From Mobula hypostoma (taxonomy: Eukaryota), in contig NC_086108.1 in NCBI RefSeq assembly GCF_963921235.1, positions 77,440,001 to 77,504,000 on the forward strand: a DNA stretch of 64,000 bases, written 5' to 3'. Below are positions 1 to 64,000 of this stretch, piece after piece. A program made the translations under genes and the position numbers. The notes beneath the pieces were generated by a model. The model worked only from the letters and a program-made list of their open reading frames with translations. It ran no database searches and was not told where the DNA came from. The first letter of the stretch is position 1; each line of letters opens with the position of its first letter.

Positions 1-842
1 TAAGCACACAGATTCAATTGATCATTCTGGGTGATATTGATTATGCAATACATTTTAATCAGAACGCCAGGAAAGCTACTACTGATTTTTTTAAGTAGTT
101 CTCCTCAATCCTTCATATTCGCTTGCGAGCAGATGACCAAACACCAACACTTCTACTAGTGCAGCTTCCCCTTGTATTGCACTGCCTACCTCGGTTGTTG
201 TGGGTCAGTGTCACTAGAAGGGGACATGACCACACAACCTTTTAACTTAGAGATATGAGTGAGTCACTGAGCCAAATGAGACTCAATTTTGGAATGGGCT
301 ATTCAGAGCAACTTACAAATAGCATGGAATCTGTTCTATTTTCATCCTGGCTAAAGTGAATGACTTTTATGCAATAAATGCATCATCAGCTTAGAATGGC
401 CAAACGCTTGTCCTAAGTCTTTCACAAAATTTTGTTTGCTCATGAGAGTGCAACCAAATGCCAGAGGCAGTAACACAATGTCACGGTTCCTACGTCCACA
501 CAATTCTTTGCAGAAGAATTCAACCTATCACCATCTCTCTTGCATCTTTCAAACTCTGCAAATGGAATGTCACACCACTGAAGTCATTGCCCAGTCCTGC
601 AACATCCCTTTGATTGTCCCTCCAGCTACCTTGCAGCCATCTGAATCAGTCCCTTTGGTATCTATGACAATTTTAAGTTCAGATGTAAGGGAAATCGTGG
701 AAGAGGTTCTTAGTTCCAGCAATGAAATTTTGGTTTCTTCTAAGTCCAAATTCTGCAAGCAAGAGCCAAAGATTTTATGAAACAAAAGCTTTGCCTGGCT
801 TCTGGGTGGAGAGAGGCTGAACCTGATTCCCTTCTCCAAACA

Positions 843-966
843 CAAACAAAAGAAAATCCTCAGATGCTGGACTGTCTCAGAGGGTCTCGGCCCAAAATGT
901 TGACTATACTCTTTTCCATAGATGCTGCCTGGCCAGCTGAGTTCCTCCAGCATTTTCTGTGTGTCA
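843..966 (+). mobile_element. Degenerate Penelope-like element (PLE) 3'-end fragment
   Basis: gggtctcggcccaaaatgttgact...gatgctgcctggccagctgagttcctccagcatttt matches the PLE 3' end at 47760-47845. Confidence 0.7.
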
Positions 967-1060
967 CTTCTTCAAACATTGTATCAGTTAACTGATATAG
1001 CATGACAAAGGGGCAAAATGTTCAATCCAACAAATTGTGAGAATCCATTGTGTTTGCAGA

Positions 1061-1290
1061 ACAAGCCGCACACACAGTACAAGAGGAACTCAACACGCCA
1101 GGCAGTATCTACAGAAAATAGTACATAGTGTTTCAAGATAAGAACCTTCATCAGGACCTGAAGAAGGCTCTGGGCCCAAAACGTCAACTGCACTCTTTTC
1201 CACAGATGCTGCCTGGGCCTGCTGAGTTCCTCTAGAATTTTATGTGTGTTACTTCCGAATTCCAGCATCTACAGATTTTCTCTTGTTTGC
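1061..1290. mobile_element. Old PLE-derived fold-back mini-element (two inverted PLE ends)
   Basis: Inverted arms around ttcatcaggac|ctgaagaagg; direct repeat tgtttgcaga at 1051-1060 and 1284-1293. Confidence 0.7.
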
Positions 1291-2679
1291 AGAGTAAGTC
1301 GTGGACAGTCACAAGCAACTCTCAGCATTCTCATGTCCACACACAAAGGAGTCATTCTCAGATGTATTTGCCATAGTCCAGAATGAGAGCCAGCCTTGTT
1401 CTCTCACTTCCGTGCAAGCAGAGGTGGAAAAGAGCCCACTCCAAAGCTAAAAGAAACTAATCAATAACAACAATGAATTGAATAGGTTAAAAGTTCCCAT
1501 GGCATCTGGATCAGTTAGTTTCCAGGCTGCTGAGGGAGAAATGCAAATGGACTAACGAAAAGAAGCACATTACTTACTTGAAAGGTAGATAATTATCAAA
1601 TGTTTCAGAAAACATGTTTATTTCTGTTCTTTTGTGTCATTTAGGTTAAAATTAAAATCTATACGTTTTTTTCAGGTAGCTTTAACTAACAGTGCTTGTC
1701 CTTAAATATTGCTTGTTTTTGCCATGAAGAAATGGAGCCGGCTTTGATGCAGTGAAGCTGAAGTTGGGGTTTGGATTGAGAAATTTCAAAGCTCTATTTT
1801 TCGATCAGCACTCAACTCAACTGACCTCAGAGGTTAAAGCTCCTTAGGAGTGACTACATAGAATTAGGCCAAATTCTAAGATGAAAAATACTATCCCCTA
1901 AGAGCGCAAAAAAAGAGTAAGGACATTGGGAGGTGGTTAGTTTGTGAAGGAAGATTGTGTACTTCTTGCATTAAGATGGATGTTTACTGCCTTGTAAAAA
2001 GACTTTGGTGAACCCTGCACCTCTTGGGAGCAGGTCAATTACACACTTCCTGACTTGCCTGTGCATAATCCATTTTTGGTGAGGCCAAGATGGTGCTAGT
2101 GTCAGTTTGAGAATTCTATAAGCTCAATTCAAAGGTTAGAAATCCTCCCCGGAGTGATTTTGAGGCCAATCTCAAAGCAACTAAAGAGTAATCATTGCTG
2201 AAAATGTTTTATGTAGGTTTTTAAAAGAAATTCTTTTGTAATCCTCCCCAACAATTATCAGATGTTCATCTCCAAGTCCCAGCGACTTCCTCTAGATTGG
2301 TCAGATTCATAATTTGTTCGACCAATCTGACATAGCTTTCAAAATGCTCCAAAACCATACATTTTTCAAATAAGGGCCTAAGGTCTTTTCTCCCACAGGG
2401 AGATTTGGTTACTTACAACATGAATTATGTCTTGTCTTACAATTACTTAAAACATTTTAATTGCCTAAAATTAATTAGTAGAACACCACTAGAAAACAAC
2501 TATCAAATTAGAAGGTGGATACCATAACAAGATTTGGATTCTCTTAAAATTCTTGAGATGTATTCAGATGGATAGCTTCACAATGCGCTCGTACTCTATG
2601 ATACTTTGAACAAAGCACATTGCTGAAAATTTGTAAGAATACAGAACCAGGTAACTTGCTACTAATACAGAATTAATCT

Positions 2680-4595
2680 TAGAAACATAGAAAATAGGTG
2701 CAGGAGTAGGCCATTCGGCCCTTCGAGCCTGCACCGCCATTTATTATGATCATGGCTGATCATCCAACTCAGAACCCCGCCCCAGCCTTCCCTCCATACC
2801 CCCTGACCCCGGTAGCCACAAGAGCCATATCTAACTCCCTCTTAAACATAGCCAATGAACTGGCCTCAACAGTTTGCTGTGGCAGAGAATTCCACAGATT
2901 CACCACTCTCTGTGTGAAGAAGTTTTTCCTAATCTCGGTCCTAAAAGGCTTCCCCTCTATCCTCAAACTGTGACCCCTCGTTCTGGACTTCCCCAACATC
3001 GGGAACAATCTTCCTGCACCTAGCCTGTCCAATCCCTTTAGGATCTTATACGTTTCAATCAGATCCCCCCTCAATCTTCTAAATTCCAACGAGTACAAGC
3101 CCAGTTCATCCAGTCTTTCTTCATATGAAAGTCCTGCCATCCCAGGAATCAATCTGGTGAACCTTCTTTGTACTCCCTCTATGGCAAAGATGTCTTTCCT
3201 CAGATTAGGGGACCAAAACTGCACACAATACTCCAGGTGTGGTCTCACCAAGGCCTTGTACAACTGCAGTAGTATCTCCCTGCTCCTGTACTCGAATCCT
3301 CTGGCTATAAATGCTAGCATACCATTCGTCTTTTTCACCGCCTGCTGTACCTGCATGCCCACTTTCAATGACTGGTGTATAATGACACCCAGGTCTCGTT
3401 GCACCTCCCCTTTTCCTAATCGGCCACCATTCAGATAATAATCTGTTTTCCTATTTTTGCCACCAAAGTGGATAACTTCACATTTATCACATTAAATTGC
3501 ATCTGCCATGAGTTTGCCCACTCACCCAACCTATCCAAGTCACCCTGCATCCTCTCAGCATCCTCCTCACTGCTAACACTGCCACCCAGCTTCGTGTCAT
3601 CCGCAAACTTGGAGATGCTGCATTTAATTCCCTCATCCAAGTCATTAATATATATTGTAAACAACTGGGGTCCCAGCACTGAGCCTTGCGGTACCCCACT
3701 TGTCACCGCCTGCCATTCTGAAAAGGTCCCGTTTATTCCCACTCTTTGCTTCCTGTCTGCTAACCAATTCTCCACCCACACCAATACCTTACCCCCAATA
3801 CCGTGTGCTTTAAGTTTGCACACTAATCTCCTGTGTGGGACCTTGGCAAAAGCCTTTTGAAAATCCAAATATACCACATCCACTGGTTCTCCCCTATCCA
3901 CTCTACTAGTTACATCCTCAAAAAATTCTATGAGATTCGTCAGACATGATTTTCCTTTCACAAATCCATGCTGACTTTGTCCGATCATTTCACCGCTTTC
4001 CAAATGTGCTGTTATCACATCCTTGATAACTGACTCCAGCAGTTTCCCCACCACCGACATTAGGCTAACCGGTCTATAATTCCCCGGTTTCTCTCTCCCT
4101 CCTTTTTTAAAAAGCGGGGTTACATTAGACACCCTCCAATCCTCAGGAACTAATCCAGAATCTAACGAGTTTTGAAAAATTATCACTAATGCATCCACTA
4201 TTTCTTGGGCTACTTCCTTAAGCACTCTAGAATGCAGACCATCTGGCCCTGGGGATTTATCTGCCTTCAATCCCTTCAATTTACCTAACACCACTTCCCT
4301 ACTAACATGTATTTCACTCAGTTCCTCCATCTCACTGGACCCTCTGTCCCTTACTATTTCTGGAAGATTATTTATGTCCTCCTTAGTGAAGCCAGAACCA
4401 AAGTAATTATTCAATTGGTCTGCCATGTCCTTGCTCCCCATAATCAATTCACCTGTTTCTGTCTGCAGGGGACCTACATTTGACTTTACCAGTCTTTTTC
4501 TTTTTACATATCTATAAAAGCTTTTACAGTCCGTTTTTATGTTCCCCGCCAGTTTTCTCTCATAATCTTTTTTCCCCTTCCTAATTAAGCCCTTC
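2680..4595 (-). mobile_element. CR1 LINE, 5'-truncated, ORF2 reverse transcriptase with one frameshift
   Basis: ORFs 3431-4447 (YLDFQKAF, SGVPQGSVLGP, KFADDTK) and 2769-3404 (LVRPHLEYCVQFW); CR1 3' UTR and tagaaaca tail at the left end. Confidence 0.95.
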
Positions 4596-5399
4596 TTGTC
4601 ATCTTACAAATGACAGCTTGATTCAGTCATTATAAAATGCTTCTTGTTGAAAAGACAGTAACGGATTAAAGTGACTAGAACAGAACAACTTCTGGGAAGG
4701 AGAAATGAGCCTAGGTGCTCATTATGGTATGTGGTGTATAGGAGTTCATATATTCCATACTGAATAGTGTGCCTTGGGATCATGTAGTGTTGTTACAAAA
4801 TGACAGAAGTATGTTCTCTTTAAACATGTCAGTCTTTAATCCTCTAGCCCTTTATGATTCTCCAGGACTCATATGAGGCCTGGTATTGGAATCCACTTTG
4901 GCCAATTTTCTTCCTGACATCTTAACTGAATTGTGATAACATAAGAAATAAAAACAGCTTTTGCTGGGCCTCAGTTGTGTTGGTTTCGGAGACCATTTCT
5001 GCCATTACTGTTTTTGTACTTCCATTTGTGTTAAATGCAATGCTATACCTATGAGTTTAAGTCTCTTTCCTGGTACAATGGCTTAATGTACTGTGTGTCT
5101 TCAGTGCAGTGAAGGAAGAACTGCAGCATTTAAAATACTGCCCTTTCAATAAACTGGAAACCCAAGGTACTAGAGATATGAGAAATTTCCAGCGATTGTT
5201 CTAAGATAGAAAAGGATGTTTACTCTTTGGGATAGGATTGTCATATAGGAGATGTACTCCAAATCAACTTACGTTTATTTTATGGAAAATTATGATACAG
5301 GTGGTTTTTCTTGGAGTGCAAACCACTGTAAAGCAGGGGTTCATTGTAGTCGCATTCTAGACCCTAACCTTACAAGGTATATTCTAGGGAAAGAAAGTC

Positions 5400-5875
5400 T
5401 TGATGGGCCAAATGGCCTAATTCTGCTCCTATGTCTTATAGCTAATGTATGAGTAAAAGCTTGAGGCTGGTTGGGGCCATACAAACTACAGTTTAGAAGA
5501 GGGGAACTTTGAAACATGTAATATGCTGAGCAGGACTAACAAGGTGAGAGGATGTTTCCCTTAACCAGGGAATATGGAACTAGAAGCAGAAATTTAGAAT
5601 AAGGAGTCATCCACTAAAGTTGAAACTAGGGAGGATTTATTTTTCTTCTTTGGAAATTCCTCCCCAGAAATCCCTGCAGGAAGAGTCATTGAATAGATAA
5701 GCGAGGAGATAAAGGGCAGATATTGAAATTACAAGGGAGTCAGAGGATTTGAGCAGTTCACGGGGAAATTGGATTGAAGGCAAGATTAGATCAGCCACCA
5801 TCTTAATGAATGGTAGGGTAGGCTCAATGGACTGACTAACCTCTTCCTGTTTCTGCTTCCCATATTCTTATGATC
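5400..5875 (+). mobile_element. Degenerate CR1 3'-end fragments
   Basis: gatgggccaaatggcctaattctgctcctatgtctta 3' UTR motif followed by decayed RT C-terminus/3' UTR. Confidence 0.6.
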
Positions 5876-5909
5876 ATATACCTCCACTGATTTCAAAAAG
5901 AAAATAATT

Positions 5910-7205
5910 AGTGGGGATGTCTGATCAAGTATATCCAGGACACTGTGGAAGCTATAGAAGGAATTGCATGAGCCCTAGGTAAGATATTTTCATCATTGTT
6001 AGTGACAGGTGGAGTAATGGAAGAGGGGATTCTGAGGGATAAGAGGTATATGCATTTGGAGAGACAATACATGACTAAGGATAGTCAGTATGCCTTGTGT
6101 ATGGGAGACTATGTCTCACAAGTTTCATTCTTTTGAAGTAACTGGGAAGTTCAATAAGGGTATGATGGTATACCCAATTCTGGATTGGGTGTTGTGCAAC
6201 AAACCAGCCTGATTAGAGAGTTTAAGGTAAAAGAAACCTTAGGGGCATGATTAAATTCACCCTGAAATCTGAGGAGAAGCTAAAGTCAGATGTATCAGTA
6301 TTATGATGGAGCAAAGGGAATTAGAGGCATGAGAGAGGAGTTGGCCAGTATTGATTGGAAAAGAACACTGGCAGGGTTGACAGCAGAGCAGCAATGACTG
6401 AAATTTCTGGAAACAATTCGGAAGGCAAAGAGGAAGAAGTATCCTAAAGGGAAGATGACACAATTCTGGTTAAGAAGGGAAGCCAAAGCCAACATAAAAG
6501 CCAAAGAGAGGGCATTTAATAGAGCAAAAATTAGTGGGAAATTAGAGGATTGGGAAGCTTTTAAAAACCAACAGAAGGCAACTAAAAGGAAGGTCACTAA
6601 AAAGTTAAAGATGGAATACGAAAGTAAACTAGCCTATGATATTAAAGAGATACCAAAAGTGTCTTCAGGTACATAAAGTGTAAAAGAGAGGTGAGAGTGG
6701 ATATCAGACCGTTGGAAAACAATTCTGGAGAGATTGTAATGGGGAACAAGGAAATGGCAGATGAACTGACTAAGTATTTTGCATTAGTCTTCTCTGTGGA
6801 AGACACTAATTGTATGGTGGAAGTTTCAGGTATCAGAGGATTTGAAATGCGTGAAGTTACCATTACTAGAGAGAAGGTTCTTGGGAAACTGAAAGATCTG
6901 AAGGTTGGTATGTCACCTGGATGAGATGGTATACACCGCTCTGGGTTCTAAAAAGGTGGCTGAAGAGATTGTGGAGGCACTAGTAATGATCTTTCAAGAA
7001 TTACCAGATTCTGGAATGGTTCTGGAAGACTGGAAAATTGCAAATGTTACTCCACTCTTCAAGAAGGGTGTGTGGCAGAAGAAAGGAAACTATAAACCAA
7101 TTAGTATGACCTCAGTGGTTGGGAAGATGTTGGAGTTGATTATTAAGGATGAGGTCTCAGGGTACTTGGAAGCACATGATAAAATAGGCCAAAGTCAGCA
7201 CGTTT
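5910..7205 (+). mobile_element. CR1 ORF2 internal fragments (endonuclease-RT linker and RT start), pseudogenised
   Basis: ORF pieces AKISGKLEDWEAFK, EMADELTKYFALVF, DWKIANVTPLFKKG, collinear with 25121-26173. Confidence 0.85.
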
Positions 7206-7925
7206 TGCTGTAGTCAGTAAAGTGCACCCTGATGTATTCATCTTTGCTGTCCAGAATTTCATGGGTTGAGTGAAGAGCCAATGATATGGCTATTGACATG
7301 TTGTGCTGATAGGTTAATTGGAGTTGATCTAAGTCATCTCTCAGGCAGGAGTTGATATGTTTCATCACTGTTCTCTCAAAACACTTAATCACTGTGAATG
7401 CCAGCGTTACGAGGCAAGTTACCATGTTCTTCTTGGACACTGGTATCATCGACGCCTGCTTGAAGCAGATGGGTACCTCAGACTGCCGAAGCGAGAGGTT
7501 CAAGTTCTGAGTGAACATTCCCAGAAAGTTGATCAGCACGGGTCTTTAGTACTTGGCCATCTAGTATGGCCGAATGCTTTCCATGGGTTCACACTCTTGA
7601 TGGATGATCACGTCAGCCTCAGAGACTGAAATCACACGATCTTTAGGGGATGTGAGAGTTTGTGATTGTTTGTCTGTTTTGTTGGTCAAAGCAAGCATAA
7701 AAGGCATTGAGCTCACCTGGAAGCAAAGCCCTGGTGTTGCCTATGCTGCTTGATTTTACATTATAGGAGGTGATAGCATTCATACCCTGCCACAACTGTT
7801 AAGCATCTTTCATTGATTCAAATTTAGTCTGGAATTACTACTTTAACCGTGGCTTTCCAAGGATCGTACTTGGACCTCTTGTAACTTCCTTGGTTGCCAG
7901 ACTTGAATGCCTGTGGCCCTCAGAA
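7205..7925 (-). mobile_element. Rex/Babar-type LINE RT fragment
   Basis: ORF 7195-7539: NLSLRQSEVPICFK...KCFERTVMKHI...LDQLQLTYQ...YIRVHFTDYSK. Confidence 0.8.
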
Positions 7926-8257
7926 GCTCTCCGGATTTATAGAGGGAACTTAATCAGCTGAGTAAGTGAGCTGAAAGAAGGCAAATGGAATTTCATGCCA
8001 ATAAGTGCGAAGTGTTGCAATTAAGAAAAATGAGGGTACATCTTTGACAGTGAACAGTAAGCCCTGGAGAATGTTGTGGTACAGAAGACCTACAAGTACA
8101 AGTACATGGTTACTTGAAAGTGGCCTCATTAATAGACAGGGTGGGTTAAGAAGACTTTTGGCACGCTGGCCTTCATCAGTAAGGATGCTGAGTACAGAAG
8201 TTGAGATGCAATGTTGCAATTGTAGAAGATGTCAATGAGGCTGCATTTCAAATATTG

Positions 8258-8376
8258 ACTTCTTAACTTCTTTCAGTTAGTCCTGATGAAGGGTCTCGGC
8301 CCGAAACGTCGACTGTACTTCTTTCTATACATCCTGCCTGGCATGCTGCGTTCCACCAGCATTTTGTGTGTGTTGC
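8258..8376 (+). mobile_element. Short PLE 3'-end insertion with 12-bp TSD
   Basis: TSD tttcaaatattg at 8246-8257 and 8377-8388. Confidence 0.85.
8279..8315 (+). ncRNA. Minimal type I hammerhead ribozyme motif (PLE-associated)
   Basis: agtc-CTGATGA-a-gggt ctcg gccc-GAAAC-GTC-gact: intact core, stem I, stem II and palindromic ACGU stem III. Confidence 0.85.
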
Positions 8377-8979
8377 TTTCAAATATTGTGTTCAGTTTTG
8401 GTCACCCTGATATAGCAAAAGTACTGTGAAGCTAGAAGGAGTTCAGAGCAGATGTACAAGGATGTTATGGGGACTAAAGGGACAGAGTTATGGAGAGAAG
8501 TTAAACAAATTGGACAAAATGGCATGAGGGTCACTGGTAGCGTTGGGGAATCAAGAAAGAGAGGACATGACTATGAGTGAGAGGGAAGAGGTTTAATAGG
8601 AACCAAATGTTCAACTTTTTCAACCTTAGGATATTCAGTACATGGAATGAGCTAGCAGAGGAAGTGGATCAGGCAGGAACATTGAAAATATTTTAAAGCC
8701 ACCTGGATTGTTACATATATAGGAAAGATTTGGAGGGATGTAAGCCAAACATAACTAAATGGGACTGGTTTAGATGGGAATCTGGATCAGCGCGATCAGT
8801 TGGGCCAAAGGGCATGTTTCCATGCTGTATGACTAAGGGTATCGCAATAACCTCCTGTACAGTATTAGGACTGGCATCAGTAGAATTCCTTATGGGAATC
8901 CTTCTGGCTTCTCAGCACAGAGAGATATCACTGATGGAATTATAGGTAGTCCAGTCTGTGAGGTAAGGGCTTTGTGAGT

Positions 8980-10260
8980 CCATAAGATCATAAGACCATA
9001 AGACACAAGAGCAGAATCAGGCCATTTGGCCCATTGAGTCTGCTCCAACATTCAATCATGGCTGATCCTCATTTTCCCCCTCGTCAGTCCCACTCCCCAG
9101 CCTTCTCCTTGTAACCTTTGATGCCGTGTCCAATCAAGAACCTATCAAGCTCTCCCTTGCGTATTTATACTCCCAACGACCTGGCCTCCACATCTACCTG
9201 TGGTAATAAATTCCACAAGCTCATCACCCTCTGGCTAAAGAAATTTCTCCACATCTCCGTTTTAAATGGACGTCCCTCTATCCTGAGGCTGTGCTCTCTT
9301 GTCCTAGACTCCCCCACCATGGGAAACATCCTTTCCACATCTACTCTGTCTAGGCCTTTCGACATTTGAAAGGTTTCAGTGAGATCCCTCCTCAACTAAT
9401 ACACACCCAAACGTTTCTGTACGATAATCCTTTCATTCCCGAAATCATCCTTGTGAACCTCCTCTGAACCCTCTCTAATGCCAGCCAGCACATCTTTTCT
9501 TAGATGAGGAAGCTAAAGCTGCTCACAATACTTCAAGTGAGGGCTCACCAGTGCCTTGTAAAGCCTCAGCATCATATCCCTGTCTTGTATCACACATCAA
9601 AGTTGCTGATGAACGCAGCAGGCCAGGCAGCATCTCTAGGAAGAGGTGCAGTCGACGTTTCAGGCCGAGACCCTTCGTCAGGACTAGACTAGGGTCTTGG
9701 CCTGAAATGTCGACTGCACCTCTTCCTAGAAATGCTTCCTGGCCTGCTGCGTTCACCAGCAACTTTGATGTGTGTTGCTATGTACCCTTAAGTCTTTCAG
9801 CTTTTTGAGCATTTTATCCCATGTAATAGTAACTGCACTCACTTCTCTTACCTCACACCCTTCAACATCTGGCGTACTGCTAGTGTCTTTCACAGTGAAG
9901 ACTGATGCAAAATACTGATTTAATTCATCTGCCATCTCCTTGTCCCCGGTTAATATTTCTCAGGCCTCATTTTTTGGCAGTCCTATATCCACTCTCTTCT
10001 CCCTTTTTTTTTTACATACTTGAAAAAGCTTTTACTATCCCCTTTGATATTGTTTGCTAGCTTGCTTTCATTTTTCATTTTTCCCCCCAATGACTGCTTT
10101 AGTTGCTCTCTGTGGGTTTTTAAGAGCATCCCAATCCTCTGCCTTCCCACTAATTTTTGCTTTGTTATATGGCCTCTCTTTTGCTTTTATATTAACTTTG
10201 ACTTTCCTTGTTAGCCATGGCTGTACTATTTTGCCATTTGAGTACGTATTTGTTTTCCAT
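8980..10260 (-). mobile_element. CR1 LINE (3' end plus ORF2 middle), internally deleted at a PLE hairpin
   Basis: cataaga-type tail at 8980-9005; ORF 9165-9395 RT C-terminus; ORF 9753-9935 MADELNQYFASVF. Confidence 0.85.
9591..9779. mobile_element. PLE fold-back mini-element; intact hammerhead motif on the minus strand at 9649-9686
   Basis: Near-perfect inverted arms of about 85 bp; minus strand reads agtcCTGACGAagggtctcggcctGAAACGTCgact. Confidence 0.85.
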
Positions 10261-10639
10261 TAAATTTATTTTAATTTTTTTGTTCTCATCCATAGTTGCC
10301 TGCACACCTCTGACTTCACACCAAATAAGCAGGTTTTATCTGAAATTCAGGGCTGATTGTGACAGCAAAAATATGACTGATTACTATTTTGAAAAGAATT
10401 GCAATTTATATCTCTACACATTTTCAAGATATCGTTTTTATGTTTATTTTGTTTTCCAGATGTAGGTATTACTGCTTGCTTGACCATTTCAGAGAATATT
10501 TAAGAGACAATTACATTGCTGTGTGGCTGGAGTCAAATATAAAGAAATTTTAAAAATCTTGATTTTCTTCATAAAAGTATGTTTACAAATCAGATGGATT
10601 TTAACAATAATCCAGTACTTCATGCACCCTCGATTTTTT

Positions 10640-11285
10640 TAATAGAGTTTCAGATTGTTTGGCCTCCACAAAAACCTTATCTTGACATTACCTGGGATTA
10701 CCTGGAGAGACAGAAGCAAAGAAGACAGCTAAAGTTTGTGGAAGAATTGTGGCAAGTTCTCCAAGATGCTTGCAACAACCTACCAGTCAATTTTCTTATA
10801 AAACTGCACAATGGTGTACCTAAGAGAATTGATGCAGTTTTAAAGGCAAAGGGTGCACACCAAAAATTGACATAAAAATTGCTGGTGAACGCAGCAGGCC
10901 AGGCAGCATCTATAGGAAGAGGTACAGTCGACGTTTTGGGCCGAGACCATTTGTCAGGACTAACTGAAAGAAGAGATAATAACTCATCTTTCAGTTAGTC
11001 CTGACGAAGGGTCTTGGCCCAAAACATTGACTGTACCCCTTCCTAGAGATGCTGCCTGGCCTGCTGCGTTCACCAGCAATTTTTATGTGTGTTGCTTGAA
11101 ATACCAGCATCTGCAGATTTCCTCGTGTTTGTGACACCAAAAATTGAGTTGATTTAGATTTTTACTGTTTACTGATTTTTATAGTAATTTTTTTGCTATT
11201 TAGAAACTTTTCATTTCATTATTTTTGAAAGCATCTTCACTTTACAGATTTTTTTTACATGTGCCTGAGATTTTTGCACAGTATA
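10640..11285 (+). mobile_element. Tc1-family transposon 3' remnant (transposase C-terminus and TIR)
   Basis: WPPQKP..WDYLER...PKRIDAVLKAKGAH resembles Tc1 WPPQSPDLN...AVIKAKGGHTKY; ends ttttgcacagtata. Confidence 0.8.
10871..11133. mobile_element. PLE fold-back mini-element inserted in Tc1, 14-bp TSD
   Basis: TSD acaccaaaaattga at 10857-10870 and 11134-11147; inverted arms each with a decayed hammerhead. Confidence 0.9.
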
Positions 11286-11353
11286 TATATGGAGAATGAA
11301 AATTGAAAAAAAGACGTGGACTAAGATGTTAACTGTCCTGTGCTATCACCAGT

Positions 11354-11427
11354 GGGATCATCAGTTGATCTGCCACCCATCTTCAGGAGTTTCGGCCCGC
11401 TTATGATCAAGACTCCCTCGAGGTTGT
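11354..11427 (-). ncRNA. Second copy of the candidate permuted hammerhead (left arm)
   Basis: Minus strand: ggagtc ttgatc ataagcgggcc gaaactcc ... gatcaa ctgatga tccc. Confidence 0.5.
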
Positions 11428-12313
11428 GGGCCAGCAGTGCTAAAGCACCACCTCCCACTGGTGAGCTTAAAAACTTGGCATCTGCCTCTATCAGAGTTGT
11501 TGGTCACTTCCATCCAACAGATAGTTTGCTCTTCAGGTGTCTATGCAACTACTGAAGGGTTTGCAAAAGATGTATACACTGTCTGACTATCTGCCCCTCT
11601 GGACATACCTGGTCCACACCCATGATGATCCTGTCTCTGCTGCCTCAGCTACAGCCCTGCTGGTTGACTTGATCTCTCTTCTGGTGAAGCCATGGTCATG
11701 CAGCCACTTCTGGAAAGTGAACGCAATAAACCTACGGCAGCCTACTTCGAATGGATAGCATGAGACCTTCCACCCTCTGTCTCTGCACTCTGATCTTAAT
11801 TCTGCATACTTGGTTAACTTGCACTCATGGGCTTCATCGATGTTGTCTTCCCAGGGGACTGGTGGTTATTGGTGAACTCACAGTCCCCTGGGAAGACAAC
11901 ATCGATGAAACCCACGAGCACAAGTTAACCAAGTATGCAGAATTAAGATCAGAGTGCAGAGACAGAGGGTGGAAGGTCTCATACTATCCATTCGAAGTAG
12001 GTTGCTGTGGCTTTATTGCGTTCACTTTCCAGAAGTGCCTCGTGACCTTGGCTTCACTGGAAGAGAGATCAAGTCAACCAGCAGGGCTGTAGCTGAGGCA
12101 GCAGAGACAGGATCAGCATGGGTATGGACCAAGTATGTCCAGAGGGGCAGATAGTCGGACAGTGTATACATCTTTTGCAAACCCTTCAGTAGTTGCATAG
12201 ACACCTGAAGAGCAAACTATCTGTTGGATGGAAGCGACCAACAACTCTGATAGAGGCAGATGCCAAGTTTTTAAGCTCACCAGTGGGAGGTGGTGCTTTA
12301 GCACTGCTGGCCC

Positions 12314-12387
12314 GCCACCTCGAGGGAGTCTTGATCATAAGCGGACCGAAACTCCTGAAGACAGGTGGCAGATCAACTGATGATCCC
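12314..12387 (+). ncRNA. Candidate permuted/pseudoknotted hammerhead ribozyme in the HERO-like 3' UTR
   Basis: GGAGU-C/GAA-ACUCC stem III, UUGAUC/GAUCAA stem I next to CUGAUGA, extra 7-bp helix GCCACCU/AGGUGGC. Confidence 0.55.
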
Positions 12388-13329
12388 ACCGGTGATAGCA
12401 CAGGACAGTTAATATCTTAGTCCACGTGTATTTTCAATTCGCATTCTACATACATACACATACACATATATATATACGGTATACATATATATACACACAC
12501 ACTGAAATTAAATTGCACAGTGGTCATAGTGGGAATTGAACTTGGGATTTGGGGTTATGAATCTATTGACTGAATACCAATATCATACATTATATTTCAA
12601 ATCAAAATGAAATGCCTTTATAATACTAACCTACTAAGCTGTTGTTGCCTGCACTTGCCAGCCTCCTACTCCGCAACATTCTCCAAACTTCAGTCCAAAT
12701 TCCTTTCCATTAAGCTATCATTAGTTTACATCTCACAGTTATCATCGGTACTGAAATTCCCTGACTAAAGACATTCTGTTGTCTCCTGCTTTGAAATCTT
12801 TGATTTATGATTGCCTTTCCTAACTTATTTTTGGTTTGATTTCTATTTCACTTGTTAAGTTTCTTTGAATTGCTTTGAGACATCTTTCTACAGGAAAGCT
12901 GTTGTGTGTAAAGGAAACATACAACATCAGAATAGTTTCCTAACCATACTCATGTGACATTATATCCCAATATAAGTCACCTCCATGATCAATCTTAATA
13001 ATGCCATTGATTAACGTTTTAAGTGTTATTTTGCTAAGCTATACCTGCCACGAACCGTATCCAAATAGTTTTAATCATGAGAACTGATAAAATTAAGGAA
13101 AAAAAATCAGATATGAAAGGAAATTTTGTCATAGTAACAGTAACCACAAAACATTTAGCTTGCTGTTTTAAAAAAAAACACCTGGTTGATTTATGTCCTT
13201 CAGAGAAGAAAATTGCCTGGCTTTGTCCACTCTGGCATGAACTCACTTCAGGGGCAATTAGATATGCATAATACAAGTATTGCTGGTGTTGTCTCCATCC
13301 AATAACAAAGAAGTATTACAATAATTCTA

Positions 13330-14030
13330 AACGAGACATGTAAATTAGGGACTGGTGTAGTCCACTCATTCATTCAAGCCTGTTTCTCCATTTCATAATG
13401 ATGAATTGATGTCAAACTTAACTCAGCATTATCTTTTGCCCACATTAACCTTTCAACCCCTACCTCAAGCACTTATCCCTCTCTGCTTTAAAATGTCTGC
13501 CTCTACCACCCATTGAGAGAGACAGTTATAGAGAGAAATGATTGTACATTATCTTTGTTTCAAAGGGGTTCCCTAGTTCTAGCTTCCTACAAGTGGAAAC
13601 ATTCCCTCCACATCCATGCTGTCAGGACACCTCAGGATTTTATATATTTCAATAAGTTCTCTCTTAATCTTTCCAACTCTGGTGGATACAAGCCTAGCCT
13701 GTCCAACCTTTCCTCAAAAGACAATAATCTCATTCATGTATTGATCAAGAAATTATTTTCTGAATTAATTCTGGCATATTAACATTTTTTCTCCAAATAA
13801 GAGGAACAAAACTGTACATACTATGCTTTTACTGTGATCTCATCACTCTATATACCTGAGCATAATCTTTCTACTCTTACATTCAAATCCCTGCCAAAAA
13901 AAAGTCACATTCTGTTAGAATAACTAATTACTAGTAATTACTATTTCTGCATACTAGCCTTTTGTAAACACTCACACATTAGGACACACAGCTTCCTCTA
14001 TATCTCAGAGCTCTGTAATCTCTCACCATG
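13330..14030 (-). mobile_element. Ancient degenerate CR1 3' portion
   Basis: Recognisable decayed CR1 motifs (tacaagcctagcctgtccaacctttcctca; aaaactgtacatacta). Confidence 0.6.
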
Positions 14031-14354
14031 AGGCACACCGGCACTGTGGTGAGATTGGCAACAACAATCCAGTTTTAAAATAGCAGTGGAGTATGAATTT
14101 AATTCCCATGTTCCCCTGTTTGCAGAGAGAGGTTTTCTTCAAGTCAATGGAGTTTACAGGAACCCACTTAAATAAAGAGAAATTCTCAGAAATTTGACCA
14201 GAAATTATGAAAATATGCAACTAAACTCAAAGCATTAGTTACATAATCATTTTAACAAACAGGTCTCTGCTGTATTCAAGAACAGTCGGTCAATGAGTTG
14301 GAAGAGCAAGTGAAGTCTGCAAGCGTAACAGTAATCTAGAGACACAAAGTTCTA

Positions 14355-15835
14355 CGTTCAGAGTAAATTTATCAAATTACATATATGTCTCCATAGGCTA
14401 CCTTGATAATCATTTTCTTGCAGACATTCACAGTAGAACAGAGAAATACAATAGAATCTAGTCAATACAATACAATTTAGTCAATGTGTGACTAAACACA
14501 TTGATGAAGGTAGAGCCGTAGATGTAGTGTATATGGATTTCAGCAAGGCGTTTGATAATGTACCGCATGCCAGGTTTATTGAGAAAGTAAGGAGGCATGG
14601 GATCAAAGGGAATATTGTTTTGTGGATCCAGAAATGGCTTGCCCACAGAAGGCAAAAAATAGTTGTAGATGGGTCATATTCTGCATGGAGGTCGGTGACC
14701 AGTGGTGTGCCTCATGGATCTGTTCTGGGACTCTTACTCTTCGTGATTTTTATATATGACCTGGATGAGGAAGTGGAGGGTGGGTTAGTAAATTTGCTGA
14801 TGACACAAAGGTTGGGGGTGTTGTGGATAGTGTGGAGGGCTGGTAGAGGTTACAGTGGGACATTGATAGGATGCAAAACTGGGCTGAGAAGTGGCAGATG
14901 GAGTTCAACCCAGATAAGTGTGAAGTGGTTCATTTTGGTAGGTCAAATATGATGGCAGAATATAGTATTAATGGTAAGACTCTTAGCAGTGTGGAGGTTC
15001 TGAGGGATCTTGGGGTCCGAGTCCATAGGACACTCAAACCAGCTATGCAGGTTGACTCTGTGGTTAAGAAGGTATATGGCGCATTGGCCTTCATCAACCG
15101 TGGGATTGAGTTTAAGAGCTGAGAGGTAGTGTTGCAGCTATATAGGACCCTGGTCAGACCCCACTTGGAGTACTGTGCTCAATTCTGGTTGACTCACTAC
15201 AGGAAGGATGTGGAAACCATAGAAAGGATGCAGACGAGATTTACAAGGATGTTGCCTGGATTGGGAAGCATGCCGTATGAGAATAGGTTGAGCGAACTCG
15301 ACCTTTTCTCCTTGGAGCGACGGTGGATGAGAGGTGACCTGATAGAGGTGTACAAGATAATGAAAGGCATTGATCATGTGGATAGTCAGAGGCTTCTTCC
15401 CAGGGCTGAAATGGCTTGCACGAGAGGGCACAGTTTTAAGGTGCTTGGAAGTAGGTACAGAGGAGATATCAGGGGTAAGTTTTTTACACAGAGAGTGGTG
15501 GGTGTGTGGAATGGGCTGCTGGCTGTGGTGGTGGAGATGGAAACGATAGGGTCTTTTAAGGGACTCCTAGATAGGTACATGGTGCTTAGAAAAATAGAAG
15601 GCTATGGGTAAGCCTAGGTAGTTCTAAGGTCAGGGCATGTTTGGCACAGCTTTGTGGGCCAAAGGGCCTGTATTGCGCTGTAGGTTTCCTATGTTTCTAT
15701 GTTAGAATCAATGCAAACAGAGACTGACAAACCAAGGTGCAAAAGAAACCAAACTGTGCAAATAAATTAATAGATAGACAGATAGATTTATAAATAATAC
15801 TGAGAATATGATTTGTAGAGGCCTTGAAATTGAGA
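14355..15835 (-). mobile_element. Rex/Babar-type 3' tail split by a CR1 insertion
   Basis: Same tail family as 55630-55860; halves 14355-14458 and 15703-15835 share tagaatc (14452-14458, 15703-15709). Confidence 0.65.
14488..15702 (+). mobile_element. CR1 LINE, 5'-truncated RT with frameshift and stop
   Basis: ORFs 14488-14952 ([19 protein letters not shown]), 14871-15122, 15129-15611; tail ctatgttt. Confidence 0.95.
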
Positions 15836-16071
15836 ATAGATTGCAGATGCTTTAATGTGGAGCAAAAAATAAATAAACTGCCGGAAGAACTCTGCAGGTG
15901 AGACAGCATTTATAGTGGCAAAAGTGATAGTCAATTTTTAGGTTGAGATCCTGAATCAGGACTGATTTGAGACTTGATTCAGAGTCTCAGCCTGAACCTT
16001 TGACCATCTCTTTGTTTCCACAAATACGGATTGACTCACTGAATTCTTCCAGTAATTTAATTATTGCACCA
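15836..16071. mobile_element. Old PLE-derived fold-back element (divergent subfamily)
   Basis: tgcagatgct...gaagaactc...aggttgagatcctgaatcaggac / tgattcagagtctcagcctga...ttcttccag inverted arms. Confidence 0.6.
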
Positions 16072-16185
16072 GTAACAGTAATCTATTGTGCTTTACAGTG
16101 AAGTGTTGTGTTTTTTAAAAAATTAGATAGGAATTATATAGGTTAAAAAAATTATATAGAAATTATATAGGAAAAAATTATATAG

Positions 16186-17418
16186 GTTACTAGGAATGTT
16201 GATGAGGGTAAAGCAGTGGATGTTGTCTATATGGACTTCAGTAAGGCCTTTGACAAGGTCCCACACGGAAAGTTGGTTAGGAAGGTTCAATCATTAGCTA
16301 TTAATATTGAAGTAGTAAAATGGCTTCAGCAGTGGCTGGATAGGAGATGCCAGAGAGTGGTGGTGGAAAACTGTTTGTCAGATTGGAGGCCGGTGACTAG
16401 TGGTGTGCCTCAGGGATCTGTACTGGGTCCAATGTTATTTGTCATATACATTAATGATCTGGATGATGGGGCGGTAAATTGGATGAGTAAGTATGCAGAT
16501 GATACTAAGATAGGTGGAGTTGTGGATAATGAAGTAGGTTTTCAAAGTTTGCAGAGAGATTTAGGCCAGTTAGAAGAGTGGGCTGAAAGATGGCAGATGG
16601 AGTTTAATGCTGATAAATGTGAGGTGCTACACTTTGGTAGGACTAATCAAAATAGGACATACATAGTAAATGGTAGGGCATTGAAGAATGCAGTAGAACA
16701 GAGGGATCTAGGAAAAATGGTGCATAGTTCCCTGAAGGTGGAATCTCATGTGGATAGGGTGGTGAAGAAAGCTTTAGGTATGCTGGCCTTTATAAATCAG
16801 AGCATTGAGTATAGGAGTTGGGATGTAATGTTGAAATTGTACAAGGCATTGGTGAGGCCAAATTTGGAGTATTGTGTACAGTTTTGGTCACCAAATTATA
16901 GGAAAGATGTCAACAAAATAGAGAGAGTACAGAGAAGGTTTACTAGAATGTTACCTGGGTTTCATCACCTAAGTTACAGAGAAAGGTTGAACAAGTTGGG
17001 TCTTTATTCTTTGGAATGTAGAAGGTTGAGGGGCGACTTGATAGAGGTATTTAAAATTATGAGAGGGACAGATAGAGTTGATGTGGATAGGGTTTTTCTA
17101 TTGAGAGTGGGGGAGATTCAAACAAGAGGACATGAGTTGAGAGTTAAAGGGCAAAAGTTTAGGGGTAACATGAGGGGAAACTTCTTTACTAGAGAGTGGT
17201 ACCTGTGTGGAATGAGCTTCCAGCAGAAGTGGTTGAGGCAGGTTCGATGTTGTCGTTTAAAGTTAAACTGGACAGCTATATGGACAGGAGAGAAATGGAG
17301 GGTTATGGGCTGAGTGCAGGTCAGTGGGACTAGGTGAGAGTAGGAGTTCGGCACAGACTAGAAGGGCCGAGATGGCCTGTTTCTGTGCTGTAATTCTTAT
17401 ACGGTTATATGGTTATAT
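16186..17418 (+). mobile_element. CR1 LINE, 5'-truncated, largely open RT frame
   Basis: ORF 16216-17313 (365 aa): [31 protein letters not shown]; tail ggttatat. Confidence 0.95.
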
Positions 17419-17514
17419 AACTGTAGGGGATACCAATCAAGACTAGCACAATGTGTATTACATGAAATAGTTATGCTGACATTTTAAATGGGTTTCAGCA
17501 CTTCACACTATCAT

Positions 17515-17803
17515 CGTTCCCCTGCCCCTTTCTTTCTCCCTAGGCCTCCCGTCCCATGATCCTCTCCCTTTTCCAGCCTTGTATCCCTTTTGCCAATCAA
17601 CTGTCCAGCTCTTGGCTCTATCCCTCCCCCTCCTGTCTTCTCCTATCATTTCGTATCTCCCCCTCCCCCTCCCACTTTCAAATCTCTTACTATCTCTTCT
17701 TTCAGTTAGTCCTGACGAAGGGTCTCGGCCTGAAACATCGACTGTACCTCTTCCTAGAGATGCTGCCTGGCCTGCTGCGTTCACCAGCATTTTGTGTGTG
17801 TTG
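17515..17803 (+). mobile_element. PLE 3'-end fragment with hammerhead motif (17708-17744, ACAU variant)
   Basis: TSD cactatcat at 17506-17514 and 17804-17812. Confidence 0.85.
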
Positions 17804-18267
17804 CACTATCATTATGTTTTGCAACAGATTTAATAGCTATTACGGGAAATTTGGTGCTAATTGTTTAGCTTCTTCCCATTACATTGCTAAGGTGTGTACT
17901 GTTTTTCCGGAATATCCTTATTCAAAAGCTAATCCAGGAATATACTGTTGCTGACATTCTATAAACATGTAAAGACATGCCAATCATCCAATAAGCAAAA
18001 CCAAGTAAAGGTTTCACTTAAAGTCTTTATTTTTTCTACCAACATAACAATATTCAGAGAAGTCATTCAATAGTGAAAAATAGTTCAACTTTTTCATGCT
18101 GGCTCAACAGTTTTAAAGCTAAAAGTAAATTTATTACCAAAGTACATGCTGTATATGTCGCCATATATATCACTGAGAATTTTTGTGGGCATACTCAATA
18201 AATCTATAGAATAATAACCATATTGAATACTGAGGTAAAGCATCTATTAGATCTCAGGGCTAAATTC

Positions 18268-19930
18268 ATAGTCATAGTATAGTCATAGTCATACTTTATT
18301 GATCCCGAGGGAAACTGGTTTTCGTTACGGTTGCACCATAAATAATTAAATAGTAATATGTAAATTATGCCAGGAAATAAGTCCAGGACCAGCCTATTGG
18401 CTCAGGGTGTCTGATCCTCCAAGGGAGGAGTTGTAAAGTTTGATGGCCACAGGCAGGAATGACTTCCTATGATGCTCTGTGTTGCATCTCGGTGGAATGA
18501 GTCTCTGGCTGAATGTACTCCTGTGCCCAACCAGTCCATTATGTAGTGGATGGGAAACATTGTCCAAGATGGCATGCAACTTGGACAGCATCCTCTTTTC
18601 AGACACCACCGTCAGAGAGTCCAGTTCCATCCCCACAACATCACTGGCCTTACGAATGAGTTTGTTGATTCTGTTGGTGTCTGCTACCCTCAGCCTGCTG
18701 ACCCAGCACACAACAGCAAACATGATAGCACCAGCCACCACAGACCTGTAGAACATCCTCAGCATCGTCCGACAGATGTTAAAGGACCTCAGTCTCCTCA
18801 GGAAATAGAGACGGCTCTCACCCTTCTTGTAGACAGCCTCAGTGTTCTTTGACCAGTCCAGTTTATTGGCAATTCGTATCCCCAGGTATCTGTAATCCTC
18901 CACCATGTCCACACTGACCCCCCGGATGGAAACAGGGGTCACCAGTACCTTAGCTCTCCTCAGGTCTACCACCAGCTCCTTAATCTTTTTCACATTAAGC
19001 TGCAGATAATTCTGCTCACACCATGTGACAAAGTTTCCTACCGTAGCCCTGTACTCAGCCTCATCTCCCTTGCTGATGCATCCAACTATGGCAGAGTCAT
19101 CAGAAAACTTCTGAAGATGACAAGACTCTGCAGTAGTTGAAGTCCAAGGTGTAAATGGTGAAGAGAAAGGGAGACAAGACAGTCCCCTGTGGAGCCCCAG
19201 TGCTGCTGATCACTCTGTCGGACACACAGTGTTGCAAGCACACGTACTGTGGTCTGCCAGTCAGGTAATCAAGAATCCATGACACCAGGAAAGCATCCAC
19301 CTGCATTTGTCAGCTTCTCCGCCAGCAGAGCAGGGTGGATGGTGTTGAACGCACTGGAGAAGTCAAAAAACATGACCCTCACAGTGCTCGCTAGCTTGTC
19401 CAGGTGGGCGTAGACACGGTTCAGCAGGTAGATGATGGCATCCTCAACTCCTAGTCAGGGCTGGTAGGCAAACTGGAGGGGATCTAAGTGTGGCCTGACC
19501 ATAGGCCGGAGCAGCTCCAGAACAAGTCTCTCCAGGGTCTTCAGAATGTGGGAGGTCAATGCCACTGGTCTGTAGTCATTGAGGCCACTGGGTTGCGGTG
19601 TCTTCGGCAGAGGGACGAGGCAGGACGTCTTCCACAGTACAGGAACCCTCCGGAGCCTCAGGCTCAAGTTGAAGACATGGCGAAGTACACCACATAGCCG
19701 AGGGGCACAGGATTTGAGCACCCTGGTACTGACACCATCTGGTCCTGCAGCTTTGCTTGGGTTGAGACATTTCAACTGTCTTCTCACCTGTTCGGATGTG
19801 AAGCCAACCGTGGTGGTTTCGTGTGGGGAGGGGGTATAGTCATGAGAGCAGGGTAGGGGACTGTGAGGAGGGGTAGGAGGGGAGAGTGGAATATGTGTTG
19901 GTTGTGGGCCGACAACAGATGAATCATGTG
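18268..19930 (-). mobile_element. Rex1/Babar LINE, 5'-truncated RT
   Basis: ORFs 19455-19787 (KAAGPDG, NDYRPVALTS), 19100-19306 (TGAPQGTVLSPFLF), 18394-18993 (RLYFLRRLRSF); aataaa plus catagt-repeat tail. Confidence 0.92.
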
Positions 19931-20094
19931 AATTGCGCTGGATGATTTAAACCAGTATAGCTAATATCTCGATGGCAATTATAAGATACCACCCCCCATT
20001 GAAAATACATGTCATTGAATCATGAATCATTCAACCATAATGATTCATGATTCAACCACGTGTATTCTGACTCTATGACAATCATGACCGTAGA

Positions 20095-20424
20095 GTCATT
20101 TATTATGTACCTTCAGCCCACCACATCCACACCAACAAATAGCCCCTATGTTCCCCCATTCCCTCTCACATACACATAATTCCCCCACACCCAATACACA
20201 ACTTAATTGCCATTCACCAACACTGGGGATAATTGCAGTGACCAATTAATCTACCAGCCAGCACACTTTTGTCATATTAGAGGACACTGGATTACCTGGA
20301 GGAAACCCATGCAATCTCAGGAGAATGTGCAAACTCCATACAAGTAGCACTGGAGATCAGAAATGAACTCAGATCACAGGCGTTGTGAGGCAACGGGACT
20401 AAACTTGCACAACAATGCCACCCA
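20095..20424 (-). mobile_element. tRNA-derived V-SINE (HE1-like)
   Basis: V-domain reverse complement ggaggaaacccatgcaatctcaggagaatgtgcaaactcc; tRNA head at the right end. Confidence 0.7.
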
Positions 20425-20489
20425 TAAACAATGGCTGATACCAGAGTAATGTTCAACTGCTTGATTGGGCATCCTCTGGAGTCCCAGAT

Positions 20490-20830
20490 TCATAGAACAC
20501 TACGGCATAGAAACAGATCCTTTGGCGCACCTAGTTTGTGCTAAACTGGAATTCTAGTCTAGTCCCATCGACCCACATCTGAACCATAGCTTCAATATCC
20601 TTCCCATCTATGTACTTGTCCAAACTTCTCTTAGCTGTTGAGGTCAGCCCGCACCCATCGCTTCTGTTCTCAGAAGTCCCCCCTCAGGTTCTCCTTAAAT
20701 ATTTCACCTTTCATCCTTAATCTACGAGCTCTAGTTCTAGTCTCAAACAACTTCAGTGGAAAATGCCTCTAGTAACAGTTTATCCAACACTTATGCCTGT
20801 GATTTTGGAGTTCAGCCTCAGAATGGATTT
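20490..20830 (-). mobile_element. CR1 3'-end fragment
   Basis: catagaacactacggcatagaaacag tail and CR1 3' UTR. Confidence 0.65.
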
Positions 20831-20879
20831 GAGCAGCTACTCTTGGTGTACAATTTAGTGCAGGACTACAGGTGCTCTT

Positions 20880-21390
20880 TGTGAATCTACTGGCTTTCTG
20901 TTTAATTGACACCCTATCAAGAAAATGAAAGAAGCTGTGATATATATCAAAGGCAAAGCTCTTATCAACATTGAGCACATTTACAAGGAGTGCTGGCACA
21001 AGAAAGCAGCATCAAGGATACCACCATCCAGGACATGGTCTCTTTTCGCTACAACCATAGGGGAGGAAGTGCAGGGGCCTTAGGTCCCACATCCTTCAAC
21101 CATCAAGCTCCTGAACCAGTGTGGATAGCTTCACTCACCTCAACTGTCTGCAGAACCTACAGAGCCATTTTAAGGACTCTCCAACTCATGTTCGCAATAT
21201 TATTTATTTTTTAGTTGCTCAGTTTGTCTTCTTTTGTACATTGGATGTTTGTCAGATTTTGATTATGTATAGTTTTTCATAAATTCTATTGCATTTCATT
21301 ATTTTACTGTAAATGCCTGCAAAAAATGAACCTCAAGGTAGTGTAGGGTGACCTATATGTACTTTAACAATAAAATCACTTTGACTACTA
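20880..21390 (+). mobile_element. Old Rex/Babar 3' fragment
   Basis: aaagcagcatcaagga..ccaccatccaggacatg; ends aataaaatcactttga. Confidence 0.65.
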
Positions 21391-21994
21391 GTTGATGAAG
21401 CAATTCTCCAAAAACTAGCAACGTTTCCATCAAAAACATTTTTATTACCCTTCCATTTTGCACAAATCATCTGCAGTGTCTGATTAATTAATTGCTACTC
21501 TACATCAAAGACAATCCATTACTTCCGAGAAAATAAAATAAGTTTTTTGAGAGCAAGTTGATGCTTTTCCCCCCTTGACTGACTTTCACAGCTGCACATT
21601 AATAGTGGTCAGCTGAGAAAATGGAATTTTAGCTTATGGGAGAAGAGGGAGGACAAAAGGGGAAGGAAGAAGAGAAAAGCTGTAATGAAAATGAATTCGC
21701 TTTGCAGTCTGCACAGTTATGGTGATTTATTTCAACTTGCCTGTTCTGCCCGCAATTTTTTTAGTTGACATTATGCATCAACTGGCTCTTAGAGAGGGAT
21801 CCAGGATTTTCCAGTTTCAATCTGGCAAGCAAATATGACTGAATGTTTAAAATTCCCAATAACATAGATTGGCATTGCCATCAAAATGGAGAAATACTTC
21901 AGCACCAAAGTTGCTTTCCTTAGAAATGTGCATTGAAGTAGCATAGTGCTTTAATCCTCATTGAAGTGATTTATAGATTGGAAACTTCAATCTG

Positions 21995-22350
21995 ATCTAG
22001 GATTGAAAGGCCTAGATAGAGTGGACATGGAGAGTATGTTTCCAATAGTGGGAGAGTCTAAGATCAGAGGTCACTGCTTCAGAAAAGAAAGAAATCCCTT
22101 TGGAAAAGACATGATTTCTTTATGGTGGTGAATCTGTGGAATCCATTGTCAAAGGTGGCTATGGAGGCCAAGTCATTGGATACACTTAAAGCAGAGGTTG
22201 ATCAGTTCTTGATTAGTAGGACATCAAAGATTATGGGGAGAAGCCAGAAGATGGAATTAAGTAGGAAATTAAATTACCTATGATCAAGTGGCAGGGCAGA
22301 CTTGATGGCTGAATGGCCTAGTTCTGCTCTTATGTCCAATAGTCTTATTG
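21995..22350 (+). mobile_element. CR1 3'-end fragment
   Basis: LKGLDRVDMESMFPIVGES; 3' UTR gatggctgaatggccta. Confidence 0.75.
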
Positions 22351-22609
22351 TCTAAATTGTTCCTATCCTCTACATCCCTGTTCCTAGCCACTCCACTCCA
22401 CAGATTAATTGTATTTACGGTTATGAGGATTAAGCTTCTGGTTGTTAGCCTGTCACAAATGAGAGGGTATACTGATGCAAATGTCCTCAGCTTGACAGCT
22501 TTATTATTATTTGGGCTTATTGTTCTCACTATTGGCCCGATGCTCAGATACTTCTTATCGTTATTTGGAAAGACTTAAATTGACAGGGCAATGGTATAAA
22601 ATATCAATT

Positions 22610-23835
22610 AACACACATAAAAGTTGCTGGTGAATGCAGCAGACCAGGCAGCATCTCTAGGAAGAGGTACAGTCGACATTTCGGGCTGAGATCTTTCGTC
22701 AGGACTAACTGAAAGAAGAGCTAATAAGAAATTTGAAAGTGGGAGGGGAGGGGGAGATCCAAAATGATAGGAGAAGACAGGAGGGGGAGGGATGGAGCCA
22801 AGAGCTGGACAGTTGATTGGCAAAAGGGATATGAGAGGATCATGGGACAGGAGGCCTAGGGAGAAAGAAAAGGGGGAGGGGGGAAAAACAGAGGATGGGC
22901 AAGGGGTATAGTGAGGGGGACAGAGGGAGAAAAAAGAAAGAGAGAAAAAGAATGGGTGTATATAAATAAATAACGGATGGGGTACGGGGAGAGTTGGGTC
23001 ATTAGCAGAAGTTTGAGAAGTCAATGTTTATGCCATCAAGTTGGAGGCGACCCAGACGGAATATAAGGTGTTGTTCCTCCAACCTGAGTGTGGCTTCAAC
23101 TTTACAGTAGAGGAGGCCCTGGATAGACATATCAGAATGGGAATGGGACTTGGAATTAAAATGTGTGGCCACTGGAAGATCCTGCTTTCTCTGGCGGACA
23201 GAGCGTAGGTGTTCAGCGAAACAATCTCCCAGTCTGCGTCAGGTCTCACCAATATACAGAAGGCCACATCGGGAGCACCGGACGCAGTATATCACCCCAA
23301 CCGACTCACAGGTGAAGTGTCATCTCACCTGGAAGGACTGTCTGGGGCCCTGAACAGTAGTGAGGGAGGAAGTGTAAGGGCATGTGTAGCACTTGTTCCG
23401 CCTACAAGGATAAGTGCCAGGAGGGAGATCGGTGGGGAGGGATGGGGGGGGGGAACGAATGGACAAGGGAGTCGCATAGGGAGCGATCCCTGCGGAAAGC
23501 AGCGGGGGGAGGGAAAGATGTGCTTAGTGGTTGGATCCCGTTGGAGGTGGCGGAAGTTACAGAGAATTATATTTTTGGACCCGGAGGCTGGTGGGGTGGT
23601 AGGGGAGGACAAGGAGAACCCTATTCCTAGTGGAATGGTGGGAGGATGGAGTGAGAGCAGATGTGTGTGAAATGGGGAAGATGCGTTTGAGAGCAGAGTT
23701 GATGGTGGAGGAAGGGAAGCCCCTTTTTTTTAAAAAAGGAGGACATCTCCCTGGTCCTAGAATGAAAAGCCTCATCCTAAGAGCAGATGCGGCGGAGACG
23801 GAGGAATTGTGAGAAGGGGTTGGCATTTTTGCAAG
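22610..23835 (-). mobile_element. PLE (Neptune-like) inverted arm: GIY-YIG region, 3' UTR and decayed hammerhead (22670-22707)
   Basis: Reverse complement of about 46605-47842. Confidence 0.9.
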
Positions 23836-23849
23836 GCACTTATCCTTTT

Positions 23850-26800
23850 AGACCATAAGACCATAAGATAAAGGAGCAGAAGTCGGCCATTCGGACCATC
23901 GGGTCTGCTCTGCCATTTTATCATGAGCTGATCCATTCTCCCATTTAGTCCCACTCCCCCGCCTTCTCACCATAACCTTTGATGCCCTGGCTACTCAGAT
24001 ACCTATCAATCTCTGCCTTAAATACGCCCAATGACTTGGCCTCCATTGCTGCCCGTGGCAACAAATTCTATAGATTCACCACCCTCTGACCAAAAAATTT
24101 CTTCACATTTCTGTTCTGAATGGGCGCCCTTCAATCCTTAAGTCATGCCCTCTCGTGCTAAACTCCTCTATCATGGGAAACAACTTTGCCACATCCACTC
24201 TGTCCATGCCTTTCAACATTTGAAATTATTCTATGAGGTCTCCCCTCATTCTTCTAAACTCCAAGGAATACAGTCCAAGAGCGGACAAACGTTCCTCATA
24301 TGTTAACCCCCTCATTCCTGGAATCATTCTAGTGAGTCTTCTCTGTACCCTCTCCAACATCAGCACATCCTTTCTTAAGTAAGGAGACCAAAACTGCCCA
24401 CAGTACTCCAAGTGAGGTCTCACCAGCGCCTTATAGAGCCTCAACATCACATCCCTGCTCCTGTACTCTATTCCTCTAGAAATGAATGCCAACATTGCAT
24501 TCGCCTTCTTCACTACCGACTCAACCTGGAGGTTAACTTTAAGGGAATCCTGTACGAGGACTCCCAAGTCCCGTTGCATCTCAGAACTTTGAATTCTTTC
24601 CCCATTTAAATAATAGTCTGCCCGTTTATTTTTTCTGCCAAAGTGCATAACCATACACTTTCCAACATTGTACTTCATTTGCCAATTCTCTGCCCATTCT
24701 TCCAATCTATCCAAGTCTCTCTGCAGACTCTCCGTTTCCTCAGCACTACTGGCCCCTCCACCTATCTTCGTATCGTCAGCAAACTTAGCCACAAAGCCAT
24801 CTATTCCATAATCCAAATCGTTGATGTCCAATGTAAAAAGAAGCGGCCCCAACACGGACCCCTGTGGAACACCACTGGTAACCAGCAGCCAACCAGAATA
24901 GGATCCCTTTATTCCCACTCTCTGTTTCCTGCCAATCAGCCAACGCTCTATCCACGTATGTAACTTTCCCGTAATTCCATGGGCTCTTATCTTGTTAAGT
25001 AGCCTCATGTGTGGCACCTTGTCAAAGGCCTTCTGAAAATCCAAATATACAAAATCCTTGTCTAGCCTACTGGTAATTTCCTCAAAAAATTGTTATAGGT
25101 TTGTCAGGCACGATTTTCCTTTAAGGAATCCATGCTGAGTTCTGCCTATCGTCATATGCCTCCAGGTACTCTGTAACCTCATCCTTGACGATCGACTCCA
25201 ACAACTTTCCAACCACTGATGTCAAGCTAGCAGGTCTATAATTTCCTTTTTGCTTCCTTGCCCCCTTCTTAAATAGCGGAGTGACATTTGAAATCTTCCA
25301 GTCCTCCGGAACCATGCCAGAATCTATCGACTGTTGAAAGATCATCGCTAATGCCTCTGCAATCTCCACAGCTACTTTCTTCAGAACACGTGGGTGTATT
25401 CCATCTGATCTGGGAGATTTATCTACCTTTAGACTATTCAGCTTCCTGAGTACTTTCTCTGTCGTAATTGTGACTGCGCACACTTCTCTTCCCTGCCACC
25501 CTTGAGTGTCCGGTATATTGCTGATGTCTTCCTCAGTGAAGACTGATGCAAAATACTCATTCAGTTCCTTTGCCATCTCCTTATCTCCCATTACAATTTC
25601 TCCAGCATCATTTTCTATCAGTCCTATATCTACTCTCACCTGTCTTTTACTCTTTATATACTTGAAAAAGCTTTTAGTATCCTCTTTGATATTATTTGCT
25701 AGCTACCTTTCATAGTTAATATTTTCCCTCTTAATGACCTTTTTGTTTTCCTTTTGTAAGCTTTTAAAAACTTCCCAATCCTCTGTCTTCCCACTAATTT
25801 TTGCTTCCTTGTTTGCCCTCTCCTTTGCTTTAACTTTGGCTTTGACTTCTCTTGTCAACCACGGTTGCATCCTTTTTCCATTCGAAAATTTCTTCTTTTT
25901 TGGAATATACCTGTCTTGCACCTTCCTCATTTCTCGCATAAACTCCAGCCACTGCTGCTCTGCCGTCTTTCCCGCCAGTGTCCCTTTCCAGTCAACTTTG
26001 GCCAGTTCCTCTCTCATGCCACTGTAATTTCCTTTACTCCACTGAAATACCGACACATCAGATTTCGGCTTCTCTTTTTCAAATTTCACAGTGAACTCAA
26101 TCATGCTATGATCACTGCCTCCTAAGGGTTCCTTCACCTCAATCTCTCTAATCACCTCCGGTTCATTACACAATACCCAATCCAGTACAGCCGATCCCCT
26201 AGTGGGCTCAACAACAAGCTGTTCTAAAAAGCCATCTCGCAGACGTTCTACAAATTCTCTCTCTTGAGATCCAGTGCCGACCTGATTTTCCTAATCCACT
26301 CGCATGTTAAAATCCCCCACAGTTATCATAACACTGCCCTTCTGACAAGCCTTTTCTATTTCCTGTTGTAATTTGTAGTCCACATCCCTGCAGCTGTTTG
26401 GAGGCCTATAAATAACTGCCATCAGGGTCCTCTTACCCCTGTGATTTCTTAGCTCAACCCATAAAGATTCTGCACCTTCCGATCCTATATCACCTCTTTC
26501 TAATGATTTAATATCATTTCCTACCAATAAAGCCACACCTCCCCCTCTGCCTACCTTCCTATCCTTCCGATACACCGTGTATCCTTGGATGTTCAGCTCC
26601 CAGAGACATGCCTCCTTTAGCCAGGTCTCTGTGATGGCCACGATATCATACCTGCCAATCTGTAGCTGTACGACAAGATCCTCCACCTTATTCCTTATGC
26701 TGCGTGCATTTAAGTATAACACCTTAAGACCAGTATTTAGTACTTTTCGCTTTGATTTCACTGCAACTTTATTGCACTGTAACTCATCCCAATGGCCACA

Positions 26801-27576
26801 AATTTGCCCCATCACCTGCTTGTCTTTCCTGACATCTTTACTGCTCACTATCTTAGATTTATTTCTGTTTTCCCCTTCCTCTGCTCTGTCATTCTGGTTC
26901 CCATCCCCCTGCCAAATTAGTTTAAACCCTCCTTAACAGCTCTATTAAACTTTCCCGCCAGGATATTGGTCCCCTTCGGGTTCAGGTGTAACCTGTCCAT
27001 TTTGAACAGGTCATAATTCCCCCAGAAGAGATCCCAATTATCCAAGAATCTGAAGCCCTGCCCCCTACACCAGTCTCTCAGCCACGCATTCATCTGCCTG
27101 ATCCTACCATTCTTGCCCTCACTAGCACGTGGCACAGGTAGCGATCCCGAGATTACTACCCTGGAGGTCCTGCTTCTCAGCTTCCTTCCTAACTCCTGGA
27201 AATCTCTCATCAGGACCTCCTCCTTTGTCCTATCTATGTCATTGGTACCAACATGTACCAAGACAACTGCCTGCTCACCCTCCCCCTTCAGAATATTCTG
27301 GACCCGATCTGAGACATCCCGTACCCTGGCACCTGGGAGGCAACACGCCATGTGGGTATCTCTATCAAGCTCACAGAATCTCCTGTCCGTTCCCCTGACT
27401 ATGGAATCCCCTACGACTACCGCATTTCTCTTCTCCCTCCTTCTCTCCTGCGCAACAGCATCAGGCTCAGTGCCAGAGACCCGGTCACCGTGGGCATCCC
27501 CTGTGAGGTCATTCCCCTCAACAGCATCCAGAGCAAGATATTTGTTGCTGAGGGGGACAGCCACAGGTGTGCTCTC
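23850..27576 (-). mobile_element. Long CR1 LINE (3' part of ORF1 plus ORF2 EN-RT, disrupted)
   Basis: ORF1 esterase 26917-27564; endonuclease 26291-26848 (YLNARS, ITETWL, GGGVAL, YRPP, GDFN); RT 25121-25639 and 24226-25044; gaccataa tail. Confidence 0.95.
26917..27564 (-). pseudogene. CR1 ORF1 SGNH/GDSL esterase domain (5'-truncated)
   Basis: VVGDSIVRG, CLPGARV, HVGTND and DRLHL esterase blocks. Confidence 0.88.
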
Positions 27577-28476
27577 AAGCGGAACAGGTGCTACACATGC
27601 CCTTACACTTCCTCCCTCCCTACCATTCAGTCCCTTACACTTCCTCTCTCACCACCATTCAGGTCCTTACACTTCCTCCCTTACCACCCTTCAGGGCCCC
27701 AGACAGTCCTTCCAGGTGAGGCGGCACTTCACCTGTGAGTCGGCTGGGGTGATATACTGCGAACGGTGCTCCCGATGTGGCCTTTTATATATTGGCGAGA
27801 CCCTACGCAGACTGGGAGATCATTTCGCTGAACACCTACCCTCTGTCCGCCAGAGAAAGCAGGATCTTCCAGTGGTCACACATTTTAATTCCACATCCCA
27901 CTCCCATTCTGAGACATCTATCCAGGGCCTCCTTTACTGTAAAGATGAAGCCACACTCAGGTTGGAGGAACAACACCTTATATTCCGTCTGGGTAGCCTC
28001 CAACCTGGTGGCATGAACATTAACTTCTCAAACTTCCGCTGATGCCCCTCCTCCCCCTCGTACCCCATCCATTATTTATTTATATACACACATTCTTTTT
28101 CTCTCTCTCCTTTTTCTCCCTCTGTCCCCCTCACTATACCCCTTGCCCATCCTCTGGGCTTCCCCCCTCCCTCTTTTCTTTCTCCCTGGGCCTCCTGTCC
28201 CATGATCCTCTCATATCCCTTTTGCCACTCACCTGTCCAGCTCTTGGCTCCATCCCTCCCCCTCCTGTCTTCTCCTATCATTTTGGATCTCCCCCTCCCC
28301 CTCCCACTTTCAAACTTCTTATTAACTCTTCTTTCAGTTAGTCCTGACGAAGGGCCTCGGCCCGAAACATCGACTGTACCTCTTCCTAGAGATGCTGCCT
28401 GGGCTGCTGCGTTCACCAGCAACTTTTATGTGTGTTGCTTGAATTTCCAGCATCTGCAGATTTCCTCGTGTTTGCG
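27577..28476 (+). mobile_element. PLE direct arm: GIY-YIG endonuclease, 3' UTR and hammerhead (28340-28376, ACAU variant)
   Basis: VIYCERCSRCGLLYIGET...RLEEQHLIFRLGSLQPGGMN; full 3' tail. Confidence 0.92.
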
Positions 28477-28644
28477 GTTTTAAAATATCAATTGTCTCTT
28501 TTGATTGAAGACATTTTGAACATTCACATCTGTTGTATTTACAGATGTGTTGCTTCATGGTCTTCCCTTGTCAGTACACACTTGCTGTCAAATGAATTGT
28601 GTAGAGACACAGAAGAAAGTAGACTAATAAATGGCTACCCTACT

Positions 28645-29127
28645 TATGAGTGGTGATAGATAAGCTCGTGGCCTAAGGTAGAAGGCGTCGATTTTAGAAA
28701 ACCTAGCACATTTATTTTTTTCTACATTTACACACCTAGTCCAGTGGTCATGGAGCAAACGGATCCCTTCTTTGTAGAAGTCTGCGTCTCGGATCTCCAG
28801 AAGTGGTCCACAGCAGAGGTGATTGATAAGTCCGTGGCCTAAAGTAGACTATGATGACTTCAAACTTTCTGCATTATTACTCAAAGAGTTGAACTGCACA
28901 TGCATGTAACGAGAGCTGTATAACTCATCTCATTCTACCCTAGGCCACGAACTTATCAATCACCCCTGCTGTGGACGGCTTCTACAAAGAAGGGATCCAT
29001 ATGCTCCACGACCACTGGACTAAGTGTGTACATATAGGAGGGGACTATGTTGAAAAATAAATGTGCTAGGTTTTCTAAGATTGACTCCTTCTACCTTAGG
29101 CCACGAACTTATCAATCACCCCTCACA
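28645..29127. mobile_element. Mariner-type MITE with outer and inner TIR pairs
   Basis: TIR tgagtggtgatagataagctcgtggcctaaggtagaagg / ccttctaccttaggccacgaacttatcaatcacccctca; repeated internally at about 28815-28850 and 28932-28968. Confidence 0.8.
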
Positions 29128-29495
29128 TATGTGTATAATGCACTGCATATTCTGGAGACCAGACACAAAGCAATGCTAGTGGATGCATAGAATCAGCTAA
29201 ATGTGTCAAAGATTTCTCTCTGAGAGAGAACAAGAAGCGAAATGTCATGGTATAGAAAAAAAAATCTACAGCACATTACAGGCCCTTCAGCCCACAATGT
29301 TGTACCAACCATGTAACCTACTCTAGAAACTGCCTAGAATTTCCCTACTGCATTGCACTCTACTTTCCTAAGCTACATGTACCTATCTTAGAGTCTCTTA
29401 AAAGACCCTATTGTATCCACATGGAAATTTCAGTATCATCAGTTTATCTTTTATTTAATTGAGCTACTAATTTCCAATAATTCAGTCTTCTTCAG

Positions 29496-29860
29496 AGTGG
29501 TACAGTTGCACAATATGCTCTAGGTAGTGCAGTAATCTTTCAGCTGAGATGACCAGTGTTTGACCCTGACATCTAGTGGTGTGTGTATTATGCATGTTTT
29601 CATTGCACTTGTGAATGTCCCCTGGGTGTTCTGAGTTCCTTCTGTGTTCCAAAGGCAAAATGGCAGTTTGGGAGAATTGGTTACTGTAAATTATCCTTCA
29701 TGTAGGCGGCAAGTAGGAGAATATTACTAATACTGTGCAAGGTGGTAGTGAACATTCATGTTTAAGAGAATAAGGTATAGGGCAATAAGTGAAGGAACGG
29801 GATTGCTGGGATTGCTCTCAGACAGGGAGACTTGATTGGCTGAATATCCTCCTACATCAT
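29496..29860 (+). mobile_element. Degenerate tRNA-derived V-SINE
   Basis: Decayed A/B boxes and V-domain ctgggtgttctgagttccttctgtgttccaaag. Confidence 0.55.
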
Positions 29861-30892
29861 AAAGAAACAAGGGAAAAAGGGTACTGCCAAAAATGTATTA
29901 CTTTTATTGGAACTTTTGGAAACTGAAGGGTTAAAATGTTTATACCAAGCATAATATAGTGGAAATTTTGGAGCAAACTTTGAGGCAGTTTTGAAACCTG
30001 CTCATTGAGATTATAGCACTCCTTTAAAAAAAAGTTAATTATTTTAACCTTAGGCTTTAACCAACCCCACCAAAAATACAGAAGTTGCATAATAGTTAAC
30101 TGAATTAACCAAGAGCTTGAGTTGTGTACATAGACTATCTTCCTGGAAATTACCTTTTGTAGTTTTAAATAGGATCTGTAAGGGCAGGCTCTCCAGACCT
30201 TAGCTCCTCAAATCATTTGACAAACTCCCTGTTTCTACCTGCTTTTAATGTTTGTAATCAGCTTCATTACCACTGAAACAGTTTCTTGTATATTTGCCAA
30301 CCTTTGAACACTTCATGTCAGGAGATTTCTTCAAGTGCAGTGAGTTCATGCTGATATTATTTCTATAATACTGTAATTAAATTGCTTTTGATGTTTGCAG
30401 CAACATTCATGTAGCATTCCTTTGTGAAAATTAGAAGTTTCTATATGTATTTCATTTAATAAAATCATACTGGCTATAGGAAATAATCGTACACCTGCAT
30501 TAGTGGTGACAGATTTATGTTGGGAGTGGCTATAACAGTATATGAATATAGTGGATAGGATAAGGTTGAATATTCCATACTGCTTTTGCAATGTTTTTAC
30601 AATGTCTTATGGAAAGCATTTGCATTCTAATTATCTGCGTAAATTACATGGCTAGCCATGTCTTTCACTCTAATATGTGTCAATGTGATGCAGAAGTCAG
30701 CTTCAACAGCCAATCCAGTATAGAAATCAGAGGAGTTCTGCCTGATGTGCTATCAACAGCTATTTCTTGCCCTATGAAAGGGATACATTCCAGGAAAATA
30801 TTCTGTTAAGCAATATTTTGCAAACTGAGAAAGATGGCTGAAATCCAATGTGGTGAAATCCAATATTCTTCCACACAGAGAGCAGTTCATTA

Positions 30893-31263
30893 TACATCAA
30901 GGACATGACCCACCCAGCCAACACACTTTTCGCCCCTCTTCCCTCTGGGAGAAGGCTCAGGAACTTGAAGACTCGTACGGCCAGATTTGGGAACAGCTTC
31001 TTTCCGACTGTGATAAGGCTACTGAACAGATCCTGACCTAGATCTGGGCCGTACCCTCCAAATATCCGGACCTGCCTCTCGGTTTTTTTGCACTACCTTA
31101 CTTTCCATTTTTCCATTTTCTATTTATGATTTATAATTTAAATTTTTAGTATTTACTATCGATTTGTAATCCAGGGAGCGGGAAGCGCAGAATCAAATAT
31201 CGCTGTGATGATTGTACATTCTAGCATCAATTGTTTGGCGACAATAAAGTATAAAGTATAAAG
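30893..31263 (+). mobile_element. Young Rex/Babar 3' fragment
   Basis: Closely similar to 61125-61450; aataaagt ataaagt tail. Confidence 0.8.
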
Positions 31264-31319
31264 CGTTATAGCAAAAATCCCTAAGTCCAATATTTGCAGC
31301 ACAACTCTCTCTCTCTCTT

Positions 31320-31550
31320 AATGATGAGCAGGGAAATCATCTTTGTCCTGACGTATGCTTTCTCAACAATATCATTTAAACAAATTATCTGGATATTATC
31401 ATATTGATGGTCAAGGAAATTTGTTGGACACTAATTGTCTCTCTTTTCCCTTCAACAACAAATATAGTTCAACATGTTATATGTTTTCTGTAGAGCATTC
31501 CGTAACATTTTGAAAACAATGTGAAGAGTTCGATATAAAAACTAGCCTTT
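31320..31550 (+). mobile_element. Ancient DeuSINE (SacSINE1/AmnSINE1-like) remnant
   Basis: aaattatctggatattatcatattg...taattgtct resembles the Deu central domain. Confidence 0.45.
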
Positions 31551-32263
31551 CTTTTCTAGTCATTATATTCTAACTGGGAGGAGAGATAATAGGAAGTATT
31601 TGGTGCTGGGTTCCCTAATAATTTACGATCAAAATATGAGGCAGAGGAAGCTGAATGGTTTGAAGAAAACTTCATGTCTATCAAAATTAATAATCTCACT
31701 GCCCATTTTAGAGGTTGCCAGATTAATTGTATCACAAATACAGTACCCTATGGCATTAAAAGAACATGAATACATTTTCATTCTCAATCTGTAAGCATCT
31801 TGATTCGTTATTAAAAAGTGAACGTCAAACTTACTCCAACATCTTGGTGCAAAACCTACAAGGAGTCGAGCAGATTCACTCAGGAGTCTAACAGATGATC
31901 TAGAGATCAGGTCCTGGCCTTCTTGACAGGTTTCTATGATAACCTTTAGGAACATAATATCCGCTTTTCTCCATAGGGACCTGGTTGATACAAGTGGGTA
32001 TTGAGCAAGGACATTAACTGACACGTCTGGTTTGTCCATTGGTAGGATCTGTCACATTTGGTGTAGCTGTGGCTGAATAACTGGTGCATGCATGGCCCGT
32101 ATGAAATTGCTGATTAGTCCCAATGCCAAGCCCTCCAAAGATCAGTCCATTAATTTATTGGAAATAATCTGTTTGCATGGGGAAATAGGTGCAATTTTAT
32201 ATTTCTTCCAGAGGAACCAATAGCCTCTTCCCTGGATGTTTAGCTCTATTTACTGCACAGAGA

Positions 32264-32849
32264 TACCCTCAGTGGTTACTTTATTAGATAACTCCTGTAT
32301 TTAATAAAGAGGCCACTGAACATAAGTTTGAGATCTTCCAATGTAGTCCATCCACTTCTGGGTCAAAGGTTTGACACGTTGTGCACTCAGAGATACTCCT
32401 CTGCACACCACTGTGGTAATTCATGATTATTTGAGTAACTATCACCTTCCTGTCAGCTTGAGCAAGTTTGGCTACCAGGAAGGTGGCACTTTTTTCTTCT
32501 GACCTCTGTCATTAACAAGGAGTTTTCATCCACAGTACTGCTATTCACTGGATTTTTTTGCCCCATTTTCTGTAAACTCCACAGATTGTTGTGTGTGAAA
32601 ATACCAGGAGATCAGCTGTTTCCAAGATACTCAAACCATCCCGCCTAGTATCAGCAATTATTCCACGGTCAAATTCACTTACATCATCTTTCTTCCCCAT
32701 TATGATGTTTGGTCTGAACAACAACTGAACCCCCTGACCATGTCTGCATGCTTTTATGCATTGATTTGTGTCACATGATTGGCCAATTAGATATTTGTGT
32801 TAATGAGCACATGTATAGGTGTAGCTAATAAAGTGGCCACTCAGTGTCT
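32264..32849. mobile_element. Tc1-family MITE
   Basis: TIR ta-ccctcagtggttactttattag / ctaataaagtggccactcagtg. Confidence 0.75.
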
Positions 32850-35749
32850 ATTCCTAGTATAACCAGAGCTTACAAAGAATGGGATCCTCCCTAACATTCT
32901 AAATCTTACTGGAACAAGCTGAAGAAATTGGATCTTGGCACTTACGTGGCATGCTTATTGGGAAAGCACTGCACTGTGCCATCTAGTACAGTCTTTAAAT
33001 ACCCAAATCTAAATTCCAATTATTTTCCATGAAAATGGAATTCAAATCTTTTCCATGAAAATATCCCTCCAAAAAGTTACAATTCTTACTTCATTATGTC
33101 AGTTCAACACGTAAATTCAGCATTTTTTCTGAACTTGGATGCCAATAAAATGTAATTATTCAGTACTACCAGGATTGCTTCTCCATCTGCAGAATGACAA
33201 ACAATAACTAACGACTGTATATAACATGTGAATCATATTTCAGTAATTCATTTTGAATCATTAACTTTTAATCCCGTTTTATCATCTGGAATTTTCTTGT
33301 GTGTATTTTTTGCATTGAAAATCTTCCCTACCCCCGCCCAAAGCAAAATCTTAATTGGCTGGAATTTGCTGAATGAATAATACTGTGCAGATTTTCAAAA
33401 GCTACTGGCCAATTTGTGCTGTTTACTTTGTGAACAATCTTTCTGCAAGTGACATGCAGTTCAGGTATTTACATGATACTTGTTTATTAGGCTTGCCACA
33501 GAAAGTTAAATGGTAATTAATAATGTTAGCAACTTTTTAAATGATATAATGATTATTAATGATTGCCAATGAATTTCTCTGGCCTCAGAGGTGTTCAAAT
33601 GAAAGTCTGCAGTCTTATTTCTTCAGGTGCTAATTGGAGAGACTCGGCAGATGTCAAATTATAAATTGTTCCCTTTTTATCTTATTTCCCTGTGCTGCAT
33701 TTTCCCCTAATTAAATGTTTCATTTTATTTCTCTTTCGTTGCCAGATTTGACTTTTGAATTTATGCAGTCAAATTTATCTTTTGTATCAGTTCTTCCTCT
33801 ACTAGTTCCTCAATTCTTAAAGCTGATAGCGTCACTGTACACCAGTTTCTCTGCTATGCCATTATCAAATCGCCCTCGTAACAACATATAGAGTAGAACA
33901 ATGGAGATGAAGGATTCAGGTAAATATCTCACTCTCTGATTACACCCTGCCCTATCAAGCAAATGCAGCCTTAATGATCTCCTTTGAAAAAGAAATAGAA
34001 ATCATGGGCAGCTCATGTGTTGAAAAACATTTCACTGGGTGATTGGTCAGTATTTCTGACTATGTAGCAGATAACGATTTGTGCTCATTTTCAATAACAA
34101 GCATGTCTTACTGCGACTCTTGCGAAGAACGATTTCCCTAGCCTCAGTCATTCATGCTCTGTACTTTAAAGTGAGAACATTTGGCAGTTGCTGACATTTG
34201 TTTTGCATAAATGCTGATATGGTGCCACCCCTGAAAAATAGCGTCAGTTCAACAAGCGCACTGTACTAACAAACTTCCACTTTATTTTTTGGTTTGCAGT
34301 GCATTGTGAAGGAAGTTACTAGGTTTGGGAGTGGTGTGCAGTGCTTTACAGAAAATTTAGCACTTTCAAGGACTCTACAACTCATGGTCTCTATATTATT
34401 TATTTATTATTAGTATCTGGTGACATATACATACTTTGAACTTTGAAAGGCTCCAGGTGGGATAGCTCAGGTATATTTCAGGTGCACCAGTACAATGTAC
34501 GCCTTTCATAGACACAAGCTTTTCAAAGAGGATGGTTGCTGCAAATGAAGCAAAAGCCAAAGGGTTATGGCTGGATGCTTGGCTAGTGACTGTAAAGACT
34601 ATGGTGCCTCTAAATTTCTTGAATCTGGCCCATTCTAGGCAGCAGAGAGAGGGGTCAGATTTGTGTACATTACTGCATTTGGAAGACTACAAAAGCTCAT
34701 AGTTACAGAGAGGGAAAGTGGTCTATTTCTCCTTGGATAGAAAGCTCTTGTGTGATTGTTAGTGATAGCCAATCTAGTGAGTCCACGGGTTGTGGAATCA
34801 GTTCAGTGCTGAGGTGAGTGAAGTTATCCACGCTGGCTCTGGAGCCTGACGGTTGAAGAGCAATAACTGCTCCTGAACCTGGAACTCTACTGTACTGCCT
34901 GTCCTGCCATTGTGGCCTTGTCCTCTCTGTTATTCTGCCCAGAAGAAATTGCACTCTTCTCATGGTGCCCCATGGCAGATCCCAATTTATACTGGAAGCT
35001 TTACACTCTTTTATTGTTCAGGTGGTGTAAGGCTACACACTTAAAATCCCAGTGGTCTAAAGTACAAGCCTAGAGTGTTCTTATTCTGAGAATGTCCTTT
35101 ATCTCCTTGCTACAGTGTTTGTGGTCCTTCTGGGCCATGTGCTAGTTTTTGACTCCAGTTGAAGGTTTAACAACCAGAGGAGCACTACGGACCTACAATA
35201 AGGGCCAGACAGTGGCCAAGGTAGGGTGGAGGTCAGCACTGAGGTCCAGAAAGAAAGAGTTGGATGCACATACCAGTTTGGATTATATTTCAAAGACAAT
35301 CACTTGCTGTCTGCATCCTCCAACACCTAGCCCTTATGTACACACAGCCCTTGACCACCTTACACAGTGAAAATTGAGGTGGCGTGACAAAAGGCCTCTC
35401 TGGACCTGTTGTACTGCTTCATTTATAGGGAGGCATTACATCCCACATACCATAAGCTTGATCATTGTCTAAATGCTGGAACCTCAAACCTACTAATTTT
35501 GGCTCCACCTCTACTGTACCACAATTAAAACTGCCTTATGACAAAAATGTGCTCTACACAGGATTATTATCATATCAGACCAGGGTGTAGTCACCTTGTG
35601 GCAAGATAGGTAAATTTATAATAATTTCTGGAGGAGACTATGGCTAGTTTATCATTGCATTGGCATGGAACGCATTGATAGTTCATTGTGAGCAATGCAA
35701 TTTACTTACTGTGAGAATCAGCATTCAGCATTCATTTTGGGCTTTTCCT

Positions 35750-36085
35750 GATTTTAAGACCTCTTAAATAAGTTTTTTTTTGACAAAGGGTCACTATTAT
35801 ATTTATAAGAAACCAATATGTACACAGTAAGATCTCAAATAGGGTACAGCAATATGATAACAACCAGGTAATCTGTTTACAGATTTTGACTAAGAGAGAA
35901 ACATTGGCAAGGACTGCTTCGTTCGTCTTCAAAACGGTGTCATAAGATCTTTTACATTCACTTGAGAAAGGGAGAGACAGGTTTAATGTTTCTCCAAAAG
36001 GTGGCATCTATGATTGTTGTGCAACACCAGATTCTATACTCTACGATAATCTGACACCAGATTTTATACTCATGCTCAAGTACTG
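35750..36085 (-). mobile_element. Ancient DeuSINE remnant
   Basis: acagcaatatgataacaaccaggtaatctg and gatcttttacattcacttgaga...ggtttaatgtttctccaaaaggtggcatc resemble the reverse complement of the Deu domain. Confidence 0.55.
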
Positions 36086-36371
36086 AAAGAAAATTTTTTT
36101 TTTAAATAGATGGAGGCCTAGAAATTGTAGCAGCAAAGACATTTCATGCGTGGTACATTGCTGCAAAAAAAGAGTTTCGTTCAAATTCTATTGCACAGAA
36201 AACGTAGGTCATCATGTACACCACATTTAACACATCACCGTGCCTATCCACACATTTCCATGTATTGACATATCATCTGGGACTGAACTGCAAAGTTGTG
36301 AATTTCAAGAATATGGTAAGTCTCATGGCATATTCACCCATCAGATTTCTCAAGAGAGAAGAGCTGAACAA

Positions 36372-36990
36372 TTGGTATTGGTTTATTCTTGTCGCATACA
36401 TGAAGATACAATGAAAAGCTTGTCTTGCATACAGATCAAATCAGTGCATTGAGCTAGAATAAGGGGAAAAAAACAATAACAATGCAGAATAATGTGTAAA
36501 AGCAATTGAAAATGTGCAGTTCAGGTAAATGATAAAGTGCAAGATCATATCAAGTTAAATTGTGAGCTCAAGAGTGTCATACAAGAGATCTGTTCAAAAG
36601 CATGCTAACAGTAGGATAGAAGCTGTCCAGGTGGTATGTGGTTTCAGGTGTTTGTATCTTCTGCCCAATGGTGGAGGAGACTGTCCAGGATGGGTGGGGT
36701 CTTTGATTACGCTGGCTGCTTACAGAGGCAGCAAGGAGAATCCAGAGGCAGGGTCCATAAAGGGGAAGGTGGTTCCCATGATGTTCTGAGCTGTACCCAC
36801 AACACTCTGCAGTTTCTTGCAGTCACATGCTGAGCAGATGCCTTGCCAAGCCATTATGTATCTAGACAGAATGCTTTCAATGGCGCATCGATAAAAATTG
36901 GTAAGGACCAAATTTCTAGACTCCAGAGGAAGTAAAGGCATTGGTGAGCCTTCTTGGCCATGACATCAACGTGGTTGGACCAGGACAGGC
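36372..36990 (-). mobile_element. Old Rex/Babar 3' fragment
   Basis: ORF 36720-36941: LTNFYRCAIESILSRYIMAWQG..CKKLQSVV. Confidence 0.8.
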
Positions 36991-37228
36991 TACGTTAGAA
37001 TTTCTAGGTCAGTATCAGAAAAGTTTGAGCACATTCCTAAATATTGAAATAATAGTTATAGAGGTAAGAAAATGAAAATCAAGATTATCATAAAGCTTAT
37101 TGCACTCAATAGTTCAGATTACATTGATTGCTTTAGATGCAGCTTTACTTTGATAATTTGTAATTATCAATGGAGCATTTCAAATGAATCTCAACTTTCT
37201 AATATTTATCCTTTATGCTTTATAAACT

Positions 37229-37530
37229 TGGGCGGCACAGTAGCATAGTAGTTAGTGTAATGCTTTACAGTGCTAGAGATTGCATTCAACTTCCACCGCT
37301 TTCTGCTGGGAATTTTTATGTTCTCCCTGTAACCACGTGGATTTCCCCTCGGTTATCTAGTTTCCTCCCACATTCCAAAGGCATACAGGCTGGGGTTACT
37401 AAGTTGGCAAAGGAAGCAGGGAGACACTGGTAGGCTGACCACAGTACATCTTCAGACTATATTGGTCATTGACACAAATGACGTATTTTACTGTATGTTT
37501 CGATGTATGCCAAATAAAGTTAATCTTTAA
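37229..37530 (+). mobile_element. tRNA-derived V-SINE with LINE-like tail
   Basis: gggcggcacagtagcatagtagttag head; tttcctcccacattccaaag V-domain; aataaagttaatcttt end. Confidence 0.75.
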
Positions 37531-37717
37531 AGAAGTATGACAATCTTCATAAAATGTGTTTAGCTGTTTTTACATATAATGCACTTGCCCCCCAAAAAAT
37601 AATGTTTTTTATATTCCTTGAATTTGATCACAGTGTTTTTTGGAGGTTAAGAATTTGTTTTTCCCCATTCCATACTTTTAGAAGCTCTGGATGATCAAGT
37701 GAATTCATAACAACAGC

Positions 37718-37923
37718 TAGGACAAGGTTGAGTGAACTTGGCCTTTTTTTCCTTGGAGCAATGGAGGATGAGAGGTGACCTGATAGAGATGTATAAGATG
37801 ATGAGAGGCATTGATCGTGTGGATAGTCAGAGGCTTTTTCCCAGGGCTGAAATGGCTAGCACGAGAGGGCACAGTTTTAAGGTGCTTGGTCATTTTAAGG
37901 TATAGAGGAGATGTCAGGGGTAA
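37718..37923 (+). mobile_element. CR1 internal fragment lacking the 3' end
   Basis: Closely matches 15280-15478. Confidence 0.85.
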
Positions 37924-38167
37924 CCTGATGAACTGAACGCTAGCATTGCTTCTTCTAAATTCTATCTCAAACTACTGTTTAAAAATATGGGCTTGCATGC
38001 TGAAGATGATGATGAAGTGAAAAATTTCCTCTCAGACGCCAGTGTTCCTTTCTATCTCTGTTCCTCAAGTGGGCACAGAAGCAGATTCTTTAAATATGTT
38101 TAAGGCAGGGACAGGTCTATGTGGATGTTGATTGGTATGGGAATGAAATGTAATTGTGGATGGACAC

Positions 38168-38379
38168 TGTAATGTATGGATCCTATTTCTTTTAGAGCAA
38201 TGACATGCCTCCCCTCCCTTCGTACTACATACTGGTCTGTTTCCTGTGCTTAAGCTGTTGTCTACACATGTGCATTGCACTCTCTCTCTCTCTCACTGCA
38301 ATGTGAATGCACCAGTTAAAGCCATCTCCTGTATATGTGCTTTTATTTAATCGTTATGTAGTTGTGTCCAGACACAACA
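38168..38379 (+). repeat. 5' LTR, followed by a decayed PBS (tgggtgatgagtatgg, tRNA-Ser-like)
   Basis: TG...CA termini; homologous to 42424-42609. Confidence 0.85.
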
Positions 38380-41300
38380 AATGGGTGATGAGTATGGACC
38401 CAAATGTCAGAAAATATCACGATCTGCACCAACAATTACAGCACGATTACAGGATGAAACAGCAAGAGTTAAACAGTACTGAGAAGGCCATCACGGACAC
38501 TAACAAATGCATGAGCATAGTGCATAGTAACAGTGAAAGACAGGCTGAATTTAAAGTGAAAATAACGTGGTGATGGCTTCAGTCGGGAAAGTTGATGAAG
38601 TTGATAGCACTAATGAAGGCTGGGAGTCATATATCAACAGGGTGGAACTGTATTGTAAAGCAAACAATGTGGAGGAGCAAAAGAAAGCCCCTGCACTTCT
38701 TAGCTTAATGGGCCCAAGAATGTACAATCTCTTACACAACATAGTAACCCCTGAAAAGCCAGCAAGCAAGACATTTGATAGAATTGTTACAATTTTACAA
38801 AATCATTTGAGCCTTAAACTGCCGGCAATAATTGAGAGATTTAGATTTTACAAAAGGAACCAGTCAAAAGATTAAAGCCTTTCTAAATACATTGCAGAAC
38901 TGCACAAACTTTCCCAAGTACTGTGACTTTAGGGATGGACTTTACGATGCATTAAGAGACAGGCTTGTATGTAGCATACAAGGTCAAAACACTCAAAAGA
39001 GGCTACTGTCCGAAAGGGAACTAACCTTAGAACGGGCACTGACCATTGCAATATCATTAGAGACTGCTGCAAAGAGTGCAGCAGAACTCCAGAAAAGGGG
39101 GTTGGAATGTGAAATGCACAAAATATCCCTGAATGATGCAAAAAGCCAAAGATGTTATCAATGTGGCAAATCCTCCCGTGACGCAAATAACTATTGGTTC
39201 AAAGAAAAAGTCTGCTGAGAGTGTAACAGAAAAGGTTACGTAGAGAGAATATGCAAGGCAGATAAAAAGCACAACCAAGTGAAAAGTCTCAAACACAAAA
39301 CTAAGCAAATACGTAAAGTTTCTGAATGTAAAACAGAATCAGACAGCATAGAGTCTGACAAAGGTGAACTGTCATGCCTAGTACTGCATAGTATAATTGA
39401 AGCAGATCACAAAATGATCTGGATCACAACAGGTTGTGAAACTGAAAATGGAGCTGGATACAGGGTCCTCTTTGTCCACAATTCCAAAGGCTGACTACCA
39501 CAGAATGTTTTCTAAGATACCATTAGAGAATACCTCAGTGATGCTAAAGACTTACACAGGTGAAAAAAGTGTCCCCCAAAGGCAAACTGAAGGTAAGTGC
39601 ATTATCCAGGAGGCCAAACACAACAGTTGGAGCTTTATTTATCAAAATATGGAGGTCCAGTACTTTTCAGGTGTGAATGGTTGTGAAAAATCCAAATAGA
39701 CTGGCACTCAGTCAAAGCTGTCAGTGTGACATCAACAGGTGATGGCAGCCCGAATGGTAGCACTAACCAGAGACTGGCACGGCTTCTTAATGCTAATGAG
39801 AATGTGTTTGAGAAGGGGATTGGTAAACTCTAAGGCATGAAGGCCAGAATTGAACTGGATGAAACAGCAACACCGAGATTACAATAATTGCGTCCAGCGC
39901 CTTATGCACTACATCCTAGAATAGATGCTGAACTGCAGAGCTTGGAGGTGTCTGGAATTCTCTCCAGGGTTGAGTGGAGTGATTGAGCCACTGCTATTGT
40001 CCTGGTGATCGAAAAAAGGAAGGCTGAAGCTGTTTGCATATGTGGGGAATTTCAGGCTGAGCCTTGACCTAGTGCTGGATACTGTGCAATATCCCCTGCC
40101 GTGAAAAGAAGTTATTTTTGCATTTTTGGCAGGCAGGGAGAAGTTTTCAAAGATTGACTTGTCACAAGCCTATCTACAAATGAAGATTGAGAAATTAAGC
40201 AGGAAGTTCCTGACACTTAACACTCACAAGGGACTGTTCCAGTATAATCGTCTCGAATTTGGCATAGCATCAACTGCAGCAATTTGTCAAAGGGCAATGG
40301 ACCAAATGCTCCAAGATATCAGAGGAACACAACGTTACCTTGATGACATCGTCATGACTGGGAAAATGATGAAATGCACCCCCAAAACCTTAGTAAAGTG
40401 TTTACCAGGCTGAGTGAGTATGGTCTGTGCTCAAATAGAGATATGTGAGTCTTTCAAGAATGAAATCTCATATTGTGGACATGACATTGACAAGCATGGC
40501 TTACATAAGTCACAAGAGAAGATTCAAGCAGTGCTACAGGCACCCAAACCAGAAAATCTGTCACAACTCATGTCATACTTGGGCCTTGTAAACTACTACC
40601 ACCAGTTTCTCCCAAAGGTTGTTATAGTGCTGGATCTATTGAATGCACCTGCTATAGACAGGAGCAAAGTGGGAATGGTCAGAAATTGGTGAAAAAGCAT
40701 TCAAGGAAACAAGCAGACTAATAACATCTGGTGATCTGCTCACCCTTCCCTGCTCATCAGGCTAGTGTACGATGCGTCCCCTTATGGCATTGGAACCATT
40801 CTGTCACTGGCGAGTGCAGAACGCAACTATGCACTATCCTCTGAGAGACTCTTAGTCTAGTATGTAGAATAAAGAAATTCCATCACTACTTCTACGAACA
40901 GAAGTTCATGCTATTGACAGATCACCAGCCGCTTGTGTCTGTTTTCAATCCGAAAAAGGTAATTCCAGAGATGACTGCTACCCGGTTACATCGTTGGGAA
41001 CTATTCCGAGGAGCCCACTCTTATGACATAGAGTTCAAGGGTACCAAACAACACAGCAATGCTGATGGCTTGTCGTGTCTTCCACTATTGGCAACTGAAG
41101 AAGGAAAGTCTTCATGTTGTGACCAGCAGAAATGTTTCACACTGCATTGGTGGACCAGTTGTCGGTAACAATTTCCAAAATACAAAGGGAGACAAGGAAT
41201 GATCCGACATTGTTGAAAGCCAATGAAATCACCACTCAAGGATGGGCTGCTTATGTTCCCAGAGTTCACAGCACGACAAGACCAATTATCAGCATGTCAA

Positions 41301-42423
41301 AGAAAGCTGATATGTGGATCTCGTGTTGTGGTTCCCTCTAAACTGCACACCAGAGTGTTAGACAATCTGCATGAAGGACACCTGTGTACAGTCAGGATGA
41401 AGAGTCTCACCTGGAGCTATGTGTGGTGGCCAGGAATAGATAAACAGATTGAAGGCTTTGCCAAAAGCTGTTTGGGATGCCACAAAGTTCAAAATACATC
41501 TCCACACGCACTGTTACATCCATGGGAGTGGCTGTCTTCATCATGGAAAAGAGTACATATTGACCTTGCTGGGCCATTCATGGACTCCATGTTTCTGGTT
41601 GCTGTGGATGCTAATTCAAAGTGGCCAGAGGTAATATCAATGAAGTCAACCACATTAGAAAAGACCATATTCGCTCTGAGGACTATCTTCACCAGAAACA
41701 GGCTACTCAAACAAATTGTGAGTGACAATTGACCACAATACACATCAAAAGAATTCCGACAGTTCATGAAGAAAGATAGCATCAGGCATTTCAAGTCAGC
41801 TCCTCACCACCCAGCGATGAATGGGTTCGCTGAAAGGTTTATCCAAACCTTCAAGAAGCTCATTAAAGCGATGGACAAGGAGGACATCTCTCTACATCAC
41901 AAGGTGGACAACTTCCTTTTGGTGTATTAGAACTGGACCACTGATGTACACCATGGATGCTGGAGATCAGACATGGAGACATTATGTGGACCAGATACTG
42001 GATGCTGAACCAAAGAACACATCTGAGTCAAGGGCATCCAACAAGACAGACACGTTACGGTCAGCGGACTTACCTCTCAGTGATGATGTCATTGACAGCA
42101 ATGTGACACTGGAAGCAGAGAATGTTGTCTTAGACAAGACACCTACCAAACCTGATGACAATCCACAGGTGCAGATGTGCGACAAGAACATTATCATTGA
42201 TAAGACAGCCGCCAAACTGATGCCACTCCACAGGTCCAGAGGCGATATCCTGAAAGAAACAGAGTGCCGCCCAAGAGACTGAATCTTTACAACTGTGAAG
42301 TTAGTTATGGACTGTTATTGTGAAAGCATGTTTATTAGGAATATGGGTTTTTGAAAGGGAAATTAAATGTTTTGTATGCATACAGTACAGTTTTATGTTG
42401 CATTAATCTAAAGAGGAAGTACA

Positions 42424-42609
42424 TATAATGTAAGGATCTATTTCTTCTAGAGCAAGGACCCCCACATTAGCACAACATATTGACGTGTTGTCTGTGCACA
42501 CATATTGCTCTTTCTCTGTCTCTTGCTGCAATGTGAATATACCAGTTAAAACCATCTCACGTGTGCGTGCTTTTATTTAATTGATATGTAGTTGTGCACA
42601 GACGCAACA
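42424..42609 (+). repeat. 3' LTR, preceded by polypurine tract aaagaggaag
   Basis: Homologous to the 5' LTR and visibly diverged from it. Confidence 0.85.
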
Positions 42610-43299
42610 GAAACAAACTTGGGTTTGAATCTAAAATCAGGCTTGAGAGCTTGAAGGGTCTACTTGTGTTCTTAATGCACGTATTCATATTCTTGTATGA
42701 TTGTATGGGAAGCTGCATTTCTTTCTCTGATATACAATAGTGCCAAATTTTATTAGATCTATGTGTAGAGGAAAGCATGCAAATCTAGTACTATTTCAGA
42801 TATCACCACTTTGTTAATTATTCTTCACAGGGACCTTTATATTTTAAAACAAATGTAACTGAACCAAAAATTACAAGGGCATTTTGGAGTAATTACATGT
42901 TTATCTTCCATTCACATGGTGAATTTCTGTTGCAATTATAAATGATTGTTCAAATGACTACGTATTTATACATGTTTTGTAAATGTGTAAGAGTAAAATT
43001 AAGCTGCAATTTATTCTAATTTGTTTGTGTGGTGAATGTATCTGTCTGAGATGCTAGACATGTGAATCACCAGAACAGTTTGTGCTTCTTTTGTGCACTG
43101 ACTCTTCAGCTAGTGATGATTAACTTGTCGAGCACTCTAAAATATACAACAAGAACCAGATAAACAAATCAATAGGTTTTCGTTTACTTGTAGTTTCAAA
43201 GTTAGATTATTATGTCACTCCTACTAAAGAAGAAAACAGATCCTTAAGGGCACACAGCAGTCTCACCTAGGTGAGCTGAAATATGCAATTAAGCTTAAT

Positions 43300-43805
43300 T
43301 GGTAATTGTTTTATTATTACCACTGTATCAAAATACAATTAAATACTTCATTTTGCACGCTATTATACAGATAACTTCAAAACTTAAGTACCTCAAGGAA
43401 GTGCAAAGGGAGATGCAATAACAGAGTACAGAAAATACAGTTACAGAGAAAGTGCAGTGCAGGGTAGATAATAAGGTGCAAGGTCCAAGATGAGCTAAAT
43501 TGTGAGCTCAAGACTGCATCTTTAACATTTGCATCATTAACATACTAGAAGTCCACTCAAGCATTTTGTAACAGAGAATAAAAGCTGTCTTTGAGTTTGT
43601 TGGTGTGTTTTCAAACTTTTGTAGCTTCTGCCCAATGGAAGTGGGAGAGAAGAGAGAATAACAGGGTTGGATGGGTGTTCGACTGTGTTCACTGCTTTCC
43701 CGATACAGTGGAAAGTGTAAGCAGAGTCCATGGAGTGATGGCTAGTTTATGTGCTGGATTGAGCTTTGTCTGCAACTCTTTGCTATGCCGCAGGGTCTTT
43801 GGCAG
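43300..43805 (-). mobile_element. Old Rex/Babar 3' fragment
   Basis: Same family as 36372-36990; LPLGRSYKSLKTH. Confidence 0.65.
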
Positions 43806-44031
43806 AATCAAAGGGCATATGAGTGAGAAAAGGTAATGGGAAGATAAGTAAGGGGAAAGGGAATAACAGGAATGCTCAGAGAGCCAGTATAGGCTTTATG
43901 GGCTGAATGACCTTCTCCTTTGTAGTAAGAGAATACAGTATGAGAATATAAAAGGCAGGATTTGGTATAGTGCTTAGTGACAGCCAGCACCTCCTTACAG
44001 GAGGAAAATTAAAAGATGCTAACGTATTCAG

Positions 44032-44951
44032 GCAAACACGAGGAAATCTGCAGATGCTGGAAATTCAAGCAACACGCATAAAAGTTGCTGGTGAACGCAG
44101 CAGGTCAGGCAGCACCTCTAGGAAGAGGTACAGTCGACGTTTCAGGCCGAGACCCTTCGTCAGGACTAACTGAAGGAAGAGTGAGTAAGAGATTTGAAAG
44201 TGGGAGGGGGAGGGGGAGATCCAAAATGATAGGAGAAGACAGGAAGGGGAGGGATAGAGCCGAGAGCTGGACAGTTGATTGGCAAAAGGGATATGAGAGG
44301 ATCATGGGACAGGAGGCCTAGGGAGAAAGAAAAGGGGGGGGGGAACCCAGAGGATGGGCAAGGGGTATAGTGAGAGGGACAGAGGGAGAAAAAGGAGACA
44401 GAGAAAAGAATGTGTGTATATAAATAAATAAATAGCGGATGGGGTACGAGGGGGAGGTGGGGCATTAACGGAAGTTTGAGAAGTCAATGTTCATGCCATC
44501 AGGTTGGAGGCTACCCAGACAGAATATAAGGTGTTGTTCCTCCAACCTGAGTGTGACTTCATCTTTACAGTAGAGGAGGCTGTGGATAGACATATCAGAA
44601 TGGGAATGGGACATGGAATTAAAATGTGTGACCACTGGCAGATCCGGCCTTCTCTGGCGGACAGAGCATAGGTGTTCAGTGAAACAATCTCCCGGTCTGT
44701 GTCCGGTCTCGCCAATATATAGAAGGCCGCACCGAGAGCACCGGACGCAGTATATCACCCCAGCCGACTCACAGGTGAAGTGTCACCTCAACTGGAAGGA
44801 CTGTCTGGGGCCCTGAATGGTAGTGAGGGAGGAAGTGTAAGGGCATGTGTAGCACTTGTTCCGCTTACAAGGATAAATGCCAGGAGGGAGATCGGTGGGG
44901 AGGGATGGAGGGGACGAATGGACAAGGGAGTCGCGTAGGGATCGATCCCTG
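44032..44951 (-). mobile_element. PLE 3' fragment (GIY-YIG, 3' UTR, intact hammerhead 44131-44167)
   Basis: ORF 44465-44758 IYCVRCSRCGLLYIGET; minus strand agtcCTGACGAagggtctcggcctGAAACGTCgact. Confidence 0.92.
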
Positions 44952-45427
44952 CAGGCCATCTTTATACATAATAATTCCAGATTTGACATTCAGCCCGAGA
45001 TGAATCCCTAAGTCCAATCATTTGCCCTGAATAGAAACATAGAAAACCTACAGCAAAATACAGGCCCTTCAGCCCACAAAGCTGTGCCAAGCATCCTTAC
45101 CTTAGAAATTACCTAGGGTTGCCCATAGCCCTCTATTTTTCTTAGCTCCTGTAGAAAGAGAGTAACCTTACCCTAGGGAGTTTCCGATGTAATTGTATTG
45201 CACTATGTTTTTAATTAAGTGACTAATGTATAGGCAGAGTCATGATTAACTGTGGAATAATGGCCATTTGGGTTATAATTTAGATCAAATACATATGTTT
45301 AGATTCATTACACCCGACAACCCCTTACATAAGAACATAAGAAATAGGAGCAGGAGAAGGCCATCTGGCCTGTTGAACCTGCTCCGCCATCCAATAAGAT
45401 CATGGCTGATCTGAGTATGGACTCATC

Positions 45428-47881
45428 GGCAAGGACTCTTCCACCCCCACCGATGACCCCTTCTCCCGTCTTCAACCCTCCTCTTCTTCATGGACACCCC
45501 GCTCTGGTCTTCTGCCTGCTCTGGATCTCTTTATCGCTAACTGCCGACGGGACATCAACCATCTCGACTTCACCGCACCTCGTCCCCATTCCAACCTCAC
45601 TCCTTCGGAACGCTCTGCTCTCCACTTCCTCCGCACTAATCCTAACATTATTATTAAACCCGCTGATAAGAGGGGTGCTGTTGTAGTCTGGTGAACTGAC
45701 CTCTACCTTGCCGAGGCACAGCGACAACTCGCGGATATCTCCTCTTATTTACCCCTCGATCGTGACCCCACTAAGGAGCACCAGGCCATTGTCTCCCACA
45801 CTATCAACGACTTCATCCGCTCAGGGGATCTCCCATCCACTGCTACCAACCTTATAGTTCCCACACCCCGCACTTCCCGTTTCTACCTCCTACCCAAGAT
45901 CCACAAACCTGCCTGTCCTGGCCGACCTATTGTCTCAGCTTGCTCCTGCCCCACCGAACTCATTTCTGCATACCTCGACACTGTTTTATCACCTTCCGAC
46001 CTATGTTCGTGACACTTCTCACGCTCTTAAACTTTTCGATGATTTTAAGTTCCCTGGCCCCCACCGCTTTATTTTCACCATGGATGTCCAGTCCTTATAT
46101 ACTTCCATCCCCCATCAGGAAGGTCTCAAAGCTCTACGCTTCTTTTTGGATTCCAGACCTAATCAGTTCCCCTCTACCACCACTCTGCTCCGTCTAGCGG
46201 AATTAGTCCTTACTCTTAATAATTTCTCCTTTTGCTCTCCCATTTCCTCCAAACTAAAGGTGTAGCTATGGGCACCCGTATGGGTCCTAGCTATGCCTGC
46301 CTTTTTGTTGGGTTTGTGGAACAATCTATGTTCCGTGCCTATTCTGGTATCTGTCCCCCACTTTTCCTTCGCTACATCGACGGCTGCATTGGCGCTGCTT
46401 CCTGCACGCATGCAGAACTCGTTGACTTTATTAACTTTGCCTCCAACTTTCACCCTGCCCTCAAGTTTACCTGGTCCATTTCCGACACCTCCCTCCCCTT
46501 TCTAGATCTTTCTGTCTCTGTCTCTGGAGACAGCTTATCCACTGATGTCTACTATAAGCCTACTGACTCTCACAGCTATCTGGACTATTCCTCTTCTCAC
46601 CCTGTCTCTTGCAAAAATGCCATCCCCTTCTCGCAATTCCTCGTCTCCGCCGCATCTGCTCTCAGGATGAGGCTTTTCATTCTAGGACGAGGGAGATGTC
46701 TTCATTTTTTAAAGAAAGGGGCTTCCCTTCCTCCACTATCAACTCTGCTCTTAAACGCATCTCCCCCATTTCACGTACATCTGCTCTCACTCCATCCTCC
46801 CATCACCCAACTAGGAATAGGGTTCCCCTGGTCCTCACCTACCACCCCACCAGCCTCCGGGTCCAACATATTATTCTCCGTAACTTCCGCCACCTCCAAC
46901 GGGATCCCACCACTAAGCACATCTTTCCCTCCCCCCCTCTCTCTGCATTCCGCAGGGATCGCTCCCTACACAACTCCCTTGTCCATTCGTCCCCCCCATC
47001 CCTCCCCACTGATCTCCCTCCTGGCACTTATCCGTGTAAGCGGAACAAGTGCTACACATGCCCTTACACTTCCTCCCTTACCACCATTCAGGGCCCCAAA
47101 CAGTCCTTCCAGGTGAGGCATCACTTCACCTGTGAGTCGACTGGGGTGATATACTGCGTCCGGTGCTCCCGATGTGGCCTTTTATATATTGGTGAGACCC
47201 GACGCAGACTGGGAGACCGCTTTGCTGAACATCTACGCTCTGTCCGCCAGAGAAAACAGGATCTCCCAGTGGCCACACATTTTAATTCCACATCCCATTC
47301 CCATTCTGACATGTCTATCCACGGCCTCCTCTACTGTAAAGATGAAGCCACACTCAGGTTGGAGGAACAACACCTTATATTCCGTCTGGGTAGCCTCCAA
47401 CCTGATGGCATGAACATTGACTTCTCTAACTTCCGCTAGGCCCCACCTCCCCCTCGTACCCCATCTGTTACTCATTTTTATGCACACATTCTTTCTCTCA
47501 CTCTCCTTTTTCTCCCTCTGTCCCTCTGAATATACCTCTTGCCCATCCTCTGGGTCACCTCCTCTGGGTCACATCCACTGGGTCTTTCTTCCCGGACCTC
47601 CTGTCCCATGATCCTCTCGTATCCCCTTTTGCCTATCACCTGTCCAGCTCTCGGCTCTATCCCTCCCCCTCCTGTCTTCTCCTATCATTTTGCATCTCCC
47701 CCTCCCCCTCCAGCTTTCAAATCCCTTACTCACTCTTCCTTCAGTTAGTCCTGACGAAGGGTCTCGGCCTGAAACGTCGACTGCACCTCTTCCTATAGAT
47801 GCTGCTTGGCCTGCTGCGTTCACCAGCAACTTTGATGTGTGTTGCTTGAATTTCCAGCATCTGCAGAATTCCTGTTGTTTG
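45428..47881 (+). mobile_element. Neptune-like PLE: RT, Cys-rich linker and GIY-YIG endonuclease, frameshifted; inserted in a CR1 3' UTR
   Basis: TMDVQSLYTSIPH, GVAMGTRMGPSYA, RYIDG (YIDD mutated), CKRNKCYTC, VIY..YIGET; catc repeated at 45424-45427 and 47882-47885. Confidence 0.95.
47747..47783 (+). ncRNA. Minimal type I hammerhead ribozyme motif
   Basis: agtcCTGACGAagggtctcggcctGAAACGTCgactg. Confidence 0.85.
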
Positions 47882-48383
47882 CATCTCCACCTACCTGGCT
47901 TTTCCTCATAACCTTTAATTCCCCTTCAGTGGTATCAATAATGAATTATTATAAAGAAAAGATATGTGTGTATGATCAGTCATCAATCTAAATAGTAGAT
48001 ATTATTATGAGATAGCACCAGAAAATGTGAGAGAGATTTTCAGCCTTCATGTACTTTCCACATTGACCAATTTAAATACTCGCTGCAAGACTAGTATAAT
48101 ATAAACTGATGAAAGGTAGTAAAAGGTTATAGAAGGTTGAAGAAAGCATTGCCATTAGCTGTGGCAATTGCCATTGTCATTGCCAGGTCAAAATTCAGCC
48201 AGGTTTTTAAATGACATATGAATCACAAAGTGGAAAATTATTTTTCTGGATCTCTCCCCTCTTTTCAAACAGTACCCCTATCATTCCTGCAGTGCCCTTG
48301 AATAATGGTTCACAGACACATCCTGGTAAACGTGGACAACTTCCCATATCTTTAGTCCTACTTCTGAGCAAAGGTAATCATTG

Positions 48384-48478
48384 TCCTGATGAAGGGTCTC
48401 AGCCTGAAACGCCGACACTTTATTCCTTTGCCTAGATGCTGCTTGACCTGTTGATTTCCTCCAGCATTTTGTGTGTGT
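48384..48478 (+). mobile_element. Short PLE end starting at the hammerhead core
   Basis: tcctgatgaa at 48384-48393 recurs at 48479-48488. Confidence 0.7.
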
Positions 48479-48649
48479 TCCTGATGAAATTCCACTCTAG
48501 CTTTAACACATCAGCCTTTGGTCAATGAAGGAACAAGGTGTATGATGATCAAGGTCTACAGGCAGCATTAACCCCTACCCTCTTCTGTGCCCTGCACTAA
48601 CTGCAGCAGACACTTCAACACACTGGAAAGATGTCACCAACTCTGTCTT

Positions 48650-51507
48650 TGTCATGATCCAGTCCGTGAAGCTCACATTCCGGTTCACGGTCTAGTCCAT
48701 CGATCCTTATTCCAGGTTTTCCAGGTTTCCCTTGTTCTGTTGGGGTGCCTCAATTGAGGCAGCTGATTCTCATTTTGGGCTGGCTACATAAATAGCTCCT
48801 GGGTTCAGCTTCATTAGCTGGACTGTTCCCTTCCCCTTCCTTCTGAAGTCTTGGCTTGCAGCCTTTGCCTGTAACGCTGTCAAGTTCAACCGCCGGAGCA
48901 AGATCGGGACCTTGTTGTGTCAAGATAAGGAACAGTCTGTTGTTGTTTGGAATTGTCTCTTTGTGTCCTTGCCTTTGCTAGGTAGGCCTGGTCGTTTGCC
49001 GCTACCTTGTGTTGGAAACAGTCTCTTTGCGTCCTCGCCTCTGTTGGGTAGGTCTGGCCATTTGCTGCTACCTTGAGTTGGGAACTGTCTCTTCGTGTTC
49101 AGTGTACTGTGTATAGAAATAGCCCCAGCCCTTGGTCCTGTTCTCAAGGAGGGGGTCCTTGCTCTGTGTGCTGTGTACGAGTCCCGGCCCTATGTCCTGC
49201 TCCCAAGGAGGGGTCCCGGCTCTGTGTTCCATGTTCCCGTGCTCAAGTCCAAGGCTCTGAGGCTCCTGAGTTCCAACTCCAAGGCTCCGAGGTTCTTATC
49301 TCCAAAGACCAAGTCAAGGCTTCGTGTTCTTGTCCTGTCCATGTGTCTCGTCCTGTCCATGTGCCTTGCCCAGCCCAGGAGTACCTCGCCCAGCCCTCTG
49401 CTGGAGTTCCCTCATCCGGTGGTGGAGCCACGTCTTGTCCTAGCCTAAACCTGGATTCCTGTTCCAAGTCAAGACCCAGGTTCCTAGTTCCAACCAAGAC
49501 CCAGGATCCAGGTTCTCGTCCAGGCTCTAGTTCCGGAGTCCCATGTCCGTAGTCCAAGCTCCTTGTTCCTAGATCCTTGTCCGGGTTCTGCGTTTCTTGT
49601 CCATGCCCTAGCCCGGCCTGTCATAATGGGAAGCGTTGGAAATGGACCCAAATGCAAGACACAGGCACTAAAGTACGAGGGACAGGACTGAGATGCAGGA
49701 CCTGGGCTAGGACATGGACAAGAAACATGGAACCCGGACAAGAAACTATGAACTAGGAGCCTGGGCCTGGACTCCGAGTCAGAGACTGGACAAGGACCTA
49801 GAACTTAGGTCTTGCCTTGGGCTCGGACCCCAGAACTAGGCAAGGACATGACATGGCTCCAGGACTGGATGAGTTTTGAGGCTGGAGTCTTGGGTCTGGA
49901 GAACAGGTGGAGACGTGGCGAGGCTTGGGATCTTCAAGGCTAGATGAGGCTTGGGATCTTTGAGGCTAGACGAGGCTTGGGATCCTGGGGACCAGGCGAA
50001 GACATGACGAGGCTTGGGTTCTTGGAGGCCAGAGGAGGACATGATGGGGCAAAGGTACTCGAGGCAACTCCTGAGCAGGATGCAGGACTCCACCTCATTG
50101 AGGCAAGGACAGGGAGGGACAGAATCAACCACAGGATAACGGCAATCGGCCTGGCTTACCCGATAGAGGCAAGGGACAGGAAGGGACAGAACCAACTGCA
50201 GAGTAACGGCAGTCAGCCTGGCTTACCTGACAGAGGCAAGGGACAGGAAGGGGGCTGGGTCCGGGGTGGCTCTAAGACTCGAGGTGGCTGGTAACCTCAG
50301 CCGGATACAGAACAGCCAAATCCATATCTCAATGACTACATTAGCCTTCCACCGGTGGGTTGCTCCAAGGGGAGACTGACAAGACGACCCAGCAACCATA
50401 CCCAATTCCAGGGCCACTTATATTCCCAGCCCCAAAATGAGCATCAGGTGCTTATGGTTAAGTCCAACTGAAACGAGGGACAGCCGGAAGACCCAGAGTT
50501 CGAAGTCTGTGGACCGGAGCGTGAACCGGAATGCGGACTTCGGACTGGACCATGACAAGGCCCTGCATCCTAGTCTCATCCAGGGCCTGTGTCAATGTCC
50601 AGTGTCCTTTCTTCCCCACTCCCCTTGCTTTCTTGATAAACCTTGTCCTGTTCCTAATACTTCAGTGTCCGTGTCTGGCATTTGGGTCTGCCATCAGCAC
50701 CCATCTTATGACAGAACAGTCCAGCCAAGCATGGACCCAGCGACACAGACACTGTCGTTTTACTCTCACCATCCTGGGTTCCCTCCTGTTGAATAACCCC
50801 TTTGGTCCTGTTCCCAAGGAGGGGGTTCTGGCTCTGTGCTGTGTACGAGTCCCAGCTCTATGTCCTGTTCCCAAGGAGGGGTCCAAGGCTCCGTGTTTCC
50901 CGTGCTCAAGTCCAAGACTCCATGTTTCCTGTGCTCAAGTTCAAGGCTCCGAGGTTCTTGAGTTCCAAGTTCAAGGCTCCGAGGTTCCTGTCTCCCAGGA
51001 CCAAGTCAAGGCTTTGTGTTCTCATCCTGTCCATGTGTCTCGTCCTGTCCATGTGCCTCACCCAGCCCAGGAGTACTTCGCCCAGCCGAGGAATACCTTG
51101 CCCAGCCCGGTGGAGTTTCCTCGTCCGGTGCTGGAGTTCCCTGGTCCCGTCCAGGAGTCTCATGTCCTGTACTGTAGCCACGTCTTATCCTACCCTAAAC
51201 CCAGATTCCAGTCCCAAGTCAAGACCCAGGTTCCAAGTCCCAACCAAGACCCAGATTCCAGGTCCCTGACCAGGCTCTAGTTCCAGAGTTCCATGTCCCT
51301 CGTCCAGGCTACTTGTTCCTAGTTCCTTGTTCGGGTTCCATGTTTCTTGTCCATGTCCTAGCCCAGGCCCTGCATCCTAGTCTCATCCAGGGCCTGTGTC
51401 CTTTCTTCCCCACTCCCCTTGCTTTCTTGATAAACCTTGTCCTGTTCTTAGTACTTCAGTGTCTGTGCCTTGCATTTGGGTCCACCATCAACACCCACCT
51501 TATGACA
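48650..51507 (+). mobile_element. Internally deleted Gypsy (Tf1/sushi-type, self-priming) LTR element
   Basis: 5' LTR tgtcatg 48650 to tatgaca 50713; gag start MDPA at 50731; partial 3' LTR about 50790-51507; TSD gtctt/gactt. Confidence 0.82.
49619..50557 (-). mobile_element. Solo LTR of a related family nested in the 5' LTR
   Basis: tgtcat...atgaca termini; TSD cggcc/aggcc; uninterrupted target visible in the 3' LTR (cccaggccctgcatcc, 51362-51377). Confidence 0.85.
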
Positions 51508-51574
51508 GACTTGTTAAAATTCCCACAAATTTGAGATGATATTGAGAAAATCCCAGCCAGTAATTGGTCACAAA

Positions 51575-51760
51575 CAGACGCACTGGGTAAGCAGTGGACA
51601 CATCACCTTACAAACTGCCAATCTGCCCATTCAGTCACCAGCTGTACCATTGGTGGAGGAGTCTGCAGACTCCACATTGGCCTCACTGGCCACTTAAGAA
51701 CTCACAAAATAGGATTGGAGGTAACTTACCTTTAATCCTGAAGTTTTGTCCTTGAGGAAT
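51575..51760 (+). mobile_element. RTE-type LINE 3' remnant
   Basis: CTIGGGVCRLHIGLTGHLRTH resembles the terminal C2H2 motif of RTE. Confidence 0.55.
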
Positions 51761-53049
51761 ACTGCATTCAGCACATTCCCATGAGAATAGTTTACAGCTA
51801 CTAATTGCTCTAGGAATTTTTAAATTTTACTTTTTTTTTTTAGCCCAGATTTGAAAAGTTTAGTTTTATGCATCCCTAAGGTCGATAGAAATCTTACTCC
51901 AGCCTAGCAGAGAGTGTCCCACGCAAAAGGAATACCTAAATAGCAAAACCAAACAGAAGAATTACTTGTTATATCAAAACTAATACAAAGTTATTGAGTG
52001 CTAATCTAAAATTGATTTGGTGGAAGCAAAACCCTAAAAGAAATGTACTTGGGATGATAAGCACAATTGTCATTGTTCCTCCTCAGCTGCTCCTGAGAAT
52101 ATGTAGATATATATTGTCAATATTCAACAAAATGGTAAAATGAGCATAATAAAAATCTAACAGTTTAATTTTTAATCAGATGGTCTCAGAGTTGCCTTTA
52201 TCTGTGTTCTAATAAAAAAACATAGTACTTACAAAACAAATACAATTTGAGAGCAGTCACCAAAATTGAATTATTGTGCTCTTATTTAGATACCAATGCC
52301 ACACATTTTACCATGAGCTAATCAAGATTTATTAGGATGTGGCACTCAAATGTGGGCTAATTGATACAGTAATTTATGGCTATGGGTGCTTCCGGTCCTT
52401 CATTACGACTTTGAGCTTTAAAAAGCATTCTCAATCAGTTAATCTCAGATTGCAAGATAAAAAGACTCCTTTAACTGTGCAATCAGTGTAAACCAATTGT
52501 GGCCTTGCAAATCATGCATCAAATGGTAAGAGAGTTTTTACAGCTGATTCAAAGAGCTTGGTTCAGTGTTCCCACACAGAAACACTTTGAAGAGTAGATA
52601 TTACAGATGAAGGTAATATGTGTTGTACTTCCTTGAGTTACTGAGACCTCACAGAAGGCCTTAATAGCAAAAGTAATTCTATTAATTATTTGAACTGTAT
52701 TTTTTTTAGCCAAGAGAATTAATTTCAAAACTACACAATGACCACCAAAGAAGTACTCATTCCATTTAATAATTCACAGATTCTCCTGGTATTTTCCCCC
52801 TGACTAAATGATGCCTTATTGTTTCCCAGTGTTTTCCTTTTCTCAGTGAAAATGAATGAAGCCAATAAAATGAACACATTCAACAACCACTATGATCAAT
52901 AAGGGCCTACTATGAGCATCCTGAAAAATGCAGCAGTTATTGGGAAATAACAAAAAAGTATTATGGTATAGTTCTGTGGTTATTATTGCTGATGCTTCCG
53001 ACTCTAATTCAAAGATTTTTGACAATTAGCACAAGGACTGGAGTATTCC

Positions 53050-53480
53050 ATCCTAGTGTATGGTTGGAGATGGCAATAGAAGAGTGAGATAGATCAGCTA
53101 GTTGAGTGATGTCACAACAATAACCCTGTAGTCAACATCAGCAAGACCAAAGAATTGAACATGGACTTGAGGAAGGAGAATTTAAGAGAACACATGAGTC
53201 CTCATCGGGGATCAGCGGTGGAAAGGAAGAGCAGACTTAAGGTCCTGGATGTCATAATCTTCGAGGATCTATCCCGGGATCAACACATTGATGCAGTCAC
53301 AAAGAAGCAATATCAGTGGCTCTATTTCATTAGAGTTTGAGGAGATTTGTTATGTCACCAAAAACTCTTGCAAATTTGTACAGATGTACAATTGAAAGAT
53401 TTCAGACTGGTTACATCACAGCCTGGTATGGAGGCTTCAATCTCCACAACCATCCCCACCATCGAGTTCATCTTCAAGAG
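53050..53480 (+). mobile_element. Old Rex/Babar RT fragment
   Basis: NISKTKEL..DLR, EDLSRDQHIDAVTKK..LYFIR. Confidence 0.75.
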
Positions 53481-54789
53481 GTGAAGAGGTTCACAGCCAG
53501 GAAATACTGAATGGTTCATGCAGATAAAATCTCCTCCTCATCTGAAGGTAGTATTTATCTATCTTTAGTAAAAATATACTTATCTGTGCAAGATTTCCAT
53601 TTCTATTACTGTTGATTGCTTACAACTTTAACAACTTAAATTAGATTTTTGTTAAGTAAGTGCACTAATGATCAATAGTCAATACAAATGTGGTTCAAAT
53701 AGCTTCCCAAACTGATGAGTAGTAGAATACAATTCACAATTCACATTGCTGTAGATTGCGCCATGTCTCAGGAGCTGACTTGTAAATCCTAGAGTTTGAG
53801 AAAAACATCATAGTTCTTGATGTCTTTGATACTTTTCAATTGATCTGTCTAACAGAGTAAAATAGTGCAAATTGCATGGGACTTTTTAGAAAAAAAAGGC
53901 AAATTTCAATCTATAATGTATTGTTGATACTCTGGATGTTAACATAAACTTCTGCTTTGTAGAAGATTGTAACTTTGAACTCAAGAATACAAAGGAAATA
54001 GACTGAAATAGATTGATCTGACTTCCAACTTGTGTTTGAAGATTAAGCCTGTTTATAAAGTTTCAACCAAACTGCAGAAATATTAGACACTTTCTCTTTG
54101 TGAAGCAAGCCTGTACTATTCCACTTGGAGCAAGCACACTGATGTGAGTTTGTAGGTGTGCCTACATTTGTGAGTAGAATAGTGCATTGTTGTCATCGGT
54201 TTTTGTTGGCTGATACCCAGTTTTATTTTAAGTCACAGTGGAAAAGCACTGGCTTTATTTAAGATAGCATTGTTTTTGTATTGATATGCAGGAATTTTTT
54301 GCCTGTACATAATTATTAATGCCACTGTACTTTCAGAGCAAACCAATTTAAACAATCTTGCAAATCCAAAGGAGATCACCGAGTTAACTGAACTACAGCA
54401 AAGAACAACAATATTCTAAAACAGTATGTTTTTAACATACAAGGAGTAGGGATGAGAAAAGGAATATGCAAGGATCCAATTGTTTATCATTGTTCCTGCT
54501 TGTATGTGTACATGACTTGGAATCAGATCTTCCTTTGTTGTGCTGCATCACACAATTAAATACTCCTGCAATCTTAATTAAGTGCCTCAGCCTAAAATGT
54601 TGATAGCTTATTCCCTTCCATAGCTGCTGCCTGCCATATTGTGTTCCTCCAACATTTTCTGTTGCTCAAGATTTCCAGCATCTTCAGAATTTCTCATGTC
54701 TATTACTCCTGGATTCCTTGGAATGAATGAATAATTATTCATTTTTAAAATTCTTTCTTTCTTCTCTTTTGACCCTGTCTTCTTTTTAT

Positions 54790-55560
54790 AGAATCATACA
54801 ATGGAAAGTGGTGATTCAGTCCATCTGGTCTAAGCTAGCTCTCTATCAGAGCAACTCTTCAGTTCCACCCCTTAGCCCCTTCTCCATAACCTCTCAAATT
54901 TTTTCTCACCACATAGTTATCCAATTTCCTCTTGAAGACCACAGACCACCACATCTGTAGCGTAAAAAAAGTTTGTTCTTGTTTCATTATTAATTCCCTT
55001 CTCCCTTTATTTTCAACATTTCTAGTCCTTGACCACCCCTCCACCAACAAGGAAACAGGCTTCCACTTTTCATTTTGCTGAGAACCCTCATCATTTTATA
55101 TAGTATCAGATCTCTCCTCATTCTGTTTTTCAAATAAAAAAAGTTCCAGCTTCTTCATTCTGTCTCTCTAACTGCCTCCACTCAGCCATCGCTCCAGTAG
55201 GTCTCAAAATCATCCAAGTCTCCGCAATAATTGAGTTGAAATCAGACTAATATTTTAAAGTTTTTTCATGATTTAAATGTCTTAATAAAGCCCAGAAAGG
55301 TGTCAATGTGCTCTCCCAGTAGTGTGCCCATATAACTGAGATCCCTTTGATCCAGCATCTGTTTAAGAACCGTATCTTTATTCTACGTTGCTTCATATCA
55401 TTGTTCTTATCACCTCACATTTCTCCTGATTAAACTTCTTTTGCCACAAGTTTGCCCATTTAACTAGTCTGTTTGTATCCTGTTGTCATAAATTACTGTA
55501 TTATCCTCCTCAGAGTTTGCAATACTGGCAAGTTATGTGTCAACAAACTTGCAAATTATG
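54790..55560 (-). mobile_element. Ancient CR1 3' portion
   Basis: atagaatcata tail and decayed RT C-terminal motifs. Confidence 0.55.
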
Positions 55561-55629
55561 ACTTGCACTCAAGTGTCAACCGTGTGTATTACTGCAGTGT
55601 CATTTGGAAGAATCAACACTCTGAATTAA

Positions 55630-56765
55630 AAGTTCAAAGTTCAATTTAAATTTACTATTGAAGTACATATATGTCACCATATACTACCTGGAGATTCATT
55701 TTCTTGTGGGCATTCACCATTGACCAAAAAAATACAAAATCAATCAATGAAAAGCTGTACAGAAAGACTGACAAGCAGCAACACACATAAGGGGATAAAC
55801 TGCGCAAATGCAATAAAAACAAAATAATAAATAAGTAAATAATACTGAGAACATGAGTTGTAGAGTTCTTGACAATTGTCCACACTGGTTCAAGAGCCTG
55901 ATATTTGAAGATAATAAATGTTCCTGAGCCTGGTGGTGTGGAACCTAAGGCTCCTGTACCTCCTTCCCAGTGGTAGCTGAGAGAAGAGAGCATAGCCTGG
56001 ATGGTGAGGATACGATGATGGATGCTGCTTTCTTGTGGCAGTGCTCCATGTGGATGTGCTGAATGGAGGTGAGGGTGTTTCCTGTGATGAAATAGGCTGT
56101 ATCCATAACTTTCTGTAAGATTTTCCATTCTTGGGCACTGGTGTTTCCATACCAGGCCATGATGCAACTAGTCAGGATACTCTTCACTGAGCCTCTATGG
56201 AAGTTTGTTAAAGCTTTCGATGACATGCTAAGAAGGTAGAGGTGGTGACATGCTTTCTTTGAAATGGCACTAAGGTGCTGGTTCTAGGACAAATCCTCTA
56301 TGCAGTAACATGCAGGATTTCAAAGTTACTGATCCTTCTGCACCTCTGATCCCCTAATGAGCACTGGCTCATGGAGCCCCAATTTCTTCCTCCTGTCGTC
56401 CTCTAGCTCTTCGGTTTTCCTGACCTGAAGTGAGAAGTTGTTGTTGTGACACCACTCAACCTGATTTCCAATCTCCATCCCATATGCTGATTTGCCAACA
56501 ACAGAGGTGTTTTCAGCAAACTTAAATATGGCATTGGAGCTGTACTTAGCCTCACGGTCATAATTATAAAGAGAGTAGAGAAAGGGGCTAAGCATACAGC
56601 TTTGTGGTGCATCAGTGCTGATGCTGATTGTGGAGGAGATGGTTTTGCCAATCTGTACTGACTAGAGGCTGCAAGTGAGGAAATCATGGATCCGGTTACA
56701 CAGAGGCAGGAGCCCAAGGTCTTACAGCTTATTAATTCGTCTTGAGGGCATGATTATGTTGAATT
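55630..56765 (-). mobile_element. Rex/Babar LINE RT fragment
   Basis: LSPFLYSLY, FKFAENT, WCHNN, ILTSCIMAWYGN, HPGYALFSQLPLGRRYRS; ttcaaag tail. Confidence 0.85.
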
Positions 56766-58461
56766 CGTTATTCTTTATGTCATCAGCTATCAACAATGTA
56801 TATTCTTGTTCAGTGAGAAACTGGAGTAATCTGAAAATTCCATCACCAGGGTTTTTTGCGGCAGTTCAGCGAAAATGTAACAGCATTCAATTTTGGGCAG
56901 GATTTAGAATGTAATATTAACATTATGTGCTTTAATATAAATTAAGAATAAAATTTTGAATCAGTAGATGGTAAAATTATCCCAGGTCATTCCTACAAAT
57001 ATAATGTAGTTTTATTGAAAACAAAATGAATTCTTGATTACTGTGGTTGTTTTTGACTCATTAATAACATTGTGGATTTAAAATTATTTGAAGTCTCACA
57101 GATTAGACAGCCACTGCAGTGATAGAAACTAAACTGTTACTTTGACTTCATTGTGCTTCTATCAGAAATTTGATCTTACACAAACTTCTCAATTAATATT
57201 TCAAGTAAAAATGGTACTCTGAAAATTTATTTGTCATAAATAGCCGTGAGTGCATCTTTGAAGCAAGCACTCGCTAGCAAGATTGAATACAAATACATAT
57301 TATTATCCAGATTTTTAGTCCCTCCATGTGGGAATTCATGAGACCACAAAATCACTTCAGTTGCTGTAAAATAAAGGTAATAACAGTTGTAAAAGGAAGA
57401 AACTTAGGAAGACTGAAGCTTGAATGACTTCTCTGTAGGTTGACCAGTTATGATTGCACTCTATTCTGATCTATGTAGATAAGTGTTAATGGTGGTTGAC
57501 AGGTTTGCTATTAGATTAGGCGAGGCAGTAGATTGAAAACACAAAAGAGAGAATATAGGTGTCAAACAACATGGTGCCAAAAGCATAATTATCAGTGGTT
57601 GCCTGCTGGGAGGTAAAGTGAAGGAGGCCTAGTAGCATAGAACTCCTCCTGGCCTTATTGAGGCCAAATAACACACAATTCCTCTGGGCAGCAATCTGAT
57701 GTATCGTAACATGGAGAATGACTGAAAATTGCTAAATATTCACCATTCGAATGTGCAATAAGTGTTCAATAATTGTCAGAGAGGGACTGATATCATCACT
57801 ACTAGATGATAGCAGCGGTGGGGGGTGGGTGGGTTATTGACAATAGCAGTAGTATAAAATAGTTCTGACAGGGGGAAATGCACTGCAGGTGATCACAAAG
57901 TCACCTTTGTTCATGTTATCTACCTATGAACTGAGAAAGATTTGAGCAAATAGTATAAGATTTCACAGTGTTTCTAACACCTTGGTGGAGTTAATTAAAA
58001 GACCAGCATTTTATTCATTCTCTGGCTCTCCTGAATCAATTTTGGGAACTGTTTACTTCTGTCCATTCATTTCTGGAAACTTTTGACCTGAAACATTATA
58101 TTTATAAAGGGAAATGGAACAAACCTATAAATTCCATTATTTTGCTAATGTGTGCCATCATGGAACATCTCCTCATGTGACCAACATAGAGGAAGAAAAA
58201 TCTTTTCACATATCCTATTTGTTTACATAATGAATGGTGGGATTATGGATAAATTTAGTCAATGCTTAATTGCCTCCTGGAAAGTCCAAAGCAGAATGAT
58301 GGTAAAACAGCAATAATTCCAGCTGGCCTATTCCCACTTCGTCTAATTCAAGTAAGAAGAAAATTATGGTGGAATCCATGATGAGTGCAGCACATTTACA
58401 CAAATCTCTGAACAATAATCAATTTAATCTATAGGAAAGCTTCAGTGTATAATGTGTGCAA

Positions 58462-58669
58462 ATTGTTGGTGTTCCTTTCCATGCTTTCTGGCGCATCGGG
58501 CGGCACATTTGCCGTTTCCTTTGCACTTTCGTTTGTATTACGAGGCCAATTTACCAGCTCAACGCTCAGCCCTGCATGGATGGAAAGCGTGCAAGGAGAC
58601 AACGGGATTCGAACCAGGGTCCACTCACCTTTAATTTCGGTGCAAATGCCACTATACCACTGGCTGGCT
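58462..58669 (-). mobile_element. Short tRNA-derived SINE with 12-bp TSD
   Basis: Minus strand A box tggtatagtgg, B box ggttcgaatcc; TSD taatgtgtgcaa 58450-58461 / taatgtgagcaa 58670-58681. Confidence 0.85.
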
Positions 58670-59159
58670 TAATGTGAGCAAGCGAATTAGGCTTATTTTT
58701 GATTGAGTTTTGTTTTCACTAATGTAGCAGAGACAATGATTCATAAGGACTTTTTCCCCAAATTGCTAGATCAATAGAATGGAACTGAGCTCTTGTGGAG
58801 ACTTAGTCAAACTTCTTTCCTTCCAGCATCAGATTTCTGAATGGTCTGTAAACTCATGAATTTCTAGATTAATGAACTTCTTCACTAATCTTCTTTTGCA
58901 AATTTTTTTATATATTGTAACTCAAAGTAATTTTTATGTCTTGCAGAGTATTACAGCCAGAAGGCAACAAATTTCACTACATATGTCAGTGATAATAAAT
59001 TGTGTTTATGACTCAATTTTGAACAGAAGAATTGTCTGAATGCAAACCTGCAATATTGTACGTCAACAGAAACAGTATAGTAACACCTTGAACAATAAAA
59101 TATAGCAGAAAAGTAATATAATACTGAATAATCTTCCAGGTGATCTGAAGTCTGTCCCA

Positions 59160-59380
59160 ACTTTAAGCTCTTTTAAATCAAAGCTTAAAACTTTTCTTTT
59201 TGCTGTAGCTTTTAATTAGAATTTCCTGCACTGTAATTTTTATGTCTTTGTTTTTATGTGTGACTCTTTATATTGTCCAAAATTTGATGTTTGATTTTTA
59301 TATTTTGTTTTAAGTAAAGCACTTTGAACTGCTTTGTGTTTGAAAAGTGCAGTACAAATAAATTTGCCTTGCCTTACCTT
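59160..59380 (+). mobile_element. L2-type LINE 3' end
   Basis: FKSKLKTFLF, then gtaaagcactttga...aaagtgcagtacaaataaa and a ttgcc-repeat tail. Confidence 0.7.
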
Positions 59381-59499
59381 ACCATAAATGAATTAATAGT
59401 TTAATAGTTTATTCATATTTTTACTCATACTGAGGAGTTTACTCATATATTTAGCGGAATCAAGGTGGATCACATTAGAAACAAACGATTTTTAGCAAA

Positions 59500-59900
59500 A
59501 AGCAGGCTCCATCATCAAGGACTCTAAAATTCCGGCCATGCTCTCTTTTCTTGCTGTCATTGGGAAGGAGGTACAGGAGGTGCTGCTCAACATATAAGAG
59601 GGAGATTGAAAATCTGGCTGAATGGTGCCACAACAATGACCTCTCACTCAACGCCAGGAAAGCCACAGAGCTAATTATTGACTACAGGAGGAAGAAATTA
59701 GGGGTCCATGAGCCAGTGCTCATTAGCGTCTTGGAGGTGGAGGGGGTCAGTAATTTCAAATCCCTGGGTATTATCATGATAGAGGATCTGTCCTGGGACC
59801 AGCATGTAAATACCATTTCAAAGAAAGCATGGCAGCACCTCTACTTTCTGAGAAGTTTGTGCAGATTCGGCAAGTTGTCTGAAACTGATGTACTTCTATC
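59500..59900 (+). mobile_element. Rearranged Rex/Babar fragments
   Basis: ORF 59551-59976: EWCHNNDLSLNARKATELIIDYR...LYFLRSL. Confidence 0.75.
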
Positions 59901-60084
59901 GGTGCACAGTGGAGCATATCATGTAAAACTAACCGTTCCCCCTCCCCCCATTCCAATCATAGTTGGTATGAAATAGGCAGCTGTTTGAAATTGATGGCAG
60001 ATATGAAGCTAATCACAGTAGTGAAACCCAGCGATAAGCGCGTGGTCAATTAAATCCGACAGTCTGTGGAGGACAGTCCAACAA

Positions 60085-61540
60085 CAAACAGGAGAAAATC
60101 TGCAGATGCTGGAAATCCAAGCAACAAACTCAAAATGCTGGAGGAACTCAGCAGGCCAGGCAGCATCTATGGAAAAAGGTACAGTTGATGTTTCAGGCCA
60201 AGACCTTTCATCAGGACCGCAGAAAAAACAGATGAGAAGTCAGAGTTAGACGGTGGGAGCGGGGAGGGGAGGGGAGGAAGGAAGAAACACAAGGTGAAAC
60301 CGGGAAGCATGAAATAAAGAGCTGGGAAGTTGACTGGTGAGAGAGATACAGGGCTGGAGAAGGGGGAATCTGATAGGAGAGGACAGAAGGACATGGAAGA
60401 AAGAAAAGGGGGAGGAACACCAGAGGGCGGCGATAGGCAGGCAAGGAAATAAGGCAAGAGAGGGAAAAGGGGATGGGGAAATGGTGATAGGGAGGGGCCT
60501 TACTGGAAGTTTGAGAAATCGATGTTCATGCCATCAGGTTGGAGGCTACCCAGATGAAATATAACGTGTTGCTCCTCCAACCTGAGTGTAGCCTCATCGC
60601 AACAGTAGAGGCGGCCCTGGACTGACGTCAGAATGGGAATGGGAAGTGGAATTAAAATGGATGGGCATTGGGAGATCCCGCTTTTTCTGGTGGATGGAGT
60701 GTAGGTATTGGCAAAGTGCTAGTGGTCTCCCAATCTATGGCGGGTAAACTTACAGGAAGCCACACGGGAACACCAGATACAGGTGATGACCCCAACAGAC
60801 TACTTGTGAAGTGTTGCCTCAGCTGGAAGGACTGTTTGGGACCCTGAATGGTAGTGAGGGAGGAGGTGTAGGGGCAGATGTAGCCACTTGTTCCACTTGC
60901 AAGAGTAAGTGCCGGGGGTAGATCAATGGGAGTCAGATAGCGAGTGATCCTTGCAGAAAGTGGGAGGAGGGAAAGATATGCTTGGTGGTGGGATCACGTT
61001 GGAGATGGTGGAAGTTATGAAGAATTCTGTGCTGGATGCAGAGGCTTGTGGGGTAGTAGGTGAGGACAAGAGGAACCCTATCCCTGGTGGGGTGAGAGCA
61101 GGCATGCACAAAATGAAAGAAATGAGCCCTCCGGGAGAAGGCTCAGGAGCTTGAAGACTTGTACGGCCAGATTTAGAAACAGCTTCTTTCCAACTGTGAT
61201 AAGACTGCTGAACGGATCCTGACCCGGATCTGGGCCACACCCTCCAAACATCCGGACCTGCCTCTCGGTTTTTTTTGCACTACCTTATTTTCCCTTTTCT
61301 ATTTTCTATTTATGATTTATAATTTAAATTTTTAATATTTACTATTGATTTGTACTCCAAGGAACACGAAGCGCAGAATCAAATATCACTGTGATGATTG
61401 TACGTTCTAGTATCAATTTTTTGGCGTCAATGAAGTATAAAGTAAAGTAAAAATGCGGTTAAGATCAGTGTTGATGGTGAAGGAAGGGAACCCCCTTTCT
61501 TTGAAGAAGGGGGTTATCTCCATCATTCAGGAATGAAGTC
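60085..61540 (-). mobile_element. Older PLE 3' portion, interrupted by a Rex insertion
   Basis: Homologous to the reverse complement of 46680-47880; decayed hammerhead at 60182-60217. Confidence 0.85.
61125..61450 (+). mobile_element. Young Rex/Babar 3' fragment nested in the PLE
   Basis: Matches 30940-31263; aaatg at 61120-61124 and 61451-61455. Confidence 0.8.
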
Positions 61541-61609
61541 CGTGGAGGAGGACCCAGACTGTGCTCAACTGTGGACTATTCACTCTGTGAGATTCACACC
61601 ATTTGTACA

Positions 61610-61767
61610 TGAACTGTATATGTAAATAGATTTCATGTTTAGACCTGGATCTTGTCCCCAAGGTATCTCATTACGTAGATGCAAATATTCCAAATTCTGG
61701 AAAAAAATCCAAAATCCAAAGCACTTTTGGCTCCAAGTATTTTGGTTAAGGGAAGTTCAACCTCTAT
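61610..61767 (-). mobile_element. Tigger/pogo terminal fragment resembling Tigger4 (Zombi/MER46)
   Basis: Minus strand aggttgaacttcccttaaccaaaatacttggagccaaaagtgctttggattttgg...tttggaatatttgcat resembles the Tigger4 terminus as recalled. Confidence 0.6.
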
Positions 61768-61808
61768 TTGCAGTTTGTCATCTTTTGTATATTGGTTGCT
61801 TGTCAGTC

Positions 61809-61810
<2 letters not shown>

Positions 61811-61855
<45 letters not shown>
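61811..61855. repeat. (TG)n microsatellite
   Basis: About 22 perfect TG units. Confidence 0.98.
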
Positions 61856-61857
<2 letters not shown>

Positions 61858-63965
61858 TTTTTTTTCCACTGTGAATGCCTCCAAGAAAATGAATCTCAGG
61901 GCAGATTATGGTGACATATACTTACTTCGAAATAAACTTCCTTTGAACTTTGAACATTCTATGTTTAAATTTTGTGTCTAAATTTCAAATGGAGAAATCT
62001 CTGGTATCTATAGTAAGTAAAAATGTTCTTGGTCTTTGTGTAACGAGTATTTAGGAATTCTATCATGTATGCATTTTTAACTAATTACCATTACAGTTTA
62101 ATCCTGATACTGTTCCCAGCCTATTGCTTTCTCGATGAGACAACTGATAATTCTCAGAAAGGGCTTTTTTTAGATTGAAAACTGTGTTGAATTTTTCTGC
62201 CATCATTCCATAGATAGTGGATTTACACCTGCCTCTGGCGCTTCTAAAAACTTTATTTCAACCAGTTGTTCTATGGCCCATCTGAGAGGCATTTGCAACC
62301 CTCAATTTAAGAACTGTTGAATCAGAGCCAACTAAGAAAACTAAGTTTTCTTGTTTCTTGAAACTAAGAAACAGCCATTCATTCATGACTATATAGCAAC
62401 AGAAACTGGAAGAGAGATGTGGAGGGAGTTTATTGGATCTGAGTGTCATTGGTGTATAAGTATAGCTTTGCCACACAACTTAGTTAAAGGCTTGTTAAAA
62501 TTTATTTTAGATTTTGTTACTTGCCATATTAGCTCATCAGATTCTTATTTTGTGGATATCTCAAAAATAACTTAAATTTCCCCAAGGCTCAGTTCATAAC
62601 AAAAACATTAAGTAAAATAGCTTATAGGCACAGTACACAGCCTTATTTATCCTACATGTTCTTTGAAAAGGGCACAAAGGCCTCCCTCATTCACACACCA
62701 GATAAGAACTGAACCTCCGAGAAAAGGTGATCTCGACCAGACATGTACGTCTTTGGGTCACCTTCATCCAGAAGGCAGGTGGAGGATGGGACTGTAACAA
62801 AGAACAGATCATGAATATTACATCTGACTAAGTTAACTAGAAGAGTATTCAAAGGGGCCAATGCTTGAACAGACTCCAGCTCATGATAAGCATCAGGTAA
62901 GCCCTTCATCCAACTACCTTAGCATTGCCACAGGGAGAGTGGCCTAGCCATTTCTAACAAATCCTTCTGTTTTCCTGTCAACATGTAATTCTGCCAGCTC
63001 ATCATGCTGCTGGAGATAACCACCTGCAGCTATAAACCAACATCACTCTGGGAGCCCTTAGTCTGCAAGTATTCTGTAAAATTTCAAACCTTCAAAAGAA
63101 TGAAGAAAATAGCATAGTGTACAGAATTCTTGTGACTCCCTTTTGTCACAGTGATAATTTTCAATTATCCATGCCTAAAATTATCAGGGTTCTAAGAGTG
63201 AGATATCCCTGAGTACTCAGTTCCCAAACCATGAGAACTCCTGAGCTCTCTGGAGATTTAGGGGTTGTGTCCTTTCTGACTTTCACAAGATAGAGTGATA
63301 TTTTTAAACTACTTTTCTCGTCTCTCTTTCTGTAATTAAACTGATGATAATATTTTGAGATAAACATTTTGAATTTTCCCTCAAGTTACTAACTTGTATC
63401 ATTATTTTATGGAGAAATTATACCTGTTTTTTTCCTGCCACAATGTGTAAGATAATTCAGATCCTTTTATCCCAAAAGCTCTGTAATCTGTATCATTCAT
63501 GCAGTGACTCTAAATGAGGTTGGTCAGGCTTTTTAGATATTTAGCTTCTGGGGAACTGAGCACATACGAAACCTTCTGTAGTTTAGGGTGCACCTGGGTG
63601 CTTTTAATGTGTCAAATGCCCATTGAAAATTAGCCTGATTACAGTGCCCATGGCTGGGTGTTTATATTAAATGTCTGAAATTTACTTGATTGCCCAATTT
63701 CCACAAAACTGGCAGGATAAACTTTTGATTAATGCACATAGCAGAACACAACAGTACCTCTGTAAAATACCTCTGGATATTCCTCTGTATTAACAATGCT
63801 ACATATATTAAAGCCATTGCTGTAGTTGAATGCAATATAATAGAAATAGATATCACAGAAAGGATGATACAGCATAATAGAAAATAGTAGCACAGCTTAT
63901 GACAAGGCTCCTCTCCCCCACTTTCTCTGCTACTGAAAACAAACATGATTTTTTCTCTTTCCCAG

Positions 63966-64000
63966 TTCCGATGAAGGATCCTGGATTTAAAACATTATGG
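63966..64000 (+). other. Possible start of a host-gene exon (runs off the window)
   Basis: Polypyrimidine acceptor ttttttctctttcccag; only one frame stays open (xPMKDPGFKTLW). Confidence 0.3.

Follow-up and report, generated by a model that had tools for sequence, protein, structure and literature searches.

Results

An inverted pair of retrotransposon ends

The window, a 64,000-nucleotide stretch of Mobula hypostoma DNA, contains two copies of the same retrotransposon end, which form an inverted pair and, over 11307-11861 and 11881-12434, are 94-96% alike.

11300..11861, minus strand: left copy, inverted, the same element end; motif at 11464-11346, predicted cut after 11411
11881..12441, plus strand: right copy, 5'-truncated end of a HERO-like RLE LINE, comprising the ORF end, a frameshift near 12039 and the 3' UTR to approximately 12441
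12396..12441, plus strand: 3' tail, where insertions terminate; at full-length loci the tail runs on into the 5' UTR

A preliminary description had placed a hammerhead core in the 3' UTR of an RLE retrotransposon, and the location is correct: every string that it named lies where it had been placed, and the ORF ends at the TAG of 12152-12154. The element is approximately 3.8 kb in length and carries a single ORF encoding a reverse transcriptase (RT; Pfam RVT_1, E 9e-15) whose best solved structural relatives are R2 proteins (E 1e-11), a CCHC knuckle that is weak (zf-RVT, E 5e-5, below cut-off), and an RLE-type motif, of the PD..E type, that was recognized by eye only. The combination of RT, CCHC and RLE in one ORF with dispersed, 5'-truncated copies is that of an RLE non-LTR retrotransposon. 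The closest named proteins are those of lancelets, echinoderms, fish and molluscs, and the same host range is reported for the HERO clade (PMC4640811, PMC9004415); we infer a HERO-like element from domains and host range rather than from comparison with named HERO sequences.

A search of genome G000 (3.48 Gb) yielded 1801 candidates for the 3' UTR, and 30 of the 40 that were scored served as family copies. Both copies in the window are dead, 5'-truncated products; the helices termed stem II and P-out below are intact in the left copy and carry one mismatch each in the right copy. The two ends lie head to head with truncation points within approximately 10 nt of each other, and their symmetry (window 11300-12441) extends a few bases beyond the element 3' end into the flank; the arrangement is more suggestive of a fold-back duplication than of two insertions. 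The window also holds repeat families D1-D8, with many dispersed copies of another LINE/SINE-type 3' end in both orientations, and one family copy elsewhere contains a CR1/L2-like RT fragment of approximately 2.2 kb in the opposite orientation (L032:2592-4765).

A hammerhead core divided between A9 and G10.1

The full structure spans 12277-12395 (119 nt); the interval first delimited, 12314-12387, holds the core but is narrower than the whole. The parts of the motif in the right copy, all on the plus strand, are the following.

12277..12288, plus: 5' strand of P-out, whose partner is 12384-12395; a 12-bp helix in the family, with one mismatch in the right copy
12289..12308, plus: Pa, a hairpin of 8 bp with a 4-nt loop, lying between P-out and stem II
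12309..12313, plus: stem II strand 10.1-10.5, with G10.1 at 12309; the upstream partner, absent from the preliminary description
12315..12320, plus: P0 5' strand, pairs with 12363-12368
12321..12323, plus: kink-turn pattern by the general consensus, non-bulged strand (G2n, A1n)
12324..12330, plus: stem III 5' strand, with U16.1 at 12329 and H17 at C12330; predicted cut 12330/12331
12331..12336, plus: stem I strand 3' of the cut, pairs with 12371-12376
12337..12342, plus: linker between stems I and II; relatives have 0-8 nt
12343..12347, plus: stem II strand 11.5-11.1, with C11.1 at 12347; A12345 is a rare variant, mismatched in the right copy
12348..12356, plus: GAAA (G12-A15.1) and stem III 3' strand
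12357..12362, plus: kink-turn pattern by the general consensus, bulged strand (3-nt bulge, G1b, A2b)
12363..12368, plus: P0 3' strand
12371..12383, plus: stem I partner strand and CUGAUGA (C3-A9)
12384..12395, plus: P-out 3' strand, beginning directly after A9

As read from these letters, the strand order II (10.x), S, G, I plus CUGANGA is a type-SGC circular permutation that has been opened between A9 and G10.1. The preliminary description had reported its order, C-B-A, as undescribed; this order is the type SGC of Eckert et al. 2023 (PMC10085705). With the correct partner assigned to stem II, the "two unpaired C" before GAAA that had been held against the motif become C11.2 and C11.1, which are paired, and the topology goes beyond type SGC. 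The missing A9-G10.1 bond is best explained as being replaced by the junction of two extra helices, P-out and Pa. P0 connects the stem II strand with the stem I strand and differs from the I-II helix of type SGC; the extra helix drawn earlier at this place exists, but it has 6 bp in the family instead of 7, with A at 12314 in 29 of 30 copies and G in one.

A kink-turn consists of a helix, a 3-nt bulge, and tandem G-A and A-G pairs. Among 45 non-redundant elements, 29 carry this pattern in full and 10 in part in the loop that separates P0 from stem III, and 6 lack it; the best explanation of the pattern is a turn that would fold the stem III extension back, and with such a kink P0 could lead straight into stem I. 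Seven loci (L053, L054, L085, L091, L117, L042 and L043) have a bulge or a continuous helix in place of the kink-turn. The 3' UTR of a second family (L127-L147) has a P-out of 4 bp followed by an apparent second kink-turn and a further helix, and was scored by the descriptor as having a short P-out. More CUGAAGA-like words and a small upstream hairpin are seen in the UTR in the window (12205-12211, 12248-12273 and 12355-12361); the word at 12355-12361 belongs to stem III and the kink-turn, and the others were not seen conserved across families.

Minimum-energy folds of the stretch first described contain no hammerhead (z -2.9 to +0.5), pseudoknots lying outside such models. A competing hairpin that would bury CUGAUGA was rejected, as it is far weaker than P-out (-27.6 vs -44.7 kcal/mol for the nested parts in a typical copy). 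A search with Rfam 15 gave no relevant match in the window at gathering score, the miRNA-type matches being the fold-back centre, and ribozyme matches were lacking both in 11250-12500 with E values up to 10 and in 20 loci with E values up to 1, in agreement with the earlier view that standard models miss this pseudoknotted hammerhead core.

Conservation and covariation of the helices

Relatives were drawn from 80 of 461 related metagenome loci and from 30 loci of other families in G000; 15 metagenome loci with a short or missing flank were excluded, and 65 with at least 150 nt of flank were kept. A descriptor comprising the core and stems I and III only, with H17 left free, matched 52 of 69 3' UTRs (65 metagenome and 4 from G000); the 69 reverse strands gave a single match, and 20 shuffled sets averaged 0.2 matches (maximum 2). 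The core and stems I and III in S-G-C order, as they had been drawn, thus occur far above chance. Dropping 7 near-duplicates from the 52 left the 45 non-redundant elements. A covariance model produced 72 matches in 90 sources, all in the sense orientation, all after the ORF and only two of them in the window; of the 62 metagenome matches, 41 were rows on which this model had been trained. Together with one extra found by the descriptor, the motif is present in 59 of the 65 metagenome HERO-like RLE-LINE 3' UTRs, and six loci (L077, L099, L109, L112, L116 and L119) have no motif. The pattern also matched 45 times in viral contigs, none of them a relative.

In these 45 elements, the pairing partner of the strand preceding GAAA lies 19-24 nt upstream of U16.1. 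This upstream stem II attains at least 5 bp in 37 of 45 elements (500 swap controls: mean 7.8, maximum 15), and its closing pair, 10.1-11.1, is G-C in 35, G-U in 4 and A-U in 1 of 40. P-out is at least 7 bp in 33 of 45 (control mean 5.5, maximum 12), and in 27 of 30 elements the sequence separating P-out from stem II forms the hairpin Pa. Because the stem II partners in the 45-element counts and in the tree counts were chosen by best pairing, so that these counts lean upward, the stem II test was repeated on an alignment that was not fitted to stem II, consisting of 70 rows aligned by a covariance model holding only P0 and stem III. In this alignment the upstream stem II is 74.8% paired with 57 double changes, a result matched by none of 500 shuffles, and slid-partner controls are at most 55% paired. 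Stem I, absent from the alignment model, is 88% paired, with two-sided changes in 5 of 5 pairs, and stem III, present in that model, is 91% paired, with such changes in 5 of 6. On a protein tree retaining 81 of 83 rows, 37 of which were used for change counts, 12, 8, 8 and 5 concerted two-sided changes are counted in pairs 2-5 of stem II. The core is conserved and all helices covary across relatives, which was the check that the preliminary description had proposed.

If stem II were instead the 3-bp pairing UCC/GGA drawn after CUGAUGA in the preliminary description, the motif would be an ordinary type-SGC hammerhead; its S-G-C block order matches one, and the short pairing can be drawn in the right copy. 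This pairing does not covary: it is 53% paired on the 70-row alignment, where 462 of 500 shuffles score at least as high. It relies on A12345, present in 2 of 30 family copies, 27 of 30 having G, and in the 45 non-redundant elements the nucleotide that follows A9 is able to pair with 11.1 only 6 times. In addition, the strand is used by P-out, and the motif fails the search pattern of Eckert et al., which requires G or UG right after CUGAUGA (PMC10085705). This drawing is largely refuted, and we consider it very improbable.

Catalytic signature

CUGANGA is present in 43 of the 45 elements, the other 2 having U3, and the core columns are invariant or nearly so. H17 is C in 20 elements, A in 13, U in 12 and G in none, and has changed 17 times on the tree; each of the four bases is found at N7; G10.1 has not changed on the tree, and 11.1 has changed from C to U three times. 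In one family U3 occurs together with A8, a core covariation described in active ribozymes (Perreault et al. 2011). Departures from the core comprise U3 with G8 in L046 and L049, which form one lineage, AAAA for GAAA in the three related contigs L095, L098 and L114, and an extra C before GAAA with a G after A9 in L042, L043 and L105. The metal site of the hammerhead consists of the N7 of G10.1 and the phosphate of A9; the invariant G10.1 fits this site, both ligands of which would be kept in the split wiring. The motif possesses a CUGANGA/GAAA/UH core, covarying stems I and III, and a stem II whose closing pair beside GAAA is G10.1-C11.1, and it lacks the joining of A9 to 10.1, directly or via 1-2 nt, that is characteristic of hammerheads as well as the intact block C (CUGAUGA, G or UG, stem II) of type SGC. 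Judged from the aligned relatives, the pattern of constraint is that of the hammerhead, and cleavage in some form is likely; the A9/G10.1 break, which is without precedent in the papers found, could disturb the core.

The fold might alternatively serve as a non-catalytic docking site that the element protein binds to select its own RNA, the hammerhead-like letters being kept for shape and the tandems described below arising by self template jumps. Genomic copies always read through the site, P-out occupies the strand that all described hammerheads use for stem II, and R2 proteins are described as recognizing 3' UTR structure, all of which would suit docking. When the upstream strand is taken as stem II, however, no helix conflicts with the core, and docking leaves unexplained an H17 that is A, C or U and never G, a free N7 among fixed neighbours, the U3-A8 swap and the invariant G10.1. 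We therefore regard a docking function as distinctly unlikely.

Contigs of 4 of 24 public runs (1 of the 24 on record as RNA) have no start or end at the site, assembled contigs being uninformative on cleavage. A jump in depth at 12352 in public contigs results from an LTR retroelement that shares the HERO-like tail. This retroelement (L150-L169; 692 matches in G000) has repeats of approximately 900 bp lying 4.1-4.8 kb apart and RT/RNase H frames on the other strand, and at its LTR edge, antisense to its ORFs, it bears the HERO-like tail from 12352 onward. At its loci, which hold only 12352 onward, the core has decayed in 18 of 20, a weak control that few events may underlie.

Genomic copies extend beyond one unit

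In G000, 827 copies read through the predicted cut, and none begins at 12331 or ends at 12330. Since the patterns used catch approximately 42% of random junctions, and approximately 0.5 copies are expected from the background truncation rate, this null result excludes only a pile-up above approximately 1%; absence of a footprint is expected of a circular template and equally of an RNA that does not cut. Copies had earlier been said to extend 120 nt past the cut, and the extension is real, but its length is approximately 110 nt.

A search for the 5' start returned 234 candidates, of which 40 were scored. Thirty-seven of these 40 copies reaching the 5' start continue upstream into their own 3' tail, and the remaining 3, the query among them, start either at the 5' start or within it. 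The upstream pieces range from approximately 15 to 1638 nt, 33 having been found by BLAST (26-1638 nt) and 4 shorter ones by eye. The junction between tail and 5' start is exact in 36 of 37 loci, and 22 colinear loci measure 3833-3879 nt from junction to junction. Of the 37 pieces, 20 cross the cut, 18 hold the whole motif and none stops at the cut (the nearest are at +17, +18 and -30); no full second unit lies within 3 kb upstream at these loci. The same layout was found in two other families (20 loci), in 3 of 3 full-length copies, with upstream pieces of 29, 249 and 221 nt. No tail among 30 sampled from the second family runs on into a 5' UTR, a comparison of low power given its few full-length copies; one copy of this family, L247, starts within approximately 5 nt of the cut, with an ambiguous boundary.

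At 27 loci the upstream piece and its own downstream end share 50 minority variants where approximately 13 are expected, an excess reached in none of 20000 permutations. Sharing is found on both sides of the cut (25 vs 6.2 and 25 vs 8.1) and holds without CpG sites. The type of tail agrees upstream and downstream in 26 of 30 loci (11.7 expected) and is discordant in 4. The upstream piece thus has the same template as the copy it precedes, and variants shared on both sides of the cut indicate that one stretch of template was read more than once per insertion.

Upstream repeats could also arise, independently of the fold, from later and separate insertions of truncated copies targeted to element 5' ends. 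Target-specific RLE elements are reported to form tandem arrays (PMC4640811), and when target-site duplications were sought round whole units, a long flanking duplication was seen in one locus only, which speaks for such self-targeting. Rare variants common to upstream piece and downstream end contradict it, as do the near absence of full-length copies lacking an upstream piece and a junction without target sequence. Self-targeting is largely refuted and in our estimation barely credible.

Head-to-tail joins are also present in metagenome contigs, at 10 of 72 flanks, although short-read assembly can create such joins. In L071 and L072 (one contig), L047, L064, L057 and L118, the 3' end of one element is joined to a 5' UTR; L071 and L072 are different subfamilies and probably represent an assembly chimera formed via the shared junction. 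Four loci (L204, L209, L213 and L238) are internally deleted units of approximately 1.0-1.3 kb that keep the upstream repeat and the downstream end, and are candidates for non-autonomous small circles. Insertion 3' ends exhibit no extra microhomology: the first T (38 of 54) belongs to the element, and the count at the second base is 10 of 38 (p = 0.75).

Discussion

The fold described here is real and conserved, and is a predicted ribozyme. We propose, with a probability of roughly 0.6, that split-core hammerheads excise a 3.85-kb unit, which would be ligated to a circle and reverse-transcribed more than once round. Full-length insertions carry a piece of their own 3' end upstream, about half of them with the whole motif (18 of 37). 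A read-through transcript of such an insertion would be cut at both motifs, releasing one 3.85-kb unit, whose ends could pair via P-out, II, P0 and III and be ligated to a circle by the ribozyme or a host ligase; the 29 bp of these four helices, by joining the cut ends, would favour sealing. The element protein would then prime reverse transcription at the tail, approximately 110 nt past the sealed site, and copying would cross that site, proceed through the ORF and over the junction, and continue for part of another turn, so that the upstream piece would be rebuilt from the same template.

A circle would account at once for the read-through, the fixed junction, the shared variants and the upstream pieces, and more-than-unit copies are a candidate solution to the extension of copies past the cut. 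Its weak points are that internal priming at the tail gains no support from microhomology and that self template jumping on a linear RNA would yield a similar layout. A circle with more-than-unit reverse transcription has been proposed for Penelope elements by Cervera and de la Pena 2014 (PMC4209133). That an entire clade of autonomous, protein-coding LINEs might replicate through a ribozyme-made circular RNA of approximately 3.8 kb, by means of a hammerhead broken at A9/G10.1 whose extra helices clamp the ends so that the ribozyme itself seals the circle, is a more tentative proposal, to which we would give slightly less than even odds.

The ribozyme might instead be active on a linear RNA. 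The upstream motif would free the element from the host transcript and perhaps aid cap-independent translation, the downstream motif would be inactive or resealed in a protein complex, and the repeats would arise by self template jumps from the 5' end to the same RNA. R2 offers a precedent both for 5' processing and for template jumps, which the R2 literature describes in vivo; self-cleavage is able to drive cap-independent translation (PMC13725137); and the insertion 3' ends are sharply defined, without microhomology. On such a template, however, two identical motifs would need opposite fates, and failed jumps should start at the cut, where none was found versus 827 read-through copies and in none of 37 upstream pieces. 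A homology jump, moreover, would not homogenize the part 3' of the cut, yet that part is homogenized, and recurrent end-to-end jumps reportedly vary at the junction, which here is exact in 36 of 37. We consider a linear RNA unlikely and prefer the circle.

Although the S-G-C order has been published, we found no description of the wiring split at A9/G10.1. Nor did a literature search whose coverage ended short of Repbase Reports, Kojima and Fujiwara 2004, Fell 2025 and subscription papers turn up a paper connecting HERO with partial tandems, with a split core or with a hammerhead. Eckert et al. assume that CUGAnGA and the adjacent strand of stem II are inseparable, which gives six possible orders (PMC10085705). 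If the motif cleaves, the published rule that these form one block is broken, a seventh natural hammerhead wiring exists, and animal genomes contain thousands of copies of the motif that escape Rfam. If the circle exists, an R2-group LINE copies itself in the presumed manner of Penelope elements and retrozymes, without a promoter of its own; the annotation of HERO ends changes, since the "element" is a circular permutation; and the mechanism is relevant to groups mining RLE elements for gene insertion.

Comparison with known systems

The nearest hammerhead is type SGC (HRIMA-1 and variants), which cleaves in vitro at 0.007-0.19 per min and, as reported, is found only in metatranscriptomes, with none in the genomes of known organisms (PMC10085705). 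Common to it and the HERO-like motif are the cyclic S, G, C block order, a short linker between stems I and II, a full core and multiple pseudoknots. In type SGC, stem II directly follows CUGAnGA and there is an I-II helix, whereas the HERO-like motif, which resides in animal retrotransposons, has that strand upstream of the cleavage block and possesses P-out, Pa, and P0 with the kink-turn pattern. The PK hammerhead/pistol of Zhan et al. 2024 likewise has a hammerhead core in a pseudoknotted frame, with a sheared A9-G12 pair on G10.1-C11.1, but A9 and G10.1 stay on one strand, so that its connectivity differs (PMC11300833).

R2, which bears a 5' HDV-like ribozyme, has the same protein architecture, and its ribozyme frees the element from a host co-transcript; the R2 papers describe another ribozyme class, a single 5' copy, a linear RNA and no terminal redundancy (PMC6765202, PMC3414825). 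The HERO clade is described as having a single ORF for RT, CCHC and RLE, dispersed copies and relatives in lancelet, echinoderms and fish, as here, and the available text of these papers mentions neither a ribozyme nor a partial-tandem layout (PMC4640811, PMC9004415). In Penelope-like pseudo-LTRs and retrozymes, as in the HERO-like element, the ribozyme of the 3' repeat also lies upstream, in partial head-to-tail tandems, and both models share a proposed circle and more-than-unit reverse transcription (PMC4209133). Those hammerheads are of type I, are often minimal and dimeric, and occur in GIY-YIG elements or non-coding units (PMC4209133), whereas the HERO-like motif is a split-core form, predicted to be competent as a monomer, in an RT-CCHC-RLE LINE. 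With a partial head-to-tail repeat that carries the ribozyme motif, as in Penelope elements and retrozymes, the HERO-like motif is a predicted hammerhead in a proposed Penelope-type cycle, belonging neither to type SGC, whose block C it lacks, nor to a Penelope element.
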